From NCBI GenBank assembly GCA_964372375.1, contig CAYJQF010000004.1, positions 1 through 42,731 on the forward strand: a stretch of 42,731 bases of DNA, in the 5' to 3' direction. The position numbers were made by a program, and so were the translations under genes. Below the pieces are notes generated by a model. The model had not been told where the DNA came from and did no database searches. It saw only the letters and a list, made by a program, of their open reading frames with translations. This stretch comes from Candidatus Woesearchaeota archaeon (GTDB lineage: Archaea > Nanobdellota > Nanobdellia > Pacearchaeales > GW2011-AR1). How positions within the stretch are numbered: position 1 is the stretch's first letter; every line of letters begins with the position of its first letter. This document shows, piece by piece, positions 1 to 42,731 of this stretch.

Positions 1-2
1 TA

Positions 3-638
3 GTGTTGGATAATGACTACTCAACATGGAATGCATATCAAAACCGATTTTGGCCTAGAAAATATTTGATTGACATAGATGGTTTTATAGTTTATGATCA
101 CATTGGAGAAGGATCTTACGAAGAAATAGAACTTAAAATCCAGCAATTATTGGAGGAAAGGAAAAACAGATTAAAACTTAATGATTCAATCTCAAATCAA
201 ATATCTGAGCCTAATAGTTCATACTTTGTTGATTTTACTCAGGTAAAAAGCCCTGAAATTTATTTTGGCTCACAAAGGAATGAACATTTAGGTAACGGAG
301 TTAAAGGGAAGAAAGGAATTCAGAGTTTTGAAGAACCAACAATAATTTCTCCTAACACTCTCTATTTATCAGGTTCTTGGAATATTCAGGATGAATATGC
401 AGAATCGCTTTCTGAATCAAGAATCATCTTTGAATATGATTCAAAAAATGTTTATTTAGTCGCAAGTGCTGAAAATAACTTAATAGCTTCTATATTTCTT
501 GACAAAGAATTTGTAAAAAATTTATCAATCAAAGAAGAGGAACTTTATTCTATAATTGAAGGTAATTCTTATTCAAAACATATTTTAGAAATTAATATGC
601 CTAAAGGACTAAAGGTTTTTGCATTTACATTTGGTTAA
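3..638 (+). CDS. thioredoxin-like / DipZ-type C-terminal fragment, probably cut by the window edge
   Basis: FWPRKYLIDIDGFIVYDHIGEGSYEEIELKIQQLL resembles the end of a TlpA/DipZ thioredoxin fold, followed by a beta-rich domain. No CxxC is present, so the N-terminal part is missing. Codon usage is much more AT-rich than the rest of the window. Confidence 0.5.
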   Translation: MLDNDYSTWNAYQNRFWPRKYLIDIDGFIVYDHIGEGSYEEIELKIQQLLEERKNRLKLNDSISNQISEPNSSYFVDFTQVKSPEIYFGSQRNEHLGNGVKGKKGIQSFEEPTIISPNTLYLSGSWNIQDEYAESLSESRIIFEYDSKNVYLVASAENNLIASIFLDKEFVKNLSIKEEELYSIIEGNSYSKHILEINMPKGLKVFAFTFG

Positions 639-666
639 AGAAGACTAATCTTTTTTAAATATTGGT

Positions 667-694
667 TAACATATTGAAATTAAAAAATATGTTA
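667..694 (+). terminator. 9-bp-stem hairpin followed by a T-rich run, downstream of the first ORF
   Basis: taacatatt-N10-aatatgtta, then attcttt. Read directly from the sequence; function is inferred. Confidence 0.3.
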
Positions 695-869
695 TTCTTT
701 ATATTGTTATAATTATTTGAATATGATGCTTTGGAAAAATTAGGTTTTACTCAATCTAATCTGCCCTAGCCATCTATTTTCTCTCAAATCTAAATCTTGC
801 CCTGCCCTATTGCATGGAACTTCATCTAGTGTTGTATGAGCTTCTATAAGGTCATCTGCAAGAGGTCTA

Positions 870-1790
870 CTAAAACTTCACTTTTTCAAACTTAATCAGA
901 TTCCTATATTCCTTGAGCATTGCCTGTGCTTTTATGTCTAAATCTCCGGGAGCCATGCATAAAGCAAGCATCTTTTCCTGCTGGGCCTTGTGCAGGACAT
1001 GGGTCAAGTCTTCTTCTTTTATTTTCTTCCTGTCTTTGGCGATAAGGTAATATTCCTGCTTGCCAAAGAGGTCATTGACACGGATTTTTGCATATACCTC
1101 TTTTTTCTTTTCTTCTATGATATGGAGAATCTCAATATCTTTTGCTGTCAGATAGTCTTTGAGATTCTTGCTGAAGAGAAGGTCAGGCAGCTTTGCTTTC
1201 TTTCGTGCTTTCTTTATTGCTTTTTGTTCTGTAGGTTCTTCTGGCGCTTTTTCCAGGAACTGTTCTTGCTTCTGCTCCTTTTCTTCTTTTTTCTCTTCTT
1301 TAGTTGCAAGGTTTTCCGTGGACTTTGCTGGTTTCTTTCCCGTAAGGAGCGCTTCGACTTCGCTTTCAGGGGTAAACGCATACCTCCAGTAGACCTTTTC
1401 AGCATCGACTGTTTTGACTTTTAAAGGGATAGCAAAGTCTTGAATTTCCCTAATGGCGACACGAATTGCCGGCTGGAGCTGAGAATCTTCAAGCACTTTC
1501 TGCTGCTTTAAGAGTTGGAAGGCTTCTTGTTCTTTATGATTTAAGTATTGGATGAAGTTTTCTAAGAGTTGCTCTTGTCCCGGGAGCAGATACAGGGAAG
1601 AGCTACCGACTTTTAAATGGGACATGAAGAGCTTCTGTTCCCTGTAGAGTTCAGAGAGGAACGCAGCCGCAAATAAAGGGGACGTTTTGACATCTCGAGC
1701 TATATGGACTGGTAAGCTTGGGCCCCTTGCTTTTACAAATGAAATAATCAGATCTTTGGTTTTGCTAAGAGAATACGCGTCCATCACCAT
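870..1790 (-). CDS. hypothetical winged-helix-like protein with a Lys/Glu-rich low-complexity linker
   Basis: 306-aa ORF with a TATA-like gttataaata box (1811-1820) about 25 nt upstream. The N-terminal 120 aa alternate helix and strand as in WH domains. Residues ~150-200 are a KE-rich tract. No family was recognised. Confidence 0.6.
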   Translation of the reverse strand: MVMDAYSLSKTKDLIISFVKARGPSLPVHIARDVKTSPLFAAAFLSELYREQKLFMSHLKVGSSSLYLLPGQEQLLENFIQYLNHKEQEAFQLLKQQKVLEDSQLQPAIRVAIREIQDFAIPLKVKTVDAEKVYWRYAFTPESEVEALLTGKKPAKSTENLATKEEKKEEKEQKQEQFLEKAPEEPTEQKAIKKARKKAKLPDLLFSKNLKDYLTAKDIEILHIIEEKKKEVYAKIRVNDLFGKQEYYLIAKDRKKIKEEDLTHVLHKAQQEKMLALCMAPGDLDIKAQAMLKEYRNLIKFEKVKF

Positions 1791-1823
1791 ATTTGTAGAT
1801 AGTGGGGTGTGTTATAAATATTC

Positions 1824-2336
1824 TTATGGTTTCAACCAGGATACTTCATAGTAGGAAACGGAAGATTCTTCATCTACTATGGCCAGGAGGAGTTTCTTTT
1901 TTGTAGAGTGTGCAATGCGATTTTTTGCTGCAAATTCATGCCATATTACTTTATCAGAGGACTTGGTTATGAACACAAGCCAGCGCGCATGATCTTCATC
2001 AGGACGTATGCCTTTATCATAGACTCTGAAGTCTGCTCCAAATTTGAGTGCGGTTTTCGATATGTAGCCGCGCTTGCGCAGATCTGCATAGACGATTGCT
2101 TTGAGTTCAATTTTTGCATCCTGCTTTTTCAGTTTAGCAAGGGCGGTATGATAGTCGAGTCTTTTTTTGCCTTGAAGGAGCTGCAGCTTTCCTTCTTGGA
2201 GCAGGTAGAGTACTTCAACAGGCATGTAGCTGACTTTGCCCTGCTGTTTCTCGCCGAAACAGGATTTTTCGTGCAGCGTGAATGCTGCTGCTGAACTTGA
2301 TATGGTCTGTTCTTTGGTAAGGTATGCGGTAATCAT
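1824..2336 (-). CDS. endA: tRNA-splicing endonuclease (short, homotetramer-type size)
   Basis: YADLRKRGYISKTALKFGADFRVYDKG and ...AHSTKKKLLLAIVDEE match the EndA catalytic domain. I place the start at ATG 2336 (MITAYL) because gcttaaatac lies ~25 nt upstream. The track's TTG at 2351 sits inside that spacer. Confidence 0.85.
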   Translation of the reverse strand: MITAYLTKEQTISSSAAAFTLHEKSCFGEKQQGKVSYMPVEVLYLLQEGKLQLLQGKKRLDYHTALAKLKKQDAKIELKAIVYADLRKRGYISKTALKFGADFRVYDKGIRPDEDHARWLVFITKSSDKVIWHEFAAKNRIAHSTKKKLLLAIVDEESSVSYYEVSWLKP

Positions 2337-2371
2337 TCCCGATAAAAGCAAAAATTAGTATTTAAGCTTGT

Positions 2372-2617
2372 TTACTTTGCTTCTTTTAGAATCTGTATGG
2401 ACGTGACTATGCTCCAGATCCAGGCAGCACTAAAGAGTGTGAAACCGATGAAGACAAAGAAGAGCGGGATGGCGAGGAGTGCAAAGACGAGCTGTGTAAT
2501 TCCCGTTTTTACTCTGCCGGCACTGAGTGAGCCTAATCCGGGAAGGAGCACATTGAGAATAAGCGCGGCAACTGCGAGGCCCTTTGTTACCCTCTGTTTC
2601 TTCATTTTCTCTTTCAT
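2372..2617 (-). CDS. small two-TM membrane protein
   Basis: 81 aa with two hydrophobic helices (LAVAALILNVLLPGLG, LVFALLAIPLFFVFIGF). A TATA box at 2639-2647 lies 22 nt upstream. Confidence 0.55.
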   Translation of the reverse strand: MKEKMKKQRVTKGLAVAALILNVLLPGLGSLSAGRVKTGITQLVFALLAIPLFFVFIGFTLFSAAWIWSIVTSIQILKEAK

Positions 2618-2638
2618 TACTCTCTTTCTTGAGCAGCG

Positions 2639-2647
2639 TATATAAAT
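2639..2647 (-). promoter_or_regulatory. TATA-like box for the 2617 membrane-protein gene
   Basis: The minus strand reads atttatata, 22 nt upstream of the ATG. It is divergent from the aIF-1A promoter. Confidence 0.45.
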
Positions 2648-2658
2648 CTATTCAGAGC

Positions 2659-2668
2659 ATTTAAAAAA
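2659..2668 (+). promoter_or_regulatory. TATA-like box for aIF-1A
   Basis: atttaaaaaa ends 21 nt before ATG 2689. Confidence 0.45.
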
Positions 2669-2688
2669 CCTGGTAAACACTAAGAAGT

Positions 2689-3051
2689 ATGCAACGTGAT
2701 GCGTATGGCGATTTCGAAGAAGTTGTTGAAGAAGGCCAACAGCCGATTCAGCCTGGGATGGAAGCTCCAGTCAGAGTGAGAATGCCCAAACAAGGAGAAT
2801 TTATAGGAAAAGTCATCCAAAGATATGGAGGGAATAGAATGGAAGTGAAGAGCACTGATGGGAAGAGCAGGAATTGCCGGGTGCCTGGGAAGTATAAGAA
2901 GCAACTCTGGCTGCGGCCGAATGATACCGTACTCATTGTTCCCTGGCCCGATGACAACTTGAAGGGAGATATTATCTTTAAGTATAGTGGCTCAGCCGTT
3001 GCCCAGCTCAAAAAGAAAGGCCTTCTGCAAAGCCTGCAAGAAGGATTCTAA
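2689..3051 (+). CDS. eif1a: translation initiation factor aIF-1A
   Basis: The S1/OB core GEFIGKVIQRYGGNRMEVKSTDGKSRNCRVPGKYKKQLWLRPNDTVLIVPW is typical of aIF-1A/eIF1A. Confidence 0.9.
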   Translation: MQRDAYGDFEEVVEEGQQPIQPGMEAPVRVRMPKQGEFIGKVIQRYGGNRMEVKSTDGKSRNCRVPGKYKKQLWLRPNDTVLIVPWPDDNLKGDIIFKYSGSAVAQLKKKGLLQSLQEGF

Positions 3052-3065
3052 GCAGGTTTAGCAAG

Positions 3066-3073
3066 ATTTAAAT
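3066..3073 (+). promoter_or_regulatory. TATA-like box for leuS
   Basis: atttaaat ends 23 nt before ATG 3096. Confidence 0.45.
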
Positions 3074-3095
3074 CTCATACTTGGTACAGGAAATT

Positions 3096-5561
3096 ATGAA
3101 AGCATTTGACTTCCAGAAGATAGAAAAGAAGTGGCAGAAACAATGGGAAAAGGAAAAGATATTTGAGGCACATGCAGGGAAGGGAAAGAAAGGTTATGTG
3201 CTGGAAATGTATCCGTATCCTTCAGCTTCCGGGCTGCATATAGGGCATGCATTCAATTATGTAATCGGGGACATTTTTGCTCGATATAAGAGGATGCATG
3301 GATGCAAGGTATTGCATCCTATGGGCTTTGATTCTTTCGGATTGCCTGCTGAAAATGCCGCAATCAAGGAAGGGATTCATCCCCAAACATATACTGATAC
3401 TGCAATCAAGCATTTTATCAAACAGCAGAAAAGTGTAGGATTGAGCTATGACTGGGCTCGTATGCTATGCAGCCATGATCCTGCTTATTATCGGTGGAAT
3501 CAGTATTTCTTTCTGCAGTTTCTTAAAAAAGGTTTGATGTATCGGAAGCAATCAAGTGTGAATTGGTGCTCTGACTGCAATACTGTGTTAGCAAATGAGC
3601 AGGTGCATCAAGGCAAGTGCTGGAGGCATACTGATACTGCAGTCGTAGTTAAGAACCTGGAGCAATGGTTTATTCGCATTACCGCGTATGCGGATGAATT
3701 ACTGCGGGAGATAGACAAGCTCGACTGGCCTGAACGCATCAAGGCAATGCAGCGGAATTGGATAGGAAGGAGTGAAGGAGCGGAGATTGTGTTTACGATT
3801 GCTGGAAAGCCTTGGAAGATATTTACGACCAGACCCGACACGCTTATGGGAGTGACGTTTCTTGTTGTTTCGGCACACCATCCTGATTTGATGCGCCTTG
3901 TTTCTAAAGAGCAGAAGAAAAAAGTAGAGGATTTTGTCAAGAAACTTCGGGGCACGAAGCAGGAAGATTTAGAAAAACTGGAGAAAGAAGGCGTGTTTAC
4001 TGGAGCGTATGCAGAGCATCCGATTAGCAAAGAAAAATTACCTGTGTGGGCTGGGAATTTTGTGCTTGCAGAGTATGGCTCCGGCATGGTAATGGCAGTG
4101 CCTGCACATGACCAGCGGGATTTTGCGTTTGCGCAAAAATATAAGATTCCGATACGGGAAGTTGTCGGGTCAGAAGCAAAGAGTGCAAGGAAAAAAAGCA
4201 TGCAGGAAGCATATACTGGAGCAGGAGTCTTAGTTAATTCAGGAGCATTTGATGGTCTGTTTAGCGGAGAAGCTAAAGAGCATATTGTCAAAGCTTTGGA
4301 AGAGAAGCACGTGGGCTTGAAAAAAGTGCAGTACAAACTGAGAGATTGGTTGGTAAGCAGGCAAAGATATTGGGGGACTCCGATTCCTATTGTGTATTGT
4401 GCTACTTGCGGTGCTGTGCCGGTTCCTGAAAAAGAGCTGCCGGTATTATTGCCTGAAAAAGTGACGTTTGGCAAAGGAAATCCTCTGGAAACGAATAAGA
4501 GCTTTTTGGAAGCGAAGTGTCCAAAGTGTGGAAAGAAAGGGAGAAGAGAGACGGACACGCTGGATACGTTCTTTGACAGCAGTTGGTATTATTTGAGGTT
4601 TACTGACACTAAGAATATAAAGTTGCCTTTTGACAAGCAGAAAGCAAGCTATTGGATGCCAGTCGATTTCTATACGGGCGGGGCAGAACATGCATGTATG
4701 CATCTTATCTATGCTCGATTCTTTACGAAAGCATTACGAGATCTTGGATTCCTGAGCATTGGTGAGCCGTTTAAGCGGCTGTTTAATCAAGGCATGATAC
4801 ACGGAGAAGATGGGTTTGTCATGTCCAAATCACGGGGAAATGTCGTTGATCCGATGGAGGTTGCGCAGGAGTATGGAGCTGATACCTTGCGGTTCTTTTT
4901 GATGTCTCTCTCTGCTCCCGATACAGATTCGATATGGAGCGCAACGGGGATTGAGGGAAGTAAGCGGTTTTTGAGCAAGCTTACTAGTACTTTGCTCAGA
5001 TTAAAAAAAGGAACATCAAGCGCAAAAGCAGCACATAAAGTACATACGAGCATACAAGCAATCAGCGAGGAGATTGAGTATACTAACTATAATAATGCCC
5101 TTATCCACATTCGGGAGCTCATGGAAGTGCTTGCACAGGAAACAGAACTAGGAAAGAGTGAGTATGATGCAGTTATCAAACTGCTTGCCCCCTTTTGCCC
5201 GCATGTTGCTGAAGAATTATGGGAGCGTGCAGGAAACAAGGGATTTGTTTCGTTGGCAGCATGGCCTCAAGCTGATACTAGCAAAATAGACGATGCTCTT
5301 GATAAAGCTGAGGAGGCTGTTGAGAAGACCATAAGTGATATTTTGAATGTGCTTAAGATTGTAAAGGAGAAGGGCAAGGAAGGAGGGAAAGTCTACTTGT
5401 ATGTTATCCCTCATGAGCTAAAGAACTATGATTCTGAGTTGTTGGGCAAGAGAATAGGGAAGCAGGTTGCGGTTTTTGCGGTGAATAATAAGCAGAAGTA
5501 TGATCCTGAAGGGAAAGCTGCAAAAGCAAAGCCGGGCAAGCCTGGGATTTATGTTGCATAA
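3096..5561 (+). CDS. leuS: leucyl-tRNA synthetase, bacterial-type
   Basis: HIGH motif (GLHIGHAFNY), a KMSKS variant (VMSKSRGN), and the bacterial-type block HPMGFDSFGLPAENAAIK. ATG 3096 is preferred over the TTG at 3081 because of TATA spacing. Confidence 0.93.
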   Translation: MKAFDFQKIEKKWQKQWEKEKIFEAHAGKGKKGYVLEMYPYPSASGLHIGHAFNYVIGDIFARYKRMHGCKVLHPMGFDSFGLPAENAAIKEGIHPQTYTDTAIKHFIKQQKSVGLSYDWARMLCSHDPAYYRWNQYFFLQFLKKGLMYRKQSSVNWCSDCNTVLANEQVHQGKCWRHTDTAVVVKNLEQWFIRITAYADELLREIDKLDWPERIKAMQRNWIGRSEGAEIVFTIAGKPWKIFTTRPDTLMGVTFLVVSAHHPDLMRLVSKEQKKKVEDFVKKLRGTKQEDLEKLEKEGVFTGAYAEHPISKEKLPVWAGNFVLAEYGSGMVMAVPAHDQRDFAFAQKYKIPIREVVGSEAKSARKKSMQEAYTGAGVLVNSGAFDGLFSGEAKEHIVKALEEKHVGLKKVQYKLRDWLVSRQRYWGTPIPIVYCATCGAVPVPEKELPVLLPEKVTFGKGNPLETNKSFLEAKCPKCGKKGRRETDTLDTFFDSSWYYLRFTDTKNIKLPFDKQKASYWMPVDFYTGGAEHACMHLIYARFFTKALRDLGFLSIGEPFKRLFNQGMIHGEDGFVMSKSRGNVVDPMEVAQEYGADTLRFFLMSLSAPDTDSIWSATGIEGSKRFLSKLTSTLLRLKKGTSSAKAAHKVHTSIQAISEEIEYTNYNNALIHIRELMEVLAQETELGKSEYDAVIKLLAPFCPHVAEELWERAGNKGFVSLAAWPQADTSKIDDALDKAEEAVEKTISDILNVLKIVKEKGKEGGKVYLYVIPHELKNYDSELLGKRIGKQVAVFAVNNKQKYDPEGKAAKAKPGKPGIYVA

Positions 5562-5563
5562 GT

Positions 5564-6124
5564 ATGGAAAATACGTTCATTTTTGTGCGGCATGCAAAAA
5601 CCAGGGTTGATGGTATGGTGCCTATTGAAAACTGGATTTTGACTGACGAAGGGAAGAAACAAGCTGAAGGCCTTGCTAAATCTAATATCTTTGATGATGT
5701 TGATTTTTTAATTTCATCTGGAGAAGATAAATCTTATCTTACTATTAAGCCTCTTGCTGATAAACTAAAGAAGAAGGTTATAAGAATAAAGGAACTTGGG
5801 GAGATAGAAAGACCTGGTTCTGAGAAGATTAGTAAAAAGAAGTATGAGGACATGAAGGTTAAGATTTTCAAGAATCTGGACTATACAGAACTAGGTTGGG
5901 AGACGGCGAATCATGCTTTGGAGCGATTTATGAAGGCGGTTGCGTTGTTAGATAAAAAGTATGAACACAAACGGATTCTTATTTGTGCTCATGGAACGGT
6001 TATGACTTTATATTTTGCCAATTTGCAGAACAAATTAGAGGATTTATTTTCTCGGTGGTGTAGTCTGGAGTTTGGAGCTTATGGAGTGGTTGAGAAAGGC
6101 AAAGTTGTCAAGGATATTGTGTAA
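5564..6124 (+). CDS. histidine phosphatase (phosphoglycerate mutase-like) family protein
   Basis: The N-terminal FVRHAKT (RHG-type motif) and the distal CAHGTVM histidine are present. The start lies 2 nt after the leuS stop. Confidence 0.7.
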   Translation: MENTFIFVRHAKTRVDGMVPIENWILTDEGKKQAEGLAKSNIFDDVDFLISSGEDKSYLTIKPLADKLKKKVIRIKELGEIERPGSEKISKKKYEDMKVKIFKNLDYTELGWETANHALERFMKAVALLDKKYEHKRILICAHGTVMTLYFANLQNKLEDLFSRWCSLEFGAYGVVEKGKVVKDIV

Positions 6125-6131
6125 GTTCGGC

Positions 6132-6317
6132 TTAGCCGAACTTTTCTATATCAAAGAGTGCCTGCTTTTGGTCCAAGGACTTGAGCTTCCAGATGCGCTT
6201 GGCGCCTGATGAGGCGGTGAGAATCAGCTTTTCTATGCTAATGTCACCAGATTCCGGGGCGCTCATTTCGTACGTGCCTGATTCAAGAATTATTGGTTTT
6301 TTCTCTTCGTTTTCCAT
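6132..6317 (-). CDS. small hypothetical protein
   Basis: 61-aa ORF with attaaat about 27 nt upstream on the minus strand. No recognisable motif. Confidence 0.4.
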   Translation of the reverse strand: MENEEKKPIILESGTYEMSAPESGDISIEKLILTASSGAKRIWKLKSLDQKQALFDIEKFG

Positions 6318-6648
6318 TATTTGAATATTATTTTCTCATTTAATACTGTTTGTTTTGCTGCTTTATATACTCCGGTAGGTATACCGTCGAGCAGAAAAAG
6401 AACAGCGAGGGTATTTTGTAGCATATTGCTTATGGTTTTTCTTATGTTCTATTTAAAAAGAAGTCTAAGCGGAAAAAAGAGAAGTGACAGACTCTTTCTC
6501 CGAGGCAATACTTCCTGATAGAATGTTACTGTACTTTTTTACAGCAGTTTGTCTTTTTTCAATGACAGGGTATTTAAGAATTAGTGTATGAAAACTAGTT
6601 TGTTCTTTTTCAGTATGAGTATATAAAGAAAACGTGAGTAGTACTCGT

Positions 6649-6825
6649 ATGAAAGCAGAGATATGTGCATTGCCGGTATCATGCAGCCAGTGCGGAACCG
6701 TGTTTGACCTGAGCTATGATGTAGCAAGGCTTGGGAAAGACCTTGAAGTGGTTGATGTGATAAAGGCAGTTCGTGCCTGGCGGGCTGCAAAGCGGCCTTT
6801 ATTGTGCTGGGATTGCCGCACCTAG
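6649..6825 (+). CDS. small zinc-ribbon protein
   Basis: CSQC ... CWDC pairs (CxxC-N38-CxxC). ATG 6649 lies ~22 nt downstream of gtatataaag. The track's GTG at 6634 is too close to that box. Confidence 0.5.
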   Translation: MKAEICALPVSCSQCGTVFDLSYDVARLGKDLEVVDVIKAVRAWRAAKRPLLCWDCRT

Positions 6826-6873
6826 CTTTTTCTGATAGCTAAGCTTTATTAACTTCTTTTTTTCCTTGGATGC

Positions 6874-7650
6874 ATGAATGATGTAGTATCGCTCTTTATT
6901 CTGGCAGTTATTCAAGGCATTACTGAGTGGTTTCCGGTTTCCAGTTCAAGCCAAATTGCTTTAGCTGCACACCTCCTGCACTATAATTTGAGTTTGGCAG
7001 ACTCGGTGGCACTGCATTTTGGAACCTTGTTTGCTGTTTTTGTATATTTTGGCAAAGATATTATGTGTATTTTGCGGGAACTACTGCAGGGAAAGTGGCA
7101 TACTCCTGATGGGAAATTAGGGCTTATGCTTATTTTTGCGACGATTCCTGCAGGGCTTGTTGGCTTCCTTTTACGAGATTTTGTCGCTTCTTTGGAAGCG
7201 AGCTTTGGCCTTATGGCTTTGGGATTAGCTATTACTTCTCTCCTTTTGTTAATTGGAAGCGTTGCGCCTCGCCGGAACAAGCCCTTGAGCTATCTGGTAG
7301 CTTTCGCTGTAGGTCTTGCTCAGATTGCTTCTCTGTTTCGGGGCATATCTCGGTCGGGAAGCACAATCGTGACTGGTTTGCTGCTGGGATTGGATGAGAA
7401 AACAGCTGTCAAATTTTCCTTCTTACTTTCAATTCCTATCGTTTTTGGGGCAAACTTGGTTACGTTAGGCACGCATGCTACCCTTCCTCCCTCGCTCTTT
7501 TGGGCAGCACTGGTTTCTTTTGTTGTCAGTATTAGCATGATACATGTTTCGTTTACGTATGTGCTTTCTAACCGGAAGAACTTGCGTTGGTTTGCCCTGT
7601 ATACTGGTTTAGTGGCACTGGTGCTTGGTATTTCTCTTTGGTACTTTTAA
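6874..7650 (+). CDS. uppP: polyprenyl (undecaprenyl)-diphosphate phosphatase, BacA/UppP family
   Basis: ILAVIQGITEWFPVSSSSQI and SRSGSTIVTGLLLG are the two conserved BacA motifs. The protein is polytopic. Confidence 0.9.
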   Translation: MNDVVSLFILAVIQGITEWFPVSSSSQIALAAHLLHYNLSLADSVALHFGTLFAVFVYFGKDIMCILRELLQGKWHTPDGKLGLMLIFATIPAGLVGFLLRDFVASLEASFGLMALGLAITSLLLLIGSVAPRRNKPLSYLVAFAVGLAQIASLFRGISRSGSTIVTGLLLGLDEKTAVKFSFLLSIPIVFGANLVTLGTHATLPPSLFWAALVSFVVSISMIHVSFTYVLSNRKNLRWFALYTGLVALVLGISLWYF

Positions 7651-7701
7651 CCTCTTTTGTGTGATAACTCTACTATTTAATATAAGAATTTTTACAAATA
7701 T

Positions 7702-8778
7702 ATGCAAAGAGGTGTGGTGCACAAAGGTGTAGGAAGTGCTAGCAAGCTCACACCTTTTTTTATTCTGCCCCGCAAATCTAAATATTGCGGCATGTCACGT
7801 TCAGATGCAGATGATGTCGCTAGTGCTAATGATCGCATTGCTAAAATGAATCATTCTATGATTTATACCGGTATACAGGCTGCTCTTTTTGGGGGAAGAG
7901 TAACGCATCCGTTCAAAAGTGAGATGCAGTTGCTTTTTAAAGAATCTGTGCCTTTACAATTTAGGCCAGATATTATTCATCCTAGAAAAAGAGGTGTTGT
8001 TTATACTGAAGTAAAAACAAGCAATCAGAAAGATCCTCGATTCTCTTTCCATGAAAATCAAATTGGATTGTATGCTCTTGGCCTTCTTCAGCGATTAGAG
8101 TGTGGAGATTACTCCCCCGGAGTTACTTTTGCCTTCTTTAAATATTGTCTTCCTCCTGAACAAACGCTCAATACTTTGACTCCTGGAGGATTAGCAAGGA
8201 ATGTTGCACAAAATACTCATTCATTAACGGTTATTCCTTTGAACCTCTTTCTTTTTGCTTATATGCTCGGAAGAAGTGAAGATAGAGATCATTCTACTTC
8301 TAAATATGGAATGGGAGGCATGTCATGTTACCGAGATATACCTGCTTCTTTAATAACTGTTCTTAGTCAACAAGATGAAAATCGTAACGACCCATTTATT
8401 AGAGATTTTTCAATTATGGCTTTTGCTGAGCAATATAAGACAAGACTGGAAGATACGTATCATAAAAAAAGTAGAGGAAAATTATCTGATCTTTTTCCCA
8501 CTTCTTGGCTACGAAGAAAGAAAGATTCGCTTGAATCCGCAGTTGATTTTGCCGGAGAGCATTTAGGCCTTGATAATTTACAAATCCAGAAATTCAAAGC
8601 CTCAGGTCTTACCTTACATCCGAAATCTATTGGCTATGTAGTACAACCATTTCCTGTGACAGATTATACTGCTAGTGCCCAGGTACATACTTACACTGCT
8701 TGGCTGAATCATTTCCAGTGTGCGCCTGAACGTATATTGCGTAAAGTCAAAATAGTTCTTCCTGATGTTCCGTTTTAA
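7702..8778 (+). CDS. RecB/Cas4-like PD-(D/E)xK nuclease-fold protein with an uncharacterised C-terminal half
   Basis: RPD(90)IIHPRKRGVVYTE(103)VK(105)TS...ENQ(120)IGLY(124)ALGLL gives D...ExK plus QxxxY in the spacing seen in RecB-family nucleases. There is no Cas4-type Cys cluster. A TATA box (atttaatata) lies upstream. Confidence 0.55.
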   Translation: MQRGVVHKGVGSASKLTPFFILPRKSKYCGMSRSDADDVASANDRIAKMNHSMIYTGIQAALFGGRVTHPFKSEMQLLFKESVPLQFRPDIIHPRKRGVVYTEVKTSNQKDPRFSFHENQIGLYALGLLQRLECGDYSPGVTFAFFKYCLPPEQTLNTLTPGGLARNVAQNTHSLTVIPLNLFLFAYMLGRSEDRDHSTSKYGMGGMSCYRDIPASLITVLSQQDENRNDPFIRDFSIMAFAEQYKTRLEDTYHKKSRGKLSDLFPTSWLRRKKDSLESAVDFAGEHLGLDNLQIQKFKASGLTLHPKSIGYVVQPFPVTDYTASAQVHTYTAWLNHFQCAPERILRKVKIVLPDVPF

Positions 8779-9851
8779 GCATTTTTTGCTACATCGTCCA
8801 TAGAGAATACTTTGCCTTGTTCACCTGTATATATTCTTCTTTTGAGGAAACGGACTGCTTCAAAGGCACCATCAACATACACTGCTCTGCCATTGATGTT
8901 ATGTCTTACGGTCAATTCAGTGTCTCCATCATCATACATTTCAATCAGCACGTTACCGTTGGGAGCGGTTGCTGTCATTTTTAAGTCTTCCTCATCAATT
9001 TTATACCCTTTGAGTGCTGGATTATTTGTAAAAAACCATAGTTTTAATTCACTTTGGAGAAGATGTCGTGCGTCCGCTTCATCTGGTGAAGGCGCAATAA
9101 AGGTATACCTGTGCCAGCCATGACCGTCAAGATGTTCTGCTGGAATGCCCATTCTCAATTGCGTTTCTCTATCTCTTATCATTACGAACGTATTTTCATA
9201 CGCTCGAGGATTAGCCATAATTGCTTGAGCATCATACGGACAACCCTCTATCCCTAGTTTTCCAAATGATTCTGATAATTTAATTGCAGTTCCACTTGGG
9301 TCTGCTTTTCCTTTAAATTCTGGTCTCGCAGGATCAGGTCCTTGATGACTTTCTGTTATTTTAAGTTTATAACCTCTCATTGAGCCTGGATTTTCTCTGG
9401 CAAATGTGGAAAAGAATGCCTGCAAGGAAACAATAGGTGCTGCCAAATTAGGCGCAATGACGGCGCAGGTACGTGATGCTCGTACTTGCTCTTCCAAGAG
9501 AGTACGATTGCCGCCAGTAGTTGCCATAACAAATGGAATTCCATGTTTGCAGTAAAAAGCGGCATTGTCATTAACTGCTTCTGGATTGGTAACATCAATT
9601 GCTATACATCCTGGATTCAATATCTTAATATGCGGCATCAGGGTTTCTCTTATTGCAGGAGAGACCACTTGTACATAATTGTCGAATGCTGTACCTTCTT
9701 TTCCCTCGCGAGCAAGAGAAAAAGGAACTAGTTTTAAGTCTTCATCTTTGAGTGCTATTTTACTCGTAACACATTTGGCAAGAAGCGTACCCATCTTACC
9801 CTGACCGTTAATCATGACGTTAATTGGCATGTCTTTCTTGCTTTTCTTCAT
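8775..9851 (-). CDS. dapB: 4-hydroxy-tetrahydrodipicolinate reductase, plant/chlamydial-type DapB family
   Basis: MINGQGKMG (NAD(P) loop), DVTNPEAVNDNAAFYCKHGIPFVMATTGG, ESHQ...KADPSGTA and PAEHLDGHGWHRYTF match the long DapB subtype. The true start may be Met8 (9830), which sits ~22 nt downstream of tctttaaata. Confidence 0.75.
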   Translation of the reverse strand: MKKSKKDMPINVMINGQGKMGTLLAKCVTSKIALKDEDLKLVPFSLAREGKEGTAFDNYVQVVSPAIRETLMPHIKILNPGCIAIDVTNPEAVNDNAAFYCKHGIPFVMATTGGNRTLLEEQVRASRTCAVIAPNLAAPIVSLQAFFSTFARENPGSMRGYKLKITESHQGPDPARPEFKGKADPSGTAIKLSESFGKLGIEGCPYDAQAIMANPRAYENTFVMIRDRETQLRMGIPAEHLDGHGWHRYTFIAPSPDEADARHLLQSELKLWFFTNNPALKGYKIDEEDLKMTATAPNGNVLIEMYDDGDTELTVRHNINGRAVYVDGAFEAVRFLKRRIYTGEQGKVFSMDDVAKNA

Positions 9852-9947
9852 TATTTAAAGATTATTGTGGTTAGAAGGGCGATTATGCCTAAGCGATAGA
9901 ATTGCTTTTCTAGTAGTTTTTAAATAATCTAAAGAGTAGTTAATGCT

Positions 9948-10205
9948 ATGTATCAAATAAGTACTGCCAATACAAAAACTGAAAAAAGATTACGGGAATA
10001 TCTTTTCTTACGAAGCGATATAAAGGATAAACTAAATAGGCTAAAGAGCGAGCCCAGAAAGGCAAACGTAGCTCATCCATTGCACGGAAAGTTAGAAGGG
10101 AAATGGGCTTGTTGGCTCGGCTCGAATATACGTTTAATTTATCTGATAGATGATGAAAGAAAATTACTACTTATTTTAGCAGTTGGTAGTCATAAGATAT
10201 ACTAA
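9948..10205 (+). CDS. RelE/ParE-family type II toxin
   Basis: HPLHGKLEGKWACWLGSNIRLIYLIDDERKLLLILAVGSHKIY is the typical RelE/StbE C-terminal pattern. 85 aa. Confidence 0.75.
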   Translation: MYQISTANTKTEKRLREYLFLRSDIKDKLNRLKSEPRKANVAHPLHGKLEGKWACWLGSNIRLIYLIDDERKLLLILAVGSHKIY

Positions 10206-10429
10206 TATTTGAATATCTTGATTTTTCTCCTTTTTATGTTCTTCTCACTTGCTTTTATCTGACTCATCAAGTCTTTGTCTTCTACTATTTCTTTTTCCTC
10301 CAATCTTCTTATTTTGTCTCTTATTGCTTCTCTTATAAATTCGGTTTTTGTCATATAATTATGTTTTTTCATAACTTTTTCTATGGCTGTTAGAAAGTTC
10401 TCTTCCATCTTTAAGCTTACATTTTCCAT
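10202..10429 (-). CDS. ribbon-helix-helix (CopG-like) protein, putative antitoxin
   Basis: An N-terminal beta strand (VSLKMEENFL) and two helices ending TKTEFIREAIRDKIRRLEE give an RHH signature. 75 aa. Confidence 0.7.
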   Translation of the reverse strand: MENVSLKMEENFLTAIEKVMKKHNYMTKTEFIREAIRDKIRRLEEKEIVEDKDLMSQIKASEKNIKRRKIKIFKY

Positions 10430-10430
10430 C

Positions 10431-10462
10431 GTAGTATTAAGTATTACTTAGTAGTATTTAAG
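10431..10462 (-). promoter_or_regulatory. promoter with direct-repeat operator candidate for the RHH gene
   Basis: GTAGTATTAAG (10431-10441) and GTAGTATTTAAG (10451-10462) repeat with a 20-bp period. On the minus strand the distal copy carries the TATA box (CTTAAATAC) and the proximal copy abuts the ATG. Confidence 0.45.
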
Positions 10463-10555
10463 ACTTTTGATTCATTCCACCACTGCTTTTATCCTTTTCT
10501 ACAAGCTTTCTTAGAAAGAAACCTTCTAGGAGTTCAAAGAACTATTATTGAGCCA

Positions 10556-12346
10556 TCATTCGACGATGGCTTTTATACGGCGAATTCCTGCTGAAACTGA
10601 TTCTTCCTTGATGATTTTGAATTTTCCTATTTCTTTTGTGTTGGAGACATGGGGGCCAGTGCAGAATTCCTTGCTAAACCAGCCCTTGCTTTCTTTTTTG
10701 TCTTGAATGGTATAGACTGAAACCAGTTCTGGGTACTTTGTATTAAACTCGTGCTGCGCTCCAGAGGAAATTGCCTGTTCAACGGGAATTTCTTCTCTAA
10801 GTATATTTAGTCCATCCTTGATATTCTTATTTACTAGACTTTCTATACTGGCTATTTCATCAGAAGTTAATTTCCTGGGGAAATTAAAGTCAAAGCGGAG
10901 ACGCTCGGGGGTAATATTTGAGCCTTTTTGCTTGATATCTTTGGAAAGAACTTGCCTCAGAGCTTCGTTGAGAAGGTGAGTAGCAGTGTGAAGCTTTTTG
11001 CTTTGCTCAGAGTCATCTGCGAGGCCTGACTTGAACATTCCAGAGGATGCAGTTCTTGACAGGTCTTGGTGACGCTTGAATTCTTCATTATATTCTTCCA
11101 GGTCAACTTCGATGTTTTTCTCCTGAGCTAATTCTTTGGTGAATTCAATGGGAAAGCCATAGCTCTGGAAGAGCAGGAAGGCTTCTTTTCCCGTTAGTAT
11201 TTTTTCTTTTCTATTTTCTAGTAATTCTAAGAACTTTTTTAATCCTTTATCTAAGGTGATGTTAAACTTAGATTCTTCCTCGTTTAATTGCTCAGTAATG
11301 AATTGGTGATGTGCATGCAGTTCTTGATAGTCTGGATAGACTGGTAAAATAGATTTTGCAATTTTTGAAGTAAATATGTCTTTTATGCCAAGTAGTTTGC
11401 CGTATCTGACTGCTCTTCGTATTAATCTGCGCAAAACATAGCCCCGGCCGATATTGGATGGCTTTATTGCCTGTTGGTCACCAAGAATAAATACTGCTGC
11501 TCTGATGTGATCTGCAACGATGCGCATACTTCTTGTGTCTTCCTTGCTTTTCCCATATTTTTTCTTGGAAAGCAGTTCTATTTCTTTTATAATGGGCTGG
11601 AAAATGGACGTTTGGTAATTATCGTCTGAACCAGTGAGCACTGCCAAGGTTCGTTCAACTCCCATACCGGTGTCAACATTCTTTTGTTTTAAGGGGAGGT
11701 ATTCGTCGTTTTTTGTTTTTTCATACTGCATGAAGACGTCATTCCAGATTTCTACCCAGTTTTCATCTTCAGGATTGAATTTCTTCGGTGCTTTTTTTCC
11801 TGCATAATAAAACATCTCAGTGTCGGGGCCGCACGGGCCAGTTGCTCCTGCCGGACCCCACCAATTGTTTGTTTTCGGAAGAAATGCTATCCTTGCTTTT
11901 TGAATACCTACAGACATCCAGATATTTGCTGATTCTTCGTCTTTTCCAGCTGTTTCATCTCCTGCAAAACAGCTTATGGCCAGTTTTTCCAAGGGTATGT
12001 TGAGGACAGAAGTCAGAAAGTCAAAGCTCATTTTGATTGCTTCTTTTTTGAAGTAATCTCCTAATGACCAGTTGCCGAGCATTTCAAAGAACGTGTGATG
12101 CACAGAATCTCCAACTTCATCGATGTCTTGCGTGCGGATGCATTTCTGAATTGAGCAGAGACGTTTACCTAGAGGATGTTTTTCTCCGAGAAGGAAGGGA
12201 ACGAGCGGGTGCATGCCTGCGGTGGTGAATAAAACAGTAGGGTCATTTTCCGGAATAAGAGAAGATGAAGGGATATGGCGATGTTTATATTTTTTGAAGA
12301 ATTCAATATACTTCTTAATTAGCTGCTGTCTTGTCTGTATGTCCAT
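10556..12346 (-). CDS. alaS: alanyl-tRNA synthetase, bacterial-type, lacking the C-Ala domain
   Basis: NDPTVLFTTAGMHPLVPFLLG, HHTFFEMLGNWSLGDYFK, and the editing-domain zinc motifs HTATHLL and CTGPHV. It ends right after the editing domain at 596 aa. Confidence 0.9.
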   Translation of the reverse strand: MDIQTRQQLIKKYIEFFKKYKHRHIPSSSLIPENDPTVLFTTAGMHPLVPFLLGEKHPLGKRLCSIQKCIRTQDIDEVGDSVHHTFFEMLGNWSLGDYFKKEAIKMSFDFLTSVLNIPLEKLAISCFAGDETAGKDEESANIWMSVGIQKARIAFLPKTNNWWGPAGATGPCGPDTEMFYYAGKKAPKKFNPEDENWVEIWNDVFMQYEKTKNDEYLPLKQKNVDTGMGVERTLAVLTGSDDNYQTSIFQPIIKEIELLSKKKYGKSKEDTRSMRIVADHIRAAVFILGDQQAIKPSNIGRGYVLRRLIRRAVRYGKLLGIKDIFTSKIAKSILPVYPDYQELHAHHQFITEQLNEEESKFNITLDKGLKKFLELLENRKEKILTGKEAFLLFQSYGFPIEFTKELAQEKNIEVDLEEYNEEFKRHQDLSRTASSGMFKSGLADDSEQSKKLHTATHLLNEALRQVLSKDIKQKGSNITPERLRFDFNFPRKLTSDEIASIESLVNKNIKDGLNILREEIPVEQAISSGAQHEFNTKYPELVSVYTIQDKKESKGWFSKEFCTGPHVSNTKEIGKFKIIKEESVSAGIRRIKAIVE

Positions 12347-12376
12347 AGAGAAGAAATACGGAGAAGCTATATAAAA

Positions 12377-12700
12377 TTATTGTAACTGTTCCAACTTCTT
12401 GCGGATTGTCTCTAGTTCATCTTCTAGAGAATGGTGCTTGATAGATGGTTGCAGCATCAGGTGCTCTTTCTCAAGCTTGATAGATGCTTGTGGCAACGCT
12501 TTGTCTAGCAGCATCAATGCCTCTTGCACTTCATCTAGTTTGTTTTTGACTGCAATTTTTAAGGTGAGTTCTTCATTTCTTGTTTGTTTGTATGTCTGAA
12601 GGTGTTTTAACGAAGTTAAGATGTTCAATTGTGTTTCGAGAAGTGTTTTTTGACCCGTTCGGACTTCTCTTTGTGCAAACCGAATATATTCTGAGCTCAT
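12377..12700 (-). CDS. hypothetical coiled-coil protein
   Basis: 107 aa with heptad-like Leu/Glu/Lys periodicity. Its ATG shares one nucleotide with the upstream gene's TGA. Confidence 0.5.
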   Translation of the reverse strand: MSSEYIRFAQREVRTGQKTLLETQLNILTSLKHLQTYKQTRNEELTLKIAVKNKLDEVQEALMLLDKALPQASIKLEKEHLMLQPSIKHHSLEDELETIRKKLEQLQ

Positions 12701-13257
12701 CAGAGTTTCTCAAAAATGGTCTGGGAGACTTCCCGTATTTTTGCCTTTACTGATGCAATCTCTTTTTCCCAGGCACTTAATTCTTGTTCTTCCCGCATCC
12801 GAGTCTCCCTGATTTTTTTTAGTAAGGTATCGATATCATTAATTTTTTGTTGCGCGGTAAGAAGCGATTTTCGCGCAGTGTTGAATTTATCAATCTTAAC
12901 GAACACTTCTCCTGCTCGTGGCTCGTTCATAAGTTGTTTCTTGGTTGAAATGGGAGGAGGTAAGAAGGTCTCAGTGCCTACTTCTACTGTTTTAAATGTT
13001 TTTTCACTACTTGCTGAATGAGTTTCCTCCATGTCATTGGTGACTGCATCTTTTATTACTGCTTGCGAGAAACTGCGACGTATCGGAGAATCAGGAAATG
13101 AAGGCAAGCCGTGTTTTTCCATGGTATCAGCTTCATCTTCCTGCTCAGGAATATCAGAAGGGATGGTAAATCCTGTTTGCAAGAGTGGAGTTTTGAGCGG
13201 AGGAAGGTCTGGAAGGGTTTTCTTTTCTTCTTTTTTACTCCAGAACATGACCATCAT
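12700..13257 (-). CDS. hypothetical protein with a Pro/acidic N-terminal half and a C-terminal coiled coil
   Basis: 185-aa ORF. The C-terminal VFVKIDKFNTARK...LLKKIRETRMREEQELSAWEKEI is strongly helical. No family was recognised. Confidence 0.5.
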   Translation of the reverse strand: MMVMFWSKKEEKKTLPDLPPLKTPLLQTGFTIPSDIPEQEDEADTMEKHGLPSFPDSPIRRSFSQAVIKDAVTNDMEETHSASSEKTFKTVEVGTETFLPPPISTKKQLMNEPRAGEVFVKIDKFNTARKSLLTAQQKINDIDTLLKKIRETRMREEQELSAWEKEIASVKAKIREVSQTIFEKL

Positions 13258-13347
13258 CTTTGATGCTAATTTATATAGGTTTATATTAATTAAAGAATAG
13301 TAACAGAAATTAGAAACATTTTTAATAGAATCTTTGATGAGAGAAGC

Positions 13348-14061
13348 ATGCAGGTTGCACTTCTTAAAAATATTGTTGCTTCTATTGCAGGCACTAGTGC
13401 AGGAGGCATTGTTGACTTGTTATATGGAAAAAAAAATGTCAATGAGTTTCTCATTGCAAAGAAACTGAAGCTCACGATCAATCAGACACGAAATATTCTC
13501 TATAAGCTTGCTGACGAAGGCTTAGTCAGCTTTGTACGCAAGAAAGACAGTAAAAAAGGAGGGTGGTATACCTATTTTTGGACTCTCAATTCTGGAAAAA
13601 GCTTGCTCAAGTTTAAAGACACGTTGGAGAAGAATGCTGCACAGCTTCGGCAACAGGTTGAATTCAGGAAACAGGGGAAATTTTTCTACTGCTCAAACTG
13701 TAACATTGAATTTAATGAAGAGAGTGCGCTCGTTCATGTTTATTCATGCCCTGAATGCGGCGAAGTACTACAGGTTAAGGATATGAGTGTCGAAGTTAGT
13801 GCATTTGAAAAAGAACTTGCTAAGCTCCAAGCGGTGCTTGCTACGGTGAATGAAGAAGTATCTCTCATTACTGCTCAAGAAGAAAAGACGCGCACTCGCA
13901 GAGTAAAGGCTGAGCTTCGCAAGAAGGTTAAGGAGCGGGCGTTGCAGCGCAAGAAACGATTGCTTGAATTGAAAAAACAGCATCGACTGAAAGTTCGTGC
14001 GCGTAACCGCGCTAAACATGTGCTTCGAAAAGGTAAAAAGCGCTTGTCGCGCCGGCGATAA
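13348..14061 (+). CDS. tfe: transcription factor E (TFIIE-alpha homolog) with a long basic C-terminal tail
   Basis: Winged helix (EFLIAKKLKLTINQTRNILYKLADEGLVSF) and zinc ribbon (CSNC...CPEC). The last ~70 aa are Lys/Arg-rich. Confidence 0.85.
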   Translation: MQVALLKNIVASIAGTSAGGIVDLLYGKKNVNEFLIAKKLKLTINQTRNILYKLADEGLVSFVRKKDSKKGGWYTYFWTLNSGKSLLKFKDTLEKNAAQLRQQVEFRKQGKFFYCSNCNIEFNEESALVHVYSCPECGEVLQVKDMSVEVSAFEKELAKLQAVLATVNEEVSLITAQEEKTRTRRVKAELRKKVKERALQRKKRLLELKKQHRLKVRARNRAKHVLRKGKKRLSRRR

Positions 14062-14906
14062 TGTCTCTTTCTACTGTCCGTTTTGTAGGCGGCAGGCTGG
14101 CAAAAAATATAAGCACGACAGCATGGCTTATCATCTTCAATATATTTTTATTTTTTATTTTTACGATTGTTTTGGCTTTCAAACCTGCTTTGCTTTCTTA
14201 TATCGAGTTGCAACCAAGCACGATTATTCAGGGAAAAGCATTATGGACGTTAGTAACGAGTATGTTTATGCACCAGGGCGGGTTTCATCTCTTTGTGAAT
14301 ATGCTCTCACTTTTTTTTATTGGAGGCTTTTGTGAGCGCCTTGTTGGGAAGAAGCGTTTTTTGAGCCTGTACTTGGCAGCAGGCATTATTGCCGCGCTGG
14401 TATTTGTGTTGGGAGCATATGCGGGAAGTTTTGTCTCTTGGGGGCCTCGAGTGCTTGGAGGGATAGAAGATAGCGCCGCCGGGGCTTCGGGCGCGCTTTT
14501 TGGATTACTTGGCGTGTTGGCCATGCTCTTGCCTTATCATCGCGTTTATCTTATCGTAGGACCGTTAGTCGTGTTACTTGCTCAAGTCCTTATCTATCCG
14601 CTCATTCCTGCACAAGCGGGAGCAGCTTTCTTGGTATTCATGAATATTCTCATGTTTGTTTCCCTGTTTGCTCTTTTCTCCAAGAATCCTCATATACGAG
14701 TGTTTGCTGTACCGCTTGCGTTACCGATGTGGCTCGCTCCGGTCATTGCCCTTGTTCCGCTCTTTTTAGTTAGTTTTCTGGTGAGGCTGCCTATTGGCAA
14801 TACTGCACATCTGGGTGGGCTGTTAGTTGGGCTTGCATATGGGTGGTACCTCCGCCTGCGCTATCCTCAGAAAATCCTCCTTTTACGGAGGTTTTTTGGC
14901 TCATGA
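14061..14906 (+). CDS. rhomboid-family intramembrane serine protease
   Basis: FMHQGGFHLFVNMLSLFFIG, GASGALFGLLG (catalytic Ser) and a later AHLGGLLVG (His). The ATG shares one nucleotide with the tfe TAA. Confidence 0.85.
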   Translation: MSLSTVRFVGGRLAKNISTTAWLIIFNIFLFFIFTIVLAFKPALLSYIELQPSTIIQGKALWTLVTSMFMHQGGFHLFVNMLSLFFIGGFCERLVGKKRFLSLYLAAGIIAALVFVLGAYAGSFVSWGPRVLGGIEDSAAGASGALFGLLGVLAMLLPYHRVYLIVGPLVVLLAQVLIYPLIPAQAGAAFLVFMNILMFVSLFALFSKNPHIRVFAVPLALPMWLAPVIALVPLFLVSFLVRLPIGNTAHLGGLLVGLAYGWYLRLRYPQKILLLRRFFGS

Positions 14907-15460
14907 GAGTGCTCACTCAAGCAAGGAAGTATTTGTATGAAACGAGGTTTTTTATTCTTGGTATTGTCGTACTCTTTGCTGTAAGTGCTTTCTTTGGCTT
15001 TATCTTTGCCAAGCACCTCTCCTTTCTTGATGCCTTTCTTCTTGAGCTCCTTGCTAAGACTGCAGGATTGGGCATAGGGGCACTTATTAGCTTTATTTTC
15101 TTCAACAATGTGCAGAGCGCACTCTTCGGTCTACTCTTCGGAATTTTCTTTGGTATTTTTCCTCTCTTGACTTCACTTGTGAACGGCTTGGTATTAGGGT
15201 ATGTGTTTCATCGAGTGTATGCGATAACGGGCATTCATGAGTTCTGGAGAATTCTCCCTCATGGGATTTTTGAGTTGCCTGCAGTATTCATTGCACTTGG
15301 TTTAGGCCTGCGATTAGGAATGTTTCTCTTTTCTAAGAAACCCTTACACACTCTCAAAGAACGCTTCATCCTTTCCCTTGTTTTGTTTTTAGCAGTGATA
15401 GTGCCTTTACTGATTATTGCAGCCATCATAGAAGGCATTTTAATTTCCTGGTATACGTAA
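14904..15460 (+). CDS. SpoIIM-like (DUF95) membrane protein
   Basis: ILPHGIFELPAVFIALGLGLRLG is the family hallmark. ATG 14904 overlaps the rhomboid TGA (ATGA). Confidence 0.7.
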
Positions 15461-15490
15461 GTTTTAAAACTCCTTTGCTTACACCAGACT

Positions 15491-16009
15491 ATGGAGATAC
15501 GAAAAGAGAGCGTTGAGGAAATTGATGAGGAATTAGAAGCCGAAGCACAACGTAAAGTTGAAGCAGCGCTCTTCATTGCTGGCAGATTTATGAGTGTACC
15601 GGAGCTGGTGGCATTAACTGATGTGAATCCTCTCTTATTAAAGAAAATATTAAGCGATCTTAGAGACCTGTTTGCTTCTCGAGGTATTGAACTTGTGCAA
15701 AAAGATACCTTGTGGAAAATGGATGTTGCATCTGAATATGCCTGGATGGTGAACAAACTTGCTACCGGAAGCGCGGAATTCAGCAAGGCAGAACAGGAGA
15801 CGCTCGCCATTATTGCCTATAAGCAGCCCATGAAACAGTCGGTCTTGGTAAAAATACGAGGGAATAAGGCATACGATCATGTTGCGACGTTTGTTTCTAT
15901 GGGCTTGATCCATAAGAAGCGGACTGGCCATACTGCTGAATTAACATTGAGCGAGAGTTTCTATGATTATTTCCATCTGCACCGGACTGATGCATTACTG
16001 GAGCATTAA
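15491..16009 (+). CDS. scpB: segregation and condensation protein B
   Basis: EAALFIAGRFMSVPELV and SKAEQETLAIIAYKQPMKQSVLVKIRG are the two ScpB winged-helix blocks. Confidence 0.85.
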   Translation: MEIRKESVEEIDEELEAEAQRKVEAALFIAGRFMSVPELVALTDVNPLLLKKILSDLRDLFASRGIELVQKDTLWKMDVASEYAWMVNKLATGSAEFSKAEQETLAIIAYKQPMKQSVLVKIRGNKAYDHVATFVSMGLIHKKRTGHTAELTLSESFYDYFHLHRTDALLEH

Positions 16010-16011
16010 CC

Positions 16012-17268
16012 ATGGAAGTCTATGACTTTTTAGTGTATTGCCTTGCTTATATCGGGCTGTTAGCCACTTCTTTCTATTTTATTAATCTGTTCATGTATTA
16101 TCGGAAATACAGGGATCCTGGAGAAGCAACTGATAAGACTATTTCCTTGATTGTTCCTGCCTATAATGAAGAGCAGGGAATTGCGCGAACTATCAAGTCA
16201 TTGCTTGCTCTGGACTATCCGAAGGAGAAAGTTGAAATAATTGTAGTAGATGACGGAAGTAGCGATAAGACGTATCGTATTGCCCAAACCTTTGCTTCTT
16301 CTGCGCATCCGGTGGTAAAAGTATTTACCAAGCAGAACGGAGGTAAAGCATCAGCAATGAATCTAGGCATTGGGAAAGCAAGAGGAGAGATTGTAGTGAC
16401 GATGGATGCAGACTCTTTTATCAGGCCCGCTGCGTTGCGGAAAATGATTGTGTACTTTACGAGGCCAGAGGTTATGTGCGTCTCTCCTTCCATGGGAGTG
16501 TATAAACCTAAAGGATTGTGGGGCAGAATTGTCCAGATTGAGTATTATATGGGGGTCTTTCTGAGAAAGAGTTTTGCTACGATGAACGCCATTCATGTAA
16601 CTCCGGGGGCTTTTTCCGCTTATCGTAAGCAGTTTTTTACCAAGTATGGCGGGTTTCAAGTAGGAAATATTACGGAAGATTTGGAAATGGCCTTACGCAT
16701 TCAAAGCAACCATTACGTGATTCAAAATGCGCCGAGAGCAGTTGCGTATACGTCTTCTCCTGAATCATTTAAGGCATTATTGTATCAGAGAAGACGATGG
16801 TATATCGGATTAATGAAGAATCTCTGGGTTTACCGTCGTCTCTTCGGGCTCGGGCATGGGCCCTTAGGGTATCTGGTATTGCCTACTGCCGTTACTACGG
16901 TGCTGCTTTCTGTTATCTTGACCGTGTACATGCTGATTCGAGTGCTGTTGCAGCTCAAGGATGAGCTCGTTTCTCTTAGTACTGTCAATTTCCAGTTTGC
17001 AAATTATTTTGCATTTAATACATTTCTCTTCCAAAGATTCTTTTATAGCCTGTTGAGCAGGCCGGTGTTTCTCATAGCAGTGCTCTTTATTGCACTGCTT
17101 GGATTTTATATCCTCTTTTCTAAAAAGCAGATGCTTTACAAAGAAAGTGTGCGAGTTAATTTTGTTTTATTTGTTTTCTTGTATTTATTTCTTTTTGCAT
17201 TTTGGTGGATTATCTCATTTGTCTACCTTCTCTTTAACAGGCGCGTGGCATGGAGGCAGGGCCTATGA
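16012..17268 (+). CDS. family 2 glycosyltransferase, processive type
   Basis: SLIVPAYNEE, VVDDGSSDKT, TMDADS and QRRRW (QxxRW), with TM helices flanking the catalytic domain. Confidence 0.85.
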   Translation: MEVYDFLVYCLAYIGLLATSFYFINLFMYYRKYRDPGEATDKTISLIVPAYNEEQGIARTIKSLLALDYPKEKVEIIVVDDGSSDKTYRIAQTFASSAHPVVKVFTKQNGGKASAMNLGIGKARGEIVVTMDADSFIRPAALRKMIVYFTRPEVMCVSPSMGVYKPKGLWGRIVQIEYYMGVFLRKSFATMNAIHVTPGAFSAYRKQFFTKYGGFQVGNITEDLEMALRIQSNHYVIQNAPRAVAYTSSPESFKALLYQRRRWYIGLMKNLWVYRRLFGLGHGPLGYLVLPTAVTTVLLSVILTVYMLIRVLLQLKDELVSLSTVNFQFANYFAFNTFLFQRFFYSLLSRPVFLIAVLFIALLGFYILFSKKQMLYKESVRVNFVLFVFLYLFLFAFWWIISFVYLLFNRRVAWRQGL

Positions 17269-17900
17269 GGATTCGGGAATCTCCGTACTTGCTGCGCGTG
17301 TTCCTGGCATTTCTTTTAGCAACTGTGCTTTTCGTCCTCATCTTTCTGTTTGCGTACTCGGTCTCGTATCTTAATTATAAAGGCGTAGTTGCGGAGAATG
17401 CGTTTATTCAGGATAGTTTGGCAAAGATTGATAAGGCTATAAACAACTCGACACTTTGCACTGCTACGGGGCTGTTTGAGGCTTCTGAGCGGTTGGACGC
17501 AGTAGGAAGCAGAGTTGGCTTACTGGAGACAAGACTGGGCAGCACCAATTCCGAGGTTATTGTGCAGAAAAAGAAGTACAGCGAACTTGAGTATAAACAT
17601 TTTATTTTAGTGCGGACGCTGGCGCGGTCTTGCAAGCAGGACGTGGTGACGCTTTTATTTTTCTATTCAAATGATGAAGTATACCAAAAAGAGAGCGAGC
17701 GGATGGGAATTATTCTTAGCACGTTTAAGAATGCTGATCCTCAGCGCATTTTTGTGTATTCTTTTGATGCGCAGCTTAATTTGAGTCTTATTCGTGATTT
17801 GAGAGAGCGGTATTCTGTTATGAGCGTGCCTGTCGTGATTGTGAATGAATCGGCCAAGGCGTATCCACGCACTCTTGATGAATTTGAGCGTTTTGTGTAA
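17265..17900 (+). CDS. membrane-anchored hypothetical protein (thioredoxin-fold-like, no CxxC)
   Basis: One N-terminal TM helix. ATG 17265 overlaps the GT2 TGA (ATGA). The track's start at 17250 is also in frame. Confidence 0.55.
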   Translation: MRIRESPYLLRVFLAFLLATVLFVLIFLFAYSVSYLNYKGVVAENAFIQDSLAKIDKAINNSTLCTATGLFEASERLDAVGSRVGLLETRLGSTNSEVIVQKKKYSELEYKHFILVRTLARSCKQDVVTLLFFYSNDEVYQKESERMGIILSTFKNADPQRIFVYSFDAQLNLSLIRDLRERYSVMSVPVVIVNESAKAYPRTLDEFERFV

Positions 17901-17938
17901 CACCATAATTGTTTTAAATGCTTGAGCAGTGTAGTTTT

Positions 17939-18478
17939 ATGGGCGTGGTTGAAGCACTAGAAGAGGGTAAGATTGTGAGAGTGCAAGAATCGTATGCGCG
18001 GCGTGAAGGCCTCTTAATTATTCGCCAGGCACTTTCTTCGCCTGTTAGTGCCCCATCATTGGTACACGTGTATGGACAGAAAGTTGCCAGTGTTACTCGA
18101 GGAGTGCGCCCGTTTGATGAGTTTAGGAAGCCTCTCAGGAAGAATAATGTTTTAGCTGATTTGTTAGACAACTTTCACTGGCTTTTACTAAAAAAGCGTA
18201 AGGAGCAAGGATTAACCAGGAAAGAAGTTGCGAAGTCCCTACAAGTACCAGAGTATGATCTTAAGCTGATTGAGAATGGTGTCTTGCCAGGAGATAACTT
18301 TATTCTTGTCAATAAGCTGCAGGAGTACTATAAGATTAATCTGCGGAAAGACGGCAGGGATTTTACGAAGCCTGTACTTCCGAACATGCGAGTCCATGAG
18401 GAAGCAGATTTGGTTAAGGAAGCAGTAAAAGGAAGCGAGCAGGGCGTTTCAGGGAATGAGATTGAACTGGATGAGTAG
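17939..18478 (+). CDS. XRE-type helix-turn-helix protein
   Basis: LLKKRKEQGLTRKEVAKSLQVPEYDLKLIENG is an HTH_3-like motif. ATG 17939 lies 20 nt after ttttaaat (17912-17919). The track's ATG at 17918 lies inside that box. Confidence 0.65.
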   Translation: MGVVEALEEGKIVRVQESYARREGLLIIRQALSSPVSAPSLVHVYGQKVASVTRGVRPFDEFRKPLRKNNVLADLLDNFHWLLLKKRKEQGLTRKEVAKSLQVPEYDLKLIENGVLPGDNFILVNKLQEYYKINLRKDGRDFTKPVLPNMRVHEEADLVKEAVKGSEQGVSGNEIELDE

Positions 18479-18658
18479 AATTGAGTTAAGAGCCCTCTAG
18501 CAAACTAAGGGGCATCAAAAGAATATCAAACGCAATTAGCTTATATGACAACAGTGTATCATATTAAAGATAACTCTCTTACTCCTTTTCTTGCTAGAAT
18601 CTTCATCTCTACAGCAAGCTGTAAGGCATTAGAGGAGAGTAACGCTTTCTTTCGAAAG

Positions 18659-18668
18659 CTTTATAAAT
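18659..18668 (+). promoter_or_regulatory. TATA-like box for rpoL
   Basis: ctttataaat ends 21 nt before ATG 18689. Confidence 0.5.
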
Positions 18669-18688
18669 GATTTTAGGGAAAGAAGAGT

Positions 18689-18940
18689 ATGCAGGTTAGT
18701 GTGGTGTCTGAGGATAAACATGAAGCGGAACTTCAGCTTGATAGTGTAACAATTGCTGAGATTTTGCGCGTGTATGTACATGAGCAAGGAGTTGAATTTG
18801 CTGCTTGGAGACGGGAGCATCCGAGCAAGCCGGTGCTGTTTAAGATTAAGAGTGCCGGCAGTGTCAGTAAAGTGGTCGGGGATGCCGTTGCAGCTATCAG
18901 CAAGGAGTTGCAGCACTTACGGTCGGGATGTAAGAAGTAA
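18689..18940 (+). CDS. rpoL: DNA-directed RNA polymerase subunit L (Rpo11)
   Basis: 83 aa. The layout E-LQLDSVTIAEILRVYVHEQGVEFAAWRREHPSKPVLFKIKS follows the RpoL/Rpb11 pattern (x-HT-x-N-LR ... V-FA-Y-x-HP ... I-T), although the usual HT is replaced. Confidence 0.6.
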   Translation: MQVSVVSEDKHEAELQLDSVTIAEILRVYVHEQGVEFAAWRREHPSKPVLFKIKSAGSVSKVVGDAVAAISKELQHLRSGCKK

Positions 18941-18942
18941 AT

Positions 18943-18953
18943 AGGTTTATTAA
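18943..18953 (+). promoter_or_regulatory. conserved AGGTTTATTAA box upstream of small gene 1
   Basis: Identical 11-mer to 19184-19194. It is followed by AAGGAGG 8 nt before the ATG. Confidence 0.5.
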
Positions 18954-18989
18954 TCCCTTTTTCTTAGTGTTGTAAGGAGGTATAGTACG

Positions 18990-19160
18990 ATGTGTAAAAG
19001 CTGGTGTGAGGCAATCCTGGCGATTGTCATTCTTGTTTTCTCTTTATGGAATAGCTGGGCGTACTCACAAGGGGTTGTCATTATTGCAGCGATTGTATTG
19101 CTCGTGCATTCATTCACGTGCAAGCAATGCTTTGCTGGCGACATGAAGCGCAAGCGATAG
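18990..19160 (+). CDS. small two-TM Cys-motif membrane protein (56 aa), absent from the ORF track
   Basis: MCKSWCEAILAIVILVFSLWNSWAYSQGVVIIAAIVLLVHSFTCKQCFAGDMKRKR. It has a GGAGG site upstream and a paralog immediately downstream. Confidence 0.6.
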   Translation: MCKSWCEAILAIVILVFSLWNSWAYSQGVVIIAAIVLLVHSFTCKQCFAGDMKRKR

Positions 19161-19183
19161 AGTGAAGCGCTTTTTTTTTGCAC

Positions 19184-19194
19184 AGGTTTATTAA
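19184..19194 (+). promoter_or_regulatory. conserved AGGTTTATTAA box upstream of small gene 2
   Basis: Same 11-mer as 18943-18953. AAGGAGG lies 7 nt before ATG 19232. Confidence 0.5.
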
Positions 19195-19231
19195 CCTTTT
19201 TTTCCTAGCGGGAGTATGAAAGGAGGCATTT

Positions 19232-19408
19232 ATGGAGTGCAATTGTAGAACGATAGAGATTATTCTGGCAGCGCTTGTTCTCGTGTTTTACTTCTGGGAA
19301 ACGCCGGTTTCAGGATGGATTGTGGTTCTTGCAGCGATCGCGTTATTAGTCCATGCTTGTACGTGCAAGAACTGTCGTATATCAGGAAGAGCAGCGAAGA
19401 AGCGTTAA
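19232..19408 (+). CDS. small two-TM Cys-motif membrane protein (58 aa), paralog of 18990-19160
   Basis: MECNCRTIEIILAALVLVFYFWETPVSGWIVVLAAIALLVHACTCKNCRISGRAAKKR. It shares VLVF-x-W and AAI-x-LLVH-x-x-TCK-x-C with the neighbour. Confidence 0.6.
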   Translation: MECNCRTIEIILAALVLVFYFWETPVSGWIVVLAAIALLVHACTCKNCRISGRAAKKR

Positions 19409-19427
19409 ACTGCTTGTAGTAGCATTA

Positions 19428-19437
19428 TTTTTATATA
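19428..19437 (+). promoter_or_regulatory. TATA-like box for radB
   Basis: tttttatata ends 22 nt before ATG 19459. Confidence 0.45.
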
Positions 19438-19458
19438 CTTTGTCTGTAAGTAGCAGGT

Positions 19459-20151
19459 ATGTCTAAAATTTCTGCGGGAAGCTACGATTTAAATACGTGG
19501 CTATTTGGCGGCTATGAAAGTGATATTGTAACGGTTTTGTATGGAGCTCCCGGAACAGGGAAAACTAATTTCTGTCTGCTGGCTGCGGTTTCTCAGGCAA
19601 AGAAAGGAAATAAAGTAGTATATATGGATACTGAAGGAGGATTTAGTATAGAACGAGTGAAGCAAATCCTGGGAAAAGAAAGCAGTGCTGACGATGTTTT
19701 GAGGAATATTTTATTATTAAAACCCACTTCTTTTCAGGAGCAGAAGAAGGCTTTTGAGACTCTGTTGGAGCATCTGAAGAAAGAAGTTTCACTCATTATT
19801 GTGGATGGGATGACTATTCTCTATCGGCTTGACTTTGCTTCTGCACGAGAAAAGAATGAAGATGCAATACGGAACATTAATGCCGAGTTGGCAAGGCAGA
19901 TGAGGAATTTAGCGGAAATAGCACGAAAAAGGAATATTCCTGTTCTCGTGACCAATCAAGTCTATACCTGGGAGCGGGAAAGCAAAATGGTTGCCGGTGA
20001 CGTATTAAAGTATTGGGGAAAGTGTCTCATTGAACTTACGTATGAACAGGGAAGGCGCGTTGCATATGTACGAAAGCACCGGAGCATGAAGGAAAAAGAA
20101 TTAGTATTTTACATCAGCAACTCTGGGATCAAGAAAAAAGGATGGCTATAG
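19459..20151 (+). CDS. radB: RadB recombinase paralog
   Basis: Walker A (YGAPGTGKT), VVYMDTEGGFSIERVKQI and Walker B (LIIVDG). The 230-aa size is typical of RadB. Confidence 0.85.
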   Translation: MSKISAGSYDLNTWLFGGYESDIVTVLYGAPGTGKTNFCLLAAVSQAKKGNKVVYMDTEGGFSIERVKQILGKESSADDVLRNILLLKPTSFQEQKKAFETLLEHLKKEVSLIIVDGMTILYRLDFASAREKNEDAIRNINAELARQMRNLAEIARKRNIPVLVTNQVYTWERESKMVAGDVLKYWGKCLIELTYEQGRRVAYVRKHRSMKEKELVFYISNSGIKKKGWL

Positions 20152-20185
20152 ATATACTTAAATATCATTATTTGGTTATGGTTCA

Positions 20186-21034
20186 ATGAATGATGAACTT
20201 TCTGCTAAAGATATTCTTGCGGTAGTACACCGGCAGAAATTATTTATTCTTCTTACTACTCTCGCTTTTGTAGTCGCAGTAGGCATTGTTTTACTGCTCT
20301 GGCCGAAGACGTACGAGTCGGAATCTATAGTCCAGCTTGCTGCTCTCGGTTCTTTGGTAAGTAATAATAAAGTTGTTGATAACTTAGTTTTCAGTGGGGT
20401 GGCGGCTAAAGCGCTCATGGAAAGCTCAGTGGTATTGCAGCCTGCAGTCATTCTCTTTTCACAGGAAGTAGGAGATAACATTTCGCTTCAAGATTTCAAG
20501 AAAAAGCATCTTACGGTTGAGATTTATAAGCAGATTATCGGCAGAGATGAAGAGGAAACTAATTATCTTACTGTTACGGTCAAAGCACCTACCTCTACGC
20601 TTGCACTCGAAGTGAATGCACTTATCCTTTTACACTTCTTAAACTATACGCGGCCGTTTTACAATCGTTCTTTGCAGGTGTATAAAGACGATTATACGCG
20701 CACTAATGAGCTTATTCAGAGTGTGCAGGAAGCTATTGACATCACGGAAAAACAAATTCATGACCTGGAAATCAATAAGGGAATAGGAAGCGCTTCCGAT
20801 ACCCTTTTGTTAACAAAAACACTCGCTGATTATCGCAGCCAGCTCTTGTCTTTATATGACCGAAAGACTAAAATTGAGGTTGTATTAGCCGACCAGCGCC
20901 GCTTTAAGGTGGTAAGCGAGCCTGAAGCACCCGAGCATTATTCGAGTCCTCCGACAGGAGTGATTTTACTTGTTTCACTGGTTGTAGGCTTCCTTGGCTC
21001 CTTGGCAGCAAGCTTCGTGCGCGAAGAGCTTTAG
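20186..21034 (+). CDS. Wzz-like polysaccharide chain-length determinant
   Basis: An N-terminal TM followed by WPKTYESESIV, a long coiled periplasmic-type region, and a C-terminal TM (VILLVSLVVGFLGSL). Confidence 0.65.
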   Translation: MNDELSAKDILAVVHRQKLFILLTTLAFVVAVGIVLLLWPKTYESESIVQLAALGSLVSNNKVVDNLVFSGVAAKALMESSVVLQPAVILFSQEVGDNISLQDFKKKHLTVEIYKQIIGRDEEETNYLTVTVKAPTSTLALEVNALILLHFLNYTRPFYNRSLQVYKDDYTRTNELIQSVQEAIDITEKQIHDLEINKGIGSASDTLLLTKTLADYRSQLLSLYDRKTKIEVVLADQRRFKVVSEPEAPEHYSSPPTGVILLVSLVVGFLGSLAASFVREEL

Positions 21035-21666
21035 TATGCACCTTTTGCTTGGACTACTGCAAAAGGAGTTCGGCAGAGAATACTAAGATCTTTAAGCAGG
21101 GAATGTTGTTGGGCATACGCTACTTCCATACGAATGCGCTTTTCAAACGGGATTAATGATCGCCCGTGCACTTGCCAATAGCCGGTAATTCCCGGCTTAA
21201 CGCTGTTCATGATGGTGAGCAGCTTTGCGTTTGCCTTCTTTTCTTTCTTATATTTCTCAAATTCAGCACGCACGAGCGGTCGTGGCCCTATCATACTCAT
21301 CTCTCCTTTTAACACGTTAAGTACTTGCGGGAGTTCATCAAGGGAGTATTTGCGGATGAAGAATCCAAGCGAGGTTATCCTTGGATCAGAGAGCATTCCC
21401 TTTTGTCTTCTATATTGTAGACTGTATAATTGAGACTTTGATTGTACGTGGTTCATCGTGTCAGCATTAGTTATCATTGTTCTGAACTTGTAAATCTTAA
21501 ATTGTTTTTTATTTTTACCCATTCTCTTTTCTGTATATATGGGAACATGACCATCAAAAAGAAGGATAGCAAGGCTTGTAAGAAGAATGATTGGCCAGGA
21601 TAGTGCGAGTAGCAGGGAAGCGAATGCTACATCAAGTAAGCGCTTGGCAAACAGGTTGTAATTCAT
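21031..21666 (-). CDS. polyprenyl-phosphate sugar phosphotransferase (bacterial sugar transferase, PglC/WbaP-like)
   Basis: KRLLDVAFASLLL..., FKIYKFRTM, DPRITSLGFFIRKYSLDELPQVLNVLKGEMSMIGPRP and KPGITGYWQV. Confidence 0.9.
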   Translation of the reverse strand: MNYNLFAKRLLDVAFASLLLALSWPIILLTSLAILLFDGHVPIYTEKRMGKNKKQFKIYKFRTMITNADTMNHVQSKSQLYSLQYRRQKGMLSDPRITSLGFFIRKYSLDELPQVLNVLKGEMSMIGPRPLVRAEFEKYKKEKKANAKLLTIMNSVKPGITGYWQVHGRSLIPFEKRIRMEVAYAQQHSLLKDLSILCRTPFAVVQAKGAY

Positions 21667-21671
21667 CTTCT

Positions 21672-22850
21672 TTACAGAAATCCTCGTTTTTTAATCTCTT
21701 TCATTAGCTGAGCAGTGAGGAATTTCCAGTCATGGTGCAGTGCACTCTTTCTGTTTCGTCTTCCTATCTTCTCAAATGAGCTGCGTGCGTAATACGCTTT
21801 CTTTATTGCATTTTTGAGACTTTCTTGGTTGTATGGTGAGAAAAGAAACCCATTTTTCCCTTCTTGTATGTATTTTCCCGCATCTCCTAGTGGAGTTGCC
21901 AGTACTGGCTTGCCAAGTGCAAGATACTCATAGAGTTTGAGGGAGGAAAAATAGATGTTTTTCTCATACTGAGGGAGATAGCCGGCATATCCTATATCGC
22001 ACGCTTGCAGAGCGCCAGGTATAGCTGCATGTGGAATCTGTCCTAGGAAACGGACATGACGAAGACCAAGCATCTTTACTTTAGTTTCTAACTTTTTTCT
22101 TTCTCTGCCTTCTCCTATAATGTCTAGACCTATGGTAAGGCCTTCAGCTTGTAATGCCGCAAGTGCAGTACATACGGCGTCGAGGTTTTGCCATTTTACG
22201 AGTGAGCCGGCATATCCTATCGTAAATCGCTTGCTTTTTTTACTATAGTCTGGCTTGAATTGTTCAGTATCAACGCCGTTTGGAATAACTATAATTTTAT
22301 TTTTCGGCAGATGATATTCTCTGATAAGGATTTGCTTTAGTTGTTCACTCACACACACAATAAGGTCTGCTTGCTGGTATGCGCGCGCTTCAAACCATTT
22401 TGCAAGCTTTGTGAAGAAGAGCGTTTTTCCTCGGCCTTCAAGGGCAAGAGGAGCATTTGTTTCGAGAATCCATGGAATACCTTCTCGTTTGAATCTACTT
22501 CCAAGCTCTTGGAATACTCCCAAACGTTCATAGACAAAGTCTACTTTTTTGTTTATTTTTTTCCATGCAGCATATTGTGCAATAGGGCGTAAACATACAC
22601 GCAGCATATCAGAAAGTATAGGTACTCCGTGTATAGTGGTGGCGTTTGTTTTTACTAAATATCGGCTTAGGAAAGGAGTAATCTCATCTCCAGCAATCCA
22701 TGTTTTTACTGCTATTCTTTGTTTTTTCAAACCAGCAAGAAATCCCTTAATATGCGCGCGCTGGCCAGCACCATACGCCCGTTCATATAAAGAAATGTGC
22801 GGAGCGCTTGAGAGGTAGCCTATCGTTATATTTTTAGTTTGTTTTATCAT
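21672..22850 (-). CDS. GT4-family (GT-B) glycosyltransferase
   Basis: The C-terminal half has the EYLALGKPVLATPLGDAGKYIQEGKNGFL pattern (E-x7-E-like region). Confidence 0.8.
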   Translation of the reverse strand: MIKQTKNITIGYLSSAPHISLYERAYGAGQRAHIKGFLAGLKKQRIAVKTWIAGDEITPFLSRYLVKTNATTIHGVPILSDMLRVCLRPIAQYAAWKKINKKVDFVYERLGVFQELGSRFKREGIPWILETNAPLALEGRGKTLFFTKLAKWFEARAYQQADLIVCVSEQLKQILIREYHLPKNKIIVIPNGVDTEQFKPDYSKKSKRFTIGYAGSLVKWQNLDAVCTALAALQAEGLTIGLDIIGEGRERKKLETKVKMLGLRHVRFLGQIPHAAIPGALQACDIGYAGYLPQYEKNIYFSSLKLYEYLALGKPVLATPLGDAGKYIQEGKNGFLFSPYNQESLKNAIKKAYYARSSFEKIGRRNRKSALHHDWKFLTAQLMKEIKKRGFL

Positions 22851-24021
22851 GCTGTTTTAGTACTTGTGTGTAGATCTTTAAAAAGTATTGGTAATTTTTT
22901 TCTGCAGTGTACTCTTTATTGAATACTTTTCTTGCTGCGTTACCCATTTTTCTTACTTTGCTTGGACTCTTTAAGAGAGAGAGTATCTTTGCCTGCAAGT
23001 CTCGAGCGTCCCCTGACCTGAAAAGTAATCCTGTTTTATTCTCGTGTACGAGTTCTTTGGGCCCTGCGTGATTTGTTGCAATGACCGGAACGCCTGCTGC
23101 ATATGCTTCAATGATAATGCGGCCAAAAGGTTCATACCATTCAGAGGGGACGATGATACATTTGCTCTTTCCTAGGAGCAGCGAGACTTCTTTTTCTGAT
23201 TTTTCTCCTACCAGACTGATGTTTGCTATCTTCTCGCTTTGTATGCGTTTCCTTAACTCTGCATCAAGTGGACCGGTACCTACAATGAGGAGCTTATTTC
23301 TCTTAATCTGCTTCCATGCGGTCAATAAGGTATGCAGGCCTTTTTCAGGAGAGAGTCTTCCTACATACAAACTATACTCTCGCAGGTCTTTCTTTATTCT
23401 TACATCTACGAAAACGAAGTTTGGCTTTACTTTTATTTTACCGGCAGGAAATCCTGCTTCAACGTACTTATTTTTAAGGAAATGAGATGTTGCAATGAAG
23501 CAGTCAACGTGCTTATTCCAGGTTCCCAAGATTTTATGAACGGTAAGCATGCAGGAAAATAAGAGAGTTTTGAGGAAGCTGTTTTGGCGCACACGTTTCA
23601 AGATTGCTTTCCAAGGGAACCAGGAGCCAAGACTTGTTTCATCTATCTTGCCTTTATTGTAAAGAGTAACTGAAGGGCAGATCAGCCAGTAGCTGCGCAG
23701 TGCTTGGACAACAGGAATTTTACAGTGTTTGGCAGCGTAGTAGACACTTGGTGAAAGAAGGGGATAGACCCGCTGTACATGCATACTATCTGGTCTTTCT
23801 TTTTTAATAATTCTTTTTAGTTCTGTATATACTGTATGATTCCATACAAGATTGAGCGCTGCTCTCGCCTTTGTACCGAAAGAACTGTGTAGAGGTATTG
23901 GTTGTTTTGTATACGTAATAACTTCATGTCCATACTTACGTAATAGTGTTACTTCTGATTCGAATGAAATGTCTTCCCCCCCTCGTTCTCTCGTATAATT
24001 ATGAAGCATTAAGATTTTCAT
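22834..24021 (-). CDS. GT4-family glycosyltransferase
   Basis: VPSEWYEPFGRIIIEAYAAGVPVIATNHAGPKELVHENKTGLLF is a canonical GT4 C-terminal motif. Confidence 0.85.
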   Translation of the reverse strand: MKILMLHNYTRERGGEDISFESEVTLLRKYGHEVITYTKQPIPLHSSFGTKARAALNLVWNHTVYTELKRIIKKERPDSMHVQRVYPLLSPSVYYAAKHCKIPVVQALRSYWLICPSVTLYNKGKIDETSLGSWFPWKAILKRVRQNSFLKTLLFSCMLTVHKILGTWNKHVDCFIATSHFLKNKYVEAGFPAGKIKVKPNFVFVDVRIKKDLREYSLYVGRLSPEKGLHTLLTAWKQIKRNKLLIVGTGPLDAELRKRIQSEKIANISLVGEKSEKEVSLLLGKSKCIIVPSEWYEPFGRIIIEAYAAGVPVIATNHAGPKELVHENKTGLLFRSGDARDLQAKILSLLKSPSKVRKMGNAARKVFNKEYTAEKNYQYFLKIYTQVLKQHDKTN

Positions 24022-25136
24022 GATAGCATATCATAGATTTTTTCAAGTTTTAGTGTCTGCTTTTTCAGGTCAAACTGTTTTTTTACCCATCTTCTTCCTT
24101 CCTTACTCATCGCATTCCAGATTTTTTTGTCTGATAAAAGAAGTATACTCTGTTCTGCTAATTGCTTGCTGTTTTTTTCAGGTACGAGGAATCCTGTTTT
24201 ATTCTGAAGTACCGCTTCTGGAATCCCTCCTGTTTGTGTACTTACTACCGGCAAGCCCATTGCTTGCGCTTCGAGAAAGACCATGCCAAGGCCTTCAGCG
24301 GTGCCATTTGCAGTGGTAACGCTGGGCACGCAGAATACTTTTGCGCGATTCATCCAGTGTTTAACTTGAGCAGGAGGCAACGCGCCTAAAAATCGGGCGT
24401 TTATATGTATTGCTTTGGCATATTGTTCCAACTGCTTTCTAAGCTGACCATCTCCAATAATCATAAGCTTTACCTCTGGGAAGCGTGCTTGAATATACTT
24501 CATTGCATCTAAGAGATAGGAGCAGCCCTTACTTTCAACCAATCTTCCTACAAAAAGTATACTGTTCTCCCTTGCTATTTTCTGAGGTGTAAAGAATTCA
24601 GTATCAATCCCCATGTGATGCACTTGTATTTCTTTTTTTGAAAATCCTTGTTCAATGAGTTTTTTCTTAATGAATTGAGAGAGGGCTAGTATCAGTATCG
24701 GATAGGTGTGTAAACGATGTTTCTGATAGTTGTAAAGTTGATAACTCAGAGGAACTGATTTTTTTGTTCCTTTTTCTATGGTTGCATCATAGCCAAGATA
24801 ACTGATGATAAGCGGGAGGCTTAGCTTTTTTGCCAAAGGAAGGATTGCTGCTCCGTCAGGACCGAAGTACGCATGGATAAGCTTCGGCCGTATTTTCCGC
24901 AGCGCTCTTTCTATAGGCGGTGCCTCTCCTGTTAGCCTGAAGCGAAGTTCAGCAAGATAACCGAGAGGACTCTTTTGACGTATGAGCATTGGTTTGCTTT
25001 GCAGCAGCTTGTTGTTTTGTTGTTTTATACCAAGAAATTGCGGGCGGTATTTTTGTAACTTTTTTGCTTGCTCATAAATGAATGTTTCTGAGTACGTGCC
25101 TAGATTATTCCTATAGATAATTATTGGTTTTTTCAT
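24018..25136 (-). CDS. GT4-family glycosyltransferase
   Basis: EGLGMVFLEAQAMGLPVVSTQTGGIPEAVLQNKTGFLV. Confidence 0.85.
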   Translation of the reverse strand: MKKPIIIYRNNLGTYSETFIYEQAKKLQKYRPQFLGIKQQNNKLLQSKPMLIRQKSPLGYLAELRFRLTGEAPPIERALRKIRPKLIHAYFGPDGAAILPLAKKLSLPLIISYLGYDATIEKGTKKSVPLSYQLYNYQKHRLHTYPILILALSQFIKKKLIEQGFSKKEIQVHHMGIDTEFFTPQKIARENSILFVGRLVESKGCSYLLDAMKYIQARFPEVKLMIIGDGQLRKQLEQYAKAIHINARFLGALPPAQVKHWMNRAKVFCVPSVTTANGTAEGLGMVFLEAQAMGLPVVSTQTGGIPEAVLQNKTGFLVPEKNSKQLAEQSILLLSDKKIWNAMSKEGRRWVKKQFDLKKQTLKLEKIYDMLS

Positions 25137-26386
25137 TCTTTTTTTCTTGCGAGTGTAAGAGCAAGCGCTGCATAGAGTGCAATAAAGATGAAGTTGGAAC
25201 GGGTAAAACGAAGTAAGGTGCTTTCAGTTATATTGTTGAGCAGTAGCAGGGATAGAAACGCAAGCGGCCAAAATCGATACGTGTCTGCAGCAGTTAGATG
25301 GCGAATACTTCTTGCAAGCATGATGCACAAACTCAAGAGAACACTGAGTGTGCCTAGTACTCCCAGGTCGAGCAAGGAGTCTATAAGTCCATTATGTCCA
25401 TGAATCACCGAGCCCCCCCGTTGTGTCTTGAGCTGAGCATAGGCTTGGGAAGGACCTTCCCAAAATGCTCCGTAGCCGTAGCCGAGCCAGGGCCGTTCCG
25501 CTATCTTTTCTGATGCTGCCTGCCAGAGAGAGGTGCGACCAGTTAGCGTGGTGTCCTTATTAAGCAGAAAAAGAATCTCAGTGGAATAGGAAAGGGCAAG
25601 GAATCCTCCCAGTATGACGATTGCTAGCGTGCCGGTTATGAGCACTCTTCGCAGCCGCGGTGACGCATGGATGTAGCATGTTAGACAGAGCAAGAAAATA
25701 ACGGTGCATACTGCGACCATTACTGCTGTTTTTGATTCGGAAAAGAAAGTAAAGACTAAAGCTCCTACAATTCCTAGGGCTAGCAGCATTCTCTTGATAG
25801 GTGTTGTTTTTTCTAATGTGCAGAGAAAGACGAGCAGCGCAAGTGCCATAATCTTTCCTGCAATGTTTTTCTGGGAGAAGGGACCAATCCAGGCACCTTG
25901 GTCTTCATGGCTGATTCCATACAGAGGAGCAAAGGCAACTATCAAGAAAGAGATGACAAGGATGACTCCTAGCGCCCTTGAAAGGAGCGTAAGCTGTTCT
26001 TCTTGCGTGTAGCGAAAGGCGTAATACACCCCAAAGAGAAGTGCACCGAGGAAGCCCAGGCTTTTTTCGAATGAGATGAGGGGGGCAACTGACCAACTAA
26101 TTGAGAGGAATAAGGGTATAAGGAGGATAAGCAGCGACTTTTCTTTTACGAGTTCTTGCATAAGCTTTCTTTTCTGTTTATAGAGAAGGAATAGAGTAGT
26201 GAGTACTATAATTAAGAAGATGAGAGTTACCCCCAGGTCTTGCTGGTCAATAACTCCCGGCTTTGCTCCTTGCTGGGTAATGAAGGGAATTAGTATACCG
26301 GTAAAGAAGATGAGCACGAATATTGAAAAGAGCGTTTCTCCTTTGCTGAACAAAACATCTAAGACTGTTTTTTTCATTCCGTACAT
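25133..26386 (-). CDS. O-antigen ligase/polymerase-like (Wzy_C) membrane protein
   Basis: About 10 TM helices plus RPWLGYGYGAFW...HGHNGLIDSLLDLGVLG. Confidence 0.75.
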   Translation of the reverse strand: MYGMKKTVLDVLFSKGETLFSIFVLIFFTGILIPFITQQGAKPGVIDQQDLGVTLIFLIIVLTTLFLLYKQKRKLMQELVKEKSLLILLIPLFLSISWSVAPLISFEKSLGFLGALLFGVYYAFRYTQEEQLTLLSRALGVILVISFLIVAFAPLYGISHEDQGAWIGPFSQKNIAGKIMALALLVFLCTLEKTTPIKRMLLALGIVGALVFTFFSESKTAVMVAVCTVIFLLCLTCYIHASPRLRRVLITGTLAIVILGGFLALSYSTEILFLLNKDTTLTGRTSLWQAASEKIAERPWLGYGYGAFWEGPSQAYAQLKTQRGGSVIHGHNGLIDSLLDLGVLGTLSVLLSLCIMLARSIRHLTAADTYRFWPLAFLSLLLLNNITESTLLRFTRSNFIFIALYAALALTLARKKE

Positions 26387-26456
26387 AAACGGGCAGGGCT
26401 ATATAAACTTCCTGCTGTATCGATAGCTTTATTATTGTTACCTGCAAGAAGAATAT

Positions 26457-27938
26457 ATGCAAACGTTTTCATTCATTACGAAGTCAGCTCTCTTTGTTTT
26501 AGCAGGCATGATACTTTCTAGAGTTTTTGGCTACGTATTTCGTATTCTTATTGCTCGAACTTCCCTGGAAGTGTATGGCTTCTATACTTTAGCGCTACTT
26601 GCAGTGCAGTTTGTCTTGCCGTTTGTTTTATTGGGAACAGGATTGGGCTTATCTCGGTTTATCGGGCATTATCGAGGCAAGGGGCATCAGCATAAAGCGG
26701 ATCGCGTCACTAGCACAGCACTTATTGCGGTAAGCGCCATGAGTCTTCTTTTCTTCTGCATTTTCTTCTTAGGAGCCGACTGGATTGCTGGCTGGTTTCA
26801 CAAACCAGAGAGTGCTCTTTTTTTCCGTGCCTTTGCTTTCTTGATTCCTCTGCTTGGATTAATGCAGGTTTTTGGAACACTCTTGAAGGCACATGGGAAT
26901 GTATTTTCATTTGCCCTGGTAACTAGTGTCCTGGTCAGTTTCCTTGAACTTGTTTTCCTTGCTCTTTTTCTAAATCTTGGATGGGTTCCTGAAGGTATCG
27001 TTGCTGCTGTAGTAGTGCCTAGTTTTTTAGCAGTAGTGGTGCTTTGGTGGTTGGCACGGACTTTGTTTCGTTTTACTTTAGAAGGATTTGATATACCCTT
27101 CTTACGGTTTTCCCTATTGTTGTTACCTGCTTCTTATTTCTTTGGCTTTCTGAGTACGATTGACTCTCTGGTATTAGGCCACTTTTCAAGCACGCATGAT
27201 GTTGCTGTCTATAACGCGGCTCTCCCTACGGCACAGATGATTCTCCTGGTGTCAACGGCGCTGCTTACAGTATTTCTGCCTTTAATTTCAGAGCACACGG
27301 CGCGCCGGAAGCGCATTGCACAGGAATATGCATTTGTCATTCAAAGCAGCATTCTTTTTGCCTTACCTTTAGTTGTGTTTGCCCTTGTGTTTCGTACTGC
27401 TTTACTCGGAATCTTTTTTGGCCCTGTTTTTATATCAGGCAGTTTTTCTTTTGCGTTACTGACTCTTGCTTATTTCTTCTACGGGCTTGCGTTGCCTGGG
27501 CAGCAAGTGCTCATTATGCTGAAAAAGACAAAGCTGGTGTTTTGGCTTAGCCTCAGCACTTTTGCACTTGCAGTCATACTTACTTTCTCTTTCATTCCAT
27601 GGTCTTTGCACCAGTATGGCACCGGCATGTACGGTGCAAGTTTTGCCACTTTGCTGGCATTTCTTTTTCTTTGCAGCATCACTTTCTTTTTTGCGCAGCA
27701 ATATGTGCGTCTTCATCTCAGTATACGAGATGTTCTTGTTCCGTTGCTTGCAGCGAGCATAAGCGCTTTTGTGGTCTTTGGTATGTATGGACTTCTTAGA
27801 CATACTTTATTTTCTTTGGTGGTCGCAGGCGGCGTCTTTATGGTATTGTATGGACTCTTGATTGTGTTAGCGCGGAACTTTTTAGCTGGAAATCAAAGCA
27901 TTCGTTTCATGCGCTCGGTTTTTCAGCAGCGGAAGTAG
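26457..27938 (+). CDS. Wzx-like polysaccharide flippase (MOP superfamily)
   Basis: 493 aa with about 12-14 TM helices and the typical N-terminal SALFVLAGMILSRVFGYVFRILIAR. Confidence 0.75.
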   Translation: MQTFSFITKSALFVLAGMILSRVFGYVFRILIARTSLEVYGFYTLALLAVQFVLPFVLLGTGLGLSRFIGHYRGKGHQHKADRVTSTALIAVSAMSLLFFCIFFLGADWIAGWFHKPESALFFRAFAFLIPLLGLMQVFGTLLKAHGNVFSFALVTSVLVSFLELVFLALFLNLGWVPEGIVAAVVVPSFLAVVVLWWLARTLFRFTLEGFDIPFLRFSLLLLPASYFFGFLSTIDSLVLGHFSSTHDVAVYNAALPTAQMILLVSTALLTVFLPLISEHTARRKRIAQEYAFVIQSSILFALPLVVFALVFRTALLGIFFGPVFISGSFSFALLTLAYFFYGLALPGQQVLIMLKKTKLVFWLSLSTFALAVILTFSFIPWSLHQYGTGMYGASFATLLAFLFLCSITFFFAQQYVRLHLSIRDVLVPLLAASISAFVVFGMYGLLRHTLFSLVVAGGVFMVLYGLLIVLARNFLAGNQSIRFMRSVFQQRK

Positions 27939-29919
27939 CGAGTAAGCGTTTTGTTTTTGCGTAATAGGCGTTTATTTCTTCTTTGGAGAGTGTTTTATTG
28001 TATATCTCAAGATAAGCAATGTTGCCGGTAAACGTATTGCTCCAGGATGAGCCAATGCGTAACTCATTTGCTATTGAAGGATTGTACACAAGGGAAGGTA
28101 TGGGGAGGGAGCGGGAAGATTTGTTTACTTGCAAGGTGATATTCTCGTTTTTGCTTAACGCAATAAAATTCCAGTTTTTTAGTGCGAGCAGGTTTGGTAC
28201 CTTGAGTTTTTTTGTTCCGTTTATTTCTTGCCAGCGCACGAACAGGGCATTATTCTCAATAAGTACAGACCAGCCTGCGTGATAAATGTCTCCTTGGCCA
28301 GAAACAAGGAGTACCGCCTTGTTGAGCGAAGCAGCATCTGGTTTTATCCAAACTAACATGGTGAAGTTTTCTAAGAGCTGATTAAACAGAGGCAGAGCTA
28401 GAGAGGCATTTTTTTCCAAGTGCACTATCCTAGGAATACGGAATACACTTTCTTTCTTAATATCAATGCGATAGATGAATCCTGTCCCCTCAGCAAGCGG
28501 AGTAAGGAATGAGCAGTTGAGTTTGCTGGGAGCATACACATAGACAGTTGGTCGCTCTGGTTTTCTATCTCGTAATTTGTCTTCACTTTGAGAAGTCAGA
28601 TATTCGTTGTAGAGGTCTTCTTCTTGTATTGCACAAGGTGCTTTGTAGAACGCCTCAAGGTCTTTCTGTTTCTTCCAGTTTGAGAAGGTGAGTGCAGGTT
28701 CATGTCCTGTTATTGGTTTTACGGTAATGCCCATGTCTAATGGAGTAAGTATCACGCCAGGAGGATATGCTTTGAGTTGCAACAACAAAGGCAACTCACT
28801 TGGTTCAATGGTATGGTAGAGCGCGACTTCGGGAGCAAGGATGAATTGTTGGTAACTCATGAATGCCAGGACTGTAATAATACCTAACGCAGTTATCGTA
28901 GGCAGATGTTTGGTGTATTTTTTCATTTTCTCTTGTATCCAGCATATACTGGAATACAAGCCGAGAGCGCTTAAGGGAATACAAGCAAGCATAAAATGGT
29001 AGAGGTAGCGTTGGTAGGCCGAGAAGACGCTTATGTTAGTGAATGGAAATTGCAGGAGCATAAGCAGGGAGAGTAAGGCGTAGATTCTGAAAGTAAGGAG
29101 TGTTTTTTGTTTGTAGCTGGTGTAGAAGCCAATCAGTGCGAATAAAGAAGGAAGTATGCCGTACAAAAGAAAAGGGTTGTAATTAATCTGGGGTACAATG
29201 GGTCCCCAGAGCAGAACTTGTGAAAGAGAACCCTTGGCGAAGACATACACGGCATAGATAAAAGCGATACTTATGAGAGTAAGCAGAACAAGGAACGGTT
29301 TCAGTATCTTCTTATTCTCGCTTACTTTCTTATAGCGCATGAGCAGGTAGATACAGGAAACTACTCCTAGGACAAAGAAACTTGATTGATGAATGAGGGC
29401 AATACTGAACAGATAGAGCGCGACGAGCCAGAGTTTTTGTGGCTTGTTTTCCTGGATTGCTTCTTCTAACGTGAACAAGGCGAGGTAATCAAAAAAAGCT
29501 GAGGCCATGATAGGAACAAAGAACCAGATGCCGAGAATGTTTACATTAGAAGGCAAGAATATGAGAAAGAGCAGAGCAGCGAGACCCGTCCAGGCAGTAT
29601 ATTTTTTTCTCAGGCAGAAAAACAGCACTAATGAAATAAAAAGTATATTCAATGCTGGTAAGAATTGGTATACTTTAACTAAAGAAAGTGTGGAGCCGAG
29701 TATAAGTGAGAGAACCAGTAAGAGCAGGTCAAAGCCTATTTCTACCGGCGAATGATTGAGCAGGTAGGCAGGTCCTTGCTCTTTCATGCGCTCCATTTTT
29801 CCCAGATGGGTCCATTCATCAAGATGAAAAGGAAGGGGATAAGAGATATGGGGAGCATACGTCAGTATGACTGCAGTAATAAGGGCAAGGATAAGCAGCA
29901 GCTTTTGGAATAGGTTCAT
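27907..29919 (-). CDS. polytopic membrane protein (GT-C-like N-terminal region) with a C-terminal LamG/concanavalin-like domain
   Basis: About 13 TM helices. The first loop is HLDEWTHLGK (acidic DE pair). The C-terminal FTMLVWIKPD...NWNFIALS...LRIGSS...FTGNIAYLEIYNKTLSKEEINAYY matches the Laminin_G_3 pattern. Confidence 0.7.
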   Translation of the reverse strand: MNLFQKLLLILALITAVILTYAPHISYPLPFHLDEWTHLGKMERMKEQGPAYLLNHSPVEIGFDLLLLVLSLILGSTLSLVKVYQFLPALNILFISLVLFFCLRKKYTAWTGLAALLFLIFLPSNVNILGIWFFVPIMASAFFDYLALFTLEEAIQENKPQKLWLVALYLFSIALIHQSSFFVLGVVSCIYLLMRYKKVSENKKILKPFLVLLTLISIAFIYAVYVFAKGSLSQVLLWGPIVPQINYNPFLLYGILPSLFALIGFYTSYKQKTLLTFRIYALLSLLMLLQFPFTNISVFSAYQRYLYHFMLACIPLSALGLYSSICWIQEKMKKYTKHLPTITALGIITVLAFMSYQQFILAPEVALYHTIEPSELPLLLQLKAYPPGVILTPLDMGITVKPITGHEPALTFSNWKKQKDLEAFYKAPCAIQEEDLYNEYLTSQSEDKLRDRKPERPTVYVYAPSKLNCSFLTPLAEGTGFIYRIDIKKESVFRIPRIVHLEKNASLALPLFNQLLENFTMLVWIKPDAASLNKAVLLVSGQGDIYHAGWSVLIENNALFVRWQEINGTKKLKVPNLLALKNWNFIALSKNENITLQVNKSSRSLPIPSLVYNPSIANELRIGSSWSNTFTGNIAYLEIYNKTLSKEEINAYYAKTKRLLATSAAEKPSA

Positions 29920-29996
29920 TACCTGAGCAACGCATACTGCTAATTAAATCTTGCTTAAAAGAAAAGCGTAAATAGACTTGAACGTATACGGTCTTT

Positions 29997-30614
29997 ATGG
30001 TGAGGAAGTATATTCTTTTTGCCCTCTTTTTTGTGCTTGTATGCTCTTCTTTTGTGTCTGCGTTTAGCGTATCAAGTTGGTTCAAGGGGACGTTTACTGG
30101 TAAAGTAACTCTAGAACCAATTTGTGCTGATACTGATGGAGGGTTGAATTATTATGTACAAGGAACGGTAACTCAGATTAACCCTTTTGATAACGCTACT
30201 ATTACGTATACTGATTCTTGTTATAACAGCACGCTTTTGCAGGAATGGAGTTGTGGCAATAGCACACGAGCAAGCAATCTTGCCGCTAATTCCTTTTATG
30301 GATGCCCGTATCCAAGCATATGTAATATTAGTGCTGGTGCGTGCACGAGTGTTCCCCAAACTCCTGGAACCTATAACATATGCCAAGGTAAAGTAGCCCG
30401 CAGTTGGCATTCAAGCAGGTGTAATGTACGTCGCGTATGTTCGAGTGGAGGGTTATGTGAGAATAAGAGTGTACGAGTGTCGAATGGGTTTGGTGGCAAG
30501 ACAACCAATTATTATTACCGGGAAGTGTGCACTCAGCGGTATCGAACCTCCTGCGGAAGCGCTCCTTCGTGCGGTGCTGACGGGAAGGTAAGCACCATTG
30601 CTTGCAACTTCTAA
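29997..30614 (+). CDS. secreted Cys-rich protein
   Basis: Signal peptide (MVRKYILFALFFVLVCSSFVSAFS) followed by about 20 Cys, including a CADTDGG...GTV...YTDSC...C...C...GAC module. Confidence 0.65.
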   Translation: MVRKYILFALFFVLVCSSFVSAFSVSSWFKGTFTGKVTLEPICADTDGGLNYYVQGTVTQINPFDNATITYTDSCYNSTLLQEWSCGNSTRASNLAANSFYGCPYPSICNISAGACTSVPQTPGTYNICQGKVARSWHSSRCNVRRVCSSGGLCENKSVRVSNGFGGKTTNYYYREVCTQRYRTSCGSAPSCGADGKVSTIACNF

Positions 30615-30639
30615 GCAGCGTGAGTTAGGGAAGACAGAA

Positions 30640-30653
30640 ATATATATATATAT
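30640..30653. repeat. (AT)7 dinucleotide microsatellite
   Basis: atatatatatatat, read directly. It lies between the two Cys-rich ORFs. Confidence 0.9.
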
Positions 30654-30699
30654 GATTTCTTCACAAGAGCTATGAGAAGGAGCATGTATAGAACAGAGC

Positions 30700-30903
30700 G
30701 TGCAGAGTGTGTGCGAGGATAGTGATAGTGCAAATGATGTAAAAGTTAAAGGGACGGTTGTGTTTAAGGGAACTGAGTATTCAGATGTGTGTGCAGAGCA
30801 GGGATTGAGTGTGAAGCAATACTTCTGTGCTTCTGGGAAGCTGCGAAATTTTGTGAAGCGGTGCTCTGGTGAGACGAGATGTATGCAGGGTGTGTGCGTT
30901 TAG
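30700..30903 (+). CDS. stand-alone copy of the Cys-rich module; GTG start, no signal peptide; possibly a gene remnant
   Basis: CEDSDS...GTV...YSDVC...C...C...C...GVC aligns with the module in 29997-30614. The only in-frame start is a GTG. Confidence 0.35.
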   Translation: MQSVCEDSDSANDVKVKGTVVFKGTEYSDVCAEQGLSVKQYFCASGKLRNFVKRCSGETRCMQGVCV

Positions 30904-30907
30904 AATA

Positions 30908-31127
30908 TTATGTGCTCTTGCTTATGCTATCTGACCAGATATCATAATATTTTACCGGAATTTTCCTTTGTTTGAACTCTTGCTGCAGTTTATGCAGGCA
31001 TATTGAAAAAAGCTCGATTGCGCCCTGCATTATGTTATAGCCAAGATTCCTTTGATTTTCCTCTATTCCTTCTTCTATGGCTCGCTCTATGTTCTTTATA
31101 GGCTTTTTCGTGCTCTTCAACTTTCAT
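30908..31127 (-). pseudogene. frameshifted, C-terminally truncated paralog of the HEPN-like gene at 32728-33156
   Basis: The frame from ATG 31127 gives MKVEEHEKAYKEH (compare MTSIEEHQKKIHEH). The frame from TTG 31120 continues IERAIEEGIEEN...LHKLQ...KIPVKYYDIW (compare INDAIEAGIENK...LHIAEKIPLGKVIKHDWF). It stops at about half the length. Confidence 0.6.
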
Positions 31128-31166
31128 TTTGTTACTCTTGTAATCACTTATTGTTACACATGTAAT
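31120..31166. repeat. copy 1 of a 47-bp dispersed direct repeat (40 bp exact)
   Basis: ttttgttactcttgtaatcacttattgttacacatgtaat is identical to 33303-33342, and the 7 bp before it differ at one position. Confidence 0.9.
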
Positions 31167-31235
31167 TTCTAATAAAGGTATTTAGCTATTTGAGATATTC
31201 CCGCGCTTCGTCTTTTCGGTATGCTTCCAGCAGTT

Positions 31236-32093
31236 TCATTCTGATGCCTGTAGTTGCCGAATGGCAGGAAATTGCATGCCCATTGCTTTGCGTGTTTCTC
31301 GGATAGCGTGCTCTTGCTCGGGAGAAGCATTTTTAAGAGCATTGACAAGAAAGGAATCTACTTCTCTAAAGACTCTTTTTCTTTTTTCAATATAATCATT
31401 GCTTACTTTGAATTCTCCAGCTAGGGTTCTGGCAATTTCATGCGCATTAGCATCATATTCATATATGTTATATACAACTTGTGCATTGATTGAGCCTGTA
31501 TTCAAGCCATTTACTAATGCATTTTTTGGCAGGTATTTCAGCCCTTCTCCGTATTGTGCCGCATGCCTTCCTTCATGCGCAACAATGCTTTGTTTTATCT
31601 CTTCAGCATCTGCAAACATTTTGGAATCAAATATCTTTCTTCCTATGAAAATTTTCGTGTGCCTGTTTTTTCCTGCATTATCTGGAATATCTGGAGTTTT
31701 CAAATCATACCATCCCGTATTCAGAGTATCCAATCCTGTTCCCAGCGCTCCTTCTACATTATCCCATGTTAGTCCTAATGCCTGCAATTCAGAGGTATAC
31801 CATTCTCTAATTCTCTTTCCTGTAGGGTCATAGACGACACCGTCACAATATGGAATACTTATTCCATCTACCAAATTTTCAAGAAATCTTTTTCTGTAGT
31901 TTGTGTGTTTCTTTGCATCTTCAAATGAAGGATTGCTGAGCAGTTCACCTTTCACATAGGCTCCTATTTGTTCATGATAGGTAAGAGCAGTTCCTACTCC
32001 CATGCATGCAAGAGCAGCTATGCCAAGCTGCATCCAGGCACGCCGAGCTAACAGGGATTCTTGAGCTTTTCGCTTTTCTTTTAATTGTGACAT
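31236..32093 (-). CDS. membrane-anchored HExxH protein (putative zinc metallopeptidase)
   Basis: One TM helix (WMQLGIAALACMGVGTALTY). HEGRH at residues 173-177 (nt 31563-31577), with Glu residues downstream (YGEG, YEYD). Confidence 0.5.
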   Translation of the reverse strand: MSQLKEKRKAQESLLARRAWMQLGIAALACMGVGTALTYHEQIGAYVKGELLSNPSFEDAKKHTNYRKRFLENLVDGISIPYCDGVVYDPTGKRIREWYTSELQALGLTWDNVEGALGTGLDTLNTGWYDLKTPDIPDNAGKNRHTKIFIGRKIFDSKMFADAEEIKQSIVAHEGRHAAQYGEGLKYLPKNALVNGLNTGSINAQVVYNIYEYDANAHEIARTLAGEFKVSNDYIEKRKRVFREVDSFLVNALKNASPEQEHAIRETRKAMGMQFPAIRQLQASE

Positions 32094-32114
32094 AGAATCT
32101 GCTCTTGAACAGGG

Positions 32115-32124
32115 GATTTAAATC
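32115..32124 (-). promoter_or_regulatory. palindromic TATA-like box (GATTTAAATC) overlapping the MNT stop codon
   Basis: It ends 22 nt upstream of ATG 32093. Confidence 0.4.
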
Positions 32125-32738
32125 TTTTTGTTGCTTTCATATATCTGATCTGTCCAGATTTCAAAGAATCTGCTGTCTACTTTTTCTGAAGAAAGCTTTT
32201 TTATTATTTCATGGGCTTTTGCCAGAGGAATAATAAAAGATGTCGGTGCAAGTTTTTTTCCACCATACTCCTCAACAATCCCTTTCACAAGATAGTTATT
32301 TTCCTTCCTTCCAAAAAGCCATCGTGCTATTCTGTTTCTTTTTGTAATGTCTTTGATTACTGAAATAGTGAACAGCATAAAAGGGGTGCTTTCTTTAGGG
32401 ATTTCCTTATATTTTCCATACAGCAGCATACCATCGCTTATAATGCTTCTTTTGAGCTTCCATTTTTCAAGGTTTCCTGATTCTACTCTAATAGCATTTT
32501 TTATGCCCTTGTTCTTCCATACCTTTTGGACTTCTGACTTTAAGAATTTAGCCATCAATGCATTTATTTTCTCTCTCCGTATATCTTTTTTTACGTTGAA
32601 GAAGAGGTCTATATCGCTTTCTGCCGAAGATTCTTTTCTTGCAACAGAGCCGTAGAGTATGATTTCTTCCACTTCTATCTTGGGCAAAACAAAGGATACA
32701 AATGCCGAAGCATATGCAATTAATTCTTTAGAGTCCAT
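32118..32738 (-). CDS. minimal nucleotidyltransferase (MNT) domain protein with a ~90-aa C-terminal extension
   Basis: ILYGSVARKESSAESDIDLF is the GS-x(n)-DxD Pol-beta-type NTase signature (nt 32607-32651). Residues ~115-206 are unassigned. Confidence 0.75.
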   Translation of the reverse strand: MDSKELIAYASAFVSFVLPKIEVEEIILYGSVARKESSAESDIDLFFNVKKDIRREKINALMAKFLKSEVQKVWKNKGIKNAIRVESGNLEKWKLKRSIISDGMLLYGKYKEIPKESTPFMLFTISVIKDITKRNRIARWLFGRKENNYLVKGIVEEYGGKKLAPTSFIIPLAKAHEIIKKLSSEKVDSRFFEIWTDQIYESNKKI

Positions 32739-33156
32739 ATCCTTCCTCCTTTAACAAGCCTAGAAATAGCTCCTTTATTTTATTGAAAGATAAAAGAATT
32801 TTTTGAATTTGCTCTTTTGTCGGCTTGCCGTACATAAGAGAATTTCTTTCCTCTTCTATAGAATATATCAGCTCATATATTTCATCTTTTTTTGGAAACT
32901 GAGCAGGCAATTTTCTCTCTATCATCGCTTCTTTCTTCTGCTCTGCTGCCGGTCTTTTGAACCAATCATGCTTGATGACTTTGCCGAGAGGTATTTTTTC
33001 GGCAATGTGCAAATACATCTCCAGATATTGCAGTGCGCAGGCTGAACAGTGAAAGCCCAACGTAACTGGTTTATTTTCAATACCTGCTTCTATTGCATCG
33101 TTAATCTCTTCCAAATGCTCATGTATCTTCTTCTGGTGCTCTTCTATTGATGTCAT
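32728..33156 (-). CDS. all-helical HEPN-like protein
   Basis: 142 aa, overlapping the MNT gene by 11 nt. EERNSLMYG (residues 102-110) sits where HEPN families carry Rx4-6H, with Tyr in the His position. Confidence 0.45.
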   Translation of the reverse strand: MTSIEEHQKKIHEHLEEINDAIEAGIENKPVTLGFHCSACALQYLEMYLHIAEKIPLGKVIKHDWFKRPAAEQKKEAMIERKLPAQFPKKDEIYELIYSIEEERNSLMYGKPTKEQIQKILLSFNKIKELFLGLLKEEGYGL

Positions 33157-33164
33157 TTTTATAA

Positions 33165-33251
33165 GGTATATTCGATACCTTCATCTGGTATATTTTAATC
33201 CTTATAAGCTTTGCGGTATATTCTATACCTTCATCTGGTATATTTTAATCC
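33165..33251. repeat. two tandem 37-bp units (one mismatch, 50-bp period) in the cassette promoter
   Basis: ggtatattcgataccttcatctggtatattttaatcc / ggtatattctataccttcatctggtatattttaatcc. On the minus strand each unit reads TTAAAATATACC-N7-GGTATA-N3-TATACC. Confidence 0.9.
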
Positions 33252-33295
33252 GCTTCAAGGCGCGTTAGTTCAGAGAGGCAGAGGAAAAGCCCTCT

Positions 33296-33342
33296 ACTTT
33301 CTTTTTGTTACTCTTGTAATCACTTATTGTTACACATGTAAT
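33296..33342. repeat. copy 2 of the 47-bp dispersed direct repeat
   Basis: See 31120-31166. Here the position matching copy 1's ATG reads AAG. Confidence 0.9.
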
Positions 33343-33360
33343 AGCAGGTTTCTTCACTAG

Positions 33361-33369
33361 TTTTATATA
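33361..33369 (+). promoter_or_regulatory. TATA-like box for lig
   Basis: ttttatata ends 22 nt before ATG 33391. Confidence 0.5.
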
Positions 33370-33390
33370 GCTCAGAAAGGTTTCTTACTC

Positions 33391-35061
33391 ATGCTCTATC
33401 AGGAAGTTGTGGAAATATATGAAGCATTGGCAGGGACGACGAAACGGCTGGAGAAAGCAGATATGCTTGCTCCTTTCCTGCACAAGCTGGGAAAGCAGGG
33501 AAAGCCGGAATGGGTGTATCTCTTGCAGGGAAAAGTGATGCCAGACCATGATAGCAGGGAGTTTGGCATTTCTACTCAGCTTGTTTTGAAGGCACTTGCG
33601 CAGGCGTATGCTTGCAAGCAAGAAGCTGTTTTAGAACGATTTAAGAGGAAAGGTGATCTTGGAGAGCTGGCAGAGTATTATGCTGCTGTGCGGAAGCAGG
33701 CACTGCTCTCTTCCAAGCCGTTGCAGGTAGAGCGCGTGTTTACTCAGTTACGGCAGGTTATGGACGTTGCAGGCAAGGGAGCAGTCGAGAAGAAATTAAC
33801 CCTTATTGGAGCACTGCTTGCTCACGCTTCACCTTTGGAGGCAAAGTATCTTATCAGGACATTGGTACAAGATTTACGAATTGGTGTGCAGGCTGCCCTC
33901 ATTGTGGATGCTTTGTGCAAAGCATTTCCTGATAGCAGCAAGGAGGCTGTTCAGAAAGCATATGACAGCAGCGGTGATTTTGCGCTTGTGTTCCTCGCGG
34001 CTGGAAAAGGGAAAAAAATGCTGGAAACGATTGGCATTCTTCCTGGCAGGCCGCTACATCCCATGTTAGCAGTTCCCGTACAAGATATTGCCGAAGGGTT
34101 TGAAGTGTGTGGGAAGCCGGCAGCCTTGGAATTTAAGTATGATGGTTTCCGCTTGTTGATTCATAAGAGTAAGAGGAAGATACAGTTGTTTACTCGGAGG
34201 TTGGACGAAGTGAGTACGCAGTTTCCTGATGTGGTACAGGCAGTGGAGCAGTATGTACAGGGAACTGACTTTATCTTAGATGCTGAGGCAGTAGGGTTTG
34301 ACCAGAAGACGGGGAAGTACTTACCCTTTGAAGCTATCAGCCGGAGAATTAAGAGAAAGCATGACATCCAGACATTGCTGGAACAGCTGCCGGTGGAAGT
34401 GAATGTGTTTGATATTCTGTATTATGAAGGGAAGAGTGTGATGGAGCAGCCGTTTCTTGCCAGAAGAAAACTGGTTGAACAGCTGGTGGACAGGAAGGAG
34501 CGCATTATTAGACCTTCAGAGCTGCTTGTTACTGGAGAGGTGCAGGAAGCCGAGCAGTTTTATGAGAAAGCATTGGAGCAAGGAGAGGAAGGTATTATGA
34601 TTAAGAATATCAGTGCACGGTATCAGCAGGGGAGGAAAGTAGGCTATATGGTGAAGCTTAAGCCGGTGGTGAAAGACCTTGATTTAGTCATTGTGGGAGC
34701 AGAGCATGGTACGGGTAAACGAGCAGGCTGGCTTACGAGCTATAGTGTTGCGTGCAGGTCTGGAAATGCCTTTTTGGAAGTAGGCAAGGTAAGCTCAGGA
34801 TTAAAGGAAAAAGAGGAAGAAGGCATGACGTATGCGGAGATGACGAAACTACTCAAGCCTTTACTACTTGAGAAGACAGAAGAAGGAGTGAAAGTACAAC
34901 CAAAAGTAGTAATGGCAGTTACGTATCAGAACATACAGAAAAGCCCGAGCTATAGTTCTGGTTATGCTTTGCGTTTTCCGAGAATTAGCGCTTATCGGCC
35001 GGATAGGGGAACAGAAGATATTGCCAGTTTGAAGGATATTGAAAAGGCAGCTCGGCAGTAA
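33391..35061 (+). CDS. lig: ATP-dependent DNA ligase
   Basis: Adenylation motif I (EFKYDGFR), EGIMIK, LDLVIVGAEHGTGKRAG and the typical C-terminal OB domain. Confidence 0.93.
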   Translation: MLYQEVVEIYEALAGTTKRLEKADMLAPFLHKLGKQGKPEWVYLLQGKVMPDHDSREFGISTQLVLKALAQAYACKQEAVLERFKRKGDLGELAEYYAAVRKQALLSSKPLQVERVFTQLRQVMDVAGKGAVEKKLTLIGALLAHASPLEAKYLIRTLVQDLRIGVQAALIVDALCKAFPDSSKEAVQKAYDSSGDFALVFLAAGKGKKMLETIGILPGRPLHPMLAVPVQDIAEGFEVCGKPAALEFKYDGFRLLIHKSKRKIQLFTRRLDEVSTQFPDVVQAVEQYVQGTDFILDAEAVGFDQKTGKYLPFEAISRRIKRKHDIQTLLEQLPVEVNVFDILYYEGKSVMEQPFLARRKLVEQLVDRKERIIRPSELLVTGEVQEAEQFYEKALEQGEEGIMIKNISARYQQGRKVGYMVKLKPVVKDLDLVIVGAEHGTGKRAGWLTSYSVACRSGNAFLEVGKVSSGLKEKEEEGMTYAEMTKLLKPLLLEKTEEGVKVQPKVVMAVTYQNIQKSPSYSSGYALRFPRISAYRPDRGTEDIASLKDIEKAARQ

Positions 35062-35081
35062 GACCTTTAAAAAGCAAAAGC

Positions 35082-35090
35082 TTTTTAAAT
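35082..35090 (+). promoter_or_regulatory. TATA-like box for tbp
   Basis: tttttaaat ends 25 nt before ATG 35115. Confidence 0.5.
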
Positions 35091-35114
35091 GACTTTGGTT
35101 TAAAAAGGATATAC

Positions 35115-35672
35115 ATGTCCGCGAAGTCTAATCTCAAGGTTCAGAATATCGTTGCTACCACCTCTTTGGGCAAAGAAGTTTCATTGACCAAACTTGCACG
35201 GACGCAGAGCAATACGGAATATAATCCTGAGCAATTTCCCGGCTTGGTATTGCGTATTGAGAAACCAAAGTCTGCCGTGCTCGTGTTTAGTTCCGGGAAT
35301 TTGGTGTGTACGGGAACCAAGAGTGTTGCACAGGTAAAGGAAGTGATTAAAGCAGTCATCCGGCAGATTGCAAAGATAGGAGTGAAGATAACCCAAACGC
35401 CCAAAATTACGGTGCAGAACATTGTTGCTTCAGGCAGCATAGACTTGAATTTGAATTTGAATTTACTTGCACTCCAATTAGAAAATACTGAATATGAACC
35501 TGAGCAATTTCCCGGATTAGTCTATAAGTTAGTAGATCCAACGGCGACTTTTCTTTTATTCTCAAATGGAAAATTGGTGTGTACGGGGACGAAAAATAAG
35601 CAGCAGCTTGAAGAGGCAATGAAGCAATTGAATAGAAATATTAAAGAAGCAGTGAGGGCATCGAAAGAGTAA
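35115..35672 (+). CDS. tbp: TATA-box binding protein
   Basis: Two internal repeats, each with QNIVA...YNPEQFPGLV...LVFSSGKLVCTG. Confidence 0.95.
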   Translation: MSAKSNLKVQNIVATTSLGKEVSLTKLARTQSNTEYNPEQFPGLVLRIEKPKSAVLVFSSGNLVCTGTKSVAQVKEVIKAVIRQIAKIGVKITQTPKITVQNIVASGSIDLNLNLNLLALQLENTEYEPEQFPGLVYKLVDPTATFLLFSNGKLVCTGTKNKQQLEEAMKQLNRNIKEAVRASKE

Positions 35673-35697
35673 AATACTGTAACGCCTTCTTTTTTAG

Positions 35698-36474
35698 ATG
35701 AGTATTCTTGAGGAAATTGTAGCATATAAGCGAAAGGATGTTAAACGCAGAGAACGGCAGCATTCAATAGCTTCTTTTTTTGATTTTCTGGAGAAGAGCA
35801 GATGTCTGCCTTTGAAGAAGCTTTTTCCGAAGGGAACTGTTAACATTATCGGAGAACTGAAGCGGCGCTCGCCGTTTGGAGGAGAGCTGGTGAGGGACTA
35901 TGAGCCTGTTGCTCTGGCTCGGCAGTTAGAGCCGTACTGTCGCGCGTTATCAGTATTGACTGATGAACATTTTTTCGGCGGCACATTGGATGACTTGATG
36001 TTTGTTGCGAGTGCTGTCAGTGTGCCTGTGCTTTGCAAGGATTTTGTGGTACATCCATATCAGGTATATGAGGCACGGTTATATGGCGCTGATAGCATCC
36101 TGTTCATTGCGCGAGTTCTTCCCGAAGAGCAGCTGCGTATTTGTATTAAAATTGCGCGGCATTGGAGAATGCATCCCCTTGTTGAAGTATTTGATGAACG
36201 AGATATTGGAAAAGCCCTTTCTGCAGACGCTGATTTTATTGATATTACTAATCGTGATCTTGCGACAGGAGCTATTGATTTGCGAAGGACTGAAGCGCTT
36301 GCACCGCTTATTCCGCCACACATCTATACGATAAGTGCTTCAGGCATTACTGCGTATCAGGATATTGAACGTTTGCGAGAATATGTCGATGGGTTTCTTA
36401 TTGGAAGCAGCATTTTGAAAGCTGGAAGCGCCACGGATGCGTTTGCTGCACTCTCGCTTTCAGAAAAATTTTAA
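35698..36474 (+). CDS. trpC: indole-3-glycerol phosphate synthase
   Basis: ILEEIVAYKRKDV, IGELKRRSP (E-x-K), VLTDEHFFGG, PVLCKDF, VEVFDE, ITNRDL and SASGI follow the TrpC motif order. Confidence 0.85.
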   Translation: MSILEEIVAYKRKDVKRRERQHSIASFFDFLEKSRCLPLKKLFPKGTVNIIGELKRRSPFGGELVRDYEPVALARQLEPYCRALSVLTDEHFFGGTLDDLMFVASAVSVPVLCKDFVVHPYQVYEARLYGADSILFIARVLPEEQLRICIKIARHWRMHPLVEVFDERDIGKALSADADFIDITNRDLATGAIDLRRTEALAPLIPPHIYTISASGITAYQDIERLREYVDGFLIGSSILKAGSATDAFAALSLSEKF

Positions 36475-36510
36475 GGCTTGGTTTCTGGTTTTGAGAAAAG
36501 AAGACATCTA

Positions 36511-36981
36511 TTAATTATAATGATTGAGAAGCATTTCTTCTAATGGGCAGGTCGGCAGCGCTTCAATTTCTTTCTCTTTTCTTCTTATTAAAGCTACTCT
36601 TCTAGATTTTCTTTTCACGACATTAATTTTTGCAGCATATACGTTTCCTATAGTGTTATACTGATCCCAAAAAATTCTAAGTCTTCTTCTGCGTTCTTCC
36701 AAGATATGTTCATACTTCTTTGACGGCAGAGTTATTTTGTTTTTGTATGTTACTGGAGTTGTGAGTAATTTATCATCATGTATTGGCATACTCTCCATGC
36801 TGTTTCTTTCTTTTCTATTCTCCTCTAATTTTGCAGGCTCCAGTTTTAGTTTCTTATCTCTTATCAGAACTCTATATCCTGTTCTTTCCAGTGAATAGGG
36901 GTCAAGCTCTCTTTCTCTGCTGTTTATCACAACGAAGCCACCCTGCTGCAAGAAGTAGACAGTTACATTTCTACCTTTCAC
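36511..36981 (-). CDS. hypothetical basic protein
   Basis: 156-aa ORF in an AT-rich islet, with Arg/Lys-rich stretches. No family was recognised. Confidence 0.45.
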   Translation of the reverse strand: MKGRNVTVYFLQQGGFVVINSRERELDPYSLERTGYRVLIRDKKLKLEPAKLEENRKERNSMESMPIHDDKLLTTPVTYKNKITLPSKKYEHILEERRRRLRIFWDQYNTIGNVYAAKINVVKRKSRRVALIRRKEKEIEALPTCPLEEMLLNHYN

Positions 36982-37033
36982 TAATCTTTTCAGTGTCTAG
37001 GTTTAAAAACAATATCGTTCTCTATCAGTATAA

Positions 37034-37219
37034 TCAGCCTTTCACGTCAGAAATACCGATGAGTAGAAACAGTATTCCTAAGCCGACGACAAACCAGAAT
37101 ACTCCTCCGATGAGGAATTGTAGTGCTGCAGCCCACCATCCTTGCCATACCGTTAATACCAGGACCAGAGGCACAATGAGGAGGAGCAAGCCAAGCAACA
37201 GCTCAAGCCATTTATTCAT
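37034..37219 (-). CDS. small two-TM membrane protein
   Basis: 61 aa with two clear hydrophobic helices. Confidence 0.5.
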   Translation of the reverse strand: MNKWLELLLGLLLLIVPLVLVLTVWQGWWAAALQFLIGGVFWFVVGLGILFLLIGISDVKG

Positions 37220-37307
37220 ACTGTTTTCATCCTGGGCAAGTATTTAAACATTTCTTTGATTTGACAGATGTTTTGGTATAGCATGTTGTCTTTTTTGCTT
37301 CTCGTTG

Positions 37308-37317
37308 AATTTAAATA
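37308..37317 (+). promoter_or_regulatory. TATA-like box for the SIMPL gene
   Basis: aatttaaata ends 22 nt before ATG 37339. Confidence 0.45.
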
Positions 37318-37338
37318 CTTCAAGCATCTGCGGAGGAA

Positions 37339-38052
37339 ATGCATAAAGGGATGATTTTCGGCATCGTCATTGGAATAGTGCTTGCTTTAGTTGTGGGGGT
37401 GTATTTCATATGGAGCACGGAACCAACAGTGACATCCCAGGGCATGGCTTTATTTTCTGTGCAGCCAGACCTTGTTTCGCTCTATCTTAGTGTTGAAGGC
37501 AGAGGTGCTAATGCTCAGAGTGCACAAGCCAATTACACTGAAAAAGCAGAGCAGGTGTTTGCTGCATTGGAGCAGGCAGGCATTCAGGAGAAAGCGATCC
37601 AGACGGTTAACTACAATATCTATGAAGAGTATGATTGGGTAAACGGTGACAGAAAAAGCAAAGAGTATATCGCCTCCCAGCAACTGATTATCAAAACTGC
37701 TGATTTTAAGAGCGTGGCACATCTGGTTGACGTGAGCGTGCAGGCTGGGGCGCTGGTCAGTACTATTAATTTTGAGCTTTCTCAGGAAAAGCAGAATGAG
37801 TATAAGGTACAGGCTCTTGCAGCTGCAGGCAAAGATGCGCAGCGTAAAGCAGATGCAGTCGCATCCGGATTGGGAAAGAAACTAGGGGCATTAGTCTCCG
37901 TGTCTTCTTCTGATTTCAACTATCCTGGACCGGTGGTGTATTATGCCAAGGCTGAAGCAGGAAGGGGAGATGTGCGAGAGGCTGCTGTGCGCATTACGCC
38001 TCAGGAATTAGAAGTGAGTGCATCCGTACAGGTACAGTATCGGCTCCGCTAA
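37339..38052 (+). CDS. SIMPL (DUF541) domain protein with an N-terminal anchor
   Basis: An N-terminal TM followed by a ...LSVEGRGANAQSAQ...QTVNYNIYEEYDW...ELEVSASVQVQY pattern typical of SIMPL / 26-kDa periplasmic antigen family proteins. Confidence 0.7.
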   Translation: MHKGMIFGIVIGIVLALVVGVYFIWSTEPTVTSQGMALFSVQPDLVSLYLSVEGRGANAQSAQANYTEKAEQVFAALEQAGIQEKAIQTVNYNIYEEYDWVNGDRKSKEYIASQQLIIKTADFKSVAHLVDVSVQAGALVSTINFELSQEKQNEYKVQALAAAGKDAQRKADAVASGLGKKLGALVSVSSSDFNYPGPVVYYAKAEAGRGDVREAAVRITPQELEVSASVQVQYRLR

Positions 38053-38060
38053 CGAGCAGG

Positions 38061-38069
38061 CTTAAATAG
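38061..38069 (+). promoter_or_regulatory. TATA-like box for the DHH-uppS-dys operon
   Basis: cttaaatag ends 21 nt before ATG 38090. Confidence 0.45.
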
Positions 38070-38089
38070 TTTCTTCTTGTGTTTTCAGG

Positions 38090-39133
38090 ATGTTGTCAAA
38101 AAAACAAAGCAAGGAACTGCGCGAGCACCTTGAGCGGGCTCAGAATCCATTTTTTTTATACGATAATGATGCTGATGGCTTATGCAGCTTCCTGTTGTTA
38201 CGCCGATGGTTGGGAAGAGGCATAGGAGTGGCTGTGCGAAGTTATCCTGAATTGCATGCAGGTTATGCCCAGAAAGCTCAAGCAGCAGGAGCAGATGCTG
38301 TGTTTGTGCTTGATAAGCCAGTACTTTCCAAGGCATTTGTTGCTGCGATAGCAGCAGCACACCTCCCTTTAATATGGATTGATCATCATACAGTGCCCGG
38401 ACAAGAGTTTGAGTATACGAACTTGCATATCTATAATCCTGCACGAGCAAAGAGAAACAAAAGCGGGGAGCCGGTGACGCAGCTCGTGTACGAGCTCATA
38501 GGAACAAGCAAGGACAACTGGATTGCTCTCATGGGATGCATTGCTGATCATTATCTGCCTTCCTGGGCAGAGATGTTTGCCAAGGAGTATCCTGAGTATT
38601 GGGGGGCTGGCATCAAACAGCCTTTTGATGCGTATTATATGACTGAAATTGGCAGACTTGCTCAGGCATTGAATTTTGGGTTGAAAAATGCGACGAGCCA
38701 GGTTGTTGCCTTACAGAACTATCTGCTTACCTGCACGCATCCAGGAGCGGTGCTTGCCGAGGTTCCTAGTACTGTCTTTTTTAGAAAGCACTATCAGTTT
38801 TTACGGAAGAAATATCTTTCCTTATTAGAGAAGGCCGAACAGCAACTCAAAGGCAATCTCCTCTTTTTTATGTATGCTGGAGAGATAAGTATGAGCGCTG
38901 ACTTGGCGAATGAATTGTGTTATAAGCATCCGGGGAAGGTTATTGCGGTGGCATATCAGCGTGGCGGGATTGTTACCATTTCTTTGCGGGGCAGGCAGGT
39001 AAAGCGCATTTTAGAAAAGATTTTGCCTCTGTTTCCTGGTGCATCGGGGGGAGGGCATGATGATGCAGTCGGAGCACGTATCAGAGCGGAAGATTTAAGA
39101 AGGTTTAGGGAACTTCTAGAGGAATATGTATAA
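38090..39133 (+). CDS. DHH/DHHA1-family phosphoesterase (RecJ-like)
   Basis: YDNDADGLCS (motifs I-II), WIDHH (DHH) and GGGHDDAVGARI (DHHA1 GGGH). Confidence 0.75.
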   Translation: MLSKKQSKELREHLERAQNPFFLYDNDADGLCSFLLLRRWLGRGIGVAVRSYPELHAGYAQKAQAAGADAVFVLDKPVLSKAFVAAIAAAHLPLIWIDHHTVPGQEFEYTNLHIYNPARAKRNKSGEPVTQLVYELIGTSKDNWIALMGCIADHYLPSWAEMFAKEYPEYWGAGIKQPFDAYYMTEIGRLAQALNFGLKNATSQVVALQNYLLTCTHPGAVLAEVPSTVFFRKHYQFLRKKYLSLLEKAEQQLKGNLLFFMYAGEISMSADLANELCYKHPGKVIAVAYQRGGIVTISLRGRQVKRILEKILPLFPGASGGGHDDAVGARIRAEDLRRFRELLEEYV

Positions 39134-39857
39134 GCAACAAAGTGTCGAGCAGGTGCAGAGGATTCCGAGGCATATCGCCTTGATTCCTGATGGAAACCGA
39201 AGATGGGCAGTAGCGCATGGCATGAAAGTAATTATGGGGCATTATACTTCGGGAACAATTGAGCATGTTAAGTCGTTGCTTGAAGAGGCACGGAAACTGG
39301 GAGTGCGGTATTTCTCTATCTGGGGCTTTTCAACAGAGAACTGGAAGCGGGATGATGAAGAGGTGAAGGCAATCTTTAAACTTATTTTGACGAATGTGAA
39401 ACAGTGCCATGCATATGCGCATGAGCATCAGGTCTGTTTTCGCCATATTGGCAGGAAAGATAGGCTGCCTCAAGAACTCTTGGATGAGCTGGCAGTGCTT
39501 GAAGCTGAGACCAAAGACTACCGGTCTTTGCAGGTGCAGTTATGCTTGGACTATGGAGGGAGAGATGAGCTGGTCAGGGCAATTAACAAACTATTACAAG
39601 CAGGCATCAACCAGATAAGTGAACAGGAAGTGCGTGCGTATTTGGATTCTCCTGATATTCCTGATCCTGATCTTATTATCAGGACTTCAGGAGAGTTTAG
39701 GACAAGCGGATTTATGCCGTATCAAGCAGCATATGCTGAATTGTATTTTACTGACAAGCACTTTCCTGAATTTATGGCAGAGGACTTGCAGGAAGCCGTT
39801 GCCTGGTTTTCGAGAAGAGAACGAAGGTTCGGTGGAAATAGCAGAAGCAACTCATAA
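39126..39857 (+). CDS. uppS: cis-prenyltransferase (undecaprenyl/polyprenyl diphosphate synthase)
   Basis: PRHIALIPDGNRRWA, FSTENWKR and IRTSGEFRTSGFMPYQAAYAELYF. Confidence 0.92.
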   Translation: MYKQQSVEQVQRIPRHIALIPDGNRRWAVAHGMKVIMGHYTSGTIEHVKSLLEEARKLGVRYFSIWGFSTENWKRDDEEVKAIFKLILTNVKQCHAYAHEHQVCFRHIGRKDRLPQELLDELAVLEAETKDYRSLQVQLCLDYGGRDELVRAINKLLQAGINQISEQEVRAYLDSPDIPDPDLIIRTSGEFRTSGFMPYQAAYAELYFTDKHFPEFMAEDLQEAVAWFSRRERRFGGNSRSNS

Positions 39858-39881
39858 TTGTATCTGCCTTCTTATACTATC

Positions 39882-40874
39882 ATGACTGACGACAATGAAT
39901 CTATTGCACGTATGAACTTGTTACGAAACAGCAAAGCTATTAGTGGTATTGCTATCAAAGGATATGATTTCAATCACGGTGTTGATTATACGGCTCTTAT
40001 CAAAAGTTTTACCAGCACCGGATACCAAGCAACAGAATTTTCTAAGGCTACGGAGATTGTTAATAGGATGCTTCTCGATCGGGCAACTATCTTTTTAGGG
40101 TATACGAGCAACATGGTTTCTTCCGGCTTACGTGATGTGTTCAGGTATTTAGTCGAGCATAAGCTGGTGCATGTTGTGGTGACGACTGCTGGAGGTATTG
40201 AGGAAGATATTATCAAATGCCTCGGGGATTTTATTCTCGGAGATTTTAGAGCATCAGGTGCAGAGTTGCGTAAGCAAGGGATAAATAGAATTGGAAATAT
40301 TTATGCGCCTAATTCGTTATATGTGCAGTTTGAGCAGTTTATGCGGCCTCTTTTGGATGAAGTATATGCTGAACAAAAAAAAGGCAGGGTGATAACGCCT
40401 TCAGACTTAGTCTGGAAATTAGGAGAGAAAATTAATAATCCTGCAAGTATTTGTTACTGGGCGTGGAAAAACAAGATACGTATCTACTGTCCTGCGTTCA
40501 CAGATGGGGCATTGGGAGACAATATGTATTTTAGTATGTTTAAGCATCCAGGCTTTGTACTTGATATTGCCTTGGATAATCAGAGGCTGAACGATATGAC
40601 TATTGGCCTACAGAAATCTGGATTGATCATTCTGGGGAGCGGGGTGGTGAAACATTCTATTTTAAATGCTAATATGCTCAGGAATGGGGCAGAGTATGCA
40701 GTGTATATCAACACTGCACACGAGCTTGATGGGAGCGATGCGGGAGCATTGCCCGACGAGGCAGTTTCATGGGGAAAGATTCTTCCTTCTGGGAAAGGAG
40801 CAATGGTTAAGGTATTTGGCGATGCAACGATTTTGTTTCCTTTGCTTGTAGCAGAAACGTTTGCGAAGCAATAG
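39882..40874 (+). CDS. dys: deoxyhypusine synthase
   Basis: GYTSNMVSSGLRDVFRYLVEHKLVHVVVTTAGGIEEDIIKC and the catalytic-region ...EAVSWGKI. ATG 39882 is preferred over the TTG at 39858. Confidence 0.9.
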   Translation: MTDDNESIARMNLLRNSKAISGIAIKGYDFNHGVDYTALIKSFTSTGYQATEFSKATEIVNRMLLDRATIFLGYTSNMVSSGLRDVFRYLVEHKLVHVVVTTAGGIEEDIIKCLGDFILGDFRASGAELRKQGINRIGNIYAPNSLYVQFEQFMRPLLDEVYAEQKKGRVITPSDLVWKLGEKINNPASICYWAWKNKIRIYCPAFTDGALGDNMYFSMFKHPGFVLDIALDNQRLNDMTIGLQKSGLIILGSGVVKHSILNANMLRNGAEYAVYINTAHELDGSDAGALPDEAVSWGKILPSGKGAMVKVFGDATILFPLLVAETFAKQ

Positions 40875-40892
40875 CTTGAGTTGATTAATAAT

Positions 40893-40902
40893 CTTTAAAT
40901 AG
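40893..40902 (+). promoter_or_regulatory. TATA-like box for the glycine-rich protein gene
   Basis: ctttaaatag ends 21 nt before ATG 40923. Confidence 0.45.
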
Positions 40903-40922
40903 TTCTTTATTCTAGGGAAAAC

Positions 40923-41861
40923 ATGAAGATAGAGGTACATGTTACTAAAAGATATTTCTTTGGTATTCTTGGATTAGTTTTACTGCTCGCTGGGGTGTTG
41001 ATGGTGTATGCGTATGGGACCAGCACCCCTTCTGTCTTTGGGCATTCTGCCGGAGAAGTTGAAGTACAAATCAATGGGCAGACTTTTAATTTGCAGCAGG
41101 CGATCAACCAAGGCAATATTAGTGTTAATGGAGCAAGTGGAGCTGGTAGCGGAGTGCAAAGCCAGTTTACTAGAACGATTACGTTTAATGAACCGCTGTC
41201 TAATCCTCTGATTCATAGAAGCGGACCAACACATACACTTGTTTTTCCTAGCGGTGTGAGCAAGGCACGAGTTAAAGTATGGGGTGCTGGCGGAGCAGGA
41301 GGAAGTCGCATAAGTGAAAATTCTGGAGGTGGTTTTGGAGGGGGAGGGGGCGCTTACGTTGAAGGAATAATTAACGTTGTTCCTGGAGAGAAATATACGA
41401 TAACGGTCGGCAGTGGTGGCATTGCTAGATCTTCACAAACTAGCTCCCCTCCTAGTACAGGAGGGCAGAGCAGCTTTAGTTCTACAACAACTGTTCTATT
41501 ACGAGCGAACGGAGGAGGAGCTGGCGGTTCAGGAGTTGGAACTGGTGGTGCTGATAATGGCGGAACTGGTGGAACTGGCACGGTTGATGCTTCAGTTACA
41601 AACTCTTTGATTTTAGTGGGACAAAGAGGATCAGGAAATACTGCTTCGCCACCTTATCTAAAAGGAGGAGATTCTGGATTGGCAGGTCCTGGAGGCACCA
41701 ATAATAACATTGGTTTAGATAGAGGTCCTGGTTCTAGAGGTGATAGAGATGGAAAATTTCCTGGCGGTGCAGGAAGCGGGACGATAGATTGGTGGAGAGG
41801 GCTGTATGGCGCCAATGGTGGCGGTGATGGTGCAGATGGAATGGCGCAGATTGACTTTTGA
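40923..41861 (+). CDS. membrane-anchored glycine-rich domain protein
   Basis: An N-terminal TM, then KVWGAGGAGGS...GGGFGGGGGAYVEG...VPGEKYTITVGSGG...ANGGGAGGSG. Confidence 0.6.
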   Translation: MKIEVHVTKRYFFGILGLVLLLAGVLMVYAYGTSTPSVFGHSAGEVEVQINGQTFNLQQAINQGNISVNGASGAGSGVQSQFTRTITFNEPLSNPLIHRSGPTHTLVFPSGVSKARVKVWGAGGAGGSRISENSGGGFGGGGGAYVEGIINVVPGEKYTITVGSGGIARSSQTSSPPSTGGQSSFSSTTTVLLRANGGGAGGSGVGTGGADNGGTGGTGTVDASVTNSLILVGQRGSGNTASPPYLKGGDSGLAGPGGTNNNIGLDRGPGSRGDRDGKFPGGAGSGTIDWWRGLYGANGGGDGADGMAQIDF

Positions 41862-41989
41862 TTTATTTGTATTTGATAATAACAATTAAAATAAACTTTG
41901 GAAAAGTTTAACACGCTCAAGAACCAAGATACGGCATAAACATCATTGTATGGTTCTTGACAAAGCAAGGGTTTTTACTTAGTAAAAAC

Positions 41990-42000
41990 AATTAAAAATA
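41990..42000 (+). promoter_or_regulatory. A/T-rich TATA-like box for gatB
   Basis: aattaaaaata ends 20 nt before ATG 42020. Confidence 0.4.
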
Positions 42001-42019
42001 CCTTTCTTCTTGAAGATTG

Positions 42020-42731
42020 ATGGGACAAGCAGTTTTGCAGAAAATAAAAGGAATGATTGGGCTGGAGATACACTGCTATCTTGTTACTAAAGAGAAACTA
42101 TTTTGCAGATGCAGGGCAAGCAGAGAGAGAGGACTACAGGCAAATATCTTCATTTGCCCGATATGTACCGGACAGCCGGGAGCAAAGCCAATGCTTCCTA
42201 ATGAAGAAGCAGTAAGAAAGGCAGTCATGATTGGATTGATGTTAAGATGCAAAATTAACGAGAATCTGCCCTGGATGAGAAAACATTATGACTGGCCTGA
42301 CCTGCCAAAGGGCTATCAAAACACTATTTCCGGTACACATGCCATTCCTCTTGGAGTGCAGGGAGTATTTCAGGGAATTAGAATACGAAGCATGCATTTA
42401 GAAGAAGATCCTGCGTCATGGGAGCCTGAGACAGGAAAAGTTGATTATAATAGATCTGGGTTGCCATTGGTGGAGATACTATCAGAGCCAGATTTCAGCA
42501 CAGCAGAGGAAGTGATATCCTGGCTTAAAGAGCTAGTGCGCGCTCTTTCTTATTTAAAGGCAGTTGACAGTAATGCAGGCATTAAAGTTGATGTGAATGT
42601 TAACATTCCAGGAAAAACTGAAAGAGTGGAAATAAAGAATATCAGTTCATTAGAAAATATACAAAAAGCTATTGAATATGAGCTGGAAAGGCAGGGCAAA
42701 GAAGGAGGGAAGAGCAAAGAGACAAGGAGAT
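42020..42731 (+). CDS. gatB: Asp/Glu-tRNA amidotransferase subunit B, 3' end cut by the window (absent from the ORF track)
   Basis: My own translation gives GLEIHCYL..KLFCRC, ICPICTGQPGAKPMLPNEEAV, YDWPDLPKGYQNT, MHLEEDPAS and NRSGLPLVEILSEPD. The frame is open to the last base. Confidence 0.8.
   Translation, partial: MGQAVLQKIKGMIGLEIHCYLVTKEKLFCRCRASRERGLQANIFICPICTGQPGAKPMLPNEEAVRKAVMIGLMLRCKINENLPWMRKHYDWPDLPKGYQNTISGTHAIPLGVQGVFQGIRIRSMHLEEDPASWEPETGKVDYNRSGLPLVEILSEPDFSTAEEVISWLKELVRALSYLKAVDSNAGIKVDVNVNIPGKTERVEIKNISSLENIQKAIEYELERQGKEGGKSKETRR

Follow-up and report, generated by a model that had tools for sequence, protein, structure and literature searches.

A DPANN gene pair of HEPN-like and MntA-type build with palindromes in its promoter, beside the relic of a second pair

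Among toxin-antitoxin-like modules, none is more abundant in archaea than the HEPN/MNT pairs, and to our knowledge almost none of these archaeal pairs has been characterised; conserved lineage-specific genes are very few in DPANN archaea. The locus described here occupies positions 30908-33342 of a window of 42,731 nucleotides (by window we mean the whole stretch of DNA that was analysed). It raises the question of which of its elements belong together, and of what they do: three minus-strand genes follow each other closely, a direct repeat brackets them and a broken gene fragment lies at their end. The original prediction took the three genes for one repeat-bracketed cassette, moving or recombining as a unit and possibly serving defence or addiction.

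The gene pair and its promoter

The three open reading frames were recovered on the same strand, with an overlap of 11 nt between g1 and g2 and a gap of 24 nt between g2 and g3, exactly as had been described:

32728..33156, minus strand: g1, a 142-aa protein, HEPN-like and four-helical as modelled (ORF, homologues, AlphaFold2 model)
32118..32738, minus strand: g2, a 206-aa MntA-type minimal nucleotidyltransferase (Pfam, Foldseek)
31236..32093, minus strand: g3, a 285-aa exported or anchored putative zinc metallopeptidase (ORF, alignment, hydropathy)
32116-32129, minus strand: probable BRE/TATA element of g3, AAAAAGATTTAAAT, overlapping the g2 stop codon and lying 22 nt before the g3 ATG (read from the sequence)

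The locus is the lowest-GC 2.4-kb stretch of the window (37.4% against a mean of 41.8%, the 0.5th percentile). The low GC which had been announced is therefore real, while the figures given for it, 30% against 47%, are wrong: the long ORF 3081-5561, which may be the leuS used for that comparison, has 44.2% GC, and the ligase gene 47.1%. The neighbour of g1-g2 here is this DNA ligase gene.

The conserved unit is the g1-g2 pair. The two genes are adjacent or overlapping in 33 of the 34 GTDB species loci, the remaining locus being cut by a contig end, and they are also adjacent in loci L001-L006 and L043; every locus with enough sequence has the two genes in this strict linkage, as is expected of co-transcribed MNT and HEPN genes. 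Across about 37 independent DPANN loci, g1 and g2 are the only common families (35 and 34 loci), the next most frequent neighbour family is found in at most 4, and no conserved synteny surrounds the pair. On its flanks lie housekeeping genes, namely those for DNA ligase here, for RNA polymerase A' in L043 and for RtcB in L001. As a rule a genome yielded a single pair, and L028 carries paralogous pairs with distinct operators on a single scaffold. The pair is absent from the IMG/VR viral contigs searched. Its variable neighbourhoods and its paralogues, one of which is a relic here, give the module the accessory, addiction-type look that had been ascribed to it.

That g2 is a minimal nucleotidyltransferase is borne out by its motif, G30-S31-x10-D42-I-D44, and by its fold. 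Residues 1 to about 112 have the Pol-beta nucleotidyltransferase fold with GS-x10-DxD, in agreement with hG[GS]-x9-13-Dh[DE]h, and the Pfam models Polbeta (37.4 bits, cut-off 26.9, E 2.9e-9) and NTP_transf_2 (29.5 bits, cut-off 21) both pass their cut-offs. The NCBIfam model MntA_antitoxin scores 27.6 bits (2.1e-6), under its 60-bit equivalog cut-off, and the weak profile matches are MntA, HalB, DrrA and SidM_N. The best Foldseek matches are the MntA/MNT antitoxins 7bxo, 8xeo, 8xeh and 1wot, and HI0073 (1no5), with probabilities of 0.8-0.99 and E values of about 0.03-0.14. The Hailong system (HalA/HalB) was considered and rejected: HalB reaches 26.5 bits on g2 against a cut-off of 190, over a 27-residue GS..DxD region alone, and g3 is excluded as the HalA membrane effector, being unlinked to the pair. 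The C-terminal domain of g2 (about 118-197) is predicted to be beta-alpha-beta-beta-alpha-beta, ferredoxin-like, and contains a basic helix KRNRxxRxLFGR; a Pfam search with it returned nothing, and the domain is undescribed. The Shine-Dalgarno sequence of g2, GGAGG, is contained in the 3' end of g1.

Upstream of the pair we find an elaborate promoter:

33165..33251, minus strand: promoter/operator region of g1-g2, with a tandem 37-nt repeat (D2); layout shared in about 36 loci
33237-33251, 33215-33229, 33187-33201 and 33165-33179, minus strand: four 15-bp palindromes GGTATA-N3-TATACC
33200-33208, minus strand: BRE/TATA element CTTATAAGG, flanked by two palindrome pairs

The same succession of a palindrome pair, a BRE/TATA element, one or more palindromes and the ATG precedes the g1 homologues in these loci. 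The palindromes are 14-15 bp long and fall into at least four classes (GGTATA-N3-TATACC, GGAAC-N4-5-TTCC, GTTAC-N4-GTAAC and TATAC-N4-GTATA), and the class follows the subfamily of the pair. Across the switch from class A to class B, in a covariation which is confounded by phylogeny, the identity of g2 falls to 33%, compared with 50.6% for equally distant class-A members, and that of g1 stays at 54-57%. Four of the seven class-discriminating residues of g2 lie at 128-135, where the basic helix begins; in g1 there is one such residue. Palindrome sequence tracks g2, and autoregulation is therefore indicated, although a regulator encoded elsewhere may take the place of g2. As read from the promoter, the pair is probably self-regulating via its own palindromes.

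The nature of g1 and the function of the pair

Homologues of g1 form at least 165 clusters, nearly all of 142 aa and 60-75% identical, and come from Nano-, Pace-, Woese- and Aenigmatarchaeota. The family is small (127 representatives at 50% clustering) and is absent from Pfam. Such conservation at a fixed length is unusual for a toxin, and a domesticated function would account for it at least as well. The family signature, at the end of helix 3, is E101-x2-R104-N105-x3-Y109-G110-K111; the RNSLMY noticed originally (residues 104-109) lies within it. His63, in the insert between helices 2 and 3, is invariant as well.

We compared g1 with the published definition of HEPN, in which an insert separates helices 2 and 3, Rx4-6H ends helix 3, a polar residue follows the Arg and helix 2 has a conserved acidic residue in an Ex3[KR]-like context (PMC3710099). 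In the AlphaFold2 model (pLDDT 78, pTM 0.72) the helices 4-24, 38-51, 90-109 and 114-137 form a four-helix up-down bundle of two alpha-hairpins, with a 38-residue insert (52-89, including a short helix 78-82) between the second and the third. R104-N105 is correctly placed, at the end of helix 90-109, but the residue at R+5 is the invariant Tyr and not His. E46 of helix 2 is invariant among the close family, in E-x-Y-L-H-K, where the +4 residue is His and not Lys or Arg. The model of g1 has HEPN topology, while the statistical similarity of g1 to known HEPN proteins is weak. Searches of Pfam and NCBIfam with g1 gave no family, hence no HEPN family, and PDB profile searches gave nothing relevant. 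Foldseek returned generic helical bundles and no match at E <= 1, the HEPN entries 1wol, 2hsb, 4nqf, 3c18 and Csm6' being among the non-significant matches (E > 2). Matches to CARF_HEPN/Csx1/Csm6 models recur in 6 of 40 family members, at E 1e-3 to 1e-2. On the model and the motif together, we infer that g1 is HEPN-like. Its RNase activity is doubtful, because the canonical motif His is missing, and its toxicity is presumed.

We read g1-g2 as a self-contained module of two genes, specific to DPANN archaea and probably autoregulated, of divergent type VII HEPN/MNT (HepT/MntA) build, and give this reading a probability of about 0.6. As in type VII systems such as SO_3165/SO_3166 of Shewanella oneidensis, there are two small overlapping genes; the MNT has GS-x10-DxD and finds its best structural matches in MntA; the helical partner has an R-polar-x3 motif ending helix 3. 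The palindromes of the promoter also have their counterpart, since the promoter of the S. oneidensis system contains two palindromes to which its MNT antitoxin binds (PMC4621449), and so has the conserved Tyr at the motif, as the residue that MntA oligo-AMPylates is a Tyr adjoining the motif of HepT (PMC13000451). The differences are of several kinds. In g1 the Tyr replaces the catalytic His, and the DUF86/HepT and Pfam HEPN models are unmatched; g2 has an extra ferredoxin-like C-terminal domain of about 85 residues, for which the matched chains of 98-125 residues are too short; the family is confined to DPANN archaea. Finally the gene order is reversed, the HEPN-like gene coming first as had been pointed out, whereas the MNT gene lies upstream of the HEPN gene in the characterised S. 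oneidensis system (PMC4621449).

A second group of HEPN proteins resembles g1 in its histidine. In the AF0298 and AbiV types the motif Arg is kept, the motif His is absent and a conserved His is provided by the insert between helices 2 and 3 (PMC3710099). H63 of g1 matches the insert His of the AF0298-type (PDB 2hsb) and AbiV-type HEPN-T proteins, but where the motif His would stand g1 has an invariant Tyr-Gly. No sequence or structure score that links g1 to these two types is significant; 2hsb, among the Foldseek matches of g1, has E = 5.2 and TMq 0.41.

If the type VII reading is right, g2, as an MntA-type nucleotidyltransferase, most likely acts on its partner g1, and a candidate reaction would be the AMPylation of the invariant Tyr109, which stands in g1 in place of the catalytic His, with the invariant His63 in the helix 2-3 insert. 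Tyr109 occupies the His position, which is not known to be among the sites of AMPylation in HepT proteins. The C-terminal domain of g2 would most likely read the palindromic operators and repress the operon, as the covariation of the two suggests.

A domesticated housekeeping module, neither toxin-antitoxin nor defence, is the alternative which survives best, and we regard it as possible though on balance unlikely. Here g1 would be an inactive HEPN-derived subunit of g2, substrate-binding or regulatory. Models for this are HI0073/HI0074 and kanamycin nucleotidyltransferase with its C-terminal domain, which likewise join an MNT domain to a separate or fused four-helix HEPN-derived partner; conserved autoregulatory operators and a relic paralogue are not described for these enzymes, and NTase_sub_bind (PF08780) has no sequence match in g1. 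The loss of the canonical His throughout the g1 family points to domestication, and so do the high conservation of g1 at fixed length in four DPANN lineages, the single pair usually found per genome and the housekeeping genes on its flanks. Domestication of MNT-HEPN systems was described by Anantharaman et al. (PMC3710099), and a DPANN-specific MNT-HEPN family of "unusual conservation" in housekeeping context by Makarova et al. 2019 (PMC6393860). In the latter study (Makarova, Wolf and Koonin), cls.004259 (NEQ050) is an "MNT fused to HEPN, typically in house-keeping context" and cls.004340 (NEQ484) an alpha-helical protein of a DPANN-specific cluster. Compared by description only, these clusters are like our pair in being DPANN-restricted, of MNT/HEPN type, unusually conserved and beside housekeeping genes; by the same description-based comparison, cls.004259 is a fusion protein, whereas our module consists of two genes, and g2 ends in a domain predicted to be beta-alpha-beta-beta-alpha-beta and not helical. 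Several observations fit domestication poorly. The pair lacks any conserved synteny, paralogous pairs with distinct operators share the L028 scaffold, and one paralogue has been lost by deletion in the present locus. Operators as elaborate as these in a module's own promoter are typical of the way toxin-antitoxin systems regulate themselves. That R104, E101 and H63 do not vary speaks for an active site more than for a passive scaffold, and the family, with its 127 representatives, is small.

It is doubtful that g1 is unrelated to HEPN, in other words that the pair is a nucleotidyltransferase with a novel accessory subunit, some other four-helix partner (DNA-binding or adaptor) whose R...Y resembles Rx4-6H by chance. 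This would agree with the Foldseek result, generic helical bundles all at E > 1, and with the failure of the Pfam and PDB sequence searches to give a HEPN family. It would leave to chance several agreements with the published HEPN description, namely where the motif lies, the insert between helices 2 and 3, the polar residue that follows the Arg, the Glu of helix 2 and the alternative His; moreover the weak matches recur specifically with HEPN-bearing models, and a strictly linked MNT is the setting in which HEPN proteins are classically found.

More speculatively, and with little confidence, the pair could be no toxin but a domesticated ATP-sensing switch found throughout the DPANN lineage, with Tyr109 as the dedicated AMPylation site of g2 and the C-terminal domain of g2 as a new type of operator-binding domain. 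Operator specificity would then have diversified into at least four classes, insulating paralogous modules from each other.

Gene 3, the direct repeat and the relic of a second pair

The features predicted for g3 are all present: HEGRH at 173-177, within HEGRH-x2-Q (173-180), and one hydrophobic segment (about 19-37), which together with the N-terminal RR resembles a Tat signal. In an alignment of four members H173, E174, H177, Q180, E212, D214 and H218 are invariant, and R176 is His in one. No PDB relative of g3 was found. Its weak profile matches, both far under the family thresholds, are DUF6782 (E = 0.039, in 2 of the 4 members) and eCIS_core (PF13699, which we take to be the former DUF4157; E = 0.77). 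These putative zincins share with g3 the HExxH followed by Gln (HEGRHxxQ), but g3 and its homologues stand apart as a small family, which has an export or anchor segment at the N-terminus. To judge from its BRE/TATA-like element, g3 is probably transcribed from its own promoter. A first search gave three homologues and a later one eight further loci. Co-occurrence of the trio had been set beforehand as the check on which the three-gene unit would stand or fall, and it came out against the trio: g3 is in none of the about 37 pair loci, and g1 or g2 in none of the 10 g3 homologue loci. Hence g3 is unrelated to the conserved g1-g2 module.

The repeat and the fragment consist of the following elements:

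33293..33342, minus strand: repeat, upper copy, with the operator pair ATTACATGTGTAAC (33329-33342) and ATTACAAGAGTAAC (33307-33320)
31167-31178, minus strand: TATA-like CCTTTATTAGAA, directly upstream of the lower copy
31117..31166, minus strand: repeat, lower copy, read as the operator pair of the relic module in its native place
31125-31127, minus strand: relic ATG, inside the lower copy
30908..31127, minus strand: relic g1'-g2', a second pair of a different subfamily (alignment and HMM matches)

The direct repeat exists, but it is 50 nt long and not 47, with sharp edges and 48 of 50 positions (96%) identical; its 38-nt exact core occurs twice in the window, against 0 occurrences expected by chance. 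The reference for the operator pair of the upper copy is the L043 promoter (GTTACTTTTGTAAC / GTTACAATTGTAAC). This copy lies upstream of the g1 promoter and also includes 13 nt that correspond to the beginning of the relic ORF, except that the ATG has become AAG; because no TATA adjoins it where the native one would stand, this is the displaced copy. The repeat, which had been taken for a cassette boundary, reads as an operator pair together with the opening 13 nt of a second pair's ORF, once native and once displaced.

A frameshifted g1-like fragment is indeed found at 30908-31127, but it is not the decayed duplicate of g1 that it had been called. Codons 1-51 of g1' run from 31127 to about 30986, with one frameshifting indel near 31090-31100, and are joined to the last 16-20 or so codons and the stop of the nucleotidyltransferase g2' (about 30976-30908). 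Over residues 1-51, g1' is identical to P0277 at 39 of 51 positions (76%), the alignment ending at LHKL, and only 38% identical to the resident g1, which rules out an origin by duplication of g1. The relic tail FKQRKIPVKYYDIWSD matches the C-terminus, ...FQGKRIPVKMYDLWSD before the stop, of the nucleotidyltransferase partner of P0277 in locus L043. From these alignments, the relic appears to have been inactivated by one internal deletion of about 0.8 kb, from mid-g1' to near the end of g2', together with the frameshift.

The three-gene cassette, for which the co-oriented and closely spaced genes, the 96% identical bracketing repeats, the low GC and a rare g3 inserted here relative to other pair loci could be quoted, is very improbable, since the trio never recurs, g3 probably has its own transcription, the repeat is accounted for as the operator pair of another module and is missing from the JGI metagenome contigs, the pair is missing from the IMG/VR viral contigs, and no integrase or transposase ORF lies between or beside the repeats (window ORF list) and no tRNA gene in the window.

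What the pair may teach

What remains of the "membrane metalloprotease effector" and of the "repeat-bracketed cassette" is a set of coincidental neighbours and a relic. What is new is an undescribed HEPN-like family with a Tyr for the catalytic His, and an MNT carrying an undescribed extra domain. With four operator classes on one fixed promoter layout, the pair is a natural experiment in operator/regulator co-evolution. It could reveal how archaeal type VII systems are regulated and insulated from each other, and could show whether modules of the HEPN/MNT type get domesticated in reduced genomes.

The g1-g2 pair and the separate gene g3

Three minus-strand ORFs lie in the window exactly as the original prediction had described them:

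32728-33156, minus strand: g1, a 142-aa ORF for the candidate HEPN-like protein, with R104-N-S-L-M-Y109
32118-32738, minus strand: g2, a 206-aa ORF for the nucleotidyltransferase, overlapping g1 by 11 nt, with G30-S31-x10-D42-I-D44
31236-32093, minus strand: g3, a 285-aa ORF for a putative exported or anchored metallopeptidase, 24 nt beyond g2, with HEGRH at 173-177

The low GC content that had been claimed for this unit holds in part: with 37.4% GC against a window mean of 41.8%, this region is the lowest 2.4-kb stretch of the window (0.5th percentile among such stretches), but the contrast is far below the 30% vs 47% first put forward. The window has no tRNA genes, and the only Rfam match between 29500 and 34000 is a chance one to a snoRNA.

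We clustered the neighbouring ORFs of ~37 distinct loci: the g1 family was found in 35 of them, the g2 family in 34 and the next family in 4. Moreover, a g2 homologue stands directly downstream of g1 in every locus with sufficient downstream sequence. As only these two families are widely common across the loci, we concluded that the g1-g2 pair is a self-contained module placed in variable neighbourhoods. Not one of the ~37 pair loci encodes g3, and none of 10 independent g3 loci encodes g1 or g2. Since the three genes stand together in none of these other loci, the proposed trio is refuted by the condition which the original prediction itself had set, and the idea of g3 as a membrane metallopeptidase effector of the pair loses its support. 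We also dropped a synteny with three other loci (L001-L003), where the pair is followed by a ~660-aa Laminin_G_3 protein, as BLASTP found the proteins to be unrelated: the 670-aa multi-pass membrane protein at 27907-29919 (minus strand) has a weak, motif-level likeness to the 657-aa Laminin_G_3 protein of L001 (E = 0.42), located near the C-terminus of the 670-aa protein, and is not homologous to it.

The g1 family comprises at least 165 clusters, almost all of 142 aa and 60-75% identical, whose annotations are only hypothetical proteins of Nanoarchaeota and Pacearchaeota. Its loci in GTDB species genomes (n = 34) belong to assemblies of Nano-, Pace-, Woese- and Aenigmatarchaeota; a scan of viral contigs for g1 relatives found none. 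An Aenigmatarchaeota scaffold (L028:4001-6400) carries two g1-g2 pairs in tandem, with g1 copies ~40% identical, although the run of N between them makes their adjacency rest on scaffolding.

A perfect GGAGG is found ~7 nt before the g2 ATG, within the 3' end of g1 (32739-32755, minus strand), and neither g1 nor g3 has a Shine-Dalgarno sequence, their TATA-like elements being ~48 nt away for g1 and ~26 nt away for g3. This suggests a first cistron with a short leader or none, and an internal cistron g2 which would be led by its Shine-Dalgarno sequence. The TATA-like element of g3, AAAAAGATTTAAAT, reaches across the g2 stop codon, and 22 nt separate its end from the g3 ATG. A BRE/TATA of archaea is expected at this distance when the mRNA is leaderless, and hence g3 is probably transcribed on its own.

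The g3 protein has a single N-terminal hydrophobic stretch (~19-37). By itself it matched nothing in Pfam, NCBIfam or PADLOC; a Pfam scan of a four-member g3 alignment gave sub-threshold hints only, and the PDB profile search gave only chance matches, to I-CreI. Three homologues came from the first search and eight further loci from a metagenome scan; among the 10 independent loci no neighbour is conserved beyond close relatives. The N-terminus of g3, ARRAWMQLGIAALA (within residues 1-40), has more likeness to a twin-arginine signal for export than to a simple transmembrane anchor; in the homologue P0123 this position is taken by SRRRFMTG. In one other locus (L049) the g3 homologue adjoins a ~1200-aa protein, part of which is 36% identical to a 205-aa Cys-rich protein of the window, one of the two that converge on the relic described below. 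A homologue of this ~1200-aa protein, with ~1280 aa, is likewise the neighbour of the g3 homologue in L050. It may be that g3 belongs to a set of cell-surface genes and not to the pair.

The two proteins of the pair

The g2 protein scores above the Pfam thresholds for Polbeta and NTP_transf_2, and its N-terminal half is an MntA-type minimal nucleotidyltransferase. Foldseek puts it closest to the MntA/MNT antitoxins 7bxo, 8xeo and 8xeh, to the minimal nucleotidyltransferase 1wot and to HI0073; these matches have probabilities of 0.8-0.99, but the loose packing of the two-domain model keeps their E values at only ~0.03-0.14. Profile matches in PDB and NCBIfam (MNT, MntA, HalB, DrrA) cover the region of the catalytic motif and stay under the family cut-offs. 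Two g2 homologues, P0156 and P0207, have sub-threshold Pfam matches to SSV1 D-63 and to SidM_N, a domain of the AMPylating Legionella effector SidM/DrrA; these give weak hints that g2 may be a nucleotidyltransferase of the protein-AMPylating kind. Residues ~118-197 are predicted to form a second domain, beta-alpha-beta-beta-alpha-beta (pLDDT ~90), which has an invariant basic helix, KRNRxxRxLFGR, no Pfam match and only weak, Cas2-like structural matches. A tblastn search of plasmids with the N-terminal domain of g2, seeking HepT neighbours, gave no match.

The g1 protein found no relatives in Pfam, NCBIfam or PDB by sequence or profile, the PDB profile searches with two g1 alignments (A1 and A4) giving chance matches only (CLIC, SRP, Abraxas), and only 127 relatives came out of 1.84 billion representatives that were searched exhaustively by HMM. 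In this search the g1 profile was matched in 5-13 short stretches, mostly at profile positions 5-46, of several very large proteins of 722-2940 aa (P0310, P0328, P0330, P0337, P0346, P0367, P0371); this probably reflects Lys/Glu-rich coiled coils or repeats, not homology. Invariant or nearly so in the wider family are H7, S38, H63, E101, R104, Y109 and G110, with a signature E-x2-R-x4-Y-G. In the AlphaFold2 model (pLDDT 78) the helices span 4-24, 38-51, 90-109 and 114-137, and a long insert takes up 52-89. Foldseek gave this model no significant match in PDB or BFVD, none having E < 0.8, and HEPN entries (1wol, 2hsb, 4nqf, 3c18, Csm6') came up only at E > 2.

We compared g1 with the published definition of HEPN domains (PMC3710099). 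The insert between helices 2 and 3 and the polar residue after the Arg fit, and the acidic residue in helix 2 may do so; the canonical Rx4-6H motif is absent. In HEPN families of the AF0298 and AbiV types the motif His is also missing, and another His, strongly conserved, comes from the insert between helices 2 and 3 (PMC3710099), which is exactly the place of H63 in g1. In addition, 6 of 40 g1-family members weakly match CARF_HEPN, Csx1 or Csm6 models (E 1e-3 to 1e-2). Taken together, these findings make it plausible, and in our opinion rather probable, that g1 is HEPN-like, which falls short of a demonstration.

Putative operators, the relic pair and the 50-nt repeat

The promoter of g1 contains a tandem repeat with four 15-bp palindromes:

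33165-33201 and 33215-33251: tandem 37-nt repeat upstream of g1, palindromes of the GGTATA-N3-TATACC type

The palindromes form two pairs, one on either side of CTTATAAGG. Essentially every g1-homologue locus has this layout of a palindrome pair, a purine-rich BRE with TTTATAA, one or two palindromes and the ATG; archaeal repressors classically sit between the TATA box and the start. The palindromes themselves fall into at least four classes:

GGTATA-N3-TATACC: loci of the Pace-, Woese- and Nanoarchaeota type
GGAAC-N4-5-TTCC (or GGTAC...TACC): loci of the Aenigmatarchaeota type and others
GTTAC-N4-GTAAC: the subfamily of P0277, the g1 homologue in the locus L043
TATAC-N4-GTATA: the second pair of the L028 scaffold, whose first pair is of the GGAAC type

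At the switch from the first class (class A) to the second, g2 identity is 33%, vs 50.6% for class-A members equally distant in g1 (g1 identity is 54-57% in both comparisons, within and across classes). Seven residues of g2 discriminate the classes, against one of g1, and four of the seven are at 128-135, the start of the basic helix. This jump and these residues point to the C-terminal domain of g2 as a candidate operator reader, in a covariation which is confounded by phylogeny. There is a precedent in S. oneidensis, where the promoter of the MNT antitoxin has two palindromes to which the antitoxin itself binds (PMC4621449).

The original prediction had seen a decayed duplicate of g1 at 30908-31127 (minus strand). 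With the frameshift near 31090-31100 repaired, this relic reads MKVEEHEKAYKEHIKNIERAIEEGIEENQRNLGYNIMQGAIELFSICLHKL... and shares 39 of 51 residues (76%) with positions 1-51 of P0277, which belongs to another subfamily; its identity to g1 is only 38%, so that it is no duplicate of g1. Beyond LHKL, where this alignment ends, comes FKQRKIPVKYYDIWSD, which corresponds to the very C-terminus (...FQGKRIPVKMYDLWSD*) of the nucleotidyltransferase which follows P0277 in L043. We had considered the KIPLGKVIKHDWF region of g1 for this tail and rejected it, since WSD, with which the match closes, is the terminus of the L043 nucleotidyltransferase. With a P0277-like start and the C-terminus of the partner as its tail, the relic reads as a formerly complete second pair, g1'-g2', which lost ~0.8 kb from the middle of g1' to near the end of g2' and acquired a frameshift. 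One event removing the motif half of g1' with almost all of g2' could have been a safe loss of a toxin-antitoxin pair; simple decay is equally compatible. Two small Cys-rich, apparently secreted proteins (29997-30614 and 30700-30903, plus strand) converge on the relic.

The relic also accounts for the direct repeat that had been taken to bracket an accessory cassette:

33293-33342 and 31117-31166: direct repeat of 50 nt, 48/50 identical, with sharp edges

Its exact 38-nt core occurs twice in the window, vs 0 occurrences expected by chance. The repeat consists of the palindromes ATTACATGTGTAAC and ATTACAAGAGTAAC, 8 nt apart, together with the 13 nt that open the relic ORF, and the promoter of L043 has GTTACTTTTGTAA[C/T] and GTTACAATTGTAAC in the same arrangement. 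As a TATA-like element stands directly upstream of the lower copy (31117-31166), as in L043, this copy represents the relic's native promoter. In the upper copy (33293-33342) the ATG has become AAG and the TATA arrangement of the lower one is missing; it is a displaced duplicate between the g1 promoter and that of the divergent DNA ligase gene. It may have come from a segment that integrated by a single crossover, from a local duplication or from gene conversion. As the repeat is an operator pair of the relic and no recombinase or tRNA is near its copies, a repeat-bracketed mobile cassette is unsupported. The core had 0 matches in JGI metagenome contigs, a collection which does not include the source contig; the scan is uninformative on polymorphism. 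The displaced copy ends 49 nt upstream of the ligase ATG (33391; region 33343-33391) and is adjoined by TTTTATATAG, probably the ligase TATA box; that a regulator of the lost module could once have affected ligase expression is speculative.

A proposed divergent HepT/MntA-like module

We prefer to read g1-g2 as a divergent type VII HepT/MntA-like module, with a probability of about 0.6 at the level of mechanism. The nucleotidyltransferase g2 would act on g1, and since the Tyr that MntA oligo-AMPylates is beside the HepT motif (PMC13000451), the invariant Tyr109 would be the obvious candidate acceptor. The operon would be repressed at its palindromes by g2 through the C-terminal domain, alone or with g1. 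The g1 protein may or may not be a toxin: it might work as an RNase by means of R104, H63 and E101. Alternatively, g1 might be a domesticated regulatory or substrate-binding partner, as would suit its strong conservation and the unusually conserved MNT-HEPN family published from housekeeping contexts in DPANN (PMC6393860). We give this reading some weight, though less than the preferred one. The changing neighbourhoods, the existence of paralogues whose operators differ and the relic pair speak for a selfish module.

Systems of the HEPN/MNT kind are already known. With respect to these, what appears to be undescribed in the g1-g2 pair is the g1 family itself, its signature with Tyr in place of His together with the His of the insert, the extra domain of g2, the reversed order of the two genes and the four-class operator system.
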